Origin: an uncultured bacterium
Lineage (GTDB): Bacteria > Zhuqueibacterota > QNDG01 > DTFT01
Direction: 5' to 3'
DNA length: 64,000 bases
NCBI GenBank assembly: GCA_963736115.1
Contig: CAVTNR010000011.1
Location: forward strand, 1 to 64,000
Shown in pieces: positions 1-64,000 of this stretch. The notes under the pieces are model-generated. The model searched no databases and had not been told where the DNA came from. It saw nothing but the letters and a program-made list of their open reading frames with translations. Every line of letters starts with the position of its first letter. Position 1 is the first letter of the stretch. The position numbers and the translations under genes were made by a program.

Positions 1-1037
1 ATTCTGGGCGGCTGCTGCGGCACCACCCCCGTGCACATACGGAAAATGTCCGAGTCCCTGGCTCAGAAGCAGACCCGAACCGTTCTTCGCGATGTTCGCC
101 GCGAAACGTTCCGGGCTGAATGCCGCCCGCTCGATCCGGTCCCGAAGGAAAGTCGGTCCCGTCTGGCGGCAAAACTATGCGCGGGCGAATTCGTGCGCAC
201 GGTCGAGATGACGCCCCCGCGCGGAAGAGACCTCGCGCCGCAGCTCGGCGGGGCCGAAAAACTCAAGGCCGCCGGCATCGACGCCATCAACATTCCGGAC
301 GGTCCTAGGGCATCGGCCCGCATGAACGGGCTCGCCATGGCCGTCAAACTCCAGTCCGAGATCGGAATCGAACCGGTTCTTCACATCGCCTGCCGGGACT
401 ACAGCCTGATCGGACTGCAGTCCTTCCTGCTCGGCGCATCCGTGCTCGGGGTCCGGAATGTCCTCGCGATCACGGGCGATCCGCCCATGCTCGGCGACTA
501 TCCGCAAAGTTCCGCCGTTTTCGACATGGATTCCATCGGCCTGACGCATCTGCTGAACAACCTCAACCACGGCCTCGACATCGGGGATAAACCCATCGGA
601 TCGGTGACGGAATTCTTCATCGGAGTGGGAGCGGACCCCAGCGCCGTGAATCTGGAACGGGAGAGGGGCCGGCTGACCCAGAAAGCCGGTGCCGGTGCCG
701 AATTCGTCATCACCCAGCCCGTTTTCGACGCGGGACCGCTCAGCGCTTTCATCGAGAAAGTGGACAACCGGGTCTTCCGTTTATCGCCGGCATCTGGCCT
801 CTGGTGAGCTATCAGAACGCCGAATTCATGAAGAACGAAGTACCGGGTGTCGTGGTGCCGGATTCCGTTCTGGAACGTATCGGCCGTTTCCGGAACAAGG
901 AAGATCAGCTGAAGATCGGTATAGAAATTGCTCAGGAGATGGTGCGACAGGTCAGACCGCTGGTTCAGGGGGTTCAGATCAGCGCACCGTTCGGCCGGGT
1001 GGACGCCGCGATCAGCGTGGCCGAAGCCGCCCGATGA
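1..1037 (+). CDS. Bifunctional homocysteine S-methyltransferase / 5,10-methylenetetrahydrofolate reductase (YitJ-like), 5'-truncated by the window, with an apparent frameshift at ~757-770
   Basis: Frame 1 from base 1 reads [10 protein letters not shown] (HMT C-terminal motif), followed by an MTHFR domain ([33 protein letters not shown]). The natural continuation [20 protein letters not shown] starts at 771 in the frame of ORF 804..1037. Confidence 0.85.
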
Positions 1038-1059
1038 CCCTTCTCGATCGGAGACCTCC

Positions 1060-2516
1060 ATGAATGAACCGCTGATATTCGAGCTTTCCGCAGAAGGAAG
1101 GGAGGGTTTCTCGCTTCCGGAAGCGGATGTCCCGGTCAGGCCCGTCGATACGCTCATACCGGCGCCCATGCGGCGCCGCGTTCCACCCCGTTTTCCGGAG
1201 ATTTCGGAACTGGACGCGGTGCGCCATTTCGTCCACCTGTCGGTCAAAAACCACCACCTGGATCGGGGATTCTACCCGCTCGGATCCTGCACCATGAAGT
1301 ATAATCCGAAGGTGAACGAAACCGCGGCCGGCCTGGACGGATTCTCCGGTCTGCACCCATTCCAGCCGGAAAACGGCACCCGTGGCGCGCTGCGCCTGAT
1401 GGTGGAACTGGCGGATTATCTCGGTGCCGTCGCCGGGATGGATGCCGTCACGCTCCAGCCTTCCGCCGGCGCACACGGGGAGATGACGGGTTTGAAGGTC
1501 GTGCGCGCCTTTCACGAAAGCCGGGGAAATCCCCGGCGCACCGTGGTCCTTCCGGATTCCGCGCACGGAACCAATCCCGCAAGCGCCGCGGTGTCGGGGT
1601 ATGCCTGCGTTCAGGTGCGTTCCGACGGCCGCGGTCTCGTGGACCTGGAAGACCTGGAGCGGCACCTCGACGGAGAGACGGCGGCGTTCATGCTGACGAA
1701 TCCGAACACGCTCGGGCTCTTCGAAAAGCAGATCCGGCGCATCGCGGAGATGGTTCACGATCGCGGCGCGCTTCTCTACATGGACGGCGCCAACCTGAAC
1801 GCCATGCTCGGCATTGTCCGTCCCGGAGATATCGGTTTCGATGTGATTCATTTCAACCTGCACAAAACTTTCTCGACACCGCACGGAGGCGGAGGACCGG
1901 GATCGGGCCCCGTCGGCGTGCGCTCTCCGCTCGCGCCATTTCTGCCCCGGCCCCTGATCCGTCGGTCCGCCGGGGGCCGACCCGAATGGGACGGCGAAGC
2001 CGCGGATTCCCCGTCCATCGGAAAGATGAACGCATTTTACGGCCATTTTGCGGTGATGGTGCGCGCGTACGCGTATATCCGCATGCTCGGCGGAAGCGGC
2101 CTGCGGGCCGTTTCGGAAAATGCCGTACTGAACGCCAACTATCTCATGCGGCGGCTGGAGAAATCCTTCGATCTTCCGCATCCGGGGCCCCATATGCACG
2201 AATTCGTTCTGTCCGGAGACCGCCAGAAGGAGAGCGGGGTCCGGACGCTGGACATTGCCAAACGGCTGCTGGATTACGGCATACACGCGCCAACCGTCTA
2301 TTTCCCGCTGATCGTGCACGAAGCCATGATGATCGAACCCACCGAGACCGAGTCCAAGGAGACTCTGGACGCGTTTGCGGCGGCCATGGAATCCATTCTC
2401 AAAGAGATCGCCGAAAATCCCGAAACACTCCACGACGCCCCCGAACCACTCCCGTGGGCCGGCTGGACGAAGGCGCGGCCGCCCGGAATCTCGATGTCCG
2501 GTTCCGGCCGGAGTGA
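1060..2516 (+). CDS. gcvPB: Glycine dehydrogenase (decarboxylating) subunit 2, glycine cleavage P-protein beta chain; apparent frameshift at ~2437-2442
   Basis: MNEPLIFE start, [39 protein letters not shown] (PLP lysine). The canonical C-terminus [14 protein letters not shown] is in the frame ending at 2516, and the shift falls in a C-run. Confidence 0.92.
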
Positions 2517-2531
2517 AGCGGAACTGTTTTC

Positions 2532-3518
2532 ATGACCGCAGGGGACACCCATGCTTCTGAAGGCGGGGCCGCGGCTCGCCCGGAGCCTTTGGAAACTATT
2601 TTGGTGGTCGACGACAAGGCCAACAACCGCCTTCTGCTTCAGACCTACCTTGAATCGGCCGGATACCGCGTCCGTCTGACGGCCAACGGAGAAGAGGCGC
2701 TCCGCTTCATCACGGAGAACGCGCCGTCTCTCGTCCTGCTGGATGTGATGCTGCCGGGAATCAACGGGTATGAGGTGTGCCGGATTCTGAAGCTCTCGAA
2801 ATCCCGCCGCGGCCTTCCCGTGGTCCTGGTCACGGCGCTTCAGGGGGAGGAGGAGCGCGTGAAGGGAATCGAGGCCGGCGCCGACGATTTTATCGGACGC
2901 CCGATTCACCGGCTGGAACTGCTCACTCGCGTTCGGTCACTCCTGCGGATCCGGCGTCTGCACGACGAGTTGGAGCAGAAAATTCTCGAGTTGGAGAAGG
3001 CCAAGATCCAACTGCAGCAGCTGGCTGTGACGGACGGCCTGACAGGTCTCTATAATTATCAGTATTTCAAGCACAAACTGCAGATCGAGGTCGCCCGTTC
3101 GCGGCGTCACGGACTGCCCGTTTCCCTGCTGATGATGGACATTGATTATTTTAAAATGTACAACGATCATTTCGGGCACCCGCTCGGCGACCGGGTTCTG
3201 CGCCGCTTCGGGAATCTGCTGTTCGAGCACGTGCGGCAGATCGACATCCTGTCCCGCTACGGGGGAGAGGAGTTCGCCCTGATTCTGCCAGGCACGCCCA
3301 AGGACGCGTCGATGATTGTGGCTGAAAAGCTGAGAACCCTGATCGAGAAATCCTATTTCCCGCTTTCGGAAAAACTGCCGTTCGGCCGGGTGACCATGAG
3401 CGTGGGAGCGGCCTGTTTTCCGGACGATGCATCAAACGAGGAGGAACTGGTTCGGAAATCCGACGAAGCCCTGTACCGCGCGAAAAAAGAGGGCCGGAAC
3501 CGGTCCGTTTCCGCCTAG
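2532..3518 (+). CDS. Response-regulator diguanylate cyclase (REC-GGDEF)
   Basis: ILVVDD...[10 protein letters not shown] receiver domain, coiled linker, [13 protein letters not shown] (RxxD I-site) and SRYGGEEF. Confidence 0.93.
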
Positions 3519-3519
3519 G

Positions 3520-5658
3520 ATGCATGCAATGCCAGCCGCTCCCGCCAAACGGAAATTGAACCGGTCGACTTTCGTCAAACTCTGGATTCTCCTGTTCACG
3601 GCGTCCGCCCTCCCGGTTGGCGTTTTGAGACTCGCCGGAAACGGATTCGCTTTCGGAGGCCGGAATGTCTCCGCCCGTGATCTGCTGAAATCCAGGGCCG
3701 AGTCCCTCTCGCGCATCGCCGAGGAGGCCATGTTGGCGGACGTCCGGGAGATCTGGATGTCCGATTCCGCCGATCCGGACCGCGAATCCTCTTTCTTCGC
3801 GGACTGGGAGCTCCGGTATCCATCCGTCGTGACGGCCGATTTGTGGCGGACCGACGGCTCCGGCCCCGACCGCTGGATCCATGATGCGCTTGCCGGCCAA
3901 ATCCGGTCCGGTGTCGCGGACGTCGCCTCGCGGAACCGTCTGGACGCTTTCCTCTCGCCGAAACGCGTGTCCTGGACGCTCCGGAGAAAAACGCCGTACC
4001 AGGAAACCGCTTTTCTTCGCATTCCGTTCCGCGGGTCCCTGGCGGGGATTCTGATCCCGTGGGAGTCCCGGAAAAGCAGGTCGATCCTCTGGATACGCTT
4101 CGTTGTCGCCGATCCGTCCGAGGCCGTCCGCTCGCGTCTGGATCCGGGGGAAACGGTTCGCCTGGTGGACGGAGACTCCGCCCTGATCACATGGGAAATG
4201 CCTGCTTCGGGCTCGCGTGGCCACGCCGGTTCGTCTCCGGCGACATGGAGTGCGTCTGCGCCGTTGTCGATTCTTTCCTGGCGAGTCGAGATTCAGCGTC
4301 AAATCGCCGGATCCGTCCCGGCCGGCGGCTCCGCCCGGCCGCTGATTCTCTGGCTTCTGACCTGCCTCCTGATCTCCGGAACAGCCGCGTTCGCGGGCGT
4401 CTGGTGGATCGAACGGCCGTTCGAACGGCTGATGTCCTCCGCGATTGAAATCGGCAGAGGCAATTTCGGGATCCGGATTTCAGACCAGAAGAACCGGTCC
4501 ATGCACCGTCTCGCCAAACTGCTCAATTACATGGCGACGGAAATGGACCATCTTCAGAGGATGAATGTCAGCGCGATCATCAATGAAAAGAACAAAACGG
4601 AGATCATGCTCCGCAACATCGCGGACGGCGTGCTCGTGCTCGATGAAGAAGGTAGAATCGTGCTGATGAACGAGACAGCTTCCCGGTGGCTGCGTCTCAA
4701 CGAATCCGCGGTGCTCGGCCGGCCCTTTCAGGAGTGCATCCGTATCCGTCCCCTGGCGGCGTTGCTTCGCGACGTCCTCAAGGACAAACCCAACGCCTCC
4801 GATGAATTCGCGATCAAAGCCTCCGAAGACCGGCAGACGCTCGTGCTGTCGGCGAATGCGGCCCGCGTCACCAACCGCGACGGACGGAATGTGGGGGCGG
4901 TCACCGTCCTGAGGGACGTGACCAAGGAGAAGGAGGCCGACCGCATCAAAACAGAACTGGTCTCCATGGTCGCGCACGAACTGAAATCGCCCCTGACATC
5001 CATCTACGGATTCACGGAGCTGCTTCTGGATTCGGAAACCAAAAACAAAAAGGCGGCCGAATACGCGCGGGTCATCCAGTCGGAAGTGAGCCGCCTGACC
5101 GATTTTGTCGACAAGTTTCTCAGTCTGTCCAGGCTTGAGTCCGGTAAAATCCGGATCCAGATGGATCCGTTCGACCTCCGATCCGTTGTGGAGAAAAGCG
5201 TGTCCGTGCTTCAGGGCCATGCCGCACGCAAGGATATCCTCATCGCGCTTCAGCTACCCGACTCCCTGCCGCTCACGGCGGGGGATCCATCGCTGATCGA
5301 GCAGGTTTTGGTGAACCTCATCGGCAATGCGATCAAGTACAGTCCCCGTCAGTCCAAGATCGGAATCGAGACGGCGGTCGGCTCTAAAGACGTGTCCATT
5401 CATGTCATCGACAACGGCTACGGCATCCCGAAGGAAGCCCTGCCGAGGATATTCGACAAGTTCTACCGGGTCGCGGAGATGCGCGAAAGTGAAGAAACCG
5501 AAGGCTCGGGTCTGGGACTGGCCCTGGTCAAAGAGATCGTCGAAAAGCACGGCGGGTTCATCAAGGTGAAAAGCAAGCTGGGAGTGGGCTCCGTATTCTC
5601 CTTCTCCCTGCTCCAGGCCGGTATGTTTCTGCGGCCGGGAAGCGGAGAGAACCGGTGA
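3520..5658 (+). CDS. Membrane sensor histidine kinase (TM-HAMP-PAS-HisKA-HATPase)
   Basis: Two hydrophobic segments, HAMP-like region, PAS (IADGVLVLD), SMVAHELKSPLTSI H-box, NLIGNAIKY, DNGYGIP, GSGLGL. Start codon uncertain (3520 or 3529). Confidence 0.9.
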   Translation: MHAMPAAPAKRKLNRSTFVKLWILLFTASALPVGVLRLAGNGFAFGGRNVSARDLLKSRAESLSRIAEEAMLADVREIWMSDSADPDRESSFFADWELRYPSVVTADLWRTDGSGPDRWIHDALAGQIRSGVADVASRNRLDAFLSPKRVSWTLRRKTPYQETAFLRIPFRGSLAGILIPWESRKSRSILWIRFVVADPSEAVRSRLDPGETVRLVDGDSALITWEMPASGSRGHAGSSPATWSASAPLSILSWRVEIQRQIAGSVPAGGSARPLILWLLTCLLISGTAAFAGVWWIERPFERLMSSAIEIGRGNFGIRISDQKNRSMHRLAKLLNYMATEMDHLQRMNVSAIINEKNKTEIMLRNIADGVLVLDEEGRIVLMNETASRWLRLNESAVLGRPFQECIRIRPLAALLRDVLKDKPNASDEFAIKASEDRQTLVLSANAARVTNRDGRNVGAVTVLRDVTKEKEADRIKTELVSMVAHELKSPLTSIYGFTELLLDSETKNKKAAEYARVIQSEVSRLTDFVDKFLSLSRLESGKIRIQMDPFDLRSVVEKSVSVLQGHAARKDILIALQLPDSLPLTAGDPSLIEQVLVNLIGNAIKYSPRQSKIGIETAVGSKDVSIHVIDNGYGIPKEALPRIFDKFYRVAEMRESEETEGSGLGLALVKEIVEKHGGFIKVKSKLGVGSVFSFSLLQAGMFLRPGSGENR

Positions 5659-7577
5659 TGGCGGATCCCCGCAAACGGACGGTCCTGCTCCTCGACCCGG
5701 ACGGCGGATCGGAAACCGTTCTCCGTCGGGCGCTGCAGGATACGGACACGGTCATCCGGCGTGCCCTTTCCGTTGAGGAAGCCGTACGCCTGACCGGAGA
5801 ACTGCGTCCCGAACTGATCGTGGCTGAGTTCGACTCCGATTCCGCAGAAGGCCTTCGACTGTTCCAGATAATCCTCGAGGACCGGGAGTACCGTGACCGG
5901 TTTCCCGTTCCGTTCGTGATGATTTCAGATCCCCTGACTCGCGAGCGGCACGCGGATGAACTGTTTCCACTCGGTCTCATGGGCTGGGTTGTCCGTCCTC
6001 TTGAGCCGGCAACGGTACGGGAGGTTTTCCATAACTGGCTCTGGCTCCATGAAGCTTTCCGGAAAGCCCATCGGCTGAAGCAGGAGGTCCGCAAATCCGA
6101 ATACCGGTACCGGGATCTCCTGGAAAATGCATCCGATTTTATTTTCACGCTGGATTCGGAAGGCCGTTTTCTGTATCTCAACAACCGTTTTAAATCCCTG
6201 ACCGGATTCGAGAAGGAGGAGTGGCTGGGCCGTCCCTTTCCCGATCTCTTCGAGGCAGAAGACCGGGGATCCGCTCTGGAACACTACGAGCAGACTCACC
6301 AGGGAAGGTCCCGGGTTTTCGAGGCGCATGTTCTTCACAAGACCACCGCGCCCAACGTGCTGTCGATCAGTCTGACGCCCATCGTCGAAGTCGCATCCGT
6401 CACGGGAACCATGGGTATCGGACGGGATATCCTCGAACAAAAACGGATGGAGCGGGAGATCCTCGATCTTGAAAACTTCAACGCGAGCATCATCGAAAGC
6501 ATGGAAGCCGGTCTTCTGACCGTTGACCTCGACGGCATCATTACCTCCCTGAACACAGGAGGCCAGAACATACTCGAGCGGAAATCCGAGGAGGTTCTCG
6601 GCCGTCCCATCGGGGAGGTCCTGCCTCCCGGGGAAGCGGAAGCGCTTCTTTCGCCGGGCCCCGTCGACACCGGACTGCCGTCGCGCCGGGAGATGGAGTT
6701 GACCCTCAAGTCGGGCCGCAAGGCCTCTATCGGTTATACCGTGACCAACCGGGTGGACAACCAGAGGCGGAAGATGGGAACCATTGTCTCCTTCCGCGAC
6801 ATTACCCTGATCAAACAAATGCAGAACGAGGTCATTCGGATGGACCGGCTGGCTTCGCTCGGCGTCCTGGCTTCAGGCATCGCGCATGAGATCAAGAATC
6901 CGCTGGCCGGCATCAAGTCGCTGGCCCAGGCCTGTGAGGAGGAATTCGAGGGGGAAGACCCGCGCCGTGAATATTTGGCCCGCATCATCCGGCAGGTCAA
7001 CCGCATGGATGACCTGCTACGGACGTTTTTTGCCTACGCCAAGCCCAAACCGCCGGATCGGAAACCGGTTCCCCTCAGCGACATCGTCCGCGAAGTCGGT
7101 CACCTGATGAACCGTAAAATGGACAAAGCGGGAATCCGCTATTCCGTGGAACTGGCCGACGTCCTCCCAGCCGTCGTCGTGGACGGACCGCAGATCCAGC
7201 AGGTTTTCCTGAACCTGATGCTCAACGCCGTGGATGCCATGCCCGAAGGCGGGAATCTGGCGATCCGGGCGGCCACCGCGGGCCCGGACTTCCGGGGCCT
7301 GATGCGCAGGCGCACACCGGACTCGCATCCGGCTCCTTCGTTGAAAGGAGCGTCCTACGTGGAAATCCGGATCTGCGATTCGGGCACCGGCATCCCGGAG
7401 GACAAGCTGGAAACCATTTTCGACCCATTCTTCACCACCAAGCCCAGCGGCCTCGGCCTCGGGCTGTCCATCGTGTACCGCATCATCGCCGAACACCAGG
7501 GGGACATCCGAGTCAAGAGCCGTCCCGATCAGGGGACGGAATTCAGCATTTATTTACCCACGGGAGATCCTTCATGA
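5655..7577 (+). CDS. Cytoplasmic NtrB/AtoS-type histidine kinase with an N-terminal degenerate receiver and two PAS domains
   Basis: REC-like N-terminus (VLLLDPD...LIVAEF), YRDLLENASDFIFTLD PAS, GIAHEIKNPL H-box, NLMLNAVDAM, DSGTGIP, FDPFFTTK, GLGLGL. Confidence 0.9.
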   Translation: MMADPRKRTVLLLDPDGGSETVLRRALQDTDTVIRRALSVEEAVRLTGELRPELIVAEFDSDSAEGLRLFQIILEDREYRDRFPVPFVMISDPLTRERHADELFPLGLMGWVVRPLEPATVREVFHNWLWLHEAFRKAHRLKQEVRKSEYRYRDLLENASDFIFTLDSEGRFLYLNNRFKSLTGFEKEEWLGRPFPDLFEAEDRGSALEHYEQTHQGRSRVFEAHVLHKTTAPNVLSISLTPIVEVASVTGTMGIGRDILEQKRMEREILDLENFNASIIESMEAGLLTVDLDGIITSLNTGGQNILERKSEEVLGRPIGEVLPPGEAEALLSPGPVDTGLPSRREMELTLKSGRKASIGYTVTNRVDNQRRKMGTIVSFRDITLIKQMQNEVIRMDRLASLGVLASGIAHEIKNPLAGIKSLAQACEEEFEGEDPRREYLARIIRQVNRMDDLLRTFFAYAKPKPPDRKPVPLSDIVREVGHLMNRKMDKAGIRYSVELADVLPAVVVDGPQIQQVFLNLMLNAVDAMPEGGNLAIRAATAGPDFRGLMRRRTPDSHPAPSLKGASYVEIRICDSGTGIPEDKLETIFDPFFTTKPSGLGLGLSIVYRIIAEHQGDIRVKSRPDQGTEFSIYLPTGDPS

Positions 7578-8932
7578 ATTCCGCCAACATACTCGTCATC
7601 GAGGACAACGAAGACCTTTCGTTTACCATATCCAAAGTTCTGCACAAGGAGGGTTTTAAACTGTTCACGGCGAAGTCCGGGGAGGAAGGCCTTCTTCTGT
7701 TCCGGAAGGAAATCGTGGACCTGCTCCTGCTCGACCTGAAGCTCCCGAAGATGAACGGGCTGGAGGTGCTCTCGCGCGTCAAAGAAATGGACCCGGACCT
7801 CGCCGTCATCATGATGACGGCATCCACCGATGTCAAGCCGGCCATCGAGGCCATGAAACGGGGCGCCATCGATTATCTCATGAAGCCGTTCGAGCTGGAT
7901 GAGCTGAAATTGGTCGTCATAAAGGCGCTGGAAATGCACCAGCTCAAGATTGAAGTGGCGCGTCTCCGACGTGACCATGTGAAGGCGAATCCCCACGACA
8001 CGCTGTACGGCGAAAGTCCGAGAATCAAGGAGATCCGCAGGCTGATCCAGATCGTTTCGGAGACTCCCCGGACATCCGTTCTCATACAGGGGGAAAGCGG
8101 CACGGGCAAGGAGCTTGTCTCAAACGCCGTTCACACGGCCAGCAGCCGGGCCGGCAAGCCCTACATCAAGATCAACTGCAGCGCCATTCCGGACAATCTT
8201 CTGGAGAGCGAGCTCTTCGGCCACGAAAAAGGCGCCTTCACGGACGCGAAACTCATGAAGAAGGGGCTTTTTGAACTCGCCAACGGCGGCACGATTTTTC
8301 TCGATGAAATATCCAGCATGAAGCTCGGGCTGCAGCCGAAGATTCTGCGAGTGCTCGAGACGCAGACGTTCCGCCGCATTGGCGGCATCGGCGACATCAA
8401 GATCGATATCCGGGTCATCGCCGCCTCCAACACCGACCTCGGCGAACTGGTGAAGCTCAAGGAATTCCGGGATGACCTTTATTACCGCCTGAAGGTCATG
8501 GAAATCGACCTGCCGCCGCTCCGGGATCGGAAGGAAGACATCATGCTTCTCGCGAAGCTCTTCCTTCAGGAATTCAACAAGGAATTCAACAAGCGGGTCC
8601 AGAAATTCCATGCGAAAACCGAGGAGCTCCTTCTGGCCTACCATTGGCCGGGGAACGTCCGGGAGCTGAAAAACGTCATTGAGCGCGCCGTCATTCTCAC
8701 GCAGGACGACTCTCTTCACCCGGACCACCTTCCCATCGAGCTGAAGGAAGAGGGACGCTCCTCCATGCCGGAAAGAGCCGCCATGGGCAGGATGTCCCTG
8801 GAGGACATGGAAAAAATGCATATTGACCAGGTTCTGCAATCCGTCAAGGGAAACAAGTCCCAGGCGGCGAAAATTCTGAACATATCCAGATCAACGCTCA
8901 GGGAAAAACTGAAGGCCTATCATATCTCATGA
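7574..8932 (+). CDS. Sigma54-dependent transcriptional activator (REC-AAA+-HTH, NtrC/AtoC family)
   Basis: Receiver domain, GESGTGKE Walker A, ESELFGHEKGAFTDA, FLDEI, WPGNVREL and a C-terminal Fis-type HTH (KSQAAKILNISRSTL). Confidence 0.95.
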   Translation: MNSANILVIEDNEDLSFTISKVLHKEGFKLFTAKSGEEGLLLFRKEIVDLLLLDLKLPKMNGLEVLSRVKEMDPDLAVIMMTASTDVKPAIEAMKRGAIDYLMKPFELDELKLVVIKALEMHQLKIEVARLRRDHVKANPHDTLYGESPRIKEIRRLIQIVSETPRTSVLIQGESGTGKELVSNAVHTASSRAGKPYIKINCSAIPDNLLESELFGHEKGAFTDAKLMKKGLFELANGGTIFLDEISSMKLGLQPKILRVLETQTFRRIGGIGDIKIDIRVIAASNTDLGELVKLKEFRDDLYYRLKVMEIDLPPLRDRKEDIMLLAKLFLQEFNKEFNKRVQKFHAKTEELLLAYHWPGNVRELKNVIERAVILTQDDSLHPDHLPIELKEEGRSSMPERAAMGRMSLEDMEKMHIDQVLQSVKGNKSQAAKILNISRSTLREKLKAYHIS

Positions 8933-9055
8933 TGCTCTGATTTCGACCACGCAGTACGAGCGGGCGCCTGCGGAAGCAGGCGTTGTCGTTTTGCTAAACA
9001 ATTGAATATAAAGGAGTAGAGTGCTTTGCGCGAATTCCAGTGGAAAACTGTTTCC

Positions 9056-9070
9056 TGGTATATATTTTGC
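9056..9070 (+). promoter_or_regulatory. Putative sigma54 -24/-12 promoter for the REC-ftsZ pair
   Basis: TGGTATATATTTTGC gives GG-N10-GC spacing with TTGC. It lies in an AT-rich intergenic region 16 nt before the ATG at 9087. Confidence 0.6.
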
Positions 9071-9086
9071 CCGATAAAGTATCAGC

Positions 9087-9518
9087 ATGTCACATAAGTA
9101 CAGGGAAACAGACCCTTTGAAAACTTGGAAAAAAAGAGTATTGATTGTGGACGATGAGGAGGATCTGACCTGGAGCATCGTCCGGGGCTTTTCGAAAGAG
9201 AGGTCCGGCGTCGAAGTACACTGCGCCAGTTCGGGTTCGCATGCATTGGATCTGATGGACCGTCATTCCTACGATCTGCTGGTTACGGACTTGCGGATGC
9301 CCGGTCTGGACGGAAAGGGTCTCGTGCAGCGGGCGCGGTCCATGCACCCCGGACTGAAAATCATCCTGATGACCGCTTTTCCGTCTCCGGATGTCCGGGA
9401 ATTCGCGGAACGCTTCCGCGTCTCGGAAACCGTGGAAAAGCCTTTTGAGATGGGGGAATTCCGGCGACTGATCGGGAGTCACCTGGAGACGGAATCCGTG
9501 TCTTCCGGAACCACCTGA
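9087..9518 (+). CDS. Single-domain response regulator (receiver only)
   Basis: VLIVDDE, LLVTDLRMPG (phospho-Asp), ILMTA, VEKPF; no output domain. Confidence 0.88.
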   Translation: MSHKYRETDPLKTWKKRVLIVDDEEDLTWSIVRGFSKERSGVEVHCASSGSHALDLMDRHSYDLLVTDLRMPGLDGKGLVQRARSMHPGLKIILMTAFPSPDVREFAERFRVSETVEKPFEMGEFRRLIGSHLETESVSSGTT

Positions 9519-9561
9519 CCGAGAGCGCCTGTCATTCATCGCCTTGGGGAGAATCGACTTC

Positions 9562-11148
9562 ATGAAAGACGTTCCTGCATCATCCGCCGCTCCGGACATT
9601 CCGCCGGAACGGATGGATGTCTATCAGACATCCATCCGGGTTCTGGGAGCCGGAGGCGCCGGAAATAACACCATCGACCGGCTCCAGAGACTGGGTATCC
9701 GGAACGTGGACACCATCGCCCTCAATACGGATGCGCAGCAACTGCTCGAGACGCACACCCAACGGCGCATCCTGATCGGAAAGAACATCACGGCCGGGCT
9801 CGGATCCGGCGGCGATCCCCAGATCGGGGAGCGTTCGGCGGAAGAGAACCATGCCGCGATACGCTCCGCGATCGAGGGCGCGGATCTGCTGTTCATCACC
9901 GGCGGCCTCGGTGGCGGTACCGCCACGGGTTCCATCCCGATCATCGGACGGGTGGCCCGGGAACAGGGGACACTGACGATGGCCATCGTCACCATGCCCT
10001 TCTCCGAGGAAGGCATCGTTCGATGGGAAAACGCCCAGATCGGCCTCGAAAAGATTCGCAAGAATGTGGATACCGTGATCGTCCTGCGCAATGACAAGCT
10101 GTACGAACTGTATCCGGACACCACATTGCTCGAAGCCTTCCGTAAGGCGGACGAAATACTCATCCACAGCCTCATCGGATTGTCCGAGCTTGTGCAGAAA
10201 CGGGGACTGATCAATCTCGATTTCGCCGATATCCGGTCGGTTCTCACCGACGGACCCAATGCCGTGGTCGGGCTCGGGGAGAGCCGCTCCGAGAACCGGG
10301 CCGAGGAAGCCGCGCGACGCGCATTCAGCCATCCCATGATGGACTCCGACATTACGGGCGCCCAGAGCGCCATGGTGCACATCACCGGCGACGCGGATCT
10401 GACACTGAAAGAATCCCGGCAGGTCGTTCAGGCGCTCTCCCATAAGCTGGACCCGGGGGCGAAAATCATCTGGGGCGTGACCATCGACAAGTCGGTCAAG
10501 GGGACCCTGAAAGTCCTGCTCATCGTGACCGGTCTTGTGGAAAAAGAGGATGATTTTCCGAAGCGCCTCGATGAGTCGGATACCGTTCCCCGGCAGTCCG
10601 TCGAGACGGAAGGGACAGCGCTGGGCCCGCTTCAACCGATCCGCGACGACGGCAAGAGCATTTTCGACATCAAGGAATCCATCATGGCTTCCGGCGAGGA
10701 GACCACCACGCTGACGAAGCCCAGAAAGGCCGTCGCCCAGTCCTCGCAGATCTTTTACACGATATTTGAAGAAGAGGCGGCCGCGGACCTGAAACGCTTC
10801 GACCGGGCGGTCCATCTTCTTCGGGAGACGCCGGACAGCCGCAAAGCCCTGCTGGATGCCCTTCAATCCTGCAAGATGCTGTTCGCATCAGCCCAGATGT
10901 TCGGATTCGATGAAACCTGCCAACTGCTCGGCGCGGTTCAGGATATTCTCCAGAGCGTCCACGCGAAGGAGATCCAGATGAATCCGAGAATCCTGGATTC
11001 CATCACGCTGGCGATCGAGATGGTCGTGGATCTGATGGAAAACCGCTGCGACGGACGAGGCGAAACCGGGTACATCGTCGACCGGCTGCGCGATCTCCGG
11101 AGCGAGCAGATGGAATCCGCGGCTTCCGCGGACGGAAACAAACCGTGA
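9562..11148 (+). CDS. ftsZ: FtsZ-family GTPase (archaeal FtsZ1-like core) fused to a C-terminal CheA-P1/HPt-like helical domain
   Basis: GAGGAGNNT, NTDAQQL, GLGSGGDP, GLGGGTATG (tubulin signature), PFSEEG, GLINLDFAD (T7 loop), IIWG...IVTG. About 70 aa of linker follow, then IFEEEA...LQSCKMLFASAQMFGF...VQDIL. RBS GGGGAGA precedes ATG 9562. Confidence 0.9.
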   Translation: MKDVPASSAAPDIPPERMDVYQTSIRVLGAGGAGNNTIDRLQRLGIRNVDTIALNTDAQQLLETHTQRRILIGKNITAGLGSGGDPQIGERSAEENHAAIRSAIEGADLLFITGGLGGGTATGSIPIIGRVAREQGTLTMAIVTMPFSEEGIVRWENAQIGLEKIRKNVDTVIVLRNDKLYELYPDTTLLEAFRKADEILIHSLIGLSELVQKRGLINLDFADIRSVLTDGPNAVVGLGESRSENRAEEAARRAFSHPMMDSDITGAQSAMVHITGDADLTLKESRQVVQALSHKLDPGAKIIWGVTIDKSVKGTLKVLLIVTGLVEKEDDFPKRLDESDTVPRQSVETEGTALGPLQPIRDDGKSIFDIKESIMASGEETTTLTKPRKAVAQSSQIFYTIFEEEAAADLKRFDRAVHLLRETPDSRKALLDALQSCKMLFASAQMFGFDETCQLLGAVQDILQSVHAKEIQMNPRILDSITLAIEMVVDLMENRCDGRGETGYIVDRLRDLRSEQMESAASADGNKP

Positions 11149-11165
11149 CCGGCGGATGCATCGCC

Positions 11166-11207
11166 GCCCGTTTCCAGCCGACCGGCAGGGAACGGGCTTT
11201 TTGTTTT
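11166..11207 (+). terminator. Rho-independent terminator after ftsZ
   Basis: GCCCGTTTCC...GGGAACGGGC stem followed by TTTTTGTTTT. Confidence 0.7.
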
Positions 11208-11221
11208 GCGGAGGATCCGGC

Positions 11222-12880
11222 ATGAATCCGTGCGTTCCGCTGTCCGAAAAGCCGGGCCGGGCGGGAAAGGACCTCGGGCCTGCGGTGCGCGTGGCCGGAA
11301 CCGAACAGGTCCGTGCGGCCCATGAAACTTATCTGACCGACGAATCCCGGATGCCTGGCGGATTTGCGGATGAACTGGTGTTCGCCCGCAGTGAAAAACA
11401 GGTCTGTGAATTACTGGCCGGAGCCGGGCGCAGGGGAACCTCGGTGACGGTTTCCGGCGCCAGGACGGGCATTGTCGGCGGTGCGGTTCCGTTCGGAGGG
11501 GCGCTGTTGTCCATGGAATCCTTCAACGGATTTCTCGGCGCCCGCCATGCGGACGGGGAAGAGGACTGGCGGATCCGGGTTGAACCCGGATTGACCCTGG
11601 AAGCGCTGAACCGCATACTCGAAACCGGACTTCCAGCCGGAAACGGCGGATCGGGTTATGACCTTGACCGATTTCCGGAAACACCCCTGTTTCTGGCGGA
11701 ATCCGCTTCCTGGTTCTATCCGCCTGATCCCACGGAGAAAACCGCGCATCTCGGCGGAACCGTGGCGACCAATGCTTCCGGATCGCGATCCCTGAAATAC
11801 GGTCCCACTCGGGAATGGGTGACGGCGCTTCGCGTGGTCCTGCCGGACGGCCGCGCGCTGGAACTTCGAAGGGGCGAATGCATTTCACACGGCGGCTCCG
11901 CACTGCGCATCATGGCCGACGGCCAGGAGCGCATCGTGCATCCGCCCCGGATCCGTGCGGTCCGCGTCAAGTCCACGGCCGGTTACTGGGGCGGAACGCC
12001 CCTGGATTGGATCGATCTTTTCATCGGATCCGAGGGTACGCTCGGGGTCATCACGGAAATAGAACTTCGGCTGGCCCGTAAACCGGAATCCGTGTTCGGC
12101 GGCCTCGCCTTTTTTCATTCCGAGGAACAGGCGCTTTCCTTTGTCCGGCTCGCGTCTTCTCAGGACGGTCCGGGTCCATCGGTGCTCGAATTTTTTGATG
12201 CGGCCGGTATCCGTCTCGCGGCGGGCAGGGAATCCGGAGCGGCAACGTTTCCGGCCTCTTCTTTCCCAGTCGACCCCGAATCTTCCGGTTGCGCGGTTTA
12301 TTTCGAACAGGAATGTGCGGCGGACGGCATGGAGGAGTCGCTGGATGGGTACGGCCGCATGCTGTCCCGGTGCGGCAGTTCGCTGGACGAGGCATGGGGC
12401 GCGATGGACGAGAGGGAATTGCGAAGAATCGCTGATTTCCGCCACGCGCTTCCGGAAGCGATCAATACGATCATTGGCCAGCGGAAGCGGATTTTTCCGG
12501 GAATCCACAAAGTCAGCACGGATTTCGCGGTTCCCGGAGAATCCTTTCATCACCTGTTCCGGTTTTACCGGGAACGCCTGGACCCGACGGGCTTGGAATA
12601 CGTCATTTTCGGGCATGTCGGTGAAAATCATGTTCATCTGAACGTTCTGCCTGGATCCGAGGAGGACCTGACTTCAGCGGTACAGGTCGGCCGGGATCTG
12701 GCAATCGAAGCGGTCCGGCTGGGCGGCACAGTGAGCGCGGAACATGGCATCGGAAAGCTTAAAAAACATCTACTTGCCCTGCAATTCGGACCGGAGGACC
12801 TGGATTCCATGATCCGCGTGAAAAAAGAACTGGATCCGGACTTGATTCTCGGCAGAGGGACACTTTTTGATATCCCCTAA
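11222..12880 (+). CDS. FAD-binding oxidoreductase (GlcD / D-lactate dehydrogenase family)
   Basis: SGARTGIVGGAVP, PPDPTE, GGTVATNASG, FIGSEGTLGVIT, GHVGENHVH and SAEHGIG motifs. Confidence 0.88.
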   Translation: MNPCVPLSEKPGRAGKDLGPAVRVAGTEQVRAAHETYLTDESRMPGGFADELVFARSEKQVCELLAGAGRRGTSVTVSGARTGIVGGAVPFGGALLSMESFNGFLGARHADGEEDWRIRVEPGLTLEALNRILETGLPAGNGGSGYDLDRFPETPLFLAESASWFYPPDPTEKTAHLGGTVATNASGSRSLKYGPTREWVTALRVVLPDGRALELRRGECISHGGSALRIMADGQERIVHPPRIRAVRVKSTAGYWGGTPLDWIDLFIGSEGTLGVITEIELRLARKPESVFGGLAFFHSEEQALSFVRLASSQDGPGPSVLEFFDAAGIRLAAGRESGAATFPASSFPVDPESSGCAVYFEQECAADGMEESLDGYGRMLSRCGSSLDEAWGAMDERELRRIADFRHALPEAINTIIGQRKRIFPGIHKVSTDFAVPGESFHHLFRFYRERLDPTGLEYVIFGHVGENHVHLNVLPGSEEDLTSAVQVGRDLAIEAVRLGGTVSAEHGIGKLKKHLLALQFGPEDLDSMIRVKKELDPDLILGRGTLFDIP

Positions 12881-12903
12881 CCCGTTGTATTTATAAAATT
12901 TTC

Positions 12904-12932
12904 TTGACATTTGCCGTTTTTTACATTAAATT
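12904..12932 (+). promoter_or_regulatory. Sigma70-type promoter for the tRNA-Val/thrS unit
   Basis: TTGACA-17 nt-TAAATT, just upstream of the tRNA. Confidence 0.75.
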
Positions 12933-12943
12933 TGTGACACTTT

Positions 12944-13018
<75 letters not shown>

Positions 13019-13059
13019 CTCGAGATTTTCCTGCGTAAGGAGAGAATAAAGGACACTCG

Positions 13060-14976
13060 TTGAGTCAAATCACGATCACATTCGAAGGCGGAACCCAAAA
13101 GCAGGTCGAAAAAGGCATTTCCATATTTCAGGCGGTTCAGCAGGCGCTCCCCGAATTGGCTTCTTCCGCAATTGCCGCGGTAGTCAACGGAAAAATTACG
13201 GATTTACAGGATCGAATCGAATCGGACGCGACGGTTCAAGTCGTCTCGGATCGCGATCCTGAAGGCCTGCATGTATTCTGGCACAGCGCCTCCCACGTGA
13301 TGGCCCAGGCGGTCCGCGCACTTTTCCCGGATGCCAAACTGGGCATCGGCCCGTCCATTGAGAACGGATTCTATTACGATTTCCGGATGGACAGGACTCT
13401 GACCGCCGAGGATCTGCCGGCCATCGAAGCGAAGATGAAGGAAATCGTCAAGGCCGATCAGCCCTTCATCCGCGATCGGCTGTCGCCGGGTGAAGCCGAG
13501 GCGTTGTTCGGAAGCCGGGGGGAGGATTTCAAACTCGAGCTGATCCGGGACATCCCCGCCGACAGCCTGACCGTCTACCGCAACGGCGATTTCGTCGACC
13601 TGTGCCGTGGGCCTCATGTTCCGGCCACCGGACGGATCCGGCATTTTAAACTGCTCAGCGTGGCCGGCGCCTACTGGAGGGGCGACGAGCGGAACGCCGT
13701 GATGCAGCGGATTTACGGTATCGCTTTCCGCGATCACGATTCGCTCAAGAGCCATCTGGCCATGCTCGAGGAGGCCCGGAAACGCGATCACCGCAAGCTG
13801 GGAAAAGAGCTGGACCTGTTCAGTTTTCAGCCCGAAGGGCCGGGATTCGCGTTCTGGCACCCGAACGGGATGTCGCTTTACAATTCCGCCATGGAGGCGG
13901 TCCGCGAAATTCTCGTCCGCAAGGGTTACGCAGAGATCAAGACGCCGATCCTGCTCAACGAGTCGCTGTGGCACCGGAGCGGACACTGGGATCATTACAA
14001 GGAGAACATGTACTTCACGAGCATCGACGAACAGCCGTTCGCCGTGAAGCCCATGAACTGCCCGGGCTGTCTGCTCGTCTACCGCAACACGCCGCGCTCC
14101 TACCGCGACCTTCCCGTGAAATTCATGGAGATGGGGCTGGTCCACCGGCACGAAAAATCGGGCGTTCTGCACGGCCTGTTCCGCGTCCGGCAGTTCACCC
14201 AGGACGACGCGCACGTGTTCTGCACTCCGGATCAGCTCGAAGCCGAAATCGGGAAACTGATCGACCTCGTGGCTGAAGTGTATGCGCTTTTCGGATTCCA
14301 CCGCTACCAGATCGAGGTTTCCACACGCCCGTCGAAATCCATCGGGTCCGATGAGATGTGGCGGAACGCCGAGGACGCCCTGACGCACTCGCTTGCCTCC
14401 AAGGGAATCGCGTATACGCTGAACCCCGGCGAGGGCGCCTTTTACGGCCCGAAAATCGACTATCACATCCAGGATTCGCTCGGCCGAACGTGGCAGTGCG
14501 GAACGATTCAGGTGGATTATTCCATGCCCGAACGGTTCGACCTGGAGTATGTCGGAACCGACAACGCAAAACACAGGCCGGTCATGATCCACCGCGCCAT
14601 TTTCGGCTCCATCGAGCGTTTCATCGGGATCCTGATCGAACATTTCGGCGGCGCGTTCCCGCTCTGGCTGGCCCCGGTGCAGTGCGTGCTGATCCCGATT
14701 ACGGACAAGCACCATGAGGCGGCCTCTGCGGCGGCCGACCGGCTCGGCCGGGAGGGCATCCGCGTCCGGGTCGACAGCCGCAACGAGAAGATGGGTTACA
14801 AAATCCGGGAGGCGGAGAAGCTGAAAATACCCGCGATGGCCGTGATCGGAGACCGGGAGGCGGAACAGGGAACCGTATCCGTCCGCCGGCACGGACGCGG
14901 CGATCTCGGCTCCCTGCCGCTCGAGGCATTCGCGGAATCCCTGAAGGACGAAATCGCAAGGAGGGCGAGCCATTAG
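13060..14976 (+). CDS. thrS: Threonine--tRNA ligase
   Basis: TGS domain, HSASHVMA, DLCRGPH, RDHRKLG, KPMNCPG, FYGPKID; TTG start. Confidence 0.97.
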   Translation: MSQITITFEGGTQKQVEKGISIFQAVQQALPELASSAIAAVVNGKITDLQDRIESDATVQVVSDRDPEGLHVFWHSASHVMAQAVRALFPDAKLGIGPSIENGFYYDFRMDRTLTAEDLPAIEAKMKEIVKADQPFIRDRLSPGEAEALFGSRGEDFKLELIRDIPADSLTVYRNGDFVDLCRGPHVPATGRIRHFKLLSVAGAYWRGDERNAVMQRIYGIAFRDHDSLKSHLAMLEEARKRDHRKLGKELDLFSFQPEGPGFAFWHPNGMSLYNSAMEAVREILVRKGYAEIKTPILLNESLWHRSGHWDHYKENMYFTSIDEQPFAVKPMNCPGCLLVYRNTPRSYRDLPVKFMEMGLVHRHEKSGVLHGLFRVRQFTQDDAHVFCTPDQLEAEIGKLIDLVAEVYALFGFHRYQIEVSTRPSKSIGSDEMWRNAEDALTHSLASKGIAYTLNPGEGAFYGPKIDYHIQDSLGRTWQCGTIQVDYSMPERFDLEYVGTDNAKHRPVMIHRAIFGSIERFIGILIEHFGGAFPLWLAPVQCVLIPITDKHHEAASAAADRLGREGIRVRVDSRNEKMGYKIREAEKLKIPAMAVIGDREAEQGTVSVRRHGRGDLGSLPLEAFAESLKDEIARRASH

Positions 14977-15481
14977 CAAAGACGAAATCCGTCTCAACGA
15001 GGAAATCCCGTCCGAAACGATGCGGGTCATCGACGCGGACGGGAAACAGATCGGCGTCCTGATTAAATCGAGGGCGCTCGAACTGGCGGCCGAACGCAAC
15101 CTGGATCTGGTGGAAATCGTTCCGAACGCGTCGCCGCCCGTCTGCCGCATCATGGATTTCGGCAAGTACAAGTACCAGCTCAGCAAGAAGGAGAAGCTGA
15201 GCAAGAAAAAACAGCACATCATTCATGTCAAGGAAATCCGGTTCCGTCCGACCATCGACAGTCACGATATCGAGACCAAGCTCAAGCAGGCCCGGAAATT
15301 CCTCGACATGGGGGACCATGTGCGGGTCCGCATCATGTTCCGCGGGCGTCAGATCGTTCATCCCGAACTTGGACGGGCCGTCCTCGACCAGGTTCAGAAG
15401 GAACTGTCCGACATCGCCAAAATGGAAAAGGATGCGATCACCGAAGACCGCAGCATCGTCGTCACCTTCATTAAAAAATAG
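14972..15481 (+). CDS. infC: Translation initiation factor IF-3 (ATT start)
   Basis: AAGGAGG RBS, then ATT AGC AAA GAC GAA ATC CGT CTC AAC GAG ([10 protein letters not shown]) in frame with ORF 15020..15481; [14 protein letters not shown]. Confidence 0.93.
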
Positions 15482-15501
15482 ATCAAAGGAGCCTTCATCC
15501 C

Positions 15502-15699
15502 ATGCCGAAAACCCGAACAAGGAGCGGCGTGAAAAAGCGGTTTTTCGCAACCGCATCAGGCAGTACCATCAAGCGTGGTAAGGCGTATGCCCGCCACATT
15601 CTCACGTCCAAGTCCACCAAACGCAAACGCAAACTGCGCCAGTCGGATAGCGTGTCCTCGTCCGAGAACCGCCGCGTCAAGCGGATGCTCGGCATCTGA
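15502..15699 (+). CDS. rpmI: 50S ribosomal protein L35
   Basis: [14 protein letters not shown]...[15 protein letters not shown]; lies between infC and rplT. Confidence 0.95.
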
Positions 15700-15746
15700 C
15701 GCCGGTCCTGCTTCGCATCCGAACCGCATAACCCAGGAAGAATCGA

Positions 15747-16097
15747 ATGCCCAGATCAACCAACAACGTCGCTTCGCGGGCGCGGAGGAAGAAAATCCTC
15801 AAGGCGGCCCGCGGCTATTTCGGTGGAAAGAGCAAACTCATCAAAACGGCGAAAGAAGCCGTCCAGCGCTCCATGCGCTACGCCTACCGGGACCGCCGAA
15901 CCCGGAAGCGGGAATACCGGACGCTCTGGATCGCCCGCATCAACGCGGCCGTTCGGCCGTTCGGCCTGAATTATTCGGGCTTCATCCGGAGCCTCGCGAA
16001 ATCGAACATCGAGATCGACCGCAAACTGCTCGCGGATCTCGCGGTCACCGATCCGAAAGCCTTCGCCCGCATCGTCGAACAGGTGAAGAACGCCTGA
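15747..16097 (+). CDS. rplT: 50S ribosomal protein L20
   Basis: MPRS...ARGYFG...YAYRDRR...LWIARINAA...[10 protein letters not shown]. Confidence 0.97.
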
Positions 16098-16113
16098 CCG
16101 GGGGCCCGATTCC

Positions 16114-17136
16114 ATGGCATCGGAAAACCTGACCGGGGAAATCCGGAAAATCGACGAGGCGTTCCAGTCCCGTCTGGCCGAAGCGAAAGACGCTCCGTCC
16201 CTGGAACGGATTCGGACGGATTTTCTCGGCCGTAAAGGACATATCGCGCGCCTGTTCGAGACGCTGGGCGAAGCGGATCCCGCCGTCCGCAGGGAGGCGG
16301 GCCGCCTTCTGAATGAGCTGAAAAACCGGGCTCAGTCCGCCGTTCTGGAGGAAGCCGCCCGCGTTTCGGCGAAAGAATCCGAGGAAGACCGTCCGGATCT
16401 GACGCTTCCCGGATACGCGCCCCCGGTCGGACGCCTGCACCCGCTGACGATCGTCATGCGCAGGGTCAAATCCTGTTTTCAGAAGATGGGCTTTGCGGTC
16501 GCTCAGGGACCGGAAGTCGAATCGGATTACTACAACTTCGAAGCGTTGAACATTCCGCCGGGTCATCCCGCCCGCGACATGCAGGACACTCTGTACGTCA
16601 GCGACCGCGTGGTTCTGCGCACGCACACATCCCCCGTTCAGATCCGGGTGATGGAGAAGCAGAAACCGCCCGTCCGGATCATAGCGCCCGGACGGGTCTA
16701 CCGACGCGATACGCCGGATGCCTCGCATTCTCCGGTTTTCCACCAGGTGGAAGGTCTGTGCGTGGACGAGGGCGTAAGTTTCGCCGATCTGAAGGCGGTC
16801 ATCCTGGCCTTTGCCCGGGAGATGTTCGGATCGGACATGACGATCCGTTTCCGGCCGAGTTTTTTTCCGTTCACGGAACCCAGCGCCGAGTACGACTTCA
16901 CCTGCGTCATCTGCAGGGGAAAGGGCTGCAGGGTGTGTAAAAATACGGGATGGGTGGAGATTTCCGGAGCGGGCATGGTGAATCCCGAGGTATTCCGTTT
17001 CGCGGGCATCGACAGCGAACGGTACACCGGATACGCTTTCGGCATGGGCGTCGAACGACTCACCATGCTTCTGTACGAGGTTCAGGACATCCGCGCATTT
17101 TATGAAAACGACCTCCGTTTTCTCGGGCAGTTCTAG
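16114..17136 (+). CDS. pheS: Phenylalanine--tRNA ligase alpha subunit
   Basis: HPARDMQDT, LRTHTSPVQIR, FHQVEG, FPFTEPSAE, FGMGVERL. Confidence 0.97.
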   Translation: MASENLTGEIRKIDEAFQSRLAEAKDAPSLERIRTDFLGRKGHIARLFETLGEADPAVRREAGRLLNELKNRAQSAVLEEAARVSAKESEEDRPDLTLPGYAPPVGRLHPLTIVMRRVKSCFQKMGFAVAQGPEVESDYYNFEALNIPPGHPARDMQDTLYVSDRVVLRTHTSPVQIRVMEKQKPPVRIIAPGRVYRRDTPDASHSPVFHQVEGLCVDEGVSFADLKAVILAFAREMFGSDMTIRFRPSFFPFTEPSAEYDFTCVICRGKGCRVCKNTGWVEISGAGMVNPEVFRFAGIDSERYTGYAFGMGVERLTMLLYEVQDIRAFYENDLRFLGQF

Positions 17137-17145
17137 GACGACGCC

Positions 17146-19524
17146 ATGAAGATACCGCTTTCCTGGCTCCAGGACTGGATTTCCGTTCCACTCGACGCGC
17201 ATGAAACCGCGCGGCGGCTCACGTTGGCCGGTCTGGAAGTCGAATCCGTCGACACCGTCGGAGGCCGCTTCCGGGGCGTGGTGATCGGACGCATCCTGTC
17301 CGTCGAACCGGTTCCCGGAGCCGACAAGCTCCGTCTGTGCCGCGTGGACGTCGGCTCCGGCGAGATCCCCGTCGTCTGCGGCGCCCCGAACGTGCGGGAC
17401 GGGATTCTGGTGCCCGTTGCTCCGGAAGGCGCCGAACTGCCCGGCAATGTTAAAATCCGCCGGACGGTCATCCGGAACGCGGAATCGGCCGGCATGATCT
17501 GTTCCGACCGGGAACTGGGCCTCGGAGACGACCATTCCGGCATACTCATTCTTGACGATCCGTCGCTCCGGCCCGGCGATGCCTTCACGGATCGAGAGGA
17601 CTCCGATTTTGTCCTGGACATCAACGTCACTCCCAATCGGCCGGACTGCCTGTGTATCCGGGGCATTGCCCGGGAAGTGGCTCTACTCAACGGCTGTGCG
17701 CTCCGTTACCCGGAGACCGGGAAACTTGTGGATGCGGCCGGCGGCCCGATCGACATCCGCATCGAGGATCCGGACGGGTGCAGCCGCTACACGGCCCGCC
17801 GGCTGAAGGATGTCCGCATCGGCCCATCCCCCGAGTGGATCCGGAAACGGATCGAAGCGGCCGGCATGCACGCCGTCAATAATATCGTGGATATCACCAA
17901 TTACGTCATGCTGGAGACGGGTCAGCCGCTTCACGCGTTCGACGCGGATCTCCTGGACGGAGGCCGCATCATCGTCCGACGCGCCGGTGCACTCCCTCAG
18001 TTCACGACCCTGGACGGCCAGGAACGAATGCTGTCCGCCGGAGATCTCCTGATCTGCGACGGGTCGCGTCCGGTCGCGCTGGCCGGTATCATGGGAGGGC
18101 GGAATTCCGAAGTATCCGAGGGAACCCGCAGCATCCTCCTGGAAAGCGCGCATTTCGATCCGATGACCATCCGGCGCACCGTGAAGCGGATTGGAATCTC
18201 TTCCGAAGCCAGTATCCGCATGGAGAAAGGCGTCGATCCTTCCGGGACGCGGGCCGCACTGGAACGGGCGATCGCGCTGATGGTCGAACTGAGCGGCGGC
18301 AGTCCGGATTCCGGCGTGACCGACGTCGTGGCGCGTCCGATCCGTCCGGTCCGGGTCTCACTCCGTCCGCAGCGTATCCGTAAAGTACTCGGCGCAGAGA
18401 TCCCGCAGGAGGATGTCCTCCGCATACTCTCCGGACTCGACATGACCGTCGAAGGAACGGATCCGTTTGAGGTCACGGTGCCGACTCACAGGCCGGATGT
18501 GACGGGGGAGATCGACCTGATCGAGGAAGTGGTGCGTCATTTCGGGTTCGACCGGATTGAACCCACCGCTTCCACGACCGTCCCGACCGGCGTTGTTTCG
18601 AACCGGGAGGATGAATTCATCGAACGGCTCCGGGATCTTCTGTCCGGCATGGGATTCACGGAAGTTTTCAACAACAGCATGGTCGACCGGGAATCGACGG
18701 ATTTGTTTTTCACGCCCGTTCCCGCCGTCCCGGTGCGCAACCCGCTGAGCCCGGAAACCGCTTTCCTGCGCACCGCTCTGATGCCCGGCCTGATGGAAAG
18801 CGTCCGCTGGAACCACAACCGTTCCGTCTTCGATCTGCGTCTGTTCGAGATTGGACGCGTGTTCGAGCACCGAGGGGAGGGGCTTCCGGAGGAACGGGTT
18901 CGCGTCGCAGGCGTCATCAGCGAATCGGCCCGCCAGAAGGGGTACTGGAAATCACGCTCTCCGCGGCCGGACTGGTATGCCGTTAAGGGAACTCTCGAGG
19001 CCCTGGCGGAGGCGCTGCATCTCAAGGAAGCGGCATTCCGGCCGTCTCCCGGACGGGGATGGGTTTCGGGGACCGCCGCGGCTTTTTTCTCGGCGGGAAA
19101 GCGAATCGGATCGTTTGGAGAGGCGGATCCGTCCGTTCGCGACGCATGCGAAGTGTCGGAAAGGGTTTTCGGTTTCGAGTTGGATGGTTCCGAATTGTTG
19201 GAATGCCTGCCGCAGTCCCCGGTCGTCCGCCCGGTTCCCCGGTATCCCGCCGTGCGGCGGGATCTCGCCCTGGTGGTCGATGCAGGCGTGCCGGTGGGTT
19301 CCATTCAGGAAACCCTGTTCCAAAACGGAGGCGGTCTGCTCGTGTCCGCCGATCTTTTCGATCTCTACCAGGGGAAACAGATCCCCGCCGGACGGAAGAG
19401 CCTCGCCTTCACCCTCGCTTTTCTGTCTCCGGAACGCACGCTCACAGACGCCGACGTCGACCCGGTGATGAACGGAATCGTCCGTTTCCTCGAATCGGCC
19501 CACGGCGCATCCCTGCGGTCTTAA
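17146..19524 (+). CDS. pheT: Phenylalanine--tRNA ligase beta subunit
   Basis: MKIPLSWL, VCGAPN, TPNRPDCL, NYVMLETGQPLHAFD, DLIEEV and a C-terminal FDX-ACB domain. Confidence 0.96.
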   Translation: MKIPLSWLQDWISVPLDAHETARRLTLAGLEVESVDTVGGRFRGVVIGRILSVEPVPGADKLRLCRVDVGSGEIPVVCGAPNVRDGILVPVAPEGAELPGNVKIRRTVIRNAESAGMICSDRELGLGDDHSGILILDDPSLRPGDAFTDREDSDFVLDINVTPNRPDCLCIRGIAREVALLNGCALRYPETGKLVDAAGGPIDIRIEDPDGCSRYTARRLKDVRIGPSPEWIRKRIEAAGMHAVNNIVDITNYVMLETGQPLHAFDADLLDGGRIIVRRAGALPQFTTLDGQERMLSAGDLLICDGSRPVALAGIMGGRNSEVSEGTRSILLESAHFDPMTIRRTVKRIGISSEASIRMEKGVDPSGTRAALERAIALMVELSGGSPDSGVTDVVARPIRPVRVSLRPQRIRKVLGAEIPQEDVLRILSGLDMTVEGTDPFEVTVPTHRPDVTGEIDLIEEVVRHFGFDRIEPTASTTVPTGVVSNREDEFIERLRDLLSGMGFTEVFNNSMVDRESTDLFFTPVPAVPVRNPLSPETAFLRTALMPGLMESVRWNHNRSVFDLRLFEIGRVFEHRGEGLPEERVRVAGVISESARQKGYWKSRSPRPDWYAVKGTLEALAEALHLKEAAFRPSPGRGWVSGTAAAFFSAGKRIGSFGEADPSVRDACEVSERVFGFELDGSELLECLPQSPVVRPVPRYPAVRRDLALVVDAGVPVGSIQETLFQNGGGLLVSADLFDLYQGKQIPAGRKSLAFTLAFLSPERTLTDADVDPVMNGIVRFLESAHGASLRS

Positions 19525-19539
19525 TTCACGCGGGAGGGT

Positions 19540-19824
19540 ATGATGGATCTTCAGTTCTTCGACATGCTGGAAGAGAAGGTGAGCCGGATGGTTCAGCAGC
19601 TCGGACAGCTCAAGACGGAGAACCGCGAACTCCGGATGCGGAACCAGGAACTGCAGGCCGTTCTGGAGGACAAGGAACGCGTGGTGTACACCCTGCGGAC
19701 CGAACTGGACCAGTCCCGGACCGTCCAGGGGGAAATCGAAAATTACCGCAAGAGCCAGGACCGGATACGGTCCAAGGTGGAAACTCTTCTTGAGAAGCTG
19801 AAGGATTTCGAGAATATCCCCTGA
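19540..19824 (+). CDS. zapB: ZapB-like coiled-coil cell division protein
   Basis: Heptad-rich 94 aa protein (LEEKVSRMVQQLGQLKTENREL) in the conserved pheT-zapB-zapA-rny context. Confidence 0.65.
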   Translation: MMDLQFFDMLEEKVSRMVQQLGQLKTENRELRMRNQELQAVLEDKERVVYTLRTELDQSRTVQGEIENYRKSQDRIRSKVETLLEKLKDFENIP

Positions 19825-19896
19825 CGCGCCATCCGCGCAACGGGGGCACAGACCCGGTCACGTTGAAGGAATTTGAAATCGTACGGGATCGTTCCG

Positions 19897-20199
19897 ATGG
19901 AATCTGACAAAAATGTTCTGAAGGTCAGAATCTACGGCGCCGAATACTTGATCCGAGGACAGGCGGACGTCAATTACATGCAGTCGGTCGCTGAATACGT
20001 GAATGACAAAATGCTTGAAATCGATCAGACGATTCGGACCGATTCCTCGCTCAAAGTAGCCATACTCGCCACGCTGAACATCACCGACGAGCTGTTCCGC
20101 GAGCGGGCGGAATCGGAAGCCATTCGAAACGAACTTGAGAATAAAATACGGGAGCTGAATCTTCTGATCGACCGGCAGTTGTCCGCATCGGACGTGTGA
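19897..20199 (+). CDS. zapA: Cell division protein ZapA
   Basis: VRIYGAEY, VAEYVNDKM, VAILATLNITDELF. Confidence 0.9.
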   Translation: MESDKNVLKVRIYGAEYLIRGQADVNYMQSVAEYVNDKMLEIDQTIRTDSSLKVAILATLNITDELFRERAESEAIRNELENKIRELNLLIDRQLSASDV

Positions 20200-20320
20200 A
20201 CCGGACGGTCCTCCGCTCTTCCTTCCTTCAACTTCCTCTTCACCGAAGTCCCGCCGACCGGCGTGATCGACCGGGTCCTCCATCTTTTTTCGCGACTTGT
20301 GCACATAGATCGGAGGCATT

Positions 20321-21886
20321 ATGATTCCATTGGTTTGGGTGATTATCGGATTCCTGCTTACGTCCGTATTGTTCTTTTTCCTGGGATGGGTCGTCAACAA
20401 CAAGCTGGGACAGGGCAAGGTCGCGAGCGCCGAGAAGCTGGCGGCGAAAATCATATCGGAATCGGAGAAAGAGGCCGAATCCCTCAAGAACCAGAAGCTC
20501 ATTGAAGCGAAGGATGAATCCATCCGGCTCCGCCAGAACGTCGAGCGTGAAACGCGCAACCAGCGCCAGGAGCTCGACAAGCAGAAACGGAAGCTGGAGT
20601 TCAAGGAAATCGAGCTCGACCGCCGGCTGAACCACCTGAATCAGCGGGAGACCGAGCTGAAAAAGCTGGAACAGAGCCTGAAGGACCGCAACGACCACCT
20701 CTCGAAAAAGGGCGAGGAGCTCGACCAGGTCATCGCCGAGCAGAACGACCGACTCATGAAGATTTCCGGAATGAGTCACGATGAGGCCCTGAAGGAGCTG
20801 AAATCCAACCTGCTGGCAAAGGCCAAGCAGGAATCCGCTCAGATCATCAAGGAAATCAAGGACCAGGCACGGCTGACCGCGAATAAAGAGTCGAAGGAAA
20901 TCATCATTTCGTCGATTCAACGCACAGCCGCCGACCATTCGACGGAGGCCACGGTCTCGGTCGTCCATCTGCCGAGCGACGAGATGAAGGGACGGATCAT
21001 CGGCCGCGAAGGCCGGAACATCCGCGCCTTCGAGAACGCGACGGGCATCGACATGATCGTGGATGACACGCCGGAAGCGGTGATCCTGTCGGGGTTCGAT
21101 CCGTTACGGCGGGAAATCGCCAAGCGGGCTCTCGAGAAACTGATCACGGACGGCCGGATCCACCCGGGACGCATTGAGGAAGTCGTCGAGAAGACGAAGA
21201 AGGAGATGGAAGAGGTCATCCTTCAGCTCGGCGAGCAGGCTCTGTTCGAGACCGGCGTTCACGGAATCCATCCCGAACTCGTCAAGCTTCTCGGAAAGCT
21301 GAATTTCCGGACCAGCTACGGACAGAACGTTCTTCAGCACAGCGTGGAGATGGCCCATCTGTCCGGGCTGATGGCCGCGGAACTCGGTCTCGACGCGGTG
21401 ATCGCCAAGCGCGCCGCGCTCCTCCACGACATCGGGAAAGCCGTGGACAAGGATACGGAAGGCACCCATTTCCAAATCGGCGCTGACCTGGTTAAAAAAT
21501 ACGGGGAAGGGGCCATCGTGCAGAACGCGGTGGCTTCGCACCACGGGGACGTGGAGATGATTTCCCCGATTTCAGCCCTCGTGCAGGCGTCGGACTCGAT
21601 CTCAGGTTCACGTCCGGGCGCCCGGCGCGAGACCCTGGAAGGGTACATCAAGCGCCTTGACAAACTGGAGGAGATCGCGGAGTCCTTTCAGGGTGTTTCG
21701 AAAACCTATGCCATCCAGGCGGGGCGGGAGATCCGGGTTCTGGTTGAGCCCGATCGGATCAGCGACGCATTGGCCGATCAGCTCGCAACGGACATTTCAG
21801 AGAAAATCCAGTCCGAAATGGAGTATCCCGGACAGATCCGTGTGACGGTGATCCGCGAATACCGCTCGACCCAGTACGCGAAATAA
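20321..21886 (+). CDS. rny: Ribonuclease Y
   Basis: N-terminal TM and coiled coil, KH domain ([14 protein letters not shown]), HD domain (LLHDIGK), [10 protein letters not shown]. Confidence 0.97.
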
Positions 21887-21904
21887 ACCGAATATTCCGA
21901 TTCC

Positions 21905-22714
21905 GTGAGGCCGGCCTTGGCACCGCTGCGCATACTCTTCATCGGAGACGTCATCGGCAATTCCGGCGTCTCCCTTCTGCAATCCTCCCTGAGCGGACTT
22001 CAGCGCCGGACGGAGGCGGACATCACCGTCCTGAATGCGGAAAACGCGTCTGCGGGGAGGGGGCTGACGCCGTCCATGGCCGCAACCCTGTTCGGACTCG
22101 GCGTGGACGTGCTCACCAGCGGCAACCACATCTGGAACAAGGACAAGATTTTCCCCGTCCTCGACGAACAGCCTTATCTGTTGCGTCCCCTGAATTATCC
22201 TCCGGGAGCGCCCGGGCACGGCGTCTGCGTTTTCCGGACCGCGACCGGCGAACCGGTCGGCGTGCTGAATCTCCAGGGAAGAAGCTTCATGATGCCGATC
22301 GAATGCCCGTTCCGCGCAGCGGACGCTGAAATCGACCGCCTGAACCGCGAAGGGGTCCGCGTCATTTTTGTCGATTTCCACGCGGAAGCCACTGCGGAGA
22401 AACTCGCGTTGGGACGTTATTTAGACGGCCGGATTACGGCCCTGGTCGGGACGCATACGCATGTTCAAACCGCCGACGAAACCCTGCTGCCGAAAGGAAC
22501 GGCCTATATCACGGATGCCGGAATGACCGGGCCTGTTGATTCGGTCATCGGCATGGATACCGATACCGCCATTCTCCGTTTCAGGAGTCAGCTTCCGGTC
22601 CCTTACCGCGCTTCCGAGTCCCCCGCTTTTCTAAACGGGGTTGTCATTGAAGCTGATGCGTCCAGCGGCAGGGCGGTACGGATCGAACGCCTGCGGGAAA
22701 CGCAACCACACTGA
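21905..22714 (+). CDS. ymdB: YmdB-family (TIGR00282) metallophosphoesterase
   Basis: LFIGDVIG, NAEN, TSGNH, DFHAEATAEK, GTHTHVQTAD; directly follows rny. Confidence 0.92.
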   Translation: MRPALAPLRILFIGDVIGNSGVSLLQSSLSGLQRRTEADITVLNAENASAGRGLTPSMAATLFGLGVDVLTSGNHIWNKDKIFPVLDEQPYLLRPLNYPPGAPGHGVCVFRTATGEPVGVLNLQGRSFMMPIECPFRAADAEIDRLNREGVRVIFVDFHAEATAEKLALGRYLDGRITALVGTHTHVQTADETLLPKGTAYITDAGMTGPVDSVIGMDTDTAILRFRSQLPVPYRASESPAFLNGVVIEADASSGRAVRIERLRETQPH

Positions 22715-22727
22715 ACGGGGGTTTGTT

Positions 22728-23624
22728 TTGGCTCAGCTGATAGACGGAAAAGCCATTGCTGCGGCCATTCGGGCCGAATCAGCCGCTGAATCGGCGGCCT
22801 TCAAGTCTCGCGGCCTGACGCCGAAACTCGCGGTCATACTGGTGGGTGATGATGCGGCTTCGGCCCAGTACGTCCGAAACAAGGAAAAGGCATGCGCCGA
22901 GGCGGGCATTCTCTCCGAGACTCTCCGGCTTCCCGGATCCACGGAAACCGGGGCGCTTCTCGATACGATTCGCCGCCTCAATGAGGACTCCGCCGTGCAC
23001 GGCCTGCTGGTTCAGGTCCCGCTTCCGAAGCAGATTGACGAATCCGCTGTCCTTCTGGCTGTTTCGCCAGAGAAGGATGTGGACTGCTTTCATCCCCTGA
23101 ATGTCGGTCGACTGATCGCCGGATTCGACGCGGACAGTTTCGTCCCCTGCACTCCGGCGGGAGTCGTGGAAATGCTGATGCGGTCCGGAAATCCACCGGC
23201 AGGCAAACGGGTGGTCATTGTGGGCCGTAGCGCGATCGTGGGCAAACCGCTCGCGCTCCTGCTGATGGGGAAGGGACCCTCCGCGGACGCCACGGTCACG
23301 GTCTGCCACACGCGAACGCCGGACCTGGCCGTTTTCACCCGGACTGCGGACATCCTCGTGGCCGCGGCCGGACGGCCGGAAATGATCCGCGGCGACATGG
23401 TCCGGCCCGGCGCCGTAGTGATTGACGTCGGCACCAACCGGGTTCCTGATCCGACCGGCGCGAAACCGCACCGCTGGGTCGGGGATGTCTGCTTCGAGGA
23501 GGTTTATCCGAAGGCATCATCCATTTCGCCTGTTCCCGGCGGAGTCGGCCCCATGACCATCGCGATGCTTCTGAGAAATACCCTGACAGCCTGCCGCCGC
23601 CATGAAAGGAGTCGAAAGACTTGA
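22728..23624 (+). CDS. folD: Bifunctional methylenetetrahydrofolate dehydrogenase/cyclohydrolase
   Basis: AQLIDGK, YVRNK, KDVDCFHP, PCTPAG, GRSAIVGKP, PVPGGVGPMT; TTG start inferred. Confidence 0.95.
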   Translation: MAQLIDGKAIAAAIRAESAAESAAFKSRGLTPKLAVILVGDDAASAQYVRNKEKACAEAGILSETLRLPGSTETGALLDTIRRLNEDSAVHGLLVQVPLPKQIDESAVLLAVSPEKDVDCFHPLNVGRLIAGFDADSFVPCTPAGVVEMLMRSGNPPAGKRVVIVGRSAIVGKPLALLLMGKGPSADATVTVCHTRTPDLAVFTRTADILVAAAGRPEMIRGDMVRPGAVVIDVGTNRVPDPTGAKPHRWVGDVCFEEVYPKASSISPVPGGVGPMTIAMLLRNTLTACRRHERSRKT

Positions 23625-25330
23625 AACTGTCCCGCGCTTATCTGCCCACGCTCAAGGAAATTCCCGCGGACGCGGTGATTCCGAGCCACCGTTTGATGAT
23701 CCGCGCGGGTCTAATCCGCCCGCTCGCCGCAGGCATCTACACCGTTCTGCCGCTCGGCTGGAAGATAATGAAAAAGATCATGGCCATCGTCCGTGAGGAG
23801 ATGGATGAAATCGGCGCGCAAGAACTCCACATGCCCGCTCTGAATCCGGCTGAAATCTGGGACGAGACGGGCCGGAACGCGGACTTCGGAGACGAGATCT
23901 TCCGCCTCAAGGACCGGAAAGACCGTCCCCTCATTCTGGCGCCCACGCATGAGGAAATCATCTGCGATCTGGCCCGGAAATTCATCAAGTCCTACAAGGA
24001 TCTTCCGCAGATGTGGTACCAGATCCAGAACAAGTTCCGGGACGAACCACGCCCGCGATCGGGTGTCATCCGGACCCGTCAATTCTTCATGAAGGACTCG
24101 TACAGCCTGGACAGCGACGAGGAAGGTCTCGATCGATCCTACCGCCTGCATGCCGACGCCTACCGGGCCATTTTCAGCCGATGCGGGCTCAACTTTCATG
24201 TGGTCGGCGCCTCGAGCGGGCTGATGGGGGGGAAGGTCTCGCAGGAATTCATGTTCGAGTCCGAATTCGGCGAGGACACGCTGGCGATCTGCAAATGCGG
24301 GTACGCGGCCAACCTGGAAATCGCATCCGCCAAAATCGAAACGGCGGAGTTTCCGTCCTCTCCGCTCACCCGTGTCGAAACGCCCGGAAAAAAGACCATT
24401 GAGGAGGTGTCCGGTTTCCTGGGTAAAGAGCCCTTCCGTTTCGCCAAAGCTGTTCTGATGGTCGCGGACGGAAAAACGGTCATGGTTCTGGTCCGGGGAG
24501 ATCACGAACTCAACGAAAACAAACTCCAATCGTTTCTGGGCGCGGCCGTCCGGCCCGCGCATCCGGAGGAGATCGTCGCGGCCTGCGGCGCTGAGGCCGG
24601 ATTTGTCGGACCGGTGCATCCTTCCGGACCGGTCCGCATCCTCGCCGATCAGACGCTGGCCGGACAGCGGGACCTCGTCGTCGGCGCCAACCTTCGAGAT
24701 CACCACTTCATTGGCGCCGAGCACGGCCGTGATTTCACGGTCGAGGCGTTCGGCGATTTCCGTACTGTCACCGCAGGAGACGCCTGCGGCTCCTGCGGTC
24801 GCCCGCTCCGCGTCACGAACGCCATCGAGCTCGGGCACATCTTCAAGCTCGGCATTAAGTATTCGGCCGCCATGAAAGCCACTTTTCTGGACCGGAACGG
24901 AAAAGAGAAGCCGATTGTCATGGGCAGTTACGGCATCGGCATCGAACGGATTCTGGCCGCCGCGATCGAACAGGGTCATGACGACAAGGGGCTTATCTGG
25001 AACTCCGTGCTCACGCCCTATCACGTCCATCTGATTCCGGTCAAGATGGACAATCCGGAAATTGTCCGCGTCGCGGAATCCCTGTACGACGCGCTCGGCG
25101 CGGACGCCTGGGAATGCCTCCTCGACGACCGGTCCGCCTCACCGGGTTTCAAATTCAAGGATGCCGATCTGATCGGAATCCCCCTGCAGGTGGTCATCGG
25201 CGAACGCTGGATCCGGGAGAAAAAACTCGAACTCCGCATCCGGCGCACGGGCGAAACGGCCCTGATCGACGAAAACGAATTGTCACCGCGGATCCGCGAT
25301 TATTTCGGAGAGAAACGGGAGGGAGCATGA
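23621..25330 (+). CDS. proS: Proline--tRNA ligase (bacterial type with insertion domain)
   Basis: SHRLMIRAG, PTHEE, KFRDEPRPR, MKDSYS, IELGHIFKLG, GSYGIG. Confidence 0.97.
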   Translation: MKLSRAYLPTLKEIPADAVIPSHRLMIRAGLIRPLAAGIYTVLPLGWKIMKKIMAIVREEMDEIGAQELHMPALNPAEIWDETGRNADFGDEIFRLKDRKDRPLILAPTHEEIICDLARKFIKSYKDLPQMWYQIQNKFRDEPRPRSGVIRTRQFFMKDSYSLDSDEEGLDRSYRLHADAYRAIFSRCGLNFHVVGASSGLMGGKVSQEFMFESEFGEDTLAICKCGYAANLEIASAKIETAEFPSSPLTRVETPGKKTIEEVSGFLGKEPFRFAKAVLMVADGKTVMVLVRGDHELNENKLQSFLGAAVRPAHPEEIVAACGAEAGFVGPVHPSGPVRILADQTLAGQRDLVVGANLRDHHFIGAEHGRDFTVEAFGDFRTVTAGDACGSCGRPLRVTNAIELGHIFKLGIKYSAAMKATFLDRNGKEKPIVMGSYGIGIERILAAAIEQGHDDKGLIWNSVLTPYHVHLIPVKMDNPEIVRVAESLYDALGADAWECLLDDRSASPGFKFKDADLIGIPLQVVIGERWIREKKLELRIRRTGETALIDENELSPRIRDYFGEKREGA

Positions 25331-26688
25331 TGAAAACCCCCGGATCGAAATCCGTCCAGACGGTCCTGAAGGTGTCTGAAATCCAGGCCGACCCCGAACT
25401 GTTTCCGATTCCCGGAGAGACGCCCTCTCCCGAGGACATCCGATCTCTTCTGGAAAAACGGTACGCGACGGAGTTTGGAAAGCTGACGGTCACGCTGGAG
25501 GAAGACGTCATCCGCATCCAGTTCAGGCCCCGTTCCGTCGACATCAACGCCGAGCAGATACACGGCGCAGCCGTCCGTCTCGCCCGTCAGCGTCAGTTCG
25601 ACCCGGCCCTGGAGAAGTGGAAACAGGCCGTTTCCGTGAATCCGGACGATTCGGAATACCATTACCATATCGGTCTCGTTCTGTACGAACAGCGGCGTTA
25701 CGACGAGGCCGCACAGGCGCTCGAACGCGCCGTCCGGATCTGTCCGGTTCATTACAAGGCGCATCTGGCGCTTGGGCTGAGCCGGATCAAGATGAACCGG
25801 CATGACGAAGCGGTCCGGCATTTCACCGAATCCGTCCGCCTGCACCGTGAGAACGTTCTCGGCTATCTGAATCTCGGCGCCGCGGCCAGTCTGCAGAAAC
25901 GCTTCAACGAGGCCATCGAAGCCTTCAATCACGCCATCCAGTACAATCCCAGGGAAAGCCGTGCGTATCTCGGAATGGCAAAAATCTACGTCCATCTGAA
26001 CGACACCGAGGCCGCGAACAGCTATTTCAAGAAAGTCATCGAACTGGCTCCGGAAACGCCCATCGCAGAATTCGCGAAAAAGTCCATCTCCGAGTCGCGG
26101 TCCGAAACCGCTCCGGATGTGCTTCAGGGAGACCGCCTGGCGGCTCTCTCAAAGGGCACCGGGTACGCCCTGGCAGGCAATTACACGGCGGCCGCGGAAC
26201 ATTACCAGATATACCTTCGGAACCAAACTTCGGACGATTTCGCCTGGTACCTGCTCGGAGAAGCCGAAATCCGGAAAGGCCGGCTGGACGAAGCAGCGGA
26301 CGACTTCCGGAAATGCGTCCGTCTGAATCCGAAAAAAGGTCTTTATCAAAAAGCACTGGGAACGGTTTACCATTTCCAGAAGAAACCCGCGGAAAGCGCC
26401 GAATGCTTCAAGCGGGCAATAGAACTCGGAAAGATCGATCCTATGGTGGTGACGCTTTATGGTATCCAGCTCCTGCGCATGCGTAAAACCGACGAGGCCA
26501 TGCACCAGTTCCGCATGGCGCTGAAGAAAAACCAGAACAATCCGCTGGCCATGTACCAGCTGGCATACGCGTATTCGCTGAAGCATGACAATAAAAAGGC
26601 GATGGAATGGCTGGATAAGGTGAATGCGGTGGAATTTTTCGCTCCGATCAAGGAGCACGCCAGGCGGTTGACGAATTCCCTGAAATAA
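25327..26688 (+). CDS. Tetratricopeptide repeat protein
   Basis: Multiple TPR units (YHYHIGLVLYEQRRYDEA, AYLGMAKIY, AWYLLGEAE). Confidence 0.85.
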   Translation: MMKTPGSKSVQTVLKVSEIQADPELFPIPGETPSPEDIRSLLEKRYATEFGKLTVTLEEDVIRIQFRPRSVDINAEQIHGAAVRLARQRQFDPALEKWKQAVSVNPDDSEYHYHIGLVLYEQRRYDEAAQALERAVRICPVHYKAHLALGLSRIKMNRHDEAVRHFTESVRLHRENVLGYLNLGAAASLQKRFNEAIEAFNHAIQYNPRESRAYLGMAKIYVHLNDTEAANSYFKKVIELAPETPIAEFAKKSISESRSETAPDVLQGDRLAALSKGTGYALAGNYTAAAEHYQIYLRNQTSDDFAWYLLGEAEIRKGRLDEAADDFRKCVRLNPKKGLYQKALGTVYHFQKKPAESAECFKRAIELGKIDPMVVTLYGIQLLRMRKTDEAMHQFRMALKKNQNNPLAMYQLAYAYSLKHDNKKAMEWLDKVNAVEFFAPIKEHARRLTNSLK

Positions 26689-26714
26689 AACGGTGATTGA
26701 AAGAGATTCGGTCA

Positions 26715-26742
26715 ACTTCGCATAAGATATATTATGTATACT
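26715..26742. other. Chromosomal dif site (XerC/XerD recombination site)
   Basis: ACTTCGCATAA-GATATA-TTATGTATACT fits the 11-6-11 architecture. Compare E. coli GGTGCGCATAA-TGTATA-TTATGTTAAAT and B. subtilis ACTTCCTAGAA-TATATA-TTATGTAAACT. It lies at the point where gene orientation switches. Confidence 0.85.
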
Positions 26743-27203
26743 TCCGGATTATGATGTCTGGTTGGCACTTGGTTAGTCCTTGATTGATAAAACCCTTATT
26801 CTTTATCTTTGTCCCTCTCAAACCATTCATCTTCTCTTTTTCTAATTTCCAATTATCAGGGCGTTTAAAACTCTTTCGTGAATACGAATCTCCTTCCGGA
26901 ATTATATTTTCTTCCGCCCATAATTATGTATACTTCCGGATTGTGATGTCTGGTTTGTCCTTGGTTAGTCCTTGATTGATAAAACCCTTATTCTTTATCT
27001 TTGTCCCTCTCAAACCATTCATCTTCTCTTTTTCTAATTTCCAATTATCAGGGCGTTTAAAACTCTTTCGTGAATACGAATCTCCTTCCGGAATTATATT
27101 TTCTTCCGCCCATAATTATGTATACTTCCGGATTATGATGTCTGGTTGGCCCTTTGTTAGTCCTTGATTGATAAAACCCTTATTTTTTATCCTTGTCCCT
27201 CTC
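26732..27203. repeat. AT-rich 192-bp tandem repeat, about 2.5 copies (26732-26923, 26924-27115, partial 27116-~27203)
   Basis: Each copy begins TTATGTATACTTCCGGATT. Copies 1 and 2 differ at only 4 positions, all in the first ~40 nt. Copy 3 diverges after ~88 nt. Confidence 0.95.
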
Positions 27204-27265
27204 CAAACAACTATTATAATTTTCTTCCATTCGTCATTTTTATAATCATCAACTCCGGGTTCAAT

Positions 27266-27291
27266 AAAAAATCCCGGTTATAGAACCGGGA
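27266..27291 (-). terminator. Rho-independent terminator downstream of tRNA-Arg
   Basis: TCCCGGTT-ATAG-AACCGGGA hairpin with an A6 run on the left (U-tract on the - strand). Confidence 0.7.
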
Positions 27292-27309
27292 AGGATTGCG
27301 GATACCGGG

Positions 27310-27384
27310 TACCCCCGGCGCGACTCGAACGCGCGACCTACTGCTTAGAAGGCAGTTGCTCTATCCGATCTGAGCTACGGGGGC
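27310..27384 (-). tRNA. tRNA-Arg (TCT)
   Basis: Reverse complement: GCCCCCGTAGCTCAGATCGGATAGAGCAACTGC-CTTCTAA-GCAGTAGGTCGCGCGTTCGAGTCGCGCCGGGGGTA. Confidence 0.96.
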
Positions 27385-27400
27385 GTCCAAACGCCAGGGG

Positions 27401-27429
27401 AATTTAGCCAATTGACGTAGCAAAGTCAA
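27401..27429 (-). promoter_or_regulatory. Sigma70-type promoter for tRNA-Arg
   Basis: Minus strand TTGACT-17 nt-TAAATT, upstream of the tRNA 5' end. Confidence 0.7.
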
Positions 27430-27458
27430 TAGCCAATAAACAGCCAACAAACGCGGGG

Positions 27459-29405
27459 CTACTGAACGTTCAAAGCCGCGACTGTCATTCCTCCAGGTGC
27501 CGCAGGCGGCGTTAAATGGATTTCGATGGAATCGCCTGTACGGATTTCCGATGAAACGGTCGATTCAGAATCCATCAGCCCGCCTACAGGCAATCTGTAC
27601 CGGGCTGTCCCCTCGGACACGGTTCCGTCCAGGGCCAGCGTTCCGGTGAAAGTATTTCCCGGTACGGTGCCGGTCAGGATAATGGTTGAAACCGTTCCAT
27701 CCGCTTCGTCCATGTAAAGAGGACCGGGATTTTTGACAACGGAATCAGAAGCGGTCAATTCCACGTTCAACACCTTTTTTAGTATCCGGAGAGACTGGAT
27801 CGTGGCGTAGAGTTCCTTTTCTGTGATCGTAATTGGATCCGGATCGATTTGAGGGAAATAAAGCGGTTCATATTCATATACGCCGATATCCGGATTCTGA
27901 CCGTTGTACGGATAGGAAACGCCGTCTCCGGCTTTCCAGGAGATGTTCCGATCCACCGTGATCCGGTTGTTCGTATAATCCGCCGAGAGGATCATCAGAT
28001 TTTTCTGCGCTCCGATCTGGATGACATCGCCCTGACCGGGAATGCCGAAACCGTCCGTGAGACACCGCGCGGATTCCAATGAAACCAGGGTTCCGGATCC
28101 GGCGGATGCGGTCCGGGTCAGCATGGTTCCCTGGTCAATGCATCCGGATTCCTTTTTCAACTTGAAATTGTAGCTGGCGGCGTCCATGTCGATCCACTCG
28201 AGGCCGTGAAAGGTGGTTTTCCTCCAGTCGTAAGGAGATGAGACAAAACCCGGATCTCCCGTCAGGGTCGTGGGCGCGAACCTTCGTTTCCATTCCGCGA
28301 GGGACATGAACCCGAGCCAGTAGATCTCGGTCGCATTCCCGAGTTCGCCCCAGACGCAGTTGTACTCGGCCTTGATACCGGTCTGATTGTCCGCATCCTC
28401 AAGAATGATCGGGCAGATTTGATCGTACCGGGCCGTGCGTTTGCGGCCGTAAAGGATGTTGTTCTTCAGAATGGCATTGTGAACCCATTGATCCGTCAGG
28501 TACAGTTCCGCCATGTTCTGACATCGGCTGGTGTCTGCCATGTTCCGAAACAGGATGTTGTGCGTCATGGCCAGATTGCCGGTGTTGTTGTTCAGGACGC
28601 CGGAACCTCCATTGTTGTAGAAGATGTTCCGAGTCATCAGGTGATGTCCGCCGGTTCCGGCGAGGTCCCAGGTGAATCCGTTACCGTCCCAGTACGATCC
28701 GCTCCGTTTCTGCCAATTCGCGTACATGACGTTTCGCCGGACAAGCGAAAACCACTGGATGCCGGAATCCAGCAATTCCCGGTTGTTGATGGAGGCGCCG
28801 TCACCCCACCCGCTGTCGCCGTCCGCCTTCCATCCGTTGTGGTGCAGAACACAGTCCTGTATGATGATGTGATTCGATCCGACGGTGTTCAGACCGGCGT
28901 TTCCATTGTCGTACACGACCAGATCATCCAGAAACACATAATCCGCGTAATAGACCGAGACGCCGTCCTGCTGATACCCGTGAAAGGAAAGATTCCGGAT
29001 ATGAAAATGGGTTTTGGTGAAGGGTGATGAAAGCTGTCCCTGGATGATGAATCCGAACTGTCCGGTTCCCGTGATATCCGGGCGGGTTCCGGGGTCACCC
29101 GTCACCGTGATCCATTTTCCAGGCGTTCCGGAATTCGTAAACGGGATGTCGCTTTCAACATAGGTGCCGGCCAGTACGGTCAGGCTGTCTCCGGCGGCCA
29201 GGATCGAAGCCGCTTTCCGTATGGTTTTCCACGGCGTGGAACGGTTCATTGCCTGCGCATTCGTGCGGCTGTCGTTTCCTGACGGAGAAACAAAATAAGT
29301 GGAGGCCGTCAGGGAAGCGGTCCAGAGGACCAAGAGCAGAATCGGAAAAACTTTCCCGCAACCGTTTCCGACCGCCACGAATCGGGGCAAATATTTCCTT
29401 TTCAT
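27459..29405 (-). CDS. Secreted right-handed parallel beta-helix protein (pectin-lyase-like fold)
   Basis: Signal-peptide-like hydrophobic stretch, TYFVSPSGND...PWKTIRKAA...AGTY, Asn/Gly-rich coils (YDNGNAG, YNNGGSG), PDIGVYE. Confidence 0.8.
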   Translation of the reverse strand: MKRKYLPRFVAVGNGCGKVFPILLLVLWTASLTASTYFVSPSGNDSRTNAQAMNRSTPWKTIRKAASILAAGDSLTVLAGTYVESDIPFTNSGTPGKWITVTGDPGTRPDITGTGQFGFIIQGQLSSPFTKTHFHIRNLSFHGYQQDGVSVYYADYVFLDDLVVYDNGNAGLNTVGSNHIIIQDCVLHHNGWKADGDSGWGDGASINNRELLDSGIQWFSLVRRNVMYANWQKRSGSYWDGNGFTWDLAGTGGHHLMTRNIFYNNGGSGVLNNNTGNLAMTHNILFRNMADTSRCQNMAELYLTDQWVHNAILKNNILYGRKRTARYDQICPIILEDADNQTGIKAEYNCVWGELGNATEIYWLGFMSLAEWKRRFAPTTLTGDPGFVSSPYDWRKTTFHGLEWIDMDAASYNFKLKKESGCIDQGTMLTRTASAGSGTLVSLESARCLTDGFGIPGQGDVIQIGAQKNLMILSADYTNNRITVDRNISWKAGDGVSYPYNGQNPDIGVYEYEPLYFPQIDPDPITITEKELYATIQSLRILKKVLNVELTASDSVVKNPGPLYMDEADGTVSTIILTGTVPGNTFTGTLALDGTVSEGTARYRLPVGGLMDSESTVSSEIRTGDSIEIHLTPPAAPGGMTVAALNVQ

Positions 29406-29482
29406 GGCAAATACCCCTTTCGATAACCCCTTGTTTTACTGTAGATAAGCCTATTACCTTTTCTTCACAATCCTATATATAG

Positions 29483-29497
29483 GCAAAGCAGGGGCCA
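29483..29497 (-). promoter_or_regulatory. Putative sigma54 -24/-12 promoter for the beta-helix gene
   Basis: Minus strand TGGCCCCTGCTTTGC (GG-N10-GC), located just after the upstream terminator and ~78 nt before the ATG. Confidence 0.55.
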
Positions 29498-29499
29498 AT

Positions 29500-29535
29500 A
29501 AAAATCCCCGTGAAAGTTACCACTATTTCACGGGG
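29500..29535 (-). terminator. Rho-independent terminator at the end of the EPS cluster
   Basis: Perfect 10-bp stem CCCCGTGAAA...TTTCACGGGG with an adjacent A-run. Confidence 0.75.
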
Positions 29536-29558
29536 CGGGTACCGGTTGTTTCATTCCG

Positions 29559-30497
29559 TTAACCTGATTTCCGGCTCCATTCGTTCAGAATACGGTCGTA
29601 CGGCGCAATCCATAATCGCTCTTTCAGGGAACCCAGAAAGCGGATGAAATCCCTGAAGCGGCCGAGCCGTCTGATATCCGATGGATCGAAATAGAGATTG
29701 ATGTATGATCCCGTGTCCATCGCGGTTCGTATGACTTTTTCAATCCGGCCGAAAAACGCGGTTTCACGGTCCGCCTGAACCGGTCCTTCCGTTCTCGGAA
29801 ACCGGTTGTAGGTGTCAAAGCAGGTGTGAATATAAGCCGGGTCGAATGAAAGCGGAAATTCCCATATTCCATCCGACTCCCGGTACGGCATTCCGTATTC
29901 CGGACATTGAATGGAAATCCTGGAACTGGAGTATCGGTAGCCGAGCCCGGCCAGAACGGGGTATACGTCACGCGTATGGGAATCGCCGAAATGAGGGGTA
30001 CGGAAACCCGTCGGCCGGTAATTCAGCCGTTCACGGATGATGCGATCCGCGGTTTCGATTTCCTCGCGTCGGGCTTCGGGTGTCAGTTCATTGAACCGTT
30101 CATCCGGATGGAATCGGCTGTTGCTGGGATGGGTGGTGGTATGGTTGACCAGTTCGTGGCCGCGCCGGATCAGTTCCAGGTGACTGTCCGGATCCAGTTC
30201 GACCCATTTAGCAATACAGGCGAATGAGGCGGCCAGCCCCTCCCCTGCCAGCGTATCCAACAGTTCCGGCATCGCATGGTAATCGGCTTCATGGTCGCAG
30301 TCGAAAGACAGAGTGAGACACGCGTTCTTTCCAGGCCAGGGCGCGGATCTCCCCCCGTTGTGTGAGTAGAAGGCCGAGTTGAATCCGTTGGACCAGACTC
30401 GTCCGACGATCCGGCGAAGCGCTTTCGAGGCGATCCCCGGTCTTTCCCTCCGGAAAGCGGAGGCCACGAGATCTGCCAGCCCCATTCGGATTTTCAC
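29559..30497 (-). CDS. Polysaccharide deacetylase family protein
   Basis: LTLSFDCD, HELVNHTTTH, GFRTPHF, YSSS (NodB-like motifs). Confidence 0.82.
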   Translation of the reverse strand: MKIRMGLADLVASAFRRERPGIASKALRRIVGRVWSNGFNSAFYSHNGGRSAPWPGKNACLTLSFDCDHEADYHAMPELLDTLAGEGLAASFACIAKWVELDPDSHLELIRRGHELVNHTTTHPSNSRFHPDERFNELTPEARREEIETADRIIRERLNYRPTGFRTPHFGDSHTRDVYPVLAGLGYRYSSSRISIQCPEYGMPYRESDGIWEFPLSFDPAYIHTCFDTYNRFPRTEGPVQADRETAFFGRIEKVIRTAMDTGSYINLYFDPSDIRRLGRFRDFIRFLGSLKERLWIAPYDRILNEWSRKSG

Positions 30498-30502
30498 CGC
30501 AT

Positions 30503-31501
30503 CTACCTCTCTTTTCGGAAGGACCGGATCCCCCGGATCAGGGTTTCCGTCTCGTTGTCCGGCAGCAAACGGACGTGTTTCCCGCCCGCTTCCCGCAGCA
30601 CTTTCAGATCGGTCGCCAGAATGGGCAGCCCCATCGCCGCGGCTTCCGCGAATTTGATGGGCGTCACATGTTCCGTCACCGGATTCCTGGGTCTCGGCAC
30701 CACAACCGCGTCGGCGCGGCCGGCCAGAATCCGGATCATTTCCGAATGGGGAACGCTTTCATGATATCGGACATTCTTCGTATCGCGGCCCGGGATGCCG
30801 TAGCAGTGCAGCTGAAAGTAGGCATCGGATTCCAGTCGGGCGAAAGCGTCGATCAGATTCCGGAATCCCTGCCAGGGTTTTTCCGACCCCATGTAAACGA
30901 AATGAAGACGTCCTTGCGGGCGTTTTTTTCGGCGTATCGCCGGAAGACGCACGGGGATGGGCAGTACGAACATCCGATCTTCCGGAATCCGGAAGGCGGA
31001 CTTCAGATATCCGGCCATGGACGCGCTGAGCACGCGGACCACGGTTGTTTTCAGGGCGAGCTGAAAAGTCCAGCGGGACAGCAAAATTCGCATGCGCGAC
31101 CTCTCGGCCATTTTCAGCTCGATCCAGGGAAAGGAGGCCAGATCGTATACGGTTTTTTTGCGGAGCATCGCGCAGAAGGGGATCCACCGAAGAAACAGCT
31201 TCTCGGAGCGGATCCAGACGACGTCCGCGTTCCGCAGGTCGCGGAGCCGCGCGTGTCCGCCGAGGCGTACGCGGTTCCAGCGCTTGAAAAATTCCGACAG
31301 GTATTGCAGGTGAATGGTGTGCCCGCAGATCCGGCCGGGGTCATGATCCGAAAGGATCAGAATGTTCTGGTTTCGGAAACGCGGATTGAGGCTCCCCGCC
31401 GAGAGCGGCGGGGAATCTTCTATCTGTAGAGAAGAGACATTTGATATTCGCTCGTTTACCCCGCGGTAAGCCGCGGGGAATGCGCTCGCTGTCAGATTCA
31501 T
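30503..31501 (-). CDS. Glycosyltransferase (GT4-like)
   Basis: FVYMGSEKPWQG, VTPIKFAEAAAMGLPILATD. Confidence 0.8.
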   Translation of the reverse strand: MNLTASAFPAAYRGVNERISNVSSLQIEDSPPLSAGSLNPRFRNQNILILSDHDPGRICGHTIHLQYLSEFFKRWNRVRLGGHARLRDLRNADVVWIRSEKLFLRWIPFCAMLRKKTVYDLASFPWIELKMAERSRMRILLSRWTFQLALKTTVVRVLSASMAGYLKSAFRIPEDRMFVLPIPVRLPAIRRKKRPQGRLHFVYMGSEKPWQGFRNLIDAFARLESDAYFQLHCYGIPGRDTKNVRYHESVPHSEMIRILAGRADAVVVPRPRNPVTEHVTPIKFAEAAAMGLPILATDLKVLREAGGKHVRLLPDNETETLIRGIRSFRKER

Positions 31502-32874
31502 CCGGACTCCGGGCCGGAGGGGTTGATTTCGGAAATGAACGCCCGGTGCTTGCCGCTGGCATCCGGCGGGATGGAATCGCGGAACCGGACGTTCAGTCGC
31601 ACCAGGCCGTCGAAGTCCTCCTCAAAGGCTTTCCGGAAATAGGATTCCACATCGGCTTGATCCTCCGGATTGCAGACCGCCTCCACCTCGAACCGGTCCA
31701 GGCTTTTCTGGATGATCCTGTACTGCCTGATTTTTCTGCCGATTTCATAGAAGCTGTACTGGGCCATGTGACAGAAGAGGACGGGAGAAACCTGGGAGCC
31801 GTCGGGAAGGTGCACCACTTCGGAGTCCCGTCCGATGTCGACCCGGATCCGGGAGAGTTTCGACCCGCAGGCGCAGGGCTCCGGATCAGGGCGCACCAGG
31901 TCACCGACCTCGTACCGCAGCAGAGGCGTCGCGCGGTTGTTCAGCTCGGTCAGAATCAGATTTTTGGCGCCATCGGGACCCGGCCGGGGCGGATCCGCGA
32001 ATTCCGCGATGAGGTTCTCCTCCATCAGATGCATGGCTCCGGAAGGACACTGAAACGCGATGATGCCGACTTCGCTGGCGCCGTATTCATCGATCACGGG
32101 GCACTGGAATGTCGATTCCAGAAAACGACGCTGATAGTCGTAGAGGCGTTCGGATGTGGTGCAGACGGCGCGGATGCCGAGTTCGGCGGGGTTGCGTCCG
32201 CTTTCTTCGAAAAGCCTGGCGATTCCGAAAATGGAACTGACATAACCGCGCACATACGCGTCCCGGTGCTTCCGAAAGACATTCCAGATTTCGGAGGCAG
32301 AGGCGTCCGTCAGCCGCATGACCGAGAAACGGAACCGATTTTCGATCCAGCTCATGCGGAGGTTCCGCTTCAGGGACGGTTGGAGGTGATACGTCCCCCA
32401 GATTTCCAGCACGGGCGCGCCGATGTCCCACCCCCACCAGCGGCGGCTCCGGAACAGGGCGGCCAGCCTGTGGCTCTCGGCTTCCGTATCCGCACAGAGC
32501 ACCTTGGGTTCGCCTGTTGAACCGCTTGACTGGTGGCAGTACGTTCTCGAAAAAAGACCCGGAAGACTGATGATTTCCTTGTTCTCCCGCAGAAGGGATT
32601 TGGTGAGCACCGGCAGGCGGGCAAGATCGGCCAGGGAACGGAAGGAATCGGCGGTAAGGCCGTTCCTTTGCAGCAATCCGTGATAATAGGGCGTCCGAAC
32701 GCCGCAGTCGGCGATGAGTGAACGGAGTTTCCGGAGCTGAAGGGCCCGGATTTCCGCCTGCGTGCGGTTCCTTCCGGCTTCCAGTTCACGGAGTTTGGAC
32801 CGTATCGTCAGTCCCCGCGTTTTTTCGTACAGCGGGAATGAAACGGCCCTGATGAACCGTTCCTTCCATTTCAT
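31498..32874 (-). CDS. Phenylacetate-CoA ligase-like / CapK-family adenylate-forming protein
   Basis: LPVLTK, SSGSTGEP, EYGASEVG, PLLRYEVGD, SGKHR. Confidence 0.85.
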   Translation of the reverse strand: MKWKERFIRAVSFPLYEKTRGLTIRSKLRELEAGRNRTQAEIRALQLRKLRSLIADCGVRTPYYHGLLQRNGLTADSFRSLADLARLPVLTKSLLRENKEIISLPGLFSRTYCHQSSGSTGEPKVLCADTEAESHRLAALFRSRRWWGWDIGAPVLEIWGTYHLQPSLKRNLRMSWIENRFRFSVMRLTDASASEIWNVFRKHRDAYVRGYVSSIFGIARLFEESGRNPAELGIRAVCTTSERLYDYQRRFLESTFQCPVIDEYGASEVGIIAFQCPSGAMHLMEENLIAEFADPPRPGPDGAKNLILTELNNRATPLLRYEVGDLVRPDPEPCACGSKLSRIRVDIGRDSEVVHLPDGSQVSPVLFCHMAQYSFYEIGRKIRQYRIIQKSLDRFEVEAVCNPEDQADVESYFRKAFEEDFDGLVRLNVRFRDSIPPDASGKHRAFISEINPSGPESG

Positions 32875-34316
32875 GCCGGATTCCCCCTTCGGCTGAGCAG
32901 TTCCCGGAACATGCGGATTTCTCCCGTTCCGAAAGTCCGGATCGCGAAAAGCATTGAAAGATAAGCCAGTCCGTACACGGGAAGAAGAACGGCCGGCGAA
33001 TGATGACGGAAAGGAATGAGCACGGCTCCCAGGGTCACTGCCGAAATCAGGGCCTTGGTGAGGATTTTCACCGGATGGACGCCTGGTATCCGGGACGACA
33101 GTTCCCTGGCGGAGAGCATCGTGATCAGCGCCTGGGATCCGGCGCTGGCGGCGCAGAGGCCGATGCCGCCGGTTGCCGGGATCAGCAGGAGCGCGAGAAC
33201 GACATTGAAAGCGGTGCCGAAAGCCTGAAACCGGACAAATACCGCTTCGCGGTCCATGGCCGAAAAAGCAACCATGAAAGCCTGATTGAGGAAGGCAAAT
33301 ACGAGCATCCAGAGCAGGATTTGGAGCATCGGAACCGAAGGGCTGAATGAGGATCCGTACAGGAGCCCGATGATCGGACCGGCGAGTACGGAGAAACTGA
33401 CCGCGATCGGGATCACGAGGATGAACAGGTATTTCAGGGATTTCTCATAACTCAGGCGAAATGAGGAATCATCTCCCGATTCCCGGAACTTCGACATGGC
33501 GGGCAGTACGGCGCTGGTGAATGCCATGGGCAGGAAGGTCAGAACCCCGCAGATCCGGAGGGCCGCCGAGAAATACCCGGTTTCGGATTCTCCCTTGAAG
33601 AAGGTCAGCAGAATAGTTCCGATCTGGGTATTGACGGTCACGATGATCCCGAGCGCGGCAAAGGGCAGGGCGGAGCGGAACAGTCCTGCATAGAAGGCGG
33701 TTTTTCCGGTGAAAACCGGCCGGGCGTAGCGGCTGACGAGAATCCGGATGCCGGCAACGAAAAAAACCGCATACAGCGCGAGGCGGACGGCCAGCATCGG
33801 CAGTAGACCGTGCCCCATCCAGATGACGGCCACGCCGGTGATCGAAACCGACAGATTGAGCCCGATCTTGTTGAAGACTTCATGCACGGCGTTTTGATGG
33901 GCCCGGTAAATCGCGTAGAAAACATCCAGGACAGAGGAGAAAACAAGAATGCCGGCGCAGATCAGGACAACGGCGCTCTTTTCCGCGCCGGTACCCATCA
34001 ATAGCAGGGTGATCCAGACCGCGGCCAGAACCGCCGCGCCCAGAAGGGTTTCAAGCACGAGAAGTCCGCCGAGCACGGGCCCTGTTCGTTCCGGATGCCG
34101 GGCCAGGTCCCGTACAATCATGGTGCGGAACCCGAAACGCGTGATGAATCCGAAAAGTTCGGTGAAGGACAGAGCGAATGCCAGAAGACCGAGCTTTTCA
34201 GCTCCGAGCCTGCGCGCGATCAGAATGGTCAGAAGGGCTCCGAGAGCGCGCGTGACGACTTCCGCGGAAACGAGAAGGGTCGTGTTTCGGGCGATGACCA
34301 TTCTATCGGAGGGCAT
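32871..34316 (-). CDS. Wzx-type flippase
   Basis: IARNT...ILIARRLG..LG, many TM helices, ETGYFSAALR. Confidence 0.88.
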   Translation of the reverse strand: MPSDRMVIARNTTLLVSAEVVTRALGALLTILIARRLGAEKLGLLAFALSFTELFGFITRFGFRTMIVRDLARHPERTGPVLGGLLVLETLLGAAVLAAVWITLLLMGTGAEKSAVVLICAGILVFSSVLDVFYAIYRAHQNAVHEVFNKIGLNLSVSITGVAVIWMGHGLLPMLAVRLALYAVFFVAGIRILVSRYARPVFTGKTAFYAGLFRSALPFAALGIIVTVNTQIGTILLTFFKGESETGYFSAALRICGVLTFLPMAFTSAVLPAMSKFRESGDDSSFRLSYEKSLKYLFILVIPIAVSFSVLAGPIIGLLYGSSFSPSVPMLQILLWMLVFAFLNQAFMVAFSAMDREAVFVRFQAFGTAFNVVLALLLIPATGGIGLCAASAGSQALITMLSARELSSRIPGVHPVKILTKALISAVTLGAVLIPFRHHSPAVLLPVYGLAYLSMLFAIRTFGTGEIRMFRELLSRRGNPA

Positions 34317-35805
34317 TATGGCCTCCTTCCCCGCCCTGGATTGCGGTCTGTGTTTCCGGCTGGCCGGACAGGGCGATGATCGCCGCGGCGAAGATCCAGA
34401 AAAGGAGAAAAGCCTCGGAATCGATGGTCGCATTGTTGACGGTATGATGGATCAGGAGCCCCGTAACCCCGCTGATGCACCCGATCATGAGCTGTTTGGG
34501 GCGGTCCGGACCGGACGCGGAAAGGGAAAAGAAGGTCCGGGCATACAATCCGAGAGTGAATGCGAGAAACGCGGCGAGCCCCGGAAGACCGATCTCGGCC
34601 GCAAGTTGAAGGTAAACATTGTGAACTGGATGAAAGAATTCAAGGGTCAGACCGGTCGGGTCGAACGGGGCCATGGAGAGGGTGTAATTGTTAAGACCGA
34701 CGCCCAGCCATGGGAATTTCCGGATCATGCCCAGTGCGATCTGCATCATCGGTATTCTCGATTGGGCGGATCCGTAATCTTCACCCGTGAAACGCAGGAG
34801 AATGAAGTCGCGGAGCGCCCAGAGCACGATGGAAATGACGGCGAGCACGATCAACCCCCGGAACACAGCGCGACTCCGGTTCGCGGCGATGCGCCAGTGC
34901 AGGAGGGCGAAAACCAGAAGTCCTCCGGCGAAGCCGATCCATCCGCCGCGGCTGAACGTGAATACGAGCAGCATTGTGCCCGCGAGAACGGCCGCCAGCA
35001 GAAGAATTCGCGGAAGCGCCCGTTTCAACGAGGACCACCAGCCCATGAACAGAAGCAGCATCATGACGAGATAACTGGCAAAACGGTCCGATCCGTCAAG
35101 CGTGCCGGATACGCTGATCATGGAGCGGTCACCGATGCGCCGGACGGTGTTTACCGTGGTGTTCGTCAGGATCCCGAGGGCCACGTCACGGTTGAGTGTG
35201 TACTGGACGGTTCCCACCGCAAGTTCGAATAGGTAGACGACCAGCAGGACCGTCAGAGCGTTTGACACGGCGCCACGGTCCCGGAAGGCATCGGCAAGGA
35301 CGAGAAAGAGCAGAAGCGCCTTGGTCAGTTCGAGAAGCTGGTACAGGCCGAGACGCGGACTGATGGCCTGGGTCAGCGAGAAAGCCGAAAAGACGAAAAG
35401 CAGAAGAAGCGAAACCCAGGCCCACATCGGCGGACCCGGCCTTCCGGACCGCATACCGAAGAAGGCCGGAGGACGGATCACCATAAAACCCAATAACCCG
35501 ATGTTCCAGAGCGCCACAATGAGGCCCTTGGCGCCTCCGGAATGATCCGGATTCAGAAAAAATGTCTTGTCGATGTTGATGATCAACGATGCGATGAGAA
35601 TCGACAGGGTGGCTGCGCCGCTTTTACGGAACGTCAAAGCCGCAAGACCGCCTCCCGCCGCCAGAAGGCCGCCCAGGATGAGGGCCGGGGGCATGGAGAG
35701 AAACCGCATGGCCGCCGCTCCCGCCAGAACGCCGGCCGCAAATCCGGGCAGCAGAATGCGGAGAAACCGGCCGCGGGATCCTTTGATGCGTGACTGGGCG
35801 CTCAC
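34303..35805 (-). CDS. O-antigen ligase / Wzy-like polymerase
   Basis: Polytopic protein; TFSRGGW, PWLGVGLNNY, VHNVYLQLAAEIGLPG. The GTG start overlaps the upstream stop. Confidence 0.85.
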   Translation of the reverse strand: MSAQSRIKGSRGRFLRILLPGFAAGVLAGAAAMRFLSMPPALILGGLLAAGGGLAALTFRKSGAATLSILIASLIINIDKTFFLNPDHSGGAKGLIVALWNIGLLGFMVIRPPAFFGMRSGRPGPPMWAWVSLLLLFVFSAFSLTQAISPRLGLYQLLELTKALLLFLVLADAFRDRGAVSNALTVLLVVYLFELAVGTVQYTLNRDVALGILTNTTVNTVRRIGDRSMISVSGTLDGSDRFASYLVMMLLLFMGWWSSLKRALPRILLLAAVLAGTMLLVFTFSRGGWIGFAGGLLVFALLHWRIAANRSRAVFRGLIVLAVISIVLWALRDFILLRFTGEDYGSAQSRIPMMQIALGMIRKFPWLGVGLNNYTLSMAPFDPTGLTLEFFHPVHNVYLQLAAEIGLPGLAAFLAFTLGLYARTFFSLSASGPDRPKQLMIGCISGVTGLLIHHTVNNATIDSEAFLLFWIFAAAIIALSGQPETQTAIQGGEGGHNALR

Positions 35806-37052
35806 GGTCCGGCCTCGCGCTGCCCTTCCGCCGCCAGCCCGGCGGACAGGCCGTAAAAGGCCCATGCCTGGGACCAGCGCATGTAGGGGATCCGGATCCG
35901 GTAATGACGGTGCATCTGGTAGTAGAAAAAACCGGATGGATCCTGCATGTGCGTCACCAGCCAGCGGATCAGGGATCGTCTTCCGGCTCGGATCGCATCA
36001 TTCTGCGGTACGGCACAGAGAGCGGACACTGCGGCGAAGGCGTGGATATCCCTGGGAAAAGGCCGGTCATGCCAAAGGGAAGCGGATCCGTCTTCCCGGA
36101 AGAATGTCCGAAGGAAGTACGCGGTTCCCTTTTCCAGTACCGGGCCGAATACATTTTCGCCGGTACAGGACCGGTAACGGCACAAACTTTCGAGAATGAA
36201 AGCGGTGTGGTGCAGGTCGATCCATGTCTGAGTCGGGGCTTCGCCGTAGACCCATGATCCGTCAGGGCGCTGATGCTCCGCCACCCAGTTCATCATCCTG
36301 CGTCCGGAACGCAGCCAGTCCCTGCGGTTCCGGACCGATCCGATCCGGACGAGAAAGGAAGCGCCGATGGCATTCGAGTTGAATATCCGCGACCGGTCCA
36401 GGGGCGTGTATCCGAGGCAGAGCCGCGTGCCGTCATCAACAACCCGTGGCAGGTTTTTCAGAATGAAATGCGCCGAACCCTCGGCGATCGCGAGAGGCGC
36501 GGGATCTCCGGTCGCGGCATACGCGTCCAGGAGGGCGTGCCCCGCGAAGCCGGTGTTGACGATGGTCGGCGTATGGGCGGGATACAGCTGATTCCGGTTC
36601 TGCCAGGGGAAATGATAGCCCCAGCAGGGGTGATGGTATCCGGGGGAACGATTCTCCTCGAGAAGGCGGACCAGCAGACGGATGCGCTCCTCCCGGTGGT
36701 CCGGGAAAAATGCGGCCGGACGGATTGCGTATCCGCTCAGGAACAGGGCCAGGCCTTTGGGATTCAGCCCGCCGGGAATTCCCAACACGGGCCGCAGGTT
36801 GAACGGCAGGCGGCGCATGATCTGGGTGAATATAATGCGCGTCAACGGTTTGTTGAAGAATGGATGTGATGCGACCGGAGACAGGAGGGCGTCATACGGA
36901 TCAAACCCGCGGTACGATTCGCGCTCCACGTATGCGGACAGGAGCGAAAGGGATTTCAGAATGAGGGCACTGGAGCATCCGGTGTTCAGCGGCCCGGTTC
37001 CTCGACAGTCGGAATTGCCGTATTCGACAATGCGTTCGTCGACCGGCAGCAT
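35802..37052 (-). CDS. Conserved EPS-cluster protein with a predicted (alpha/alpha)-toroid fold
   Basis: GFDPYDAL, NPKGLALF, CWGYHFPWQ, QRPDGSWVY, IDLHHT, YMRWSQAW. GAGGAG RBS precedes ATG 37052. Confidence 0.65.
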   Translation of the reverse strand: MLPVDERIVEYGNSDCRGTGPLNTGCSSALILKSLSLLSAYVERESYRGFDPYDALLSPVASHPFFNKPLTRIIFTQIMRRLPFNLRPVLGIPGGLNPKGLALFLSGYAIRPAAFFPDHREERIRLLVRLLEENRSPGYHHPCWGYHFPWQNRNQLYPAHTPTIVNTGFAGHALLDAYAATGDPAPLAIAEGSAHFILKNLPRVVDDGTRLCLGYTPLDRSRIFNSNAIGASFLVRIGSVRNRRDWLRSGRRMMNWVAEHQRPDGSWVYGEAPTQTWIDLHHTAFILESLCRYRSCTGENVFGPVLEKGTAYFLRTFFREDGSASLWHDRPFPRDIHAFAAVSALCAVPQNDAIRAGRRSLIRWLVTHMQDPSGFFYYQMHRHYRIRIPYMRWSQAWAFYGLSAGLAAEGQREAGP

Positions 37053-37143
37053 CCGTGCTCCTCGTTCCGGCCAATCCGATGAAACGGCGGGAACCGCGGG
37101 ATCCCGCGTCACGGAACCGCGGACGGACCGCCCGCGCGGGAGT

Positions 37144-38562
37144 TCAACGCCCGGCAACATGGAACTCCGGCGGTTTCAGTTGGATCCAGGGAAAGGATAC
37201 GGACCGCCGGCCATTCTCATCCGGCGGATTCAATTGCAGGTCCCGGGTTGCTTTTCCCCGGACCAGAATCCGGACATGTTTACCGTCCGGAACGTAGAAC
37301 GTGAGGCCCTGCAGGTTCTCGCTGTCCGCTTCCATCTCGCCGAGAATCGGGTCCCGGATGCCGTGGATCCGGATGACCGTTCCCGTGGAATCCTCATCAA
37401 AGGACCAGCGGATCGCGCGGCGGACCGTGACATAATTCAACAGTTTGGCGGTGGTCGTGACGAGAATGCGTCCTTCCTTCGAATGAACGGATAAATTGCG
37501 CAGCGCTTCCGCGGTTTGAGGGTTCACCCAGGGCGACCCTTCTCCGTTTTTGCCGAGATGCGTGTAGACGATGCCCGTTCCGCGGACCTCCAGGAGGCGC
37601 CGCAGAACGGCTTCGGAAATGTTCGCGGCCAGTCCGCGGCTGTCCGCCCCGTATCCGATACCGTCCGGATTGACGTCGTAGCGCATGAATTCATAGACAC
37701 GTCTGCCGTCTTCCAGCCGACGGATGCCGATCAGGCCATTGTCCCGGTGTAGAAAATACCGCGTGCTTGAAACTCCGAACCTCGATAATACTCTCTTGAG
37801 AAACGACTTGGCGCCGTTCCGGAGGGACTTCAGACACCCCTTCCGGTCCGGCGGACAGAGATACGACCGCCAGGAGACCGGGGCATCCTGGCCGACAATC
37901 GAGGTGCTGCTTCCGAGACTGACGTACCGGATGGCGTACGGAACCGTCACGTCCGAGTGATAGGCCGGATCGCCGACCCGGTCGCCGCGGTTCGAGGCGA
38001 ACCATTTCGATATATTGGACCGCGCATCGCTGTGGTTGATCCAGACCGGTACGCTGCAGCCGTTCTGCGCGAGCGCCCGAAGCGCGGAACCAGCCTGAAC
38101 GCGTGTCGTGCATCCTTCTCCGTAGGAGTGCAGGCAATCGATAATTCCGGCATGGATGAAGTCGCGAATAATCCGCTTGTCTTGAGGCCGGTCCGAGAAC
38201 CAGGCAAACTCGTTCCGTCCCGGGCGGTCGAACATGTAGAAGCTGTTTCCGATCTCCAGACGGACGCCGCGGCCGAAGGCGGTTTCGTGATCCGTATTGA
38301 GGAATTCCTGTATGGAGAGGAATTCCTCCGGTGTCTCCGTGTTGTCGATGTCGCTGCAGATGCTGAGCGCGGCACGATACGGAAATGGATATTGCCGCAG
38401 TGCCACGGGCGCCTGAGGCGGCGTATCATTGCGGTACAGCCGGCCGGTGCGGGAAAAATCCCATTGAACGGCCAGGATCAGGCAGGCCGGGATCAGAGCC
38501 GTGACGGCGAAGGCCCTGAACAGAATCCGTCGCATCCGTCGGCCGGAATGGGAGCGCTTCAC
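37144..38562 (-). CDS. Hypothetical membrane-anchored protein, distantly deacetylase-like
   Basis: N-terminal hydrophobic anchor; PFPYRAALSICSDID, DCLHSYG, WINHS and YTHLG suggest metal ligands. Confidence 0.55.
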   Translation of the reverse strand: MKRSHSGRRMRRILFRAFAVTALIPACLILAVQWDFSRTGRLYRNDTPPQAPVALRQYPFPYRAALSICSDIDNTETPEEFLSIQEFLNTDHETAFGRGVRLEIGNSFYMFDRPGRNEFAWFSDRPQDKRIIRDFIHAGIIDCLHSYGEGCTTRVQAGSALRALAQNGCSVPVWINHSDARSNISKWFASNRGDRVGDPAYHSDVTVPYAIRYVSLGSSTSIVGQDAPVSWRSYLCPPDRKGCLKSLRNGAKSFLKRVLSRFGVSSTRYFLHRDNGLIGIRRLEDGRRVYEFMRYDVNPDGIGYGADSRGLAANISEAVLRRLLEVRGTGIVYTHLGKNGEGSPWVNPQTAEALRNLSVHSKEGRILVTTTAKLLNYVTVRRAIRWSFDEDSTGTVIRIHGIRDPILGEMEADSENLQGLTFYVPDGKHVRILVRGKATRDLQLNPPDENGRRSVSFPWIQLKPPEFHVAGR

Positions 38563-39704
38563 GGTTTGCCCATCGAAGCGAGACGGTAGCAGTTACCGAA
38601 AATTCTTTCCGCATTTTTCATGCTGTACAACCGGTTCACTTTCGAGCGGTTGTGCCTCCCCATCCGATTTCTGATGGATGGACGGGCGATGAGAACGGCC
38701 AGAGCCCGGACCAGGGCCTTCGGATCGCGGGGAGGAATCAGGAGACCGCCGGTTCCTTCTTCGATCATTTCCGGAACGGCTCCCACTCGGGTCGCCGCGA
38801 CAGGGAGACCCGCGGACATGGCTTCGAGCACGGACATGGGAAATCCCTCCCCATGGCTGGGTAAAGTGAAAATGTCCGCGGCCGACATCCATTCGCGAAC
38901 AGCCGGCGGGGACAGATTTCCAGTGAACAGCATGCGATCTCCTCCGCGCATGGACTGTCGGATCCGCCGGAGTTCGCTTTCCGCTCCTCCCCCGCCGATG
39001 ACGCAGAACCGGAGTTCCGGATGAGAGGGCAGCAGGATTTCGGCCGCGTGCATCAGTTCAAACACCCCCTTGGCCGGGTACAGGTGTGGAGCCGTAAACA
39101 AAATAACGCAGGCGCCTGATGGAATTCCGAGCCCGGACCGGATTTTCATCCGAGGAGGCGTCTCCTCCGTTTTCACGAGGTTCGGAACACGGTCGATGCC
39201 GTCTCTCCGGCTCAGTGAACGGAGCGGAAGTTCCTGCATCCTCGAAAGAACGCCGATCCGCGTCGGGAACGACAGGAGAATACGCGGCATCGACCCCGCG
39301 CCCGGGTGGCGACTCATGAACGATTCCAGATCTCCGCCGTGGATTTGCAGAAAAACCGTCTTGCCCGCGGCCCGTGAAAGAATCACGTATATCGAATCCC
39401 GCCAGAAAGACCAGTCGCCGAAAGAGGTGTGCACATGAACCAGGTGCGGGGCCCTTCGAACGAGAAACAGGATGAAACGCGCCAGGTCCCACAGAACCCG
39501 TACCGCCTTCAGTGCAACGGATTCCTCCCCGTAGGACGCGGATCCCCCTTTGCGTGAATAGGTATGGAAGGGAAGAAACGCGTGTCTTCGGCGAAGGCCG
39601 GACCGCATCAGATTGTCGATGCAGGCCGAGATTCCGCCAATGGCCGGAGGAAAGGCGCCGAGCATGGCGACGCGGAACCGCATGAGGCTTTTCTGCTCAG
39701 GCAT
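38559..39704 (-). CDS. Glycosyltransferase family 4
   Basis: PPAIGGI, KGVFEL, FTLPSHGEGFPMSVLEAMSAGLPV. Confidence 0.92.
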   Translation of the reverse strand: MPEQKSLMRFRVAMLGAFPPAIGGISACIDNLMRSGLRRRHAFLPFHTYSRKGGSASYGEESVALKAVRVLWDLARFILFLVRRAPHLVHVHTSFGDWSFWRDSIYVILSRAAGKTVFLQIHGGDLESFMSRHPGAGSMPRILLSFPTRIGVLSRMQELPLRSLSRRDGIDRVPNLVKTEETPPRMKIRSGLGIPSGACVILFTAPHLYPAKGVFELMHAAEILLPSHPELRFCVIGGGGAESELRRIRQSMRGGDRMLFTGNLSPPAVREWMSAADIFTLPSHGEGFPMSVLEAMSAGLPVAATRVGAVPEMIEEGTGGLLIPPRDPKALVRALAVLIARPSIRNRMGRHNRSKVNRLYSMKNAERIFGNCYRLASMGKP

Positions 39705-40734
39705 GGCCGGAGACGGTCCGGATCAGCTCGTCGGCCAGAAGTTCGGCCAGGCCGGCATGTCCGTTGCCGGCGGACCATCGGCGCCGCTTCACGATCCGGA
39801 TGCGCCCGATTTCAGATTCGTTTTCGATGAAGTTCAGGCGACCGGTCCGGTTGAGATGACGGTCCACGGCCCCGCTTCTGCCCCTGAAAATCGAGTAGAC
39901 CGGAACACCCAGGGCCGCCGCCTCGCGGTTCATGGTGCCCCCCCCGCCGACGACCAGATCGGAATGCCAGATCCAGTTCAGGGCGTCCACCGCGCGGTCC
40001 GGGACGATGAGCCTGCCCGGCAGGCGGGAAACCCGTTGTCGCAGATTCAGACCGTCCTCGACCGATCGCGGAAGGAACAGCACCGTGACGCCGTGATGCT
40101 TCAGCAGAGCTTCCGCAACCCGGTAAAAAAGGGTTTCACTCTCGGGGCTCCGGTAATGGGCCGAGAAGGAGGGGGCGCGCAGCACCACAATCACGGAGTT
40201 CCGCGGAATTTTCAGGCGGCCGAACGTGGCTGTGTCCGGAGTGAAGCCGTGGACATAGGCGTCTTCCTTCAACCCCGGATAGGCGAAGATTTTGGACTGA
40301 GGCACACCCCTCTCCAGCAGAACCCGTGTCGGTATCGCGGACGGAAAAAAGAGACGTTTCGCGAAACGGTTGGCGACGCTGAGGAATACATGCTCGTAAT
40401 CGGTCATGAAAACCGAAGGTATGCCGAGAAGGGAGGCGGCCACGACCTGGTATGTGGAACCCTGGCTGACCGCCAGGGACAGACGGTGTCCATGGCATGA
40501 GCGGACCAGCTGGGCCGTCCGGATGAGGAATCCGGCCGCTTTTGCGGAAGAATGCTTTCCATAATCCCGTCCGATGACGAGAGGATTGAGCCCGTGAAGT
40601 CCGCATAGCTCCTTCACTTGAAACCGGTCCCGGATCGTGATGAAACACCGGTGTCCCCTGTTCTCGAGGGCCCGTATCTGGGGAGCGAAGAAAAGGACGT
40701 GCGGCGGATGGCAGAGATCAAACCAAAAAGTCAA
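39697..40734 (-). CDS. DUF354 family protein (GT-B-like)
   Basis: WFDLCHPPHVLFF, YPGLKE, GGGTMNREAAALGVP. Confidence 0.85.
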   Translation of the reverse strand: MTFWFDLCHPPHVLFFAPQIRALENRGHRCFITIRDRFQVKELCGLHGLNPLVIGRDYGKHSSAKAAGFLIRTAQLVRSCHGHRLSLAVSQGSTYQVVAASLLGIPSVFMTDYEHVFLSVANRFAKRLFFPSAIPTRVLLERGVPQSKIFAYPGLKEDAYVHGFTPDTATFGRLKIPRNSVIVVLRAPSFSAHYRSPESETLFYRVAEALLKHHGVTVLFLPRSVEDGLNLRQRVSRLPGRLIVPDRAVDALNWIWHSDLVVGGGGTMNREAAALGVPVYSIFRGRSGAVDRHLNRTGRLNFIENESEIGRIRIVKRRRWSAGNGHAGLAELLADELIRTVSGHA

Positions 40735-40833
40735 ACCCAGACCTCCCGGTTTGGCGTCACTCAGGCCCCGGCCGGAGAGACTCGAAAGCCGCCGGCTGAG
40801 GGGCGTTCTGAAATTGCGCCCGTGCGTGAAAAA

Positions 40834-43152
40834 TCAGGATGCGCCGTAATAATCCCGGTATGAACGGCGTTCGCCCCGGTCCGCGCCTGTGAGGACCGCC
40901 CCCGCGACTCGGGCGCCGACCCCCTGAAACCGGTCGACGGTTTCCTGGAGCTGTTTCAGACTGGACTTTCCCAGCCGGACGACCACCAGAACGGCGTCTG
41001 TCAGTGGGGACAGAACCAGCGCATCCGTGACCGGCAGCAGCGGTGGACTGTCCAGGATCACGACGCCGTATTTTTTCTGGGTTTCGCGAAGAAACATTTT
41101 CATGGCGGATGAACCGAGTATTTCAGGGGCATTCTTCACGGCCGGTCCGGCCGCGAGAAAATCAAGGTTTTTCAGCGTGGTTTCGCGGACGAGGGATTCC
41201 CAGCCTGTTTTCAGGCTCAGGACGGAGGTCAGTCCTGTTTTCATCTCGGATCCCATAAAAAGCAGGTCTAGGGCCGGCTTCCGGAGATCCGCGTCCACCA
41301 GAAGCGTGGCAATCCCGTTTTCGGCGAAGGCGATTGCGAGATTCGCGGCTGTTGTGGTTTTTCCGTCCGACGGCTCCGGACTGGTTACAATCAGGGTTTT
41401 CCAACGATTCTGGCGCATCGTGTAATAAAGTGAGGTCCGGACCGCCCGATACACTTCCCGAAGCTCCGGTTCGTCATTGCCGAAACCGACCAGAAAGGGG
41501 TAGATACGGCGCGCCCGCTGGGTCCGGGCCTCTCCTTCACCCCGGGAAACGGATTTACGCCCGGCCGGGCGCAGTTCCGGAACGGCGCCCAGAACCGGAA
41601 CGCCCAGGGGAGCCAGATCCTCGGCCGATCCGACCGCACCGAACAGCGTCTGCTTGACAAACACGGTGCCGGCGGCAAGGAGAGTGCCCATCAGAACCGC
41701 CAGAATGAGATTCAGCCGGACGTTCGGCCTGAACGGCGCGGAAGGCGGAACGGCACGGTCCAGAACCCGGATCAGACCGGATTGCCCGTTCTCTCCGATC
41801 CGCGCCTGCTCGTATTTTTCTTTGAGCATGGAGTAAATCTTGGTGTTGAGCTGAACGTCCCGTTCGAGCCGGGCCAGTTCGAGGCTGGTATCCGGGAGCC
41901 GGTCCAGTTTCCCCGAGTAATCGTCGACGATGGATTTGAGGGCCGACATCCGGGCCGTCCAGGACGACTGCTGGGTCCGGATTTCAAGAATGGAGCTGAT
42001 GAGATTTTCGGAAAAGGCCAGGGGATCCGCGGGCGGAATTTCAGCCTTCAGCAGACGGCGGGTCTCCTCTTCGATCCGGTTCTTGAGTCCCCGGATCCGG
42101 TTCTCCATCTGGGTGATTCGGGTGTCGTCCGCAGGATTGTATCCGGCGCCCGCGAGCTGGGCTTCATAGGCCACCCGCTGGGCTTCGATTTCGGCGAGTT
42201 GTTTTTGAAGTTCAGCCAGAACCGGATTGGACTGCCGGGTCATGTTTTCCACGATGTGTTTCCGGCTTTCGTCCAGCTGTTCCTTGAGGAAGGCGAGCTG
42301 GTTCTGCGCGGCCTCGGACTCGGTCTTGGCCTGGTTGTACTGAGACTCGAAACTGGCAAGCTGCTGGACAAGCTGAGCGGTCTCGTCGGGAAGGGAAACC
42401 ACATTGCTGCGTTTCTGATACCGCGCCAGTTTTTCCTCGGATTCGGCGAGAGCCGTCTCCATCTCCTGGAGCTTAATCTCAAGGAAATTTTTGACCTGGA
42501 TGACCTCACCGCGGTTGTCCGAGCGATTGTAATCACGGTAGGCATCGACCCAGACGTTGACCAGAATCGCGGCTTCCCGGGCCGAATGGGCACGGCCTTT
42601 CAGGTAGAGGATGTCCGAATCCCTGCCGTATGAGACGCGTGTGGATGCGTAGAATCGCTCGATCCAGTCCTCCGGACCGGCGGTTTTCCGGACGGGTTCC
42701 GGTTGTGTTTTTCCGCCGGACAGCCGGACCCGCAGGCCGTTCATCCGGCCCGGACGCGCCGTTTGAAGAATGTCCAGGGAATCGGCGTTCTCCGAAGCAG
42801 CCAGACGGTTCACCACATCGGCGGTGAGGGTCCGGCTTTCGAGTATGGTGACCTGGTTCTTGATCCAGTATTGCTGCTGGGATTCAGCGGCGAGATTGAA
42901 TATCTTCTCGTTCCAACCGGGCTGTTCCTGGATGGAGAGCGTGGCCGAAGCCTCGTATTCGCGGGGGGCGCGCATGGAAAGAAAGGCCACCGCCGCCACA
43001 AAACCAATCCATACCGCGGCAAACAACCCCGCGTTCCGCCGAAGCATACGGAGCCAGCGGAAGAGATCGGCCGTGGATTTCGGTGCGGATTTCTCCGGTT
43101 GCCGGCTTTTTTCGTTGAGAGTCGCGTTCAAGGCGCGGCGGCTCCCCGGCAT
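40834..43152 (-). CDS. Wzc-type polysaccharide co-polymerase / tyrosine autokinase
   Basis: Two TM segments flanking a long coiled coil, Walker A SPEPSDGKTT, DADLRKP, DSPP and a C-terminal YRDYY cluster. Confidence 0.92.
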   Translation of the reverse strand: MPGSRRALNATLNEKSRQPEKSAPKSTADLFRWLRMLRRNAGLFAAVWIGFVAAVAFLSMRAPREYEASATLSIQEQPGWNEKIFNLAAESQQQYWIKNQVTILESRTLTADVVNRLAASENADSLDILQTARPGRMNGLRVRLSGGKTQPEPVRKTAGPEDWIERFYASTRVSYGRDSDILYLKGRAHSAREAAILVNVWVDAYRDYNRSDNRGEVIQVKNFLEIKLQEMETALAESEEKLARYQKRSNVVSLPDETAQLVQQLASFESQYNQAKTESEAAQNQLAFLKEQLDESRKHIVENMTRQSNPVLAELQKQLAEIEAQRVAYEAQLAGAGYNPADDTRITQMENRIRGLKNRIEEETRRLLKAEIPPADPLAFSENLISSILEIRTQQSSWTARMSALKSIVDDYSGKLDRLPDTSLELARLERDVQLNTKIYSMLKEKYEQARIGENGQSGLIRVLDRAVPPSAPFRPNVRLNLILAVLMGTLLAAGTVFVKQTLFGAVGSAEDLAPLGVPVLGAVPELRPAGRKSVSRGEGEARTQRARRIYPFLVGFGNDEPELREVYRAVRTSLYYTMRQNRWKTLIVTSPEPSDGKTTTAANLAIAFAENGIATLLVDADLRKPALDLLFMGSEMKTGLTSVLSLKTGWESLVRETTLKNLDFLAAGPAVKNAPEILGSSAMKMFLRETQKKYGVVILDSPPLLPVTDALVLSPLTDAVLVVVRLGKSSLKQLQETVDRFQGVGARVAGAVLTGADRGERRSYRDYYGAS

Positions 43153-44171
43153 TCCAGTCCTTCGGTTTCAGGATCCTCGAACTCCACGGCGACGGGGATT
43201 TCCGGGGAAATCGACCCGCCCGAAGCCTCCACGCTTCGGAGCCATTCATACGTCCGCGTCAGTCCTTCCTTCAGGCTGATCTGGGGTGTCCACCGGACGA
43301 TGCGACGGATTTTTTCGATGTTGACAACGCGGCGCCGGATGTTGTCGATGTCGCGGCGGTCGATGTGGACCGGTTTCTGGCTGGATCCGAAAATCGATAG
43401 AATGGTTCCGGCCAGTTTGTTGACGCTCGTTTCACTGCCGGATCCCACGTTGAAAATGTCGCCCACGGCCTTGGGGTTGAGCGCGGCCATTAACGTGGCC
43501 TCCACCACGTCCGAGACGTACGTGAAATCGCGGGTTTGTTCGCCGTCTCCGTGGATGAGCGGCGGTACCCCGTTCATGAGTTTCTCGAAGAATTTCGAAA
43601 CCACGCCGCAATACGGATTGGTCGGAGACTGATTGAGTCCGTAAACGTTTGAATAACGCAGAATGACGACCGGAACGCCGTAGGTTTCGAAGAAGGATGA
43701 ACAGAAATTCTCGCCGGACAGCTTGCTCGCCGCGTAGGGATTGATAATGCTCAGGCGGTCGTCCTCATTGATCGGGATGTAGCGGGCGTTCCCGTATACG
43801 GAAGCCGAAGAGGCGTAGACGATTTTCTCGATCCCGTGTTTCTTCGCCGCCAGAAGCACGTTGAAAACACCGCCGGTATTGACCAGAAAATCAAGCCGCG
43901 GGGAGCGGGTGGAGACGATGATGTTCCGGACGGCAAGGTTGAAGACGATTTCGGACTCCTGGACCAGTCGGGAGACCAGGTCGAACCGGGTCACCGATCC
44001 CTCGATGAAACGGATGCGGTCGAACTGCCGGATGTTCTCCCGGCGGCCGGTGAAAAGGTCGTCCAGAACCGTGACCCGGGCGCCTTCTTCGACCAGCCGG
44101 TCTGTCAGATTGGATCCTATGAATCCGGCCCCGCCAGTGACCAGAACCCGTTTACCCGCGAACCTCTTCAT
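43128..44171 (-). CDS. NAD-dependent nucleotide-sugar epimerase/dehydratase
   Basis: VTGGAGFIGS, ASSASVYG, YAASK, RYSNVYG, GDGEQTRDFTYV. Confidence 0.93.
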   Translation of the reverse strand: MKRFAGKRVLVTGGAGFIGSNLTDRLVEEGARVTVLDDLFTGRRENIRQFDRIRFIEGSVTRFDLVSRLVQESEIVFNLAVRNIIVSTRSPRLDFLVNTGGVFNVLLAAKKHGIEKIVYASSASVYGNARYIPINEDDRLSIINPYAASKLSGENFCSSFFETYGVPVVILRYSNVYGLNQSPTNPYCGVVSKFFEKLMNGVPPLIHGDGEQTRDFTYVSDVVEATLMAALNPKAVGDIFNVGSGSETSVNKLAGTILSIFGSSQKPVHIDRRDIDNIRRRVVNIEKIRRIVRWTPQISLKEGLTRTYEWLRSVEASGGSISPEIPVAVEFEDPETEGLECRGAAAP

Positions 44172-44192
44172 GGTGCTGATTTTCTCCCTTGC

Positions 44193-44954
44193 TCAAGTGG
44201 CGTCCTTCATGGAAAGAACAAACGGAACGGTCATCATCAGAATGCGTAAATCCAGAAGCAGACTCCAGTGGTCCACGTACCAGAGGTCGTGCAGAATGGC
44301 TTCTTCGTAATTATCGGGCGTGAAGCGGAGATTCAGTTTTGACCATCCGGTGAGGCCCGGCTTTACCTGGAGGCGCCGGTGGTACCATTTCTTGTAGGAT
44401 TCCACCTCGTATGTCGGATGGGGCCTGGGCCCGACCAGGCTCATCTCGCCGGTCAGGATGTTGAAAATCTGGGGCAGTTCGTCCAGACTGCTTGCGCGGA
44501 GAAAACGGCCAACCCGTGTGATTCTCCGGTTGAGGTATTCCACATACTGCTCCACCCGGTCCGTCTGTCCGGCTTCTTCGGTTCCGGACAACAAGGACTC
44601 CACATAGGATTTATGCTCCTTCTCTCCGTCGTCGGCCCGCATGGTCCTGAATTTCCAGATGCGGAATTTTCTGCCGCGGTACCCGATCCGCTCCTGACGG
44701 AAAAAAACAGGACCCCGCGAAGTCGCTTTGATCAGGATCGCGACAATCAGGAAAACGGGCAGGCTGAAAGCCAGAAAGATGGAGGCGAAACCCAGGTCGA
44801 AGAGCCGCTTGACTGCCTGCCGGAGTCCGAGCCCGATTTCCCGGGCGAGACCCGTCTGAATCGAAGATGCCCTGCCGATCCGGCAATCCCCTAAGGATGC
44901 GGCAATCTGATCATCGATGGCGTGATGGAAGGATTTGAAAGGTGCCGGTTTCAT
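44193..44954 (-). CDS. Priming sugar transferase (bacterial sugar transferase family)
   Basis: KRLFD, FRQERIG, KFRTM, RASSLDELPQ, MSLVGPRP, KPGLTGW. An alternative TTG start is at 44981. Confidence 0.92.
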   Translation of the reverse strand: MKPAPFKSFHHAIDDQIAASLGDCRIGRASSIQTGLAREIGLGLRQAVKRLFDLGFASIFLAFSLPVFLIVAILIKATSRGPVFFRQERIGYRGRKFRIWKFRTMRADDGEKEHKSYVESLLSGTEEAGQTDRVEQYVEYLNRRITRVGRFLRASSLDELPQIFNILTGEMSLVGPRPHPTYEVESYKKWYHRRLQVKPGLTGWSKLNLRFTPDNYEEAILHDLWYVDHWSLLLDLRILMMTVPFVLSMKDAT

Positions 44955-44981
44955 ATCATCCAAATTCCGTGATGTCCCCAA

Positions 44982-45665
44982 TCAGGCGAAACGGTATCCC
45001 AACCCGTGTATGGTCTGAATATACCGTGAGGGGTTGGTTTTCTCCCCTAGTTTTTCTCTCAGACGCTTGACATGAACGTCCACGGTTCTGTCCGTGACGT
45101 AGACGTTCTCACCCCACACCTTCCCGAGAATCTCCTCGCGTGAAAATATTGTGTCCCGGTGCGTGATCAGGAGGTACAGGAGCTTGAACTGCGTATACGT
45201 AAGGTCCACCGGCTTGCCGTTTTTCATGACCTCATGGGTTTCGAGGTTGATTTCGATGTCCTTGATCTGGATGGTGTTCGGCGACGTGTCGACCAGGTCG
45301 ATGCGCCGGATCAGGGCTTTGACCTTGGCCACCAGCTCCTCAAGGGCTTCAGTGCCCGCCTGGCATTCGTCCGCGCCGTTTTCGAGCGCGTTGATGCGGT
45401 CCGATGATTTCCGGCTTCCGGTTAAAACGACCAACGCGGTTTTTCGGTTGGTCTCCTGCAGCATACGGTTGATTTCGCCGATTTTGCCCTGTGCGGCGGC
45501 GTAATCGATGACGAACGCGCGCGGATTCTCTTTTTTCAGAATCGGCAGCGCATCCTGGTCCGGCGGTATTGAAACCACCCGGAATCCGGCTGAAGTGAAA
45601 TGCCTTTCGATCTCCTTTGCGACGGAGGCGTCAGGCGTGGCGACAAGAACTTTGGGTGCGGTCAT
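44982..45665 (-). CDS. OmpR/PhoB-family winged-helix regulator with an atypical receiver domain
   Basis: C-terminal LTYTQFKLL...DRTVDVHVKRLREKLG...IQTIHGLGYRF; the N-terminal REC is degenerate. Confidence 0.9.
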   Translation of the reverse strand: MTAPKVLVATPDASVAKEIERHFTSAGFRVVSIPPDQDALPILKKENPRAFVIDYAAAQGKIGEINRMLQETNRKTALVVLTGSRKSSDRINALENGADECQAGTEALEELVAKVKALIRRIDLVDTSPNTIQIKDIEINLETHEVMKNGKPVDLTYTQFKLLYLLITHRDTIFSREEILGKVWGENVYVTDRTVDVHVKRLREKLGEKTNPSRYIQTIHGLGYRFA

Positions 45666-45720
45666 GGTGGCATCCGTTTGTTAATGAAACATCACAGATG
45701 TGAACGATAGGTAATATAAA

Positions 45721-45735
45721 GCAAGTTCCATGCCA
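45721..45735 (-). promoter_or_regulatory. Sigma54 -24/-12 promoter heading the regulator/EPS cluster
   Basis: Minus strand TGGCATGGAACTTGC(T), close to the TGGCAC-N5-TTGCW consensus, ~55 nt before the ATG. Confidence 0.78.
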
Positions 45736-45875
45736 CCCAAATGCGCTATTATTTAGGCTTAACAGACATCCTCGTACGTTGTTGGGAGGGAAAAACCGGA
45801 TGGGGGGAGGAAAAAAATGCCTGTTCCTTTGGGGATTTAAACCTCCATTCGGATCAGTCGACTGAAACGGAAGGG

Positions 45876-46718
45876 TCAGCCTCTGCCCGGCAGAACCAAC
45901 CAGAACAAATAGGCGTATACCACCGGCGCCACCAGAATGGGCGCGTCGAAACGGTCGAACATGCCGCCATGGCCGGGAAGCAGATTTGAAGAATCTTTGA
46001 CGCCGGCATCCCTTTTGAATACGGATTCGGTCAGGTCTCCAATCTGCGAAAAAACGCCGATGATCACTCCGATGAGGATCGCGTCCGTTGTGCTCAGCAT
46101 CGGCAGGGTCCGGTTCTGGATGAACACGCTGACCAGCGGCGCGGAACCAAGGCCGGCGATACCGCCTTCCCAGGTCTTTTTCGGGCTGACCCGTGGAAAA
46201 AGTTTGTGCCGGCCGAAGCTGGAGCCGATAAAATAAGCCGCCGTGTCGCATACCCAGATCGTCAGAACGGTCATCAGCAAAAGCCATCCTCCAGCGGCGT
46301 ACGGCCATCCCGCGTCCGCGGGGAGTTCCCGAATCGGGATGAAAAAGGAAAAAAGGCCGACATAGAAAAAACCGGCGATGGATGCGGAGGCATTGGCGAT
46401 GGCGCCCGGCTTTCCGCGGAACAGCTCAACCAGGAGTGAAAGGACAAGAAAGCATCCTGCGACGCGGGCGGCGACCGGTGTTCCGCCGAAATACCAGGCC
46501 GCGTTGAGCGCCGGGAACGCGGCCAGGCCGGGCCAGACGGCCGGGTGAATCCCCTTCCGCTTTGAAAGGCCGCGCCATTCCCAGAACGACACCACCTGTA
46601 CAATGGTGATCAGGACGGGCAGGGCCAGCCGGCCAGCCCAGAGCGATCCCAGCACCACCGGTATGCCGAACACCGCTACCGCGATTCTCTTTGGGAGCGT
46701 GGAATAAGCGGAACTCAT
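45876..46718 (-). CDS. cdsA: Phosphatidate cytidylyltransferase
   Basis: WVCDTAAYFIG, SPKKTWEG, GDLTESVFKR, KDSSNLLPGHGGMFDRFD. Confidence 0.93.
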   Translation of the reverse strand: MSSAYSTLPKRIAVAVFGIPVVLGSLWAGRLALPVLITIVQVVSFWEWRGLSKRKGIHPAVWPGLAAFPALNAAWYFGGTPVAARVAGCFLVLSLLVELFRGKPGAIANASASIAGFFYVGLFSFFIPIRELPADAGWPYAAGGWLLLMTVLTIWVCDTAAYFIGSSFGRHKLFPRVSPKKTWEGGIAGLGSAPLVSVFIQNRTLPMLSTTDAILIGVIIGVFSQIGDLTESVFKRDAGVKDSSNLLPGHGGMFDRFDAPILVAPVVYAYLFWLVLPGRG

Positions 46719-48271
46719 GTGCGTCTCTCTCCTGCGTTGGTTAGGTAGATGCCCTTCAATCCCTCGACCGGGCAGCGCACGGCGCAGATGCCGCATCCCA
46801 CACAGGCATCCTCGACCACATAGGGCTGAAGCACGTTGTTCTCCCGGCCATCGATGGTCATCACGATCACTTCGCGGAAGCGGATGGCTTTTTCGGGGAC
46901 GGGACAATGCTCCTCGCAGACCATGCAGTTTTCGCCGTAGTACCAGGGAATGCACCGCGTCTTGTCGAAATGCGCGGTGCCCATTTTGACCGACTTCTTC
47001 TCCTCCACGGTCAGGCGGGGAATGGCGCCCGTCGGACAGACCTGTCCGCACAGATTGCATTCATGTTCGCAATATCCCTTGGGAGGCGACAGCAAGGGAG
47101 TGCCCAGTCCGTCCCACCCGGTTTGAAGGCCGGCCAGCTGCAGACCCTGACCGGATGTGGAACAGACGCGCACGCATTCTCCGCACCGGATGCATCGGTC
47201 GAGAAATTCATCCTCTATCCGGGCGGCAGGCGGGCGGATGACCAGGCCGCTTCGGACCGGGTCGGTGAAACGGGTTCTCGCCAGACCCGCCGCGAAGAGA
47301 CCGGTCAAACCGGCGCCCAGCAGTTTCCTGCGGGACAGGTCTACCGGAGTCGCGGAAGGTTTACGGACGAAACGGAAGCGGACAACCCGGTCCGGGCAAC
47401 CAGCCTGGCAGTCCATGCAGTTGATGCATTCCGCGTGACGAGTCGAAACATAATCCGCGGGAATGGCGTCCATCCGGCACTCGGCCGCGCAGAGTCCGCA
47501 GGCCCGGCATTTTTCTCCGACCGTGCGCCGGTACCAGCGGGTGCGCGACAGAACCCCGAGCAGTCCGCCCAGCGGACACAGGTAACGGCACCAGAACCGC
47601 CTCCGGATCAGCCCTGCCAGGAGAATGGCCAGAAACAGAACGGCGATCCAGAAGGCTCCGCTGAAATCGGATGGCGCCACGGGAAGAAAGGAGCCGTGCA
47701 GCCAGTCATCCGCGCGGCCGGCTGCGGATTCCAGGAAAGGGATGCCCGTTAAAAAAACGAGAAGGCCTTCGGCCATCCAGACAAAAACAGGGAAAATCAC
47801 AGCGGTCAGGGTGCGCGTCAGGATGGAAATCGGATCGAACCAACCCGCCATCTGAACGGAGAAAAAAGCAGCTGTCACCAGCGCGGCCAGCAGAAAATAT
47901 TTGACGCTTCTGAGCCGGGCGGATTCCGCTCCGGCGGACGCGCCGGTCTGCGCGTCCGCGCCTCGGCCGGACCGGCGTTTCCGGGCAGGGTTCGCGCAGT
48001 TGTCGAAACCGTCGATGACGGTGCCCATCGGACACACCCAACCGCAGAAAAACCGGCCGAGCAGGACGCCGGCCGCAACGAGGATTACAGCCCAGAGACA
48101 GGCCGGGATCCAGGAACGGGCGGCGACGGCAGCGGTGAAAGTTCCGAGGGGACTCAGGCGGAGGAAGGCGTCCACGGGAAGCCCGGTCTCCAGTGGATAA
48201 GAGGCCTTGATCCAGAACAGGATAAAAAGCAGAAGAAAGAAAACCTGTGAAATTCGTCTTGCGGTGCGCAT
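46715..48271 (-). CDS. Membrane-bound polyferredoxin (NapH/MauN-like fused to NapG/MauM-like 4Fe-4S domains)
   Basis: GRFFCGWVCPMG, RFWCRYLCPLG, several CxxCxxCxxxCP motifs, internal SRRKLL, RPP...CIRCGECVRVC. Confidence 0.88.
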   Translation of the reverse strand: MRTARRISQVFFLLLFILFWIKASYPLETGLPVDAFLRLSPLGTFTAAVAARSWIPACLWAVILVAAGVLLGRFFCGWVCPMGTVIDGFDNCANPARKRRSGRGADAQTGASAGAESARLRSVKYFLLAALVTAAFFSVQMAGWFDPISILTRTLTAVIFPVFVWMAEGLLVFLTGIPFLESAAGRADDWLHGSFLPVAPSDFSGAFWIAVLFLAILLAGLIRRRFWCRYLCPLGGLLGVLSRTRWYRRTVGEKCRACGLCAAECRMDAIPADYVSTRHAECINCMDCQAGCPDRVVRFRFVRKPSATPVDLSRRKLLGAGLTGLFAAGLARTRFTDPVRSGLVIRPPAARIEDEFLDRCIRCGECVRVCSTSGQGLQLAGLQTGWDGLGTPLLSPPKGYCEHECNLCGQVCPTGAIPRLTVEEKKSVKMGTAHFDKTRCIPWYYGENCMVCEEHCPVPEKAIRFREVIVMTIDGRENNVLQPYVVEDACVGCGICAVRCPVEGLKGIYLTNAGERRT

Positions 48272-48282
48272 GGAACGGTCCG

Positions 48283-49191
48283 TTAGGCGCCGAGGTTCAC
48301 GGTCCTGACGGACACGCGGCTGAGGTCATTCTCGCCGAGGCCCCTGCGTTTCGCCTCGGTCAGGAAGGGAATCCGGCCGGGATTCAGGCTGAACAGGGTC
48401 GCGCCGAATGCATCCACCGCGACGGGATCCGTCCCGGCGATGACGGTTCTGCGGAGGGAGACGTCCGAGAGATTGCCGCCGCTCGGTCCGTTCCGCGTCA
48501 GGACGCGGAATGCATCCAGGACGATGAGGTCGGGCCGGATGCGGGCGTTGAGATCCGCTATCTTCGGGGCGAAATCACGGTGAAACTGTCCGCGGTTTCC
48601 GCCGATGACGCCCATCAGATTTTTCATGCCGAGGGAGACACCGGCGTCCGGCACGCTGTGATGCTTGGCCGCCGGGACATTGATGAGCCGGTCCGCCTCC
48701 AGCACGTCTTCGTAAATTTCCCACGATCGGATCTTCTCGCCTTCCGGAAAGGCCACGGACTTGAACTTTCGCTCCGACACAAAGGAAACCTCGGCGCCGG
48801 CCTGGCGCGCGGCCTGTTCGATGCCGGTCCGCTTGTAGCACCGTCTGGGCTCGTTGAGCGTGTAGTCGAACACACGGACTTTTTTCGCGCCAGCCTCGAG
48901 GGCCATGCGGACCACTTCCGCCACCACGTCCGGATTGGTGGTGGCCCCCTGCTCCGGAACGCGGTCCCAGGCGATGTTGGGTTTCACCACGACCACGTCC
49001 CCGGGTTTGACGAATTTCCGCATGCCGCCGATTTCATCGACCGCCCGGCGCGCAAGCGCGGCGGGTGAACCGTCCCGGACCACGGCGATTTCGGTCGCAG
49101 GCGCTGAAAAGGCCGGGACGCTTTTTCGGAGAATCAGGGAACCGGTCGCCGCCCAGAGGGCGGTTCGTCCAAGGAACTGACGTCTGTCCAT
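48283..49191 (-). CDS. DUF362 domain protein with a Tat signal
   Basis: MDRRQFL twin-arginine motif; VVVKPNIAWDR, KHH, MKNLMG, DPVAVD. Confidence 0.85.
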   Translation of the reverse strand: MDRRQFLGRTALWAATGSLILRKSVPAFSAPATEIAVVRDGSPAALARRAVDEIGGMRKFVKPGDVVVVKPNIAWDRVPEQGATTNPDVVAEVVRMALEAGAKKVRVFDYTLNEPRRCYKRTGIEQAARQAGAEVSFVSERKFKSVAFPEGEKIRSWEIYEDVLEADRLINVPAAKHHSVPDAGVSLGMKNLMGVIGGNRGQFHRDFAPKIADLNARIRPDLIVLDAFRVLTRNGPSGGNLSDVSLRRTVIAGTDPVAVDAFGATLFSLNPGRIPFLTEAKRRGLGENDLSRVSVRTVNLGA

Positions 49192-49208
49192 GGGCCTTCC
49201 GTTCCGGT

Positions 49209-51680
49209 CTAATTGGTGTCCTGGGGCTTCACTGACTTGGGATGATCGACCTTTTTCTTGACCGATTCGGCGTCCACGAACTCGAGCCCGTCATCCTTGC
49301 AGCGGACCAGGATCTGTGCGCCGCCGGGGAAACGGTTCTTCAGAAGTTCCTCGGCCATCGGATCCTCCACGTACTTTCGCACAATGCGCCGGACCTGGCG
49401 GGCGCCGTATGTGGGGTCATACCCTTTGTCCACGAGGAATTCCTTGGCCTTGTCCGTGAAAACGACCTGCACGTTTCGATCCTGAAGCTCCTTCATGCTG
49501 GACTGCAGCGCCAGATCAACGATGCGGTGCATGTGCTCCCGGCGGAGCGGCCGGAACACCACGCTCTCGTCGATCCGGTTGATGAATTCCGGATTGAACA
49601 GCCTCTTGGTCTCCTCCAGCATGACGGACCGCATCGACTCGTAGTCGATTTCGTCCTCCTTCGCGCTGAATCCGTACGATCCTTTCCGGATCGCACGGGT
49701 GCCGATGTTGGAGGTCATGATCAGAATCGTGTTTTTAAAGTCGACTTTCCGGCCGAGTCCGTCGGTGAGATGGCCGTCATCTAGAATCTGAAGGAGCAGA
49801 TTGAAGACATCCGGATGGGCCTTTTCAATCTCGTCCAGCAAAACGACGGAATAGGGTCTCCGGCGCACTTTTTCCGTCAGCTGGCCCCCTTCCTCATATC
49901 CAACGTAGCCGGGAGGCGCGCCGGTCATCCGGGAGACGGCGAATTTTTCCATGAATTCCGACATGTCCATTCGGATCAGGGCGTTCTCATCGTCGAACAG
50001 ATACTCCGCGAGCACTTTGGCCAGATAGGTCTTGCCGACCCCGGTGGGCCCCAGGAAGAGAAATGAGCCGATCGGCCTGCGGGGATCCTTGAGACCCGCG
50101 CGCGTCCGGCAGATGGCCCGGCTCAGAATTTCGATGCTCTCGTCCTGGCCGATGACGCGCTGTTTCAGGAGCGAGGACATGGCGAGCAGTTTCTCGGACT
50201 CGGACTGGGCGACGCGGGAAATGGGAATGCCGGTCATCATCGAAACGACTTCAGCGATGTCGTCGGTCGTGACCGTGGCGAGGGCCTCCCCTTCCTCCTC
50301 CTCCCAGCGTTTCTTGGAGTCCTCGAGATCCGTCTGCAGTTTCTTCTCCCGGTCCCGCAACACGGCGGCTTTCTCGAATTCCTGGTTCCGGATCACGTTT
50401 TCCTTCTCGGTGCGGATGACCTTGAGACGCTCCTCGAACATGGTGATCTCGCGCGGAACGGCGATGTTGGCCAGATGCACCTTGGATCCGGCCTCGTCCA
50501 GCACGTCAATGGCCTTGTCCGGCAGAAACTTGTCGGTGATATAGCGGTCGGATAGACGCACGCAGGATTCGACGGCGTCCTCGGCATAGCGGATCCGGTG
50601 ATGCTTTTCATAACGCTCCCGCAGACCGAACAGAATGCGGATCGTATCCTCTACCGAGGGCGGGTCGACGATCACTTTCTGAAAACGACGCTCCAGGGCC
50701 CCGTCCTTCTCGATGTACTGCCGATACTCGTCCAGAGTGGTCGCGCCGATGCACTGCAGTTCCCCGCGGGCCAGTGCGGGCTTGAACATGTTCGATGCAT
50801 CCAGGGATCCGGACGCGCCGCCGGCCCCGACGATCGTGTGCAGTTCGTCGATGAACAGGATGATGTTCTTTGATTTACCGAGCTCGTTCATGATGGCTTT
50901 CATGCGCTCTTCAAACTGGCCGCGGTATTTCGTGCCCGCCACGATGGCGCCGAGGTCCAGCGTCACCACGCGCTTGTTGTGGAGGACGCGCGACACGTTC
51001 TTTTCAATGATGCGCATGGCCAGGCCTTCGGCGATGGCGGTCTTGCCGACGCCCGGTTCGCCGATGAGGACGGGATTGTTCTTCTTCCGACGGGAGAGGA
51101 TCTGGGCGACCCGCCGGATTTCGTTTTCGCGCCCGATGACGGGATCCAGGTCCCCCTTCTGCGCGAGCACGGTCAGGTCCCGGCCGAAATGGTCGAGCGC
51201 CGGGGTTTGCGATTTGCTTTTCGGTTCCTTCTGGCTGGACGTGCCCCGCAGGACGTTTTCCAGCTCTTCGAGAACGGACTCGTAAGTGACATCGAAGCTT
51301 GAGAGCACCTGCGCGGCGATGCCTTCCTGGTCGCGGAGCAGTGCCAGCAGCAGATGTTCGGTTCCGATCACATTGGATTTGAAACGTTCTGCTTCGGCGG
51401 TGGCCACCCGGAGAACACGTTCGGCCCGCTTTGTGAACGGAATATTGCCCACGGTGATGGTGCCGCCGGATGATTTGACAGTGTCCTCGACCGCTTTTTT
51501 CAGTTCCTCCAGGTCCAGGTCCATATTCTGAAAGATCTCAATGGCAACGCCTCCGCCCTCCTTGATAAGGCCGAGCAGGAGGTGCTCCGTGCCGATGTAG
51601 TCATGGCCGAGCCGCAACGCTTCTTCCCTGGAGAGCTGAATGACGAGCTGTACGCGTTGCGAAAAATTATTCTTGATCAT
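49209..51680 (-). CDS. clpC: ATP-dependent Clp protease ATP-binding subunit ClpC
   Basis: Clp N repeats (IGTEHLLL), [11 protein letters not shown]-type middle domain ([11 protein letters not shown]), [20 protein letters not shown]. Confidence 0.95.
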
Positions 51681-51727
51681 GGCATAAGTCCTTTATTCTG
51701 AGAAAAATGACAACCCAGAAATGATAT

Positions 51728-51742
51728 GCAAATATCAGGCCA
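51728..51742 (-). promoter_or_regulatory. Putative sigma54 -24/-12 promoter for clpC
   Basis: Minus strand TGGCCTGATATTTGC(A), 47 nt before the clpC ATG. Confidence 0.68.
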
Positions 51743-51790
51743 TCAAACCGGGTCAGTCATCACCAAGAAAGGCGTCTAACATCATATTTT

Positions 51791-52486
51791 TCATGATTGC
51801 TTGATTCTACCGTCTATCATCTCGATGACCCGGTCTGCCTTTTTGGCCAGGTCTGGATTATGAGTGACCACCACAAACGACATGTTTTCCTGCCGGACCC
51901 TGTTCCACATCAGTTCATGCAATGCGTCGCTGTTTGCGCGGTCCAGGTTACCCGAGGGTTCGTCCGCCAGGACCAGAACCGGATTGTTGACCAGCGCGCG
52001 CGCGAAAGCGATCCGCTGCTGTTCGCCGCCGGACAGCTCTCTCGGCTTGTGGGACCTGCGGTTCGAAAGACCCATGGCATCGAGAAGCATTCTGGAGCGC
52101 CGGAAGGCGGAATCGGGGGTCTCACGGGCGATCAGGGCCGGCATGGCGACATTCTCCTCCGCGCTGAAGTCCGGCAGGAGATGGTGGAACTGAAAGACAA
52201 ATCCGATGCGCCGGTTGCGGAAACCGGACAAGCGCGAATCGTTCATTGAAAAAACGGGAACGGATTCGATGGAAATCCTTCCCCGGGTGGGCCGGTCCAG
52301 AGCGCCGAGGATGTGCAAAAGGGTGCTTTTACCGGCGCCGGACGGGCCGATCACGGCGAGAATCTCCCCACGGACGATCTTGAGGTCAATCCCCTTCAGG
52401 ACCGGAAGCGTACGGTTGCCCGCGATCGGGAAGGATTTATGGATATCTTCTGCTGAAAGCAGCACGTTGGATTCGGCTTTATTCAT
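51791..52486 (-). CDS. lolD: Lipoprotein-releasing ABC transporter ATPase
   Basis: GPSGAGKST, FVFQFHHLL, LSGGEQQR, LADEPSGNLD. Confidence 0.9.
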   Translation of the reverse strand: MNKAESNVLLSAEDIHKSFPIAGNRTLPVLKGIDLKIVRGEILAVIGPSGAGKSTLLHILGALDRPTRGRISIESVPVFSMNDSRLSGFRNRRIGFVFQFHHLLPDFSAEENVAMPALIARETPDSAFRRSRMLLDAMGLSNRRSHKPRELSGGEQQRIAFARALVNNPVLVLADEPSGNLDRANSDALHELMWNRVRQENMSFVVVTHNPDLAKKADRVIEMIDGRIKQS

Positions 52487-53726
52487 ACCGGATCGCCTCC
52501 ACGGGAACCAGGTCGGCCGCTTTTTTGGCAGGATAAATCGAGGCGACGAGGCAGATCAGGACGGAGGCCAGGCCGATGTACAGGAAGTCCGTCCCCTGCA
52601 TCCGGACGGGCATGACGCTGATGAAGTATACGTCTCCCGGAAGCGAGATGAACTTATAGGTCTGCTGGGCCCAGCACAAGCCGTATCCGATGGCCAGGCC
52701 GAGTGCGGTGCCGACGATTCCCACGCCCACGCCGAGGAACAGAAAAAGCCGCATCACGCCTCCGGAGGTCGCGCCGATGGATTTCAGAATGCCGATCTCC
52801 TTCGTTTTCTCCATGACGACCATGATGATGGTGCTGATGATGTTGAATGCCGCCACCATGATGATCAGCGACAGGATGATGAACATGGCCATTTTTTCGA
52901 GCTGCATCCAGGAAAACAGGTTCTTCCGCATCTCGAACCAGGTCATCGGATAATAGGGGAATCCGAGGCGTTTCTCGATTGTGTCGACCACGTCGTCCGC
53001 CTTGTACAGGTCGTCCAGCCTCAGTTCGATGCCCGAAACGCGTTCGCCCATTTTGAAAAGTTCCTGCGCGGCTCCGTTCGAGATGTAGACGTAGGTGTTG
53101 TCATATTCATACATGCCGGTCTCGAAATAACCCGTGACGATGAACTGCTTGACGGGCGGCATCTGAAGCATGGAGCGGATGCCCGACGGACTGAACAGGG
53201 TAACCACATCGCCGGGTTCCGCGAGAAGCCGGTCGGCCAGATAGCGTCCGAGAACGATGCCGGGCAGTGTCCGGCCGTCGCCGCGCGGAACGGGGCCCAG
53301 ATCGAGCCGGCCGTACGCCATGTTCCGGGAGAGGTCGGAGACCTCGTCGAGGGTTCCCGGATCGGCGCCCCGGATGAGGCAGCCGTCGTTCCGGTCGCCG
53401 GCCTGGATCATCCCTTTTTCAAGGATGTAGGGGGAAAGGCCGATGACGTGCGGAATGCCCCGCATTTTCTCCATGACGGCGGCCGGGTCGGAGATGCCGT
53501 CGTCGTGATAGCTGCGGACCCGGATGTGGGTGTCGAAACCGATGATGCGTGAACGAACCTCGGATTCGAATCCGTTCATGACCGACAGGACGATGATCAG
53601 TGCCGCCACGCCGATGGTGACTCCGAGGATCGAGATCCAGGCGATCAGGGTGATGAAGCCCGTTCGCCGCCGGGCGCTGAGGTACCGGCGGGCGACGAAC
53701 CATTCATACGGGATCCAGTTCTTCAT
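52479..53726 (-). CDS. lolE: Lipoprotein-releasing ABC transporter permease (LolC/E family)
   Basis: ARRYL, IGVAALIIVLSVMNGFE, VAAFNII, EIGILKSIG. Confidence 0.88.
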   Translation of the reverse strand: MKNWIPYEWFVARRYLSARRRTGFITLIAWISILGVTIGVAALIIVLSVMNGFESEVRSRIIGFDTHIRVRSYHDDGISDPAAVMEKMRGIPHVIGLSPYILEKGMIQAGDRNDGCLIRGADPGTLDEVSDLSRNMAYGRLDLGPVPRGDGRTLPGIVLGRYLADRLLAEPGDVVTLFSPSGIRSMLQMPPVKQFIVTGYFETGMYEYDNTYVYISNGAAQELFKMGERVSGIELRLDDLYKADDVVDTIEKRLGFPYYPMTWFEMRKNLFSWMQLEKMAMFIILSLIIMVAAFNIISTIIMVVMEKTKEIGILKSIGATSGGVMRLFLFLGVGVGIVGTALGLAIGYGLCWAQQTYKFISLPGDVYFISVMPVRMQGTDFLYIGLASVLICLVASIYPAKKAADLVPVEAIRYE

Positions 53727-53751
53727 CGGTTTCCGTTCTCCGGCCGGCGTT

Positions 53752-55254
53752 TCACGCGGACTGTTCCGGCCGCATCGCCGGGAAGAGGATGACGTCGCGG
53801 ATGGACGGCGCGTCCGTCAGCAGCATGGTCAGGCGGTCGACGCCGATACCCAGTCCGGCCGTGGGCGGCATGCCGTATTCCAGAGCCCGCAGAAAATCCT
53901 CGTCCAGCAGCATGGCCTCTTCATCGCCAGCCGCGCGGAGTCCCGCCTGCTCCTGGAAACGCCGTCTCTGGTCGAGCGGATCATTCAGTTCGCTGAAGGC
54001 GTTGCAGAGCTCGCGGCCCGCGACGAACCCTTCAAACCGTTCGACCAGACCGGGCAAGGAACGGTGTTTCTTGGCAAGTGGCGAAAGCTCGATCGGGTAA
54101 TCCGTGATGAACGTCGGCTGGACCAGATGCGGCTGGACGGTCTGCGAGAAAATTTCATCCAGCCATTTCCCCCGGCCCGGACTGCCTTCGATCTGGAGGC
54201 GCAGTTTTGAGGCGAACGTTTTCAGCCGGGGAATATCCATGCCGGAGCAGTCCTCCCCCGTGTGCCTTTGGATCGCCTCGAAAAACGGAATCCGCTCCCA
54301 GGGCGGCGTGAAGCGGAGTTCGGTTCCCTGGTGGCTCACCGTTCCGGCGCCGAGGACGTTCAGGCAAACCGCATGGACCATGTCCTCGACCAGGGACTGC
54401 ATGAAAACATAGTCGCGGTAGGCGACGTACAGTTCCATCATGGTGAATTCCGGGTTGTGGTCCCGGTCCATCCCCTCGTTGCGGAAATCCTTGGCGATTT
54501 CAAAAACACCTTCGAATCCGCCCACCAGGAGTCGCTTGAGATAGAGTTCATCGGCGATGCGGAGATACAGCGGCATATCCAGGGCATGGTGGTGGGTGGT
54601 GAAGGGGCGGGCAAAGGCGCCTCCGTACTGCGGTTGAAGCGCCGGCGTTTCCACCTCGAGGTAACCCAGGCCTTCCAGATACCGCCTCATTTCCGAAACA
54701 ATCCGTGAACGCAGGATGAAGGTTCTGCGTACGTCCGGATTGACGACCAGGTCGGCATAACGCTGGCGATACCGGGTCTCTTTGTCGGCGAACGCGTCAT
54801 ACACGGTTTTTTCGTCGCCTTCGATTTTTTCCTTGACGATGGGCAGCGGTCTCAGGGATTTGGTCAGAAGCGTCAGCTCCGCGGCCTGAATCGTGGTCTC
54901 CCCTGTCCGGGTCCGGAAAACATCTCCTTTTACGCCGATAAAATCCCCCAGGTCGAGCAGGCGGAAGATTGCGTATCCAGCTTCGCCCAGCCGGTCCTGC
55001 GCGAAGTAAACCTGAATGCGGCCGGAGGCATCCGCGATGTGGGCGAAGCTCGCCTTTCCCATGCGGCGGAGCGACACCAGGCGGCCCGCCACGGCCGTGG
55101 TCAAGGAGGCTTCGCCGCCCGACTCGAAGGCGCCGTGCACTTCGGCGGCCGAATGGGTGCGGTCGAAGGCATAGGTGTAGGGATCGATACCGAGAGATTC
55201 CAGTTTTTCAAGTTTTTCGATGCGCTGCCGGCGCAATTCTTCCAGAGGGTCCAA
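53752..55254 (-). CDS. lysS: Lysine--tRNA ligase (class II)
   Basis: RYRQRY, EVETP, YLRIADELYLKRL, HNPEFT, ALEYGMPPTAGLGIGVDRL. Confidence 0.97.
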   Translation of the reverse strand: MDPLEELRRQRIEKLEKLESLGIDPYTYAFDRTHSAAEVHGAFESGGEASLTTAVAGRLVSLRRMGKASFAHIADASGRIQVYFAQDRLGEAGYAIFRLLDLGDFIGVKGDVFRTRTGETTIQAAELTLLTKSLRPLPIVKEKIEGDEKTVYDAFADKETRYRQRYADLVVNPDVRRTFILRSRIVSEMRRYLEGLGYLEVETPALQPQYGGAFARPFTTHHHALDMPLYLRIADELYLKRLLVGGFEGVFEIAKDFRNEGMDRDHNPEFTMMELYVAYRDYVFMQSLVEDMVHAVCLNVLGAGTVSHQGTELRFTPPWERIPFFEAIQRHTGEDCSGMDIPRLKTFASKLRLQIEGSPGRGKWLDEIFSQTVQPHLVQPTFITDYPIELSPLAKKHRSLPGLVERFEGFVAGRELCNAFSELNDPLDQRRRFQEQAGLRAAGDEEAMLLDEDFLRALEYGMPPTAGLGIGVDRLTMLLTDAPSIRDVILFPAMRPEQSA

Positions 55255-55265
55255 ACCGCTTTCTC

Positions 55266-56364
55266 CTATCGGTTGAATTCGAGCAAGTAAGCCTTGATGA
55301 AGGCGTCCAGGGCCCCGTCCATGACCGACTGCACATCGGATGTCTCGGTGTCGGTCCGGTGGTCCTTCACCATGTTATAGGGGTGAAAAACGTAGGAGCG
55401 GATCTGATTGCCCCACGAAATGTCCTTTTTCTGCTTCTCCATCGCCTCGAACTTCCGGCCCTCCTCCTCCTTCCGGAGCTGGTAAATCCGGGCCGTCAGC
55501 ATCTTCATCGCGTTTGCCTTGTTCTGGTGCTGGGACCGTTCGTTCTGGCACTGTGTCACGATGCCGGTCGGAAGGTGGGTGATCCGGACTGCTGAACTGG
55601 TCTTGTTGACGTGCTGGCCGCCCGCGCCTGAGGACCGGTAGGTGTCGATCCGGAGTTCCGAGGGATCGATGGTGACATTGATGGATTCTTCGATTTCCGG
55701 GTAGACGAAAACGGATGCGAAGGACGTGTGCCGGCGCTTGTTCGCGTCGAATGGAGAAATGCGCACGAGCCGGTGGACGCCGGCCTCGGCCTTCAGGTAC
55801 CCATAGGCGTTCGTTCCCTTGATCTCGATGGAGGCGCTCTTCAGACCAGCCTCGTCCCCGTCCTGGTAGTCCATGACATCGACCTGGTAATGATGACGCT
55901 CGGCGAAGCGTAGATACATCCGGAACAGCATTTCCGCCCAGTCCTGCGATTCGGTGCCGCCGGCGCCCGGATGGATGGTGAGGATGGCATTCCGGGCGTC
56001 ATCCTCGCCGCCGAGCATGCGCCGCAGTTCCAGGTCGGCCAGCGCTTCGTCGAGACGGACCCGGCCCCGCTCCACCTCTGCGAGTGCCGATGCATCGTTC
56101 TCTTCTGTCGCCAGACCGAGAAATCCCGAGAGGTCGTCGAACTGGGCGCGGATTGAATCCCACTGGCCGGTCCAGCTTTTCAGCTCGGTGATCTGTCTCA
56201 GGATGCCCTGGGCTTTCTCGTTGTCGTTCCAGAAATCGGGCCGGGCGGTGAGTTGTTCCAGCTGAAGCGCCTTTTCTTTCCTGGACGCGATGTCAAAGAT
56301 GCCTCCAGAGATTCTGAATGCGTTCTTCGTCGGATGCGAGCAGGCGCTTGAGTTCTTCGGACAT
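55266..56364 (-). CDS. prfB: Peptide chain release factor 2, with a programmed +1 frameshift at 56292-56298
   Basis: Short first frame MSEELK...WRHL ends at CTT TGA C, with an internal SD-like GGAGG just upstream. The second frame contains GGTESQDWA, SPF and GAGGQ. Confidence 0.95.
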
Positions 56365-56369
56365 GCGGT

Positions 56370-57644
56370 TCAGTTCCTCTCGGTTTTCAGGAGTGCCGGT
56401 CCGGGTACCGTGATGACGCCCTGCAGGGCGGATTCGGCCACCGTGGCCGGACTGGCCAGGTACACTTCGGACGAGGGCGAACCCATCCGTCCCTTGAAAT
56501 TCCGGTTGGTAGTGGAAATGCAGACTTCCCCGTCGGCCAGGATGCCCTGATGTGCGCCCAGACACGGACCACAGCCGGGGTTGCAGACCGTGACGCCCGC
56601 GGCGAGAAGGGTTTCCAGTACTCCCCCGGACGCCATTTCCCGGAGGATAGTCCGGGACGCGGGAATGGCGATACAGCGCACGTCCGGATGAATCCGCTTC
56701 CCCGCCATCCGTTCGGCCGCGATCCGGAAGTCGTCCAGCCTTCCGTTCGTGCAGGATCCCAGAAAAGCCTGGTGAATGCGGCGTCCGGCCATTTCGGCCA
56801 CGGGCTTCACGTTGTCCACCTGATGGGGACAGGCGATTTGAGGAACGAGTTCCTCCGCCTGGACTGAAAAGCTTGCCTGGACATCCGCATCCGGATCCGC
56901 TGACGGCGCATCCGGATCCGTGCCGGCCGCGGATTCGAGAAAAGCGGCAGTCGTCCGGTCACAGGGGACAAACGCGCATTTTGCGCCCATTTCCATGGAT
57001 AGGTTACAAAGCGTGAAGCGTTCGGAAACACTCATCGCGTCGACCGTTCCGCCGCTGAATTCCACGCTGCGGTAATCGGCCCCGGCGCTCCCGAGCCGGC
57101 CGATCAGCGAAAGAATCAGGTCCTTCGCGTAAACGTCGCCGGGGAGACGCCCCTCGATGCGGATTCGAATGGTTTCCGGGACCCGGAGCCATGTCTTCCC
57201 GGTCGCCCAGACCGCGGCCATTTCGGTGGCGCCGATGCCAGTGGACAGGGCGCAAACGCAGCCGTAGGAAGTGGTGTGGGAATCTGTGCCCAGAATCAGC
57301 TGTCCGGGCAGGGCGTGTCCTTTTTCAAGCATTATCTGATGACAGATCCCCTCACCGATGTCATAAAAACGGCTGATCCCCTGTTGTCTCACAAATTCCC
57401 GGATAGCCTTGTGACCGTTGGCGGTCTTCAGTGATTCCGCGGGAGTCCGGTGATCCAGCGGGATGACGATTTTGTCGGGATTCCATACGGAGGAAACGCC
57501 GATTTCCTCGAATTGCCGGATCACCAGGGCCGCATTGTCGTGGGACATGACCATGTCGGGTTCAACGACTACGATTTCGCCTATTTTTACCGATTCTTTT
57601 CCGGCTTTTTTCGCAAGTATTTTCTGAACAAGAGTTTGGCTCAT
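56370..57644 (-). CDS. Aconitase-family large subunit (3-isopropylmalate dehydratase / homoaconitase, LeuC type 2 / HacA-like)
   Basis: MSHDN, DH, GICHQ, DSHT, GSCTNGR, CGPCLG, STTNRNFKGRMG. Confidence 0.9.
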   Translation of the reverse strand: MSQTLVQKILAKKAGKESVKIGEIVVVEPDMVMSHDNAALVIRQFEEIGVSSVWNPDKIVIPLDHRTPAESLKTANGHKAIREFVRQQGISRFYDIGEGICHQIMLEKGHALPGQLILGTDSHTTSYGCVCALSTGIGATEMAAVWATGKTWLRVPETIRIRIEGRLPGDVYAKDLILSLIGRLGSAGADYRSVEFSGGTVDAMSVSERFTLCNLSMEMGAKCAFVPCDRTTAAFLESAAGTDPDAPSADPDADVQASFSVQAEELVPQIACPHQVDNVKPVAEMAGRRIHQAFLGSCTNGRLDDFRIAAERMAGKRIHPDVRCIAIPASRTILREMASGGVLETLLAAGVTVCNPGCGPCLGAHQGILADGEVCISTTNRNFKGRMGSPSSEVYLASPATVAESALQGVITVPGPALLKTERN

Positions 57645-57679
57645 ATTGGTTCCGGGTTGTATCCGCGGTTCAAAAAATA

Positions 57680-57708
57680 AATTTACCGAAAAAGTACATT
57701 AAAGTCAA
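57680..57708 (-). promoter_or_regulatory. Sigma70-type promoter for the leuC-like/prfB/lysS unit
   Basis: Minus strand TTGACT-17 nt-TAAATT. Confidence 0.68.
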
Positions 57709-57729
57709 GGCAATAACCAATTGAAAATC

Positions 57730-57776
57730 AAAAAAATAAAAGACCGTCCCGGTATTGCCGGAAACGGCCTTTTTTC
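57730..57776. terminator. Probable (bidirectional) terminator after dapD
   Basis: A-run, imperfect stem GACCGTCCCGG/CCGGAAACGGCC, then a T-run. Confidence 0.55.
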
Positions 57777-57793
57777 CATCGTTTGACTGCGGA

Positions 57794-58627
57794 TCAGCGC
57801 AAAAGATCCTCGAGTTGAACCGACCGGTCTGTTTTTTCGTCCCTGTATTTGATCAGAATGGGTGTGCATACGGACAACCCCCTCTCACGCCCCGGGCCGG
57901 ACAGGATGGGCCTTGTTCCGGGAATGACCACGGCGTTCGGAGGAATGATCAGCGGCCCGTCCCCAAACCGGGACAGAATACGGTCATGAACCAGATCGTA
58001 TACAGGCGTGGATCCGGTGATCACGGTTCCGGCTCCGATCACCGCTCCGGTTCCGACCACGGTCCCTTCATAGACGCCGCAGTTCCCGCCGATGAGCACA
58101 TCGTCCTCGATGACCACGGGAAGGGACCCGACAGGTTCCAGCACGCCGCCGATCTGGGATCCGGCGCTGATATGCACGCGCTTGCCGACCTGCGCGCATG
58201 AACCCACGAGCGCATGCGAGTCGATCATGGTGCCGTCATCGACATAAGCGCCGACGTTCACGTACATCGGCGGCATGCAGGTCACGTTCCGCCCGATGTA
58301 CGCGCCGTCCCGGATGGCCGAGCCGCCCGGAACGATGCGTACACCGTCGCGGATGCCGATTGACTTCGGGGGAAACGTATCCTTGTCATAAAAGACAAAA
58401 CGGCCGTTCACGGAATAATCCGTCAAAACGCCGATCCGGAAGCCGAGAAGAATGCCTTTCTTCACCCATGAGTTCACCGTCCACCCGCCCTCGGCTTTTT
58501 CCGCTGCGCGCACCCGGCCCGCGTTCAATTCCTCCATGAAGGTCCGGAACAGATCACGGTCCTCTGCCGCCGGCGTTCCCGACTCCGTGCGTCCATACGC
58601 CGCTTCGATCCGTTCCCTCAGATTCAC
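57794..58627 (-). CDS. dapD: 2,3,4,5-tetrahydropyridine-2,6-dicarboxylate N-succinyltransferase
   Basis: WVKKGILLGFR, RIVPG, VNVGAYVD, VGSCAQVG, IGGVLEP. Confidence 0.95.
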   Translation of the reverse strand: MNLRERIEAAYGRTESGTPAAEDRDLFRTFMEELNAGRVRAAEKAEGGWTVNSWVKKGILLGFRIGVLTDYSVNGRFVFYDKDTFPPKSIGIRDGVRIVPGGSAIRDGAYIGRNVTCMPPMYVNVGAYVDDGTMIDSHALVGSCAQVGKRVHISAGSQIGGVLEPVGSLPVVIEDDVLIGGNCGVYEGTVVGTGAVIGAGTVITGSTPVYDLVHDRILSRFGDGPLIIPPNAVVIPGTRPILSGPGRERGLSVCTPILIKYRDEKTDRSVQLEDLLR

Positions 58628-59562
58628 GCGGATTCCTTTCCGCCCGTCGGGGCCAGTCCGAGATCCGAGAGAACCGCAAAGATCCGGGCCCGACTCTCGG
58701 GGTTGACCGGCACCAGCGGAAGACGCAGCACTTCCAGAATCCGGCCCATGCGGGCGAGCGCGGCCTTGACCGGCGCCGGGCTGGTTTCGATGAAATTGAC
58801 GCGCATGAGCGGGAAAATCCTTTTCTGGATTATCATCGCGCGGTCGAATGCGCCTTCCAGGCCGGCCCTGACCAGCGCGGACGTTTCCGCCGGCACTTCA
58901 TTCGACACCACTGAAATCAGCCCGGCGCCCCCGAGGGACAGGATCGGAACCGTATTGCCGTCGTCCCCGGACAGCAGGATAAAGGATTCCGGCATTTTCA
59001 CGGCCAGTTCCGAGATCTGGTCGATGTTACCGGAGGCTTCCTTGATGCCGACGATGTTGGGAACGGCCGCGAGCCGCACCGCGGTGTCCGGGAGCAAATT
59101 CACACCCGTCCGGGAGGGGACGTTGTAAAGGAAAACAGGCGCATTCACGGACGCGGCCACTGTCTCGTAATGACGGAAAAGCCCCTCCTGCGTCGGTCTG
59201 TTGTAATACGGCGTGACGGACAGCACGGCGTCCGCGCCGGCCTCTTCAATGACGGCACGGGCCATCTCGGCGACGCGGAGCGTGTTGTTGCCCCCGGCTC
59301 CGGCCATCACCGGCACGCGTCCGGCCGCGGTTTCCGCCGTGATCCGGACGACGGCCAGATGTTCCTCGCGGCTCAGAACGGCGCTTTCGCCCGTACTGCC
59401 GCAGGGAACCAGAAAATCGATGCCCTCCGCGATCTGCCATTCCACGAGGCGCCGGAGGGCGTCCTCGTCGAGCGATCCGTCGTTCCGGAACGGCGTGACG
59501 AGCGCGGTGCCGCATCCCCTGAATCTGACAGCGAGCGTATTCAAATCGGTTTGTCCGGTCAT
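58624..59562 (-). CDS. dapA: 4-hydroxy-tetrahydrodipicolinate synthase
   Basis: TALVTPF, GSTGE, VTPYYN, LYNVPSRTG, GIKEASG. Confidence 0.95.
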   Translation of the reverse strand: MTGQTDLNTLAVRFRGCGTALVTPFRNDGSLDEDALRRLVEWQIAEGIDFLVPCGSTGESAVLSREEHLAVVRITAETAAGRVPVMAGAGGNNTLRVAEMARAVIEEAGADAVLSVTPYYNRPTQEGLFRHYETVAASVNAPVFLYNVPSRTGVNLLPDTAVRLAAVPNIVGIKEASGNIDQISELAVKMPESFILLSGDDGNTVPILSLGGAGLISVVSNEVPAETSALVRAGLEGAFDRAMIIQKRIFPLMRVNFIETSPAPVKAALARMGRILEVLRLPLVPVNPESRARIFAVLSDLGLAPTGGKESA

Positions 59563-60269
59563 GTCTTCCTCTCTGAAAGCATCTGCTCCAGTACTTCGCT
59601 GAAATGATAGAATCCGGTCCGGCCCCTGATCCATTCCGCCGCCATGAGCGCGCCCGCGGCCAGGCCTTCCCTTCCACGGGCGGTATGCACCAGCGTCACC
59701 GTGTCAACGGCCGAGTCGAAGCTCACGGCATGCCGGCCCGGAATGTATCCCGCTCGCACGCTGGAGACAGGCACAATTCGGTTCCGGTAGGAACAGGCCA
59801 TGAGACCGCGCAATTCCAGCGCGGTCCCGGACGGGGCGTCCTTCTTGAATTGATGGTGCGCCTCCTCGATGAAGGGGTCGTACTGGCTGAAGGCGGAAAA
59901 CAGTTCGCCGGCGCGTTCAACGACGCGGTAAAAAAGGTTGACGCCCAGGGAGAAATTGGCCGCATGAACGAACCCGATCCCGGACTTCCGGACCTCCTCC
60001 TCCGCTTCCTTGAGAAAACCGGCCCATCCGGTCGTTCCCTCCACCATCGGAAGACCCAGGTCCGACGCGGCCTTGATATTGCCGAGTACAGCTTCGGCGG
60101 ACGAGAAATCGATCAGGACATCGGCGCCCGACAGTTCCTCGCGGCATTCCGCATCCGGCTTGAGCGGACGGGCGTCCCAGAACCGGGCAATGACGCCGTG
60201 TCCATGCTCGACGGCGAGCTGTTCCAGTGTTCCGCCCATCCGTCCCGTTCCGATGATTCCGATTCTCAT
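59559..60269 (-). CDS. dapB: 4-hydroxy-tetrahydrodipicolinate reductase
   Basis: GTGRMG, IDFS, GTTG, NFSLGVN, EAHHQFKKDAPSGTA. Confidence 0.95.
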   Translation of the reverse strand: MRIGIIGTGRMGGTLEQLAVEHGHGVIARFWDARPLKPDAECREELSGADVLIDFSSAEAVLGNIKAASDLGLPMVEGTTGWAGFLKEAEEEVRKSGIGFVHAANFSLGVNLFYRVVERAGELFSAFSQYDPFIEEAHHQFKKDAPSGTALELRGLMACSYRNRIVPVSSVRAGYIPGRHAVSFDSAVDTVTLVHTARGREGLAAGALMAAEWIRGRTGFYHFSEVLEQMLSERKT

Positions 60270-61660
60270 GCGCGGCCTCCGTCGGGGGTGTTCTCGAACA
60301 ATACGGGATCGGGATCGGAGAAAAAATAGCGGTGCAGGCGTTTCACCCGGTCCTCGACTGCGTCGGATCGGACGATCAGAACGCATGAGACCGGCGATAT
60401 GCCGGAGAAGAAGCCTTCGTCGGCCGGGTCCAGCGCGCCTCCGATCCACTCGCTCAGGGCTCCCCGGTCCGCATCCAGGCCGGCGCCGACCAGGGACACA
60501 GTGGCCCGTTGTGTCCGGATGACCGGACGGCCGAGACGGTTCAGGGATTCAAGAAACGAATCCGCGCCCGGTCCCGGCGTAAACGTCAGAGACAGGTCGT
60601 AGCCGGACGCGGCCGCGAGCCCCAGTTCGATGTCGGCTTTTTCCGCTTCGAGAACCGCCCGGGCCAGGAGGTTCCAGCCCGGAGATTCGCCTGAGGACAG
60701 ACGGACCCAGGTCACCGGCGTCCGGAAGGAGATGGATTTGATCCGGTTCCGGCCGGCCGTTTCTTCGGCCGAAACGATTGTGCCCGCGGCGCCGGGCCGG
60801 CCGGTGTGCGCGATACGGATCGGAATGCCGCATCGGACCGCGGGATTGACGGCTTTCGGATGAAGGACACGGGCGCCCCAGAAAGTGAGATCGGCCGCCT
60901 CCCGGTACGAGACGGATTTGACGGTCAGGACCGCCGGTACGCGTTCCGGATCCGCGGTCATGATGCCCGGAACATCCTTCCATATCTGTATTTCGGAAAC
61001 GCCGGCCGCCGCGCCGGTCAGGGCAGCGGTGTAGTCGGATCCCTCGAATCCGAGCGTCGTGGTGAGTCCGCGCCGTGTGGATCCGATATATCCCTGAAGA
61101 ACGGGGATGCGTCCCATTTCGACGGACCGGAGCACAGCTTCGCGTATGCGGCCGGACGATTCCTCTTCCAGGCACCGCGCACGGGTGAAACGGTCGTCCG
61201 TCAGAACCAGCTGCCGTGAGTCGAGCCGATCGGCATCGATGCCGATTCTCTGCAGCGCCCCGCACATCAGAATGGATGAAAGCAATTCCCCGTAGGACAG
61301 AACCTTGTCCTGGGACTGCGGAGACAATTCCCCAAGAACCGCGATTCCCCCGAGCAGACGCTCCAGTTCCTCGAAGCAGTCCTGGAACCGGGCGGCATCC
61401 TGCGATGCGGGCCAGTCCGGCATGAGCTCCCGGGCGGTGATTTCATGACTCCGCCGGATTTCCGCGAGCACGTCCATGGCCGGGCCGCGTTTTCCGGAAG
61501 CCGATGCTTCGGCCGCGTCCAGGAGCCGCCGCGTTGTTTTTCCCATGGCTGAAACCACCAGCAGTGGCCGGAGTTTCAGCCGATCCGATACGATGCGGAG
61601 GACGTTCCGAAGGGCGGCCGCGTCTTTCAGCGTGGCGCCGCCGAATTTCATGACAATCAC
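60266..61660 (-). CDS. lysC: Aspartate kinase
   Basis: VMKFGG, VVSAMGKTT, SYGELLSS, TTLGFEGSDYTA, WKDVPGIMTADP. Confidence 0.93.
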   Translation of the reverse strand: MIVMKFGGATLKDAAALRNVLRIVSDRLKLRPLLVVSAMGKTTRRLLDAAEASASGKRGPAMDVLAEIRRSHEITARELMPDWPASQDAARFQDCFEELERLLGGIAVLGELSPQSQDKVLSYGELLSSILMCGALQRIGIDADRLDSRQLVLTDDRFTRARCLEEESSGRIREAVLRSVEMGRIPVLQGYIGSTRRGLTTTLGFEGSDYTAALTGAAAGVSEIQIWKDVPGIMTADPERVPAVLTVKSVSYREAADLTFWGARVLHPKAVNPAVRCGIPIRIAHTGRPGAAGTIVSAEETAGRNRIKSISFRTPVTWVRLSSGESPGWNLLARAVLEAEKADIELGLAAASGYDLSLTFTPGPGADSFLESLNRLGRPVIRTQRATVSLVGAGLDADRGALSEWIGGALDPADEGFFSGISPVSCVLIVRSDAVEDRVKRLHRYFFSDPDPVLFENTPDGGRA

Positions 61661-62664
61661 GGCCGGACTTCTCCGGATTCCCTCAGGCGTCGGACCAGCC
61701 GCGTGTAGAGGGAAACAGATTTGACCAGTTCGGTTTTGGTGACGGATTCGTCCGGCGTGTGGGCGTCCAGAATCGATCCCGGGCCCATGAGGAGAGGACG
61801 GCCCCAGCGGTTCAGAAGCGGAATATCGGTTGTGAAGGAAACAACCGTGGTTTCGAAACCCTCCATTGCTTCTAGAAAAACGGGTTCACAGGAGAACAGG
61901 GTTTCCATGCCGATATCGTGTCCCAGGGCCAGACGGACGCGCGTTTCTGTTTCGGAAGCGGGGCCGACGCAACGCATCATCACTTCAGCCTCCGCGCGAT
62001 CCGGGACGATATTCGCCGCCGTACCTCCGGCCAGAGTGCCGATGTTCAGGGATTCCGGACCGAGAACGTCATGGGTGCGGAGCGGCATTGTCCGGAGGCG
62101 GCTCAGTCCGTTCAGAAGTTTTTCAATCGCGGATTCGCCCCGCTCCGGGTAAGCCGAATGGGCCGGCCTTCCGGCCGCAGAAAGACGGAACCGGAGCGCG
62201 CCCTTGGAACCGAGGGCCAGCCGGTTTTCCGTCGGTTCACCATTGATCAGGAAGCGGCACCGGTTCGGCAGCGCATTGGCGGCCCGGGCGCCGTCGCTTC
62301 CCTTCTCCTCCCCTGATACGAAAAGCAGACCCGCGTCACGCACGCCTTCACGGGTCAGGGTCAGGACGGCCTGTATCATCGCCGCCATCGCGCCCTTGGC
62401 GTCGCATGCGCCCCGGCCGTAGATCCGGTGATCATCCTCAGAGGGGCCGATGAAGGGCGGAACCGTATCGAGATGTGTGGACAGAACCACCGAGGGCTCT
62501 TCAAGAATTGCGATCAGGTTCGAACGGCCGCCGCCGATCGGCTGGAGGGTCACAGCCAGACCCGCGGCTTCGAGAAATTCCTTCAGAAAACGGACGATGG
62601 CGGTTTCATTGCCGGTCACGGAATCAATGGCGATCAGGCGCCGTGTCAACTCGGGTAAATCCAT
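61657..62664 (-). CDS. M20 metallopeptidase (DapE/ArgE-like deacylase)
   Basis: STHLDTVP, GRGACDAKG, GEE, NGEPT, AHS, AHTPDE; first gene of the dap operon. Confidence 0.85.
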   Translation of the reverse strand: MDLPELTRRLIAIDSVTGNETAIVRFLKEFLEAAGLAVTLQPIGGGRSNLIAILEEPSVVLSTHLDTVPPFIGPSEDDHRIYGRGACDAKGAMAAMIQAVLTLTREGVRDAGLLFVSGEEKGSDGARAANALPNRCRFLINGEPTENRLALGSKGALRFRLSAAGRPAHSAYPERGESAIEKLLNGLSRLRTMPLRTHDVLGPESLNIGTLAGGTAANIVPDRAEAEVMMRCVGPASETETRVRLALGHDIGMETLFSCEPVFLEAMEGFETTVVSFTTDIPLLNRWGRPLLMGPGSILDAHTPDESVTKTELVKSVSLYTRLVRRLRESGEVRP

Positions 62665-62700
62665 GTTTCTCCGTTCGATCCGGCACCGCCGGACCTGGTT

Positions 62701-62729
62701 AAAGTACATAAAACCCGATGAAAAGTCAA
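62701..62729 (-). promoter_or_regulatory. Sigma70-type promoter for the dap operon
   Basis: Minus strand TTGACT-17 nt (ending TG)-TACTTT. Confidence 0.6.
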
Positions 62730-62802
62730 GGCGCGCTTCAGCCGTTTACGGGCATAAAAATCAATTGCTTTTTTGCCATTTTTTCATCATTTTGAATCGG
62801 TC

Positions 62803-63510
62803 ATGAGAAAAAAGCTGATACTCGACATTCTGCCGCAACCCGACGACACCACCTGCGGGCCCACCAGTCTTCATGCGGTTTACCGGTACTTTGGCGAAGT
62901 GCTTCCCCTGGACCGTGTCATATCCGAAGTCCGGCCGCTTGAGGACGGCGGCACCATGGCGGTTTATCTCGCGCACCATGCCCTGGACCGCGGATACAAG
63001 GCCACCATCTACACGTACAATCTCCAGGTTTTCGATCCGACCTGGTTCGGCGCCGGAGACCGAGGTCTCCGCGAAAAACTGCTGCTTCAGGCGAGGCAGC
63101 ATCCGCAGGACCGGGTCCGCGACGCCAGCCGGGCCTACCTGGATTTTCTGCAGAAGGGCGGACGGATCCGGTTCGAGGACGGCACGGCGCAGATCATCCG
63201 TAGGACGCTCAGCCGTTCCATCCCCATTCTCACCGGACTTCTCTCCACCTACCTGTATCAGTGCAGCCGCGAGACGTCGGAAGGACAGCTCCTGGTGCCG
63301 GACGATGTACGGGGCGAACCCACCGGCCATTTCGTCGTTCTGACCGGCTACGACCAGAAACTACGCAAAGTACAGATCGCCGATCCCTTGCGTCAGAATC
63401 CCTATTCCTCCGATCAGGCCTATGCCGTCGACCTGCAGCGCCTCATCGGGGCCATTCTGCTGGGAATCCTGACGTATGACGCCAACCTGCTGGTCATCGA
63501 GCCTCACTAA
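62803..63510 (+). CDS. C39-like cysteine peptidase
   Basis: QPDDTTCGPTSL (Gln/Cys), GHFVVL (His), IADP (Asp). Confidence 0.8.
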   Translation: MRKKLILDILPQPDDTTCGPTSLHAVYRYFGEVLPLDRVISEVRPLEDGGTMAVYLAHHALDRGYKATIYTYNLQVFDPTWFGAGDRGLREKLLLQARQHPQDRVRDASRAYLDFLQKGGRIRFEDGTAQIIRRTLSRSIPILTGLLSTYLYQCSRETSEGQLLVPDDVRGEPTGHFVVLTGYDQKLRKVQIADPLRQNPYSSDQAYAVDLQRLIGAILLGILTYDANLLVIEPH

Positions 63511-63534
63511 CCCGGAGCGCAATCCGACCGAAAT

Positions 63535-64000
63535 ATGCCGATCCTGATCGTCGTCACCTCGCCCAAAGAATGGCCGCTGAACATCCCCGGCGTCGAACTC
63601 GTCTCCGCCAAATCCTATCTGCTGGAGGAGCGCTACTGTGAAATGCGCGGCGCCAAGGTGTTCAATCTCTGCCGGTCCTACCGCTACCAGAGCCTCGGCT
63701 ATTACGTCTCCCTGCTGGCCACGGCCCGCGGCCACAAGCCTCTGCCCAGCGTCATGACCATCCAGGACATGAAGTCCCAGCGGATCATCCGCCTCGTCTC
63801 GGATGAGCTGGACGATATCGATCCAGAAAAGCCTGGAGCCGCTCCAGACGCGGCGGTTCACGCTGAGCATCTACTTCGGCCGGAATCCTGGCAAGCCAAT
63901 ACGATCGTCTGGCTCGCACCTCTTCAATCTCTTTCCATGCTCCCCTGCTGCGGGCCGAGTTCGTGCTACAACAACAAATGGCAGGTGCAGAGCATCGACC
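63535..64000 (+). CDS. RimK-like ATP-grasp protein, N-terminal (RLAN-type) domain; 3'-truncated, with apparent frameshifts after ~63818
   Basis: MPILIVV...KVFNLCRSYRYQSLGYYVSLLATARGHKPLPSV. The continuation IQKSLEPL...FTLSIYFGRN is in another frame. Confidence 0.75.
   Translation, partial: MPILIVVTSPKEWPLNIPGVELVSAKSYLLEERYCEMRGAKVFNLCRSYRYQSLGYYVSLLATARGHKPLPSVMTIQDMKSQRIIRLVSDELDDIDPEKPGAAPDAAVHAEHLLRPESWQANTIVWLAPLQSLSMLPCCGPSSCYNNKWQVQSID

What the first reader, a model, noticed from the sequence alone, without database searches (positions are those of the whole stretch)
9562..11148. Archaeal-type FtsZ fused to a pseudo-HPt (CheA-P1-like) domain
Seen in sequence: a complete FtsZ GTPase core (9562-~10536) with the T7 loop intact (NLDFAD) and a variant signature, GGGTATG instead of GGGTGTG. 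A ~70-aa linker follows, then a ~115-aa helical domain (~10750-11100). That domain aligns by eye with CheA P1/HPt: FEEEA...LQSCKMLFASAQMFGF versus IFRAAHSIKGGAGTFGF, with Lys (10873-10875) at the phospho-His position. There is no bacterial C-terminal DIPxFL-type FtsA/SepF-binding peptide, and no ftsA, ftsQ or mur neighbours. From recalled family sequences, the core (GGAGNNTI, ILIGKNIT, GESRSENRAEEA, LDPGAKIIWG) looks more like archaeal FtsZ1 than bacterial FtsZ. Inference: this is a non-divisome FtsZ paralog whose polymer displays a non-phosphorylatable docking domain for receiver proteins. I do not know of a described FtsZ-HPt fusion.
Basis: partly seen in the sequence, partly recalled or inferred. 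Interest (0 to 1): 0.92.

Follow-up and report, generated by a model that had tools for sequence, protein, structure and literature searches.

The report
Second FtsZ carrying a dead phosphotransfer domain
This bacterium has, besides its normal cell-division FtsZ, a second FtsZ that resembles archaeal ones, ends in a CheA-type phosphotransfer domain without its phosphate-accepting histidine, and lies in a signal-controlled operon with a receiver protein, an arrangement found across its phylum and not found in the papers searched.

Summary
Window 9562-11148 (+) encodes a 528-aa protein with four parts. These are a complete FtsZ core (TIGR00065, 364 bits), a disordered linker, a short conserved motif (SIFDIKESI) and a five-helix CheA-P1-like domain. 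In that domain Lys438 sits where the phospho-accepting His should be.

It is not an artefact. Ninety protein clusters share the tail.

It is not the division FtsZ. A 410-aa ftsZ lies behind ftsA in the dcw cluster on another contig.

The core scores 345 bits against M. jannaschii FtsZ1 and at most 262 against bacterial FtsZ. The dcw copy shows the reverse. Trees place it among archaeal FtsZ, but an AU test does not force nesting.

Two histidine kinases, an NtrC-type activator, a terminator-like hairpin, a conserved sigma-54 promoter and a single-domain receiver lie directly upstream. This order is kept in relatives.

Best reading: a signal-induced, non-divisome FtsZ filament that displays a non-phosphorylatable docking domain, probably for that receiver. 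Binding itself is untested. I found no description in the searched literature.

The parts
3427..5658 (+). Sensor histidine kinase 1 (HAMP-PAS-HisKA-HATPase_c), first gene of the conserved cluster
   Evidence: Pfam. An orthologue lies in the same position in 14 of 18 related loci.
5655..7577 (+). Histidine kinase 2 (weak N-terminal receiver, two PAS, HisKA, HATPase_c)
   Evidence: Pfam. An orthologue is present in 15 of 18 related loci.
7574..8932 (+). NtrC-type sigma-54 activator (receiver, Sigma54_activat, AAA lid, HTH_8)
   Evidence: Pfam. It is 64-98% identical in 16 of 18 related loci.
8963..8984 (+). Terminator-like hairpin with a T-rich tail after the activator gene
   Evidence: This is a consensus scan only.
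9056..9070 (+). Sigma-54 type -24/-12 element TGGTATATATTTTGC (GG-N10-GC)
   Evidence: It is kept in the activator-receiver spacer of 15 of 16 family loci and lies near the receiver gene in 9 of 13 loci of other classes. rpoN is present in the genome.
9087..9518 (+). Single-domain receiver. The likelier start is TTG 9117, behind AGGGAAA at 9102-9108
   Evidence: Pfam Response_reg E 8.4e-20. In 13 aligned orthologues the DD pair, D58 and K108 are invariant and T86 is kept in at least 90% (numbering from 9117). The orthologue lies next to the fusion gene in 5 of 5 genomes checked.
9562..11148 (+). FtsZ-pseudoP1 fusion gene, 528 aa
9634..10536 (+). FtsZ GTPase core plus FtsZ_C (residues 25-325)
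   Evidence: AF2 pLDDT is mostly 80-96.
9910..9930 (+). G-box GGGTATG (residues 117-123)
10213..10230 (+). T7 loop NLDFAD (residues 218-223)
10549..10737 (+). Variable, predicted-disordered linker (residues 330-392)
   Evidence: pLDDT 30-45. Poorly conserved columns in A1.
10657..10683 (+). Conserved short linear motif SIFDIKESI (residues 366-374)
   Evidence: D369, I370, K371 and I374 are invariant or nearly so. FDIKE-like motifs recur in distant kin.
10738..11130 (+). CheA-P1-like five-helix domain without the phospho-His (residues 393-523)
10873..10875 (+). Lys438 at the phospho-acceptor His position
   Evidence: HMM alignment to T. maritima CheA P1. It is K in at least 90% of 24 relatives.
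11156..12880 (+). GlcD-like FAD oxidase, 7 nt downstream. A variable member of the neighbourhood
   Evidence: It is present in 9 related loci. It is absent, with thrS following directly, in 4.

Best explanation
The gene encodes a second, non-divisome FtsZ. Its core is a complete, presumably GTP-dependent polymerising FtsZ of archaeal type. A disordered linker of about 60 residues carries a short conserved motif. It then ends in a CheA-P1-like helical bundle that cannot be phosphorylated, because Lys replaces the His.

The gene forms an operon with a single-domain, phosphorylatable receiver. A sigma-54 promoter precedes the operon, directly downstream of genes for two histidine kinases and an NtrC-type activator.

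Proposed working:
1. A signal sensed by the kinases phosphorylates the activator.
2. The activator switches on the receiver and FtsZ-pseudoP1 genes.
3. The FtsZ core forms filaments.
4. The pseudo-P1 domain is displayed on these filaments the way the C-terminal peptide is on canonical FtsZ. It docks the co-expressed receiver, probably depending on its phosphorylation state. Kinase activity would thereby control filament assembly, bundling or placement.

Shown here: domain make-up, loss of the His, paralogy, conservation, synteny, promoter motif.
Inferred: polymerisation, sigma-54 and NtrC control, receiver docking.
For: **Core.** It is over the ftsZ equivalog cut-off and has an intact G-box and T7 loop.

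**Paralogy.** A canonical ftsZ lies behind ftsA in an mraY-murD-ftsW-murG-murC cluster on contig C14. In the order, 31 of 31 genomes have an FtsZ and 23 of 31 have two or more matches.

**Tail.**
- The PDB profile finds CheA P1 at E 3.4e-10, with K438 opposite the His.
- The AF2 tail model has pLDDT 82.5 and five helices.
- The first nine Foldseek rows are all CheA P1 structures. Examples are 3kyi (TM 0.81 on the target) and 1tqg (TM 0.89, rmsd 1.2).

**Conservation.** Ninety clusters share the tail at 55-100% identity, and 86 of the 90 are 503-540 aa long.

**Synteny.** The receiver lies directly upstream in 16 of 18 loci and the NtrC-type gene in 16 of 18. The two exceptions lack the upstream flank.

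**Promoter.**
- A GG-N10-GC element is present in 15 of 16 spacers. The 16th has CGG in place of TGG.
- It is also found in other classes of the phylum.
- rpoN is present.
- A terminator-like hairpin separates the two transcription units.

**Receiver.** D58 and K108 are invariant and T86 is kept in at least 90% of 13 orthologues. An invariant DLTWS follows the acidic pair, on or next to helix alpha-1. Placement on alpha-1, and alpha-1 being the face that receivers use against helical-bundle partners, are established knowledge of HK-RR and HPt-RR complexes, not tested here.

**Co-occurrence.** The receiver orthologue (165-198 bits) lies next to the fusion in 5 of 5 fusion-positive genomes. In 4 of 5 fusion-negative genomes no receiver scores over 93 bits. 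The fifth has half of the orthologue at a contig edge.
Against: - No direct evidence of binding, of expression or of polymerisation was obtained.
- Pfam Hpt is under its gathering score (16.4 against 24.6 bits).
- In more distant fusion proteins of the phylum the His position holds S, N, L, A or T rather than K. The Lys is therefore not a universal functional residue.
- In those relatives the receiver is longer (137-254 aa stop-to-stop frames) and lies several genes away. Neighbouring proteins also carry P1-like modules. This fits a protein-protein module among several partners as well as it fits receiver docking.
- The promoter pattern alone is not enriched in the window (7 found, 7.4 expected). 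Its weight rests on conservation of position.
- Four or five of 31 genomes of the order lack the gene, so it is dispensable.
Confidence: 0.6

Rival explanations
1. The pseudo-P1 domain is a self- or hetero-association module. It would bundle or cross-link the FtsZ filaments, or join them to other P1-module proteins. The receiver would act elsewhere, for example on the kinases or the activator.
For: In other classes of the phylum the genes flanking the fusion gene encode proteins with no Pfam family that carry one or two P1-like modules. They have long acidic linkers (X, 529-786 aa; Y, 284-436 aa). An FDIKE-like motif occurs either in the FtsZ linker or in Y, which suggests a shared partner network. 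That helical bundles of the HPt type can dimerise (Spo0B, ChpT) is recalled knowledge.
Against: X and Y have no tblastn match at E up to 1e-3 in the window's genome, which is 87% complete. Yet the tail is as conserved there as the core. The receiver is the one partner gene kept next to the fusion across the order.
Confidence: 0.2
2. The pseudo-P1 domain docks on the catalytic domain of one of the two upstream kinases, as P1 does on P4 in CheA. It would tether or inhibit the kinase, giving feedback from the filament to signalling.
For: Two kinases are conserved in the cluster. P1 domains naturally bind an HATPase_c domain (established knowledge of CheA).
Against: The kinases are HisKA-type with their own phospho-acceptor His helix, and nothing suggests that they need a P1. 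The genome gave no CheA-type match (no Hpt and no CheW).
Confidence: 0.1
3. It is a conditional division FtsZ. Under the inducing signal it would make an alternative or extra division ring, for example for a resting-cell or developmental division, with the tail only tuning this.
For: The FtsZ core is complete. The context implies signal-dependent expression. That developmental use of FtsZ is known in other bacteria is recalled.
Against: There is no FtsA/ZipA-type C-terminal peptide, and no SepF match in the genome (87% complete). The archaeal LGIE-type tail motif is absent. This rival is not exclusive of the best explanation.
Confidence: 0.08
4. The fusion is an assembly or frameshift artefact, or a decaying pseudogene.
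For: None found.
Against: The same architecture occurs in 86 of 90 clusters of full length. It also occurs in 18 loci of species-representative genomes. The tail has 70% mean column identity, and the frame has no stop.
Confidence: 0.01

Closest known systems
Archaeal FtsZ1 (M. jannaschii FtsZ homolog 1, PDB 1fsz/1w58)
   Same: It is the best solved-structure match of the core, at 345 bits over residues 21-327. The core falls in the tree clade that holds all five named archaeal rows.
   Different: The host is a bacterium with its own dcw FtsZ. The archaeal C-terminal LGIE/GID-type peptide is absent (Pende 2021, PMC8178401, passages read). No SepF match in the genome. It carries an extra C-terminal domain.
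CheA P1 (HPt) domain: T. maritima 1tqg/2ld6, Salmonella 1i5n, R. sphaeroides CheA3 P1-CheY6 3kyi
   Same: It has the same five-helix fold (TM 0.74-0.89 on the target). Profile similarity is significant (E 3.4e-10).
   Different: Lys replaces the phospho-accepting His, and the flanking K and G of the HxxKG stretch are also changed. It sits at the C-terminus of an FtsZ, not at the N-terminus of a kinase. The genome gave no CheW and no Hpt match.
Pseudo-HPt proteins of plants (AHP6 type)
   Same: An HPt fold that has lost the His and is thought to act by binding rather than by transfer. This comes from recall; the listing showed only that such plant proteins are discussed.
   Different: Those are free-standing eukaryotic proteins that inhibit a phosphorelay. 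They are not attached to a cytoskeletal polymer.
Extra ftsZ copies outside the dcw cluster in a few bacteria (e.g. Bipolaricaulota; Santana-Molina 2023, PMC9871819, passages read)
   Same: A second ftsZ lies outside dcw in a conserved locus, taken as subfunctionalisation.
   Different: That paper attributes the extra copies to gene duplication. It states that no notable ftsZ transfer between archaea and bacteria was detected. In the passages I searched it mentions no HPt, CheA or KSB1.
CetZ, archaeal non-division tubulin-family cytoskeleton
   Same: A tubulin/FtsZ-family paralogue used for something other than division. It is linked to the placement of motility and chemotaxis proteins (abstract listing).
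   Different: CetZ is a separate family without FtsZ_C in Pfam. No CetZ model matched here, and CetZ carries no signalling-derived domain.

Membership tests
FtsZ (TIGR00065 / PF00091 + PF12327) | Score over the curated cut-off across the GTPase and C-terminal domains | tested here: met
   364 bits against 295.2. Tubulin E 2e-42 and FtsZ_C E 4.5e-28.
FtsZ (TIGR00065 / PF00091 + PF12327) | G-box GGGTGTG and T7 loop NxDxxD | tested here: met
   GGGTATG here, GGGTGTG in the relatives' consensus. NLDFAD is invariant at N, D, F and D.
FtsZ (TIGR00065 / PF00091 + PF12327) | GTP-dependent polymerisation | not testable with these tools
   Needs purified protein.
Divisome FtsZ of bacteria | Position in the dcw cluster behind ftsA | tested here: not met
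   The neighbours are kinases, an activator, a receiver, an oxidase and thrS. The dcw-linked copy is on contig C14.
Divisome FtsZ of bacteria | C-terminal FtsA/ZipA/SepF-binding peptide at the end of the linker | tested here: inconclusive
   No DIPxF-type peptide is seen. A different conserved motif, SIFDIKESI, occupies the corresponding place. Its partner is unknown.
Archaeal FtsZ1 | Groups with archaeal FtsZ1 rather than with bacterial FtsZ | tested here: inconclusive
   345 bits against 262 or less. The bacterial rows form a clade at 100/99. The fusion clade was nested among the archaeal-type rows in all 200 bootstrap trees, but an AU test of archaeal monophyly gave p 0.342. FtsZ2 and CetZ were not sampled.
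Archaeal FtsZ1 | C-terminal GID/LGIE-type SepF-binding peptide, with SepF in the genome | tested here: not met
   The motif is absent. There is no SepF match in the 87%-complete genome.
HPt / CheA P1 (PF01627) | Helical-bundle fold of the P1 type | tested here: met
   AF2 pLDDT is mostly over 90 in the bundle (block means 88-98). The first nine Foldseek rows are CheA P1.
HPt / CheA P1 (PF01627) | Sequence score over Pfam's gathering cut-off | tested here: not met
   16.4 bits against 24.6. The family profile against the PDB does reach E 3.4e-10.
HPt / CheA P1 (PF01627) | Phospho-accepting His on helix B | tested here: not met
   Lys438 lies opposite the His. It is K, R or Q in the family and S, N, L, A or T in distant fusions. 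It is therefore a pseudo-HPt, not a phosphotransfer domain.
Sigma-54-dependent operon | A -24 GG / -12 GC element at the right spacing, an adjacent enhancer-binding protein, and rpoN in the genome | tested here: met
   The transcription start was not tested.
Receiver domain (PF00072), phosphorylatable | Acidic pair, phospho-acceptor Asp, Thr/Ser and Lys | tested here: met
   D12, D13, D58 and K108 are invariant and T86 is kept in at least 90% of 13 orthologues.

The most novel reading that the evidence does not exclude
A bacterial phylum acquired an archaeal FtsZ, appended a disabled CheA P1 domain and placed it under a two-component/sigma-54 switch. The result would be a signal-inducible cytoskeletal filament whose assembly or placement is gated directly by a phospho-receiver binding to the pseudo-P1 domain. 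That would be the first direct wiring of two-component signalling to a tubulin-family polymer, and a clear archaea-to-bacteria ftsZ transfer.
Probability: 0.3. Interest if true: 0.9.

Novelty: new variant of a known kind. Interest (0 to 1): 0.78.

Why it matters
FtsZ paralogues with roles outside division are rare in bacteria, and their regulation is mostly unknown. This one has a recognisable regulatory logic: two kinases, an NtrC-type activator, a sigma-54 promoter, a receiver and a docking-type domain. That logic makes its function directly testable with purified proteins.

It also bears on FtsZ evolution. A recent survey reported no notable ftsZ transfer between archaea and bacteria (PMC9871819, passage read). 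This paralogue sits with archaeal FtsZ in likeness and in trees.

Finally, it shows a CheA P1 domain reused without its histidine in a genome that gave no chemotaxis match. This is an example of a signalling domain turned into a structural or docking module.

Tried and rejected
**Complex prediction.** I sent the receiver (alignment A3) with the pseudo-P1 domain (A2, residues 30-169). The verdict was 'no answer', score 0.00, and the controls were not folded. It counts neither for nor against binding.

**Sequencing runs.** No RNA holder was listed. All DNA holders have small shares (0.13 or less), so I laid no reads. This is no evidence on expression or habitat.

**Free-standing tail.** A search with the tail profile among proteins of 86-298 aa gave 12 hits. 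All look like fragments of the same family: five carry FtsZ_C and the rest come from contigs of 0.7-6.8 kb. Two were named 'CheA' by JGI. Longer forms were not searched with the profile.

**Pfam on the tail alone.** Hpt is the best hit but under its cut-off.

**SepF-binding idea.** I considered that SIFDIKESI is the archaeal SepF-binding peptide. I rejected it because archaeal-type rows end in LGIE(F/I)L-like motifs and no SepF was found.

**Neighbours in distant kin.** Pfam gave no family for the flanking X and Y proteins, apart from a weak Hpt hit in one Y.

**Promoter pattern.** Enrichment of the pattern in the window alone is not significant (7 found, 7.4 expected).

**ESM Atlas on the tail.** 29 of 30 hits fall in Hpt-domain clusters (score 0.94). 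This is a lead that agrees with the rest, not independent proof.

**Literature.** Searches found no paper on an FtsZ-HPt fusion or on FtsZ in KSB1. Supplements were not available, so the extended trees of PMC9871819 could still contain these sequences unlabelled.
Full report
**The gene and its parts**

The frame from ATG 9562 (a TTG at 9544 is the alternative) to the stop at 11148 is open and gives 528 residues. A purine-rich GGGGAGA at 9546-9552 precedes the ATG.

Pfam finds the Tubulin/FtsZ GTPase domain (residues 25-184, E 2e-42) and FtsZ_C (234-325, E 4.5e-28). The NCBIfam ftsZ equivalog gives 364 bits against a cut-off of 295.2.

The signature reads GGGTATG (residues 117-123). In 24 aligned relatives the consensus is GGGTGTG, so the Ala is a local variant. 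The T7 loop NLDFAD (218-223) is invariant at N, D, F and D.

An AlphaFold model of the whole protein, built with an alignment of 24, shows three regions:
- a well-folded core (pLDDT mostly 80-96);
- a stretch without confident structure (residues 330-392, pLDDT 30-45) holding one short helix at 368-376;
- a five-helix bundle at 393-523 (block means 77-94, mostly about 90).

**The tail is a CheA P1 domain without its histidine**

With the single sequence, the only NCBIfam match besides ftsZ is to positions 8-129 of a CheA model (E 6.7e-6). Pfam Hpt is the best Pfam hit for the tail but stays under its cut-off (16.4 against 24.6 bits).

A profile of 14 tails (A2) finds the P1 domain of T. maritima CheA among solved structures (2ld6 E 3.4e-10; 1tqg 9.3e-10). 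In the printed alignment the family's Q-A/S-C-K-L-L lies opposite A-F-R-A-L-H-T-L-K-G. Lys438 therefore takes the place of the His. That this His is the phospho-acceptor is recalled knowledge. The Lys and Gly that follow the His in CheA are also replaced.

The AlphaFold model of the tail (mean pLDDT 82.5, over 90 for 108 of 169 residues) was searched against the PDB with Foldseek. The first nine rows are CheA P1 structures. They include R. sphaeroides CheA3 P1 bound to CheY6 (3kyi, TM 0.81 on the target), Salmonella P1 (1i5n) and T. maritima P1 (1tqg, TM 0.89, rmsd 1.2). General HPt proteins come far lower.

A language-model look-alike search put 29 of 30 hits in Hpt-domain clusters. I treat that as a lead only.

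**It is a conserved family, not an artefact**

A search on the tail region alone returned 90 protein clusters at E up to 0.001, out of 526 candidates. Details:
- 86 of the 90 are 503-540 aa long. The other four are 346-384 aa, from contigs of 1.4-1.8 kb.
- All 90 carry FtsZ_C.
- Tail identity to the query is 55-100%.
- Three carry a precomputed Pfam Hpt hit.

I aligned 24 of the 90, chosen to span the list. The tail is as conserved as the core. Invariant positions include Q435, C437, F447-G-F-D-E451 and a DGxGE(T/S)G stretch with D497, G498, G500, E501 and G503.

**It is a paralogue**

The window's own genome (3.34 Mb, 31 contigs, 87% complete) holds a second ftsZ on contig C14, scoring 429 bits. 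It is 410 aa long and lies behind ftsA, downstream of mraY, murD, ftsW, murG and murC.

Across the order, 31 of 31 genomes have an FtsZ match and 23 of 31 have two or more. The pattern is one open frame of about 400-415 aa over 406 bits and one of about 500-580 aa at 350-398 bits.

**Likeness to archaeal FtsZ**

Against solved structures the core scores 345 bits with M. jannaschii FtsZ homolog 1. It scores 290 with a chain I could not name (9v7v) and at most 262 with the remaining chains. From memory those remaining chains are bacterial FtsZ; the listing gives no organisms.

The dcw copy does the reverse. Its best score is 368 bits, with 2vam, which I recall as B. subtilis FtsZ. M. jannaschii FtsZ1 gives 299 bits, near the bottom of its list.

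A search of 1.84 billion cluster representatives with the core gave 22,332 hits. I used the best 150. Trees of these, plus eight family members and the dcw copy, gave the following.
- **FastTree** splits the rows into a 103-row clade with the dcw copy and a 51-row clade (support 98) with the fusion proteins.
- **Names in the 51-row clade.** I looked up 23 rows and five clusters carry names. All five are archaeal: two Thermoplasmatota, Lokiarchaeota/Promethearchaeota (one member is labelled as a bacterium), Aenigmarchaeota and Methanobrevibacter.
- **IQ-TREE** (LG+G4) on 75 rows gives the bacterial rows as a clade at 100/99 and all fusion proteins as a clade at 98/98. The archaeal-type rows were never monophyletic in 200 bootstrap trees, meaning the fusion clade was nested among them each time.
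- **AU test.** It does not reject a tree with the archaeal-type rows held together (lnL difference 12.4, p 0.342).

Caveats:
- The 'archaeal-type' label was set after seeing the first tree.
- Only five of its 31 rows are named.
- FtsZ2 and CetZ were not sampled.
- No mixture model was run.

The core is therefore of archaeal type by likeness and by tree position. Transfer from within Archaea is favoured but not established. Santana-Molina et al. [quoted passage not shown]

**Wider relatives**

The ten representatives nearest to the family (P0094-P0102 and P0104) are 47-53% identical in the core and 442-889 aa long. They form the sister group in the trees.
- Nine of the ten match the tail profile at E 3.7e-5 to 3.2e-15. 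P0097 does not.
- In the seven alignments that were printed, the position of the His holds S, N, L, A or T, never His.

In the phylum, 86 of 167 species-representative genomes match the tail profile at E up to 1e-5. This tally includes the unpublished genome G162.
- Inside the order, 26 of 31 genomes match at E 1e-62 or better.
- Outside the order, 60 of 136 match more weakly.

I fetched 20 of the weaker places, picked across families and not at random.
- Sixteen are FtsZ-plus-P1-like fusions in one frame.
- Four are ordinary CheA-like frames of about 700 aa with the match at the N-terminus.

The phylum's name rests on one related record and one source name that say 'candidate division KSB1'.

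**Gene context**

Upstream on the same strand lie the following:
- a HAMP-PAS histidine kinase (3427-5658);
- a second PAS kinase with a weak N-terminal receiver (5655-7577);
- an NtrC-type sigma-54 activator (7574-8932);
- a single-domain receiver (9087-9518).

In the 18 related loci of species-representative genomes, tblastn with the window's proteins gave these counts.

| Gene | Loci with it | Note |
|---|---|---|
| Receiver, directly upstream | 16 of 18 | The other two have no upstream flank |
| Activator | 16 of 18 | Same two exceptions |
| Kinase 2 | 15 of 18 | |
| Kinase 1 | 14 of 18 | |
| thrS, downstream | 11 of 18 | |
| GlcD-like oxidase | 9 of 18 | In 4 loci thrS follows directly instead |

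In 16 fusion loci from other classes, a receiver gene lies on the same strand within 8 kb in 13. A strong NtrC-type match (350 bits or more) is present in 11.

**A sigma-54 promoter**

A terminator-like hairpin with a T-rich tail follows the activator gene (8963-8984). At 9056-9070 lies TGGTATATATTTTGC, which is GG-N10-GC at the spacing of sigma-54 promoters.

The loose pattern alone is not enriched in the window (7 found, 7.4 expected). Its position, however, is conserved.
- **Family loci.** A match occurs in the activator-receiver spacer of 15 of 16 family loci, amid otherwise diverged sequence. The 16th has CGG for TGG.
- **Other classes.** In 13 loci, a stricter pattern hits the FtsZ strand once in 11 loci, twice in one and not at all in one.
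  - In nine loci the hit lies 211 nt or less upstream of the receiver frame, or just inside it.
  - In two it lies between the receiver and the next gene.
  - In one it lies about 1 kb upstream.

rpoN is present in the genome (425 bits).

With a start about 12 nt after the GC, the ATG at 9087 would leave no room for a ribosome site. The in-frame TTG at 9117, behind AGGGAAA, fits better. Relatives' alignments mostly start about there.

**The receiver**

Thirteen orthologues keep the acidic pair, the phospho-acceptor Asp (D58) and the Lys without exception. T86 is kept in at least 90%. A stretch just after the acidic pair, D-L-T-W-S, is invariant. From established knowledge of HK-RR and HPt-RR complexes, this region belongs to the face that receivers use against helical-bundle partners.

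In five fusion-positive genomes the best match to the receiver profile (165-198 bits) lies next to the fusion gene. The next best match is 97 bits or less.

In the five genomes of the order without a tail match, four have nothing over 93 bits. Their completeness is 78, 80, 85 and 94%. The fifth has the first half of the orthologue (104 bits over 62 positions) at the very end of a contig, so its 'absence' is probably an assembly break.

The two genes thus come and go together, and the pair is dispensable.

**What else is absent**

The genome gave no match to SepF, to Hpt or to CheW (87% complete). The P1-like domain therefore does not serve a detected resident chemotaxis kinase. The usual archaeal FtsZ anchor was not found either.

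**The short motif**

SIFDIKESI (residues 366-374) is the only conserved island in the linker. It stands where the C-terminal peptide of an ordinary FtsZ would be.

Archaeal-type rows end in LGIE(F/I)L-like peptides, which it does not match (Pende 2021, PMC8178401, passages read).

An F-D/N-[ILV]-[KR]-[ED] pattern occurs 13 times in 186,901 residues of all stop-to-stop frames of the 20 distant loci. Seven of these occurrences lie in five fusion-protein linkers and two 'Y' proteins. The two Y proteins that carry the motif stand next to fusion proteins that lack it. Its partner is unknown.

**Reading**

The safest statement is that this is a second, non-divisome, archaeal-type FtsZ with a pseudo-HPt tail, expressed from a sigma-54 promoter together with a receiver.

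The step from there to 'the tail docks the receiver' is inference from domain ancestry, operon structure and co-occurrence. The one computational test of binding gave no answer.

Two points keep a rival alive: the extra P1-module proteins around the gene in distant relatives, and the variable residue at the His position. In that rival the domain is a general association module.

**Literature**

Eight answered full-text searches listed nothing on an FtsZ-HPt or FtsZ-CheA-P1 fusion, nor on FtsZ in KSB1. I read passages only of PMC9871819 and PMC8178401. Everything else I saw as search listings. Supplementary files could not be opened.

Noticed in passing
L023:8979-10565(-), L024:9769-11508(-), L025:4448-6775(+), L026:3056-5203(-), L031:4835-6520(+), L041:8126-10483(-): In other classes of the phylum, the gene just upstream of the FtsZ-pseudoP1 gene encodes a 529-786 aa protein with no Pfam family. 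It has a shared N-terminal region of about 160 aa, long acidic linkers and one or two weak P1-like modules. There was no tblastn match at E up to 1e-3 in the window's genome.
   Followed up: partly
L025:8741-9592(+), L041:5411-6301(-), L023:5999-7219(-), L033:6597-7904(-): A 284-436 aa protein downstream of the fusion gene in distant kin also starts with a P1-like module (one has Pfam Hpt at E 3e-4). In two cases it carries the FDIKE motif that their FtsZ lacks.
   Followed up: partly
window 13060-14976 (+): Threonyl-tRNA synthetase follows the cluster in 11 of 18 related loci. The literature notes that archaeal ftsZ1 sits among protein-synthesis genes. This is probably coincidence and was not examined.
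   Followed up: no
window 11156-12880 (+): A GlcD-like FAD oxidase starts 7 nt after the FtsZ stop, with no terminator-like site between them. It is missing in 4 related loci, so it is probably a passenger in the transcription unit.
   Followed up: partly
proteins P0092 and P0093 (826 and 744 aa), and P0091 (840 aa): These are tandem double-FtsZ proteins with two full cores in one chain. P0092 and P0093 fall in the archaeal-type clade. P0091 is from the green alga Closterium and falls in the bacterial/plastid clade.
   Followed up: no
proteins P0279 and P0286: Fragments of this FtsZ tail are annotated by one source as 'chemotaxis protein histidine kinase CheA'. Automatic pipelines thus already pick up the P1 likeness but mislabel it.
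   Followed up: no
own genome G000 (whole): There are no matches to CheW, Hpt or SepF in the 87%-complete genome, while rpoN and many NtrC-type receivers are present. Related genomes show 27-58 receiver matches each.
   Followed up: partly
G021:C30:2-187 (-): One genome scored as lacking the fusion has the first half of the partner receiver at a contig end, just after an NtrC-type gene. Its absence call is therefore probably an assembly break.
   Followed up: partly
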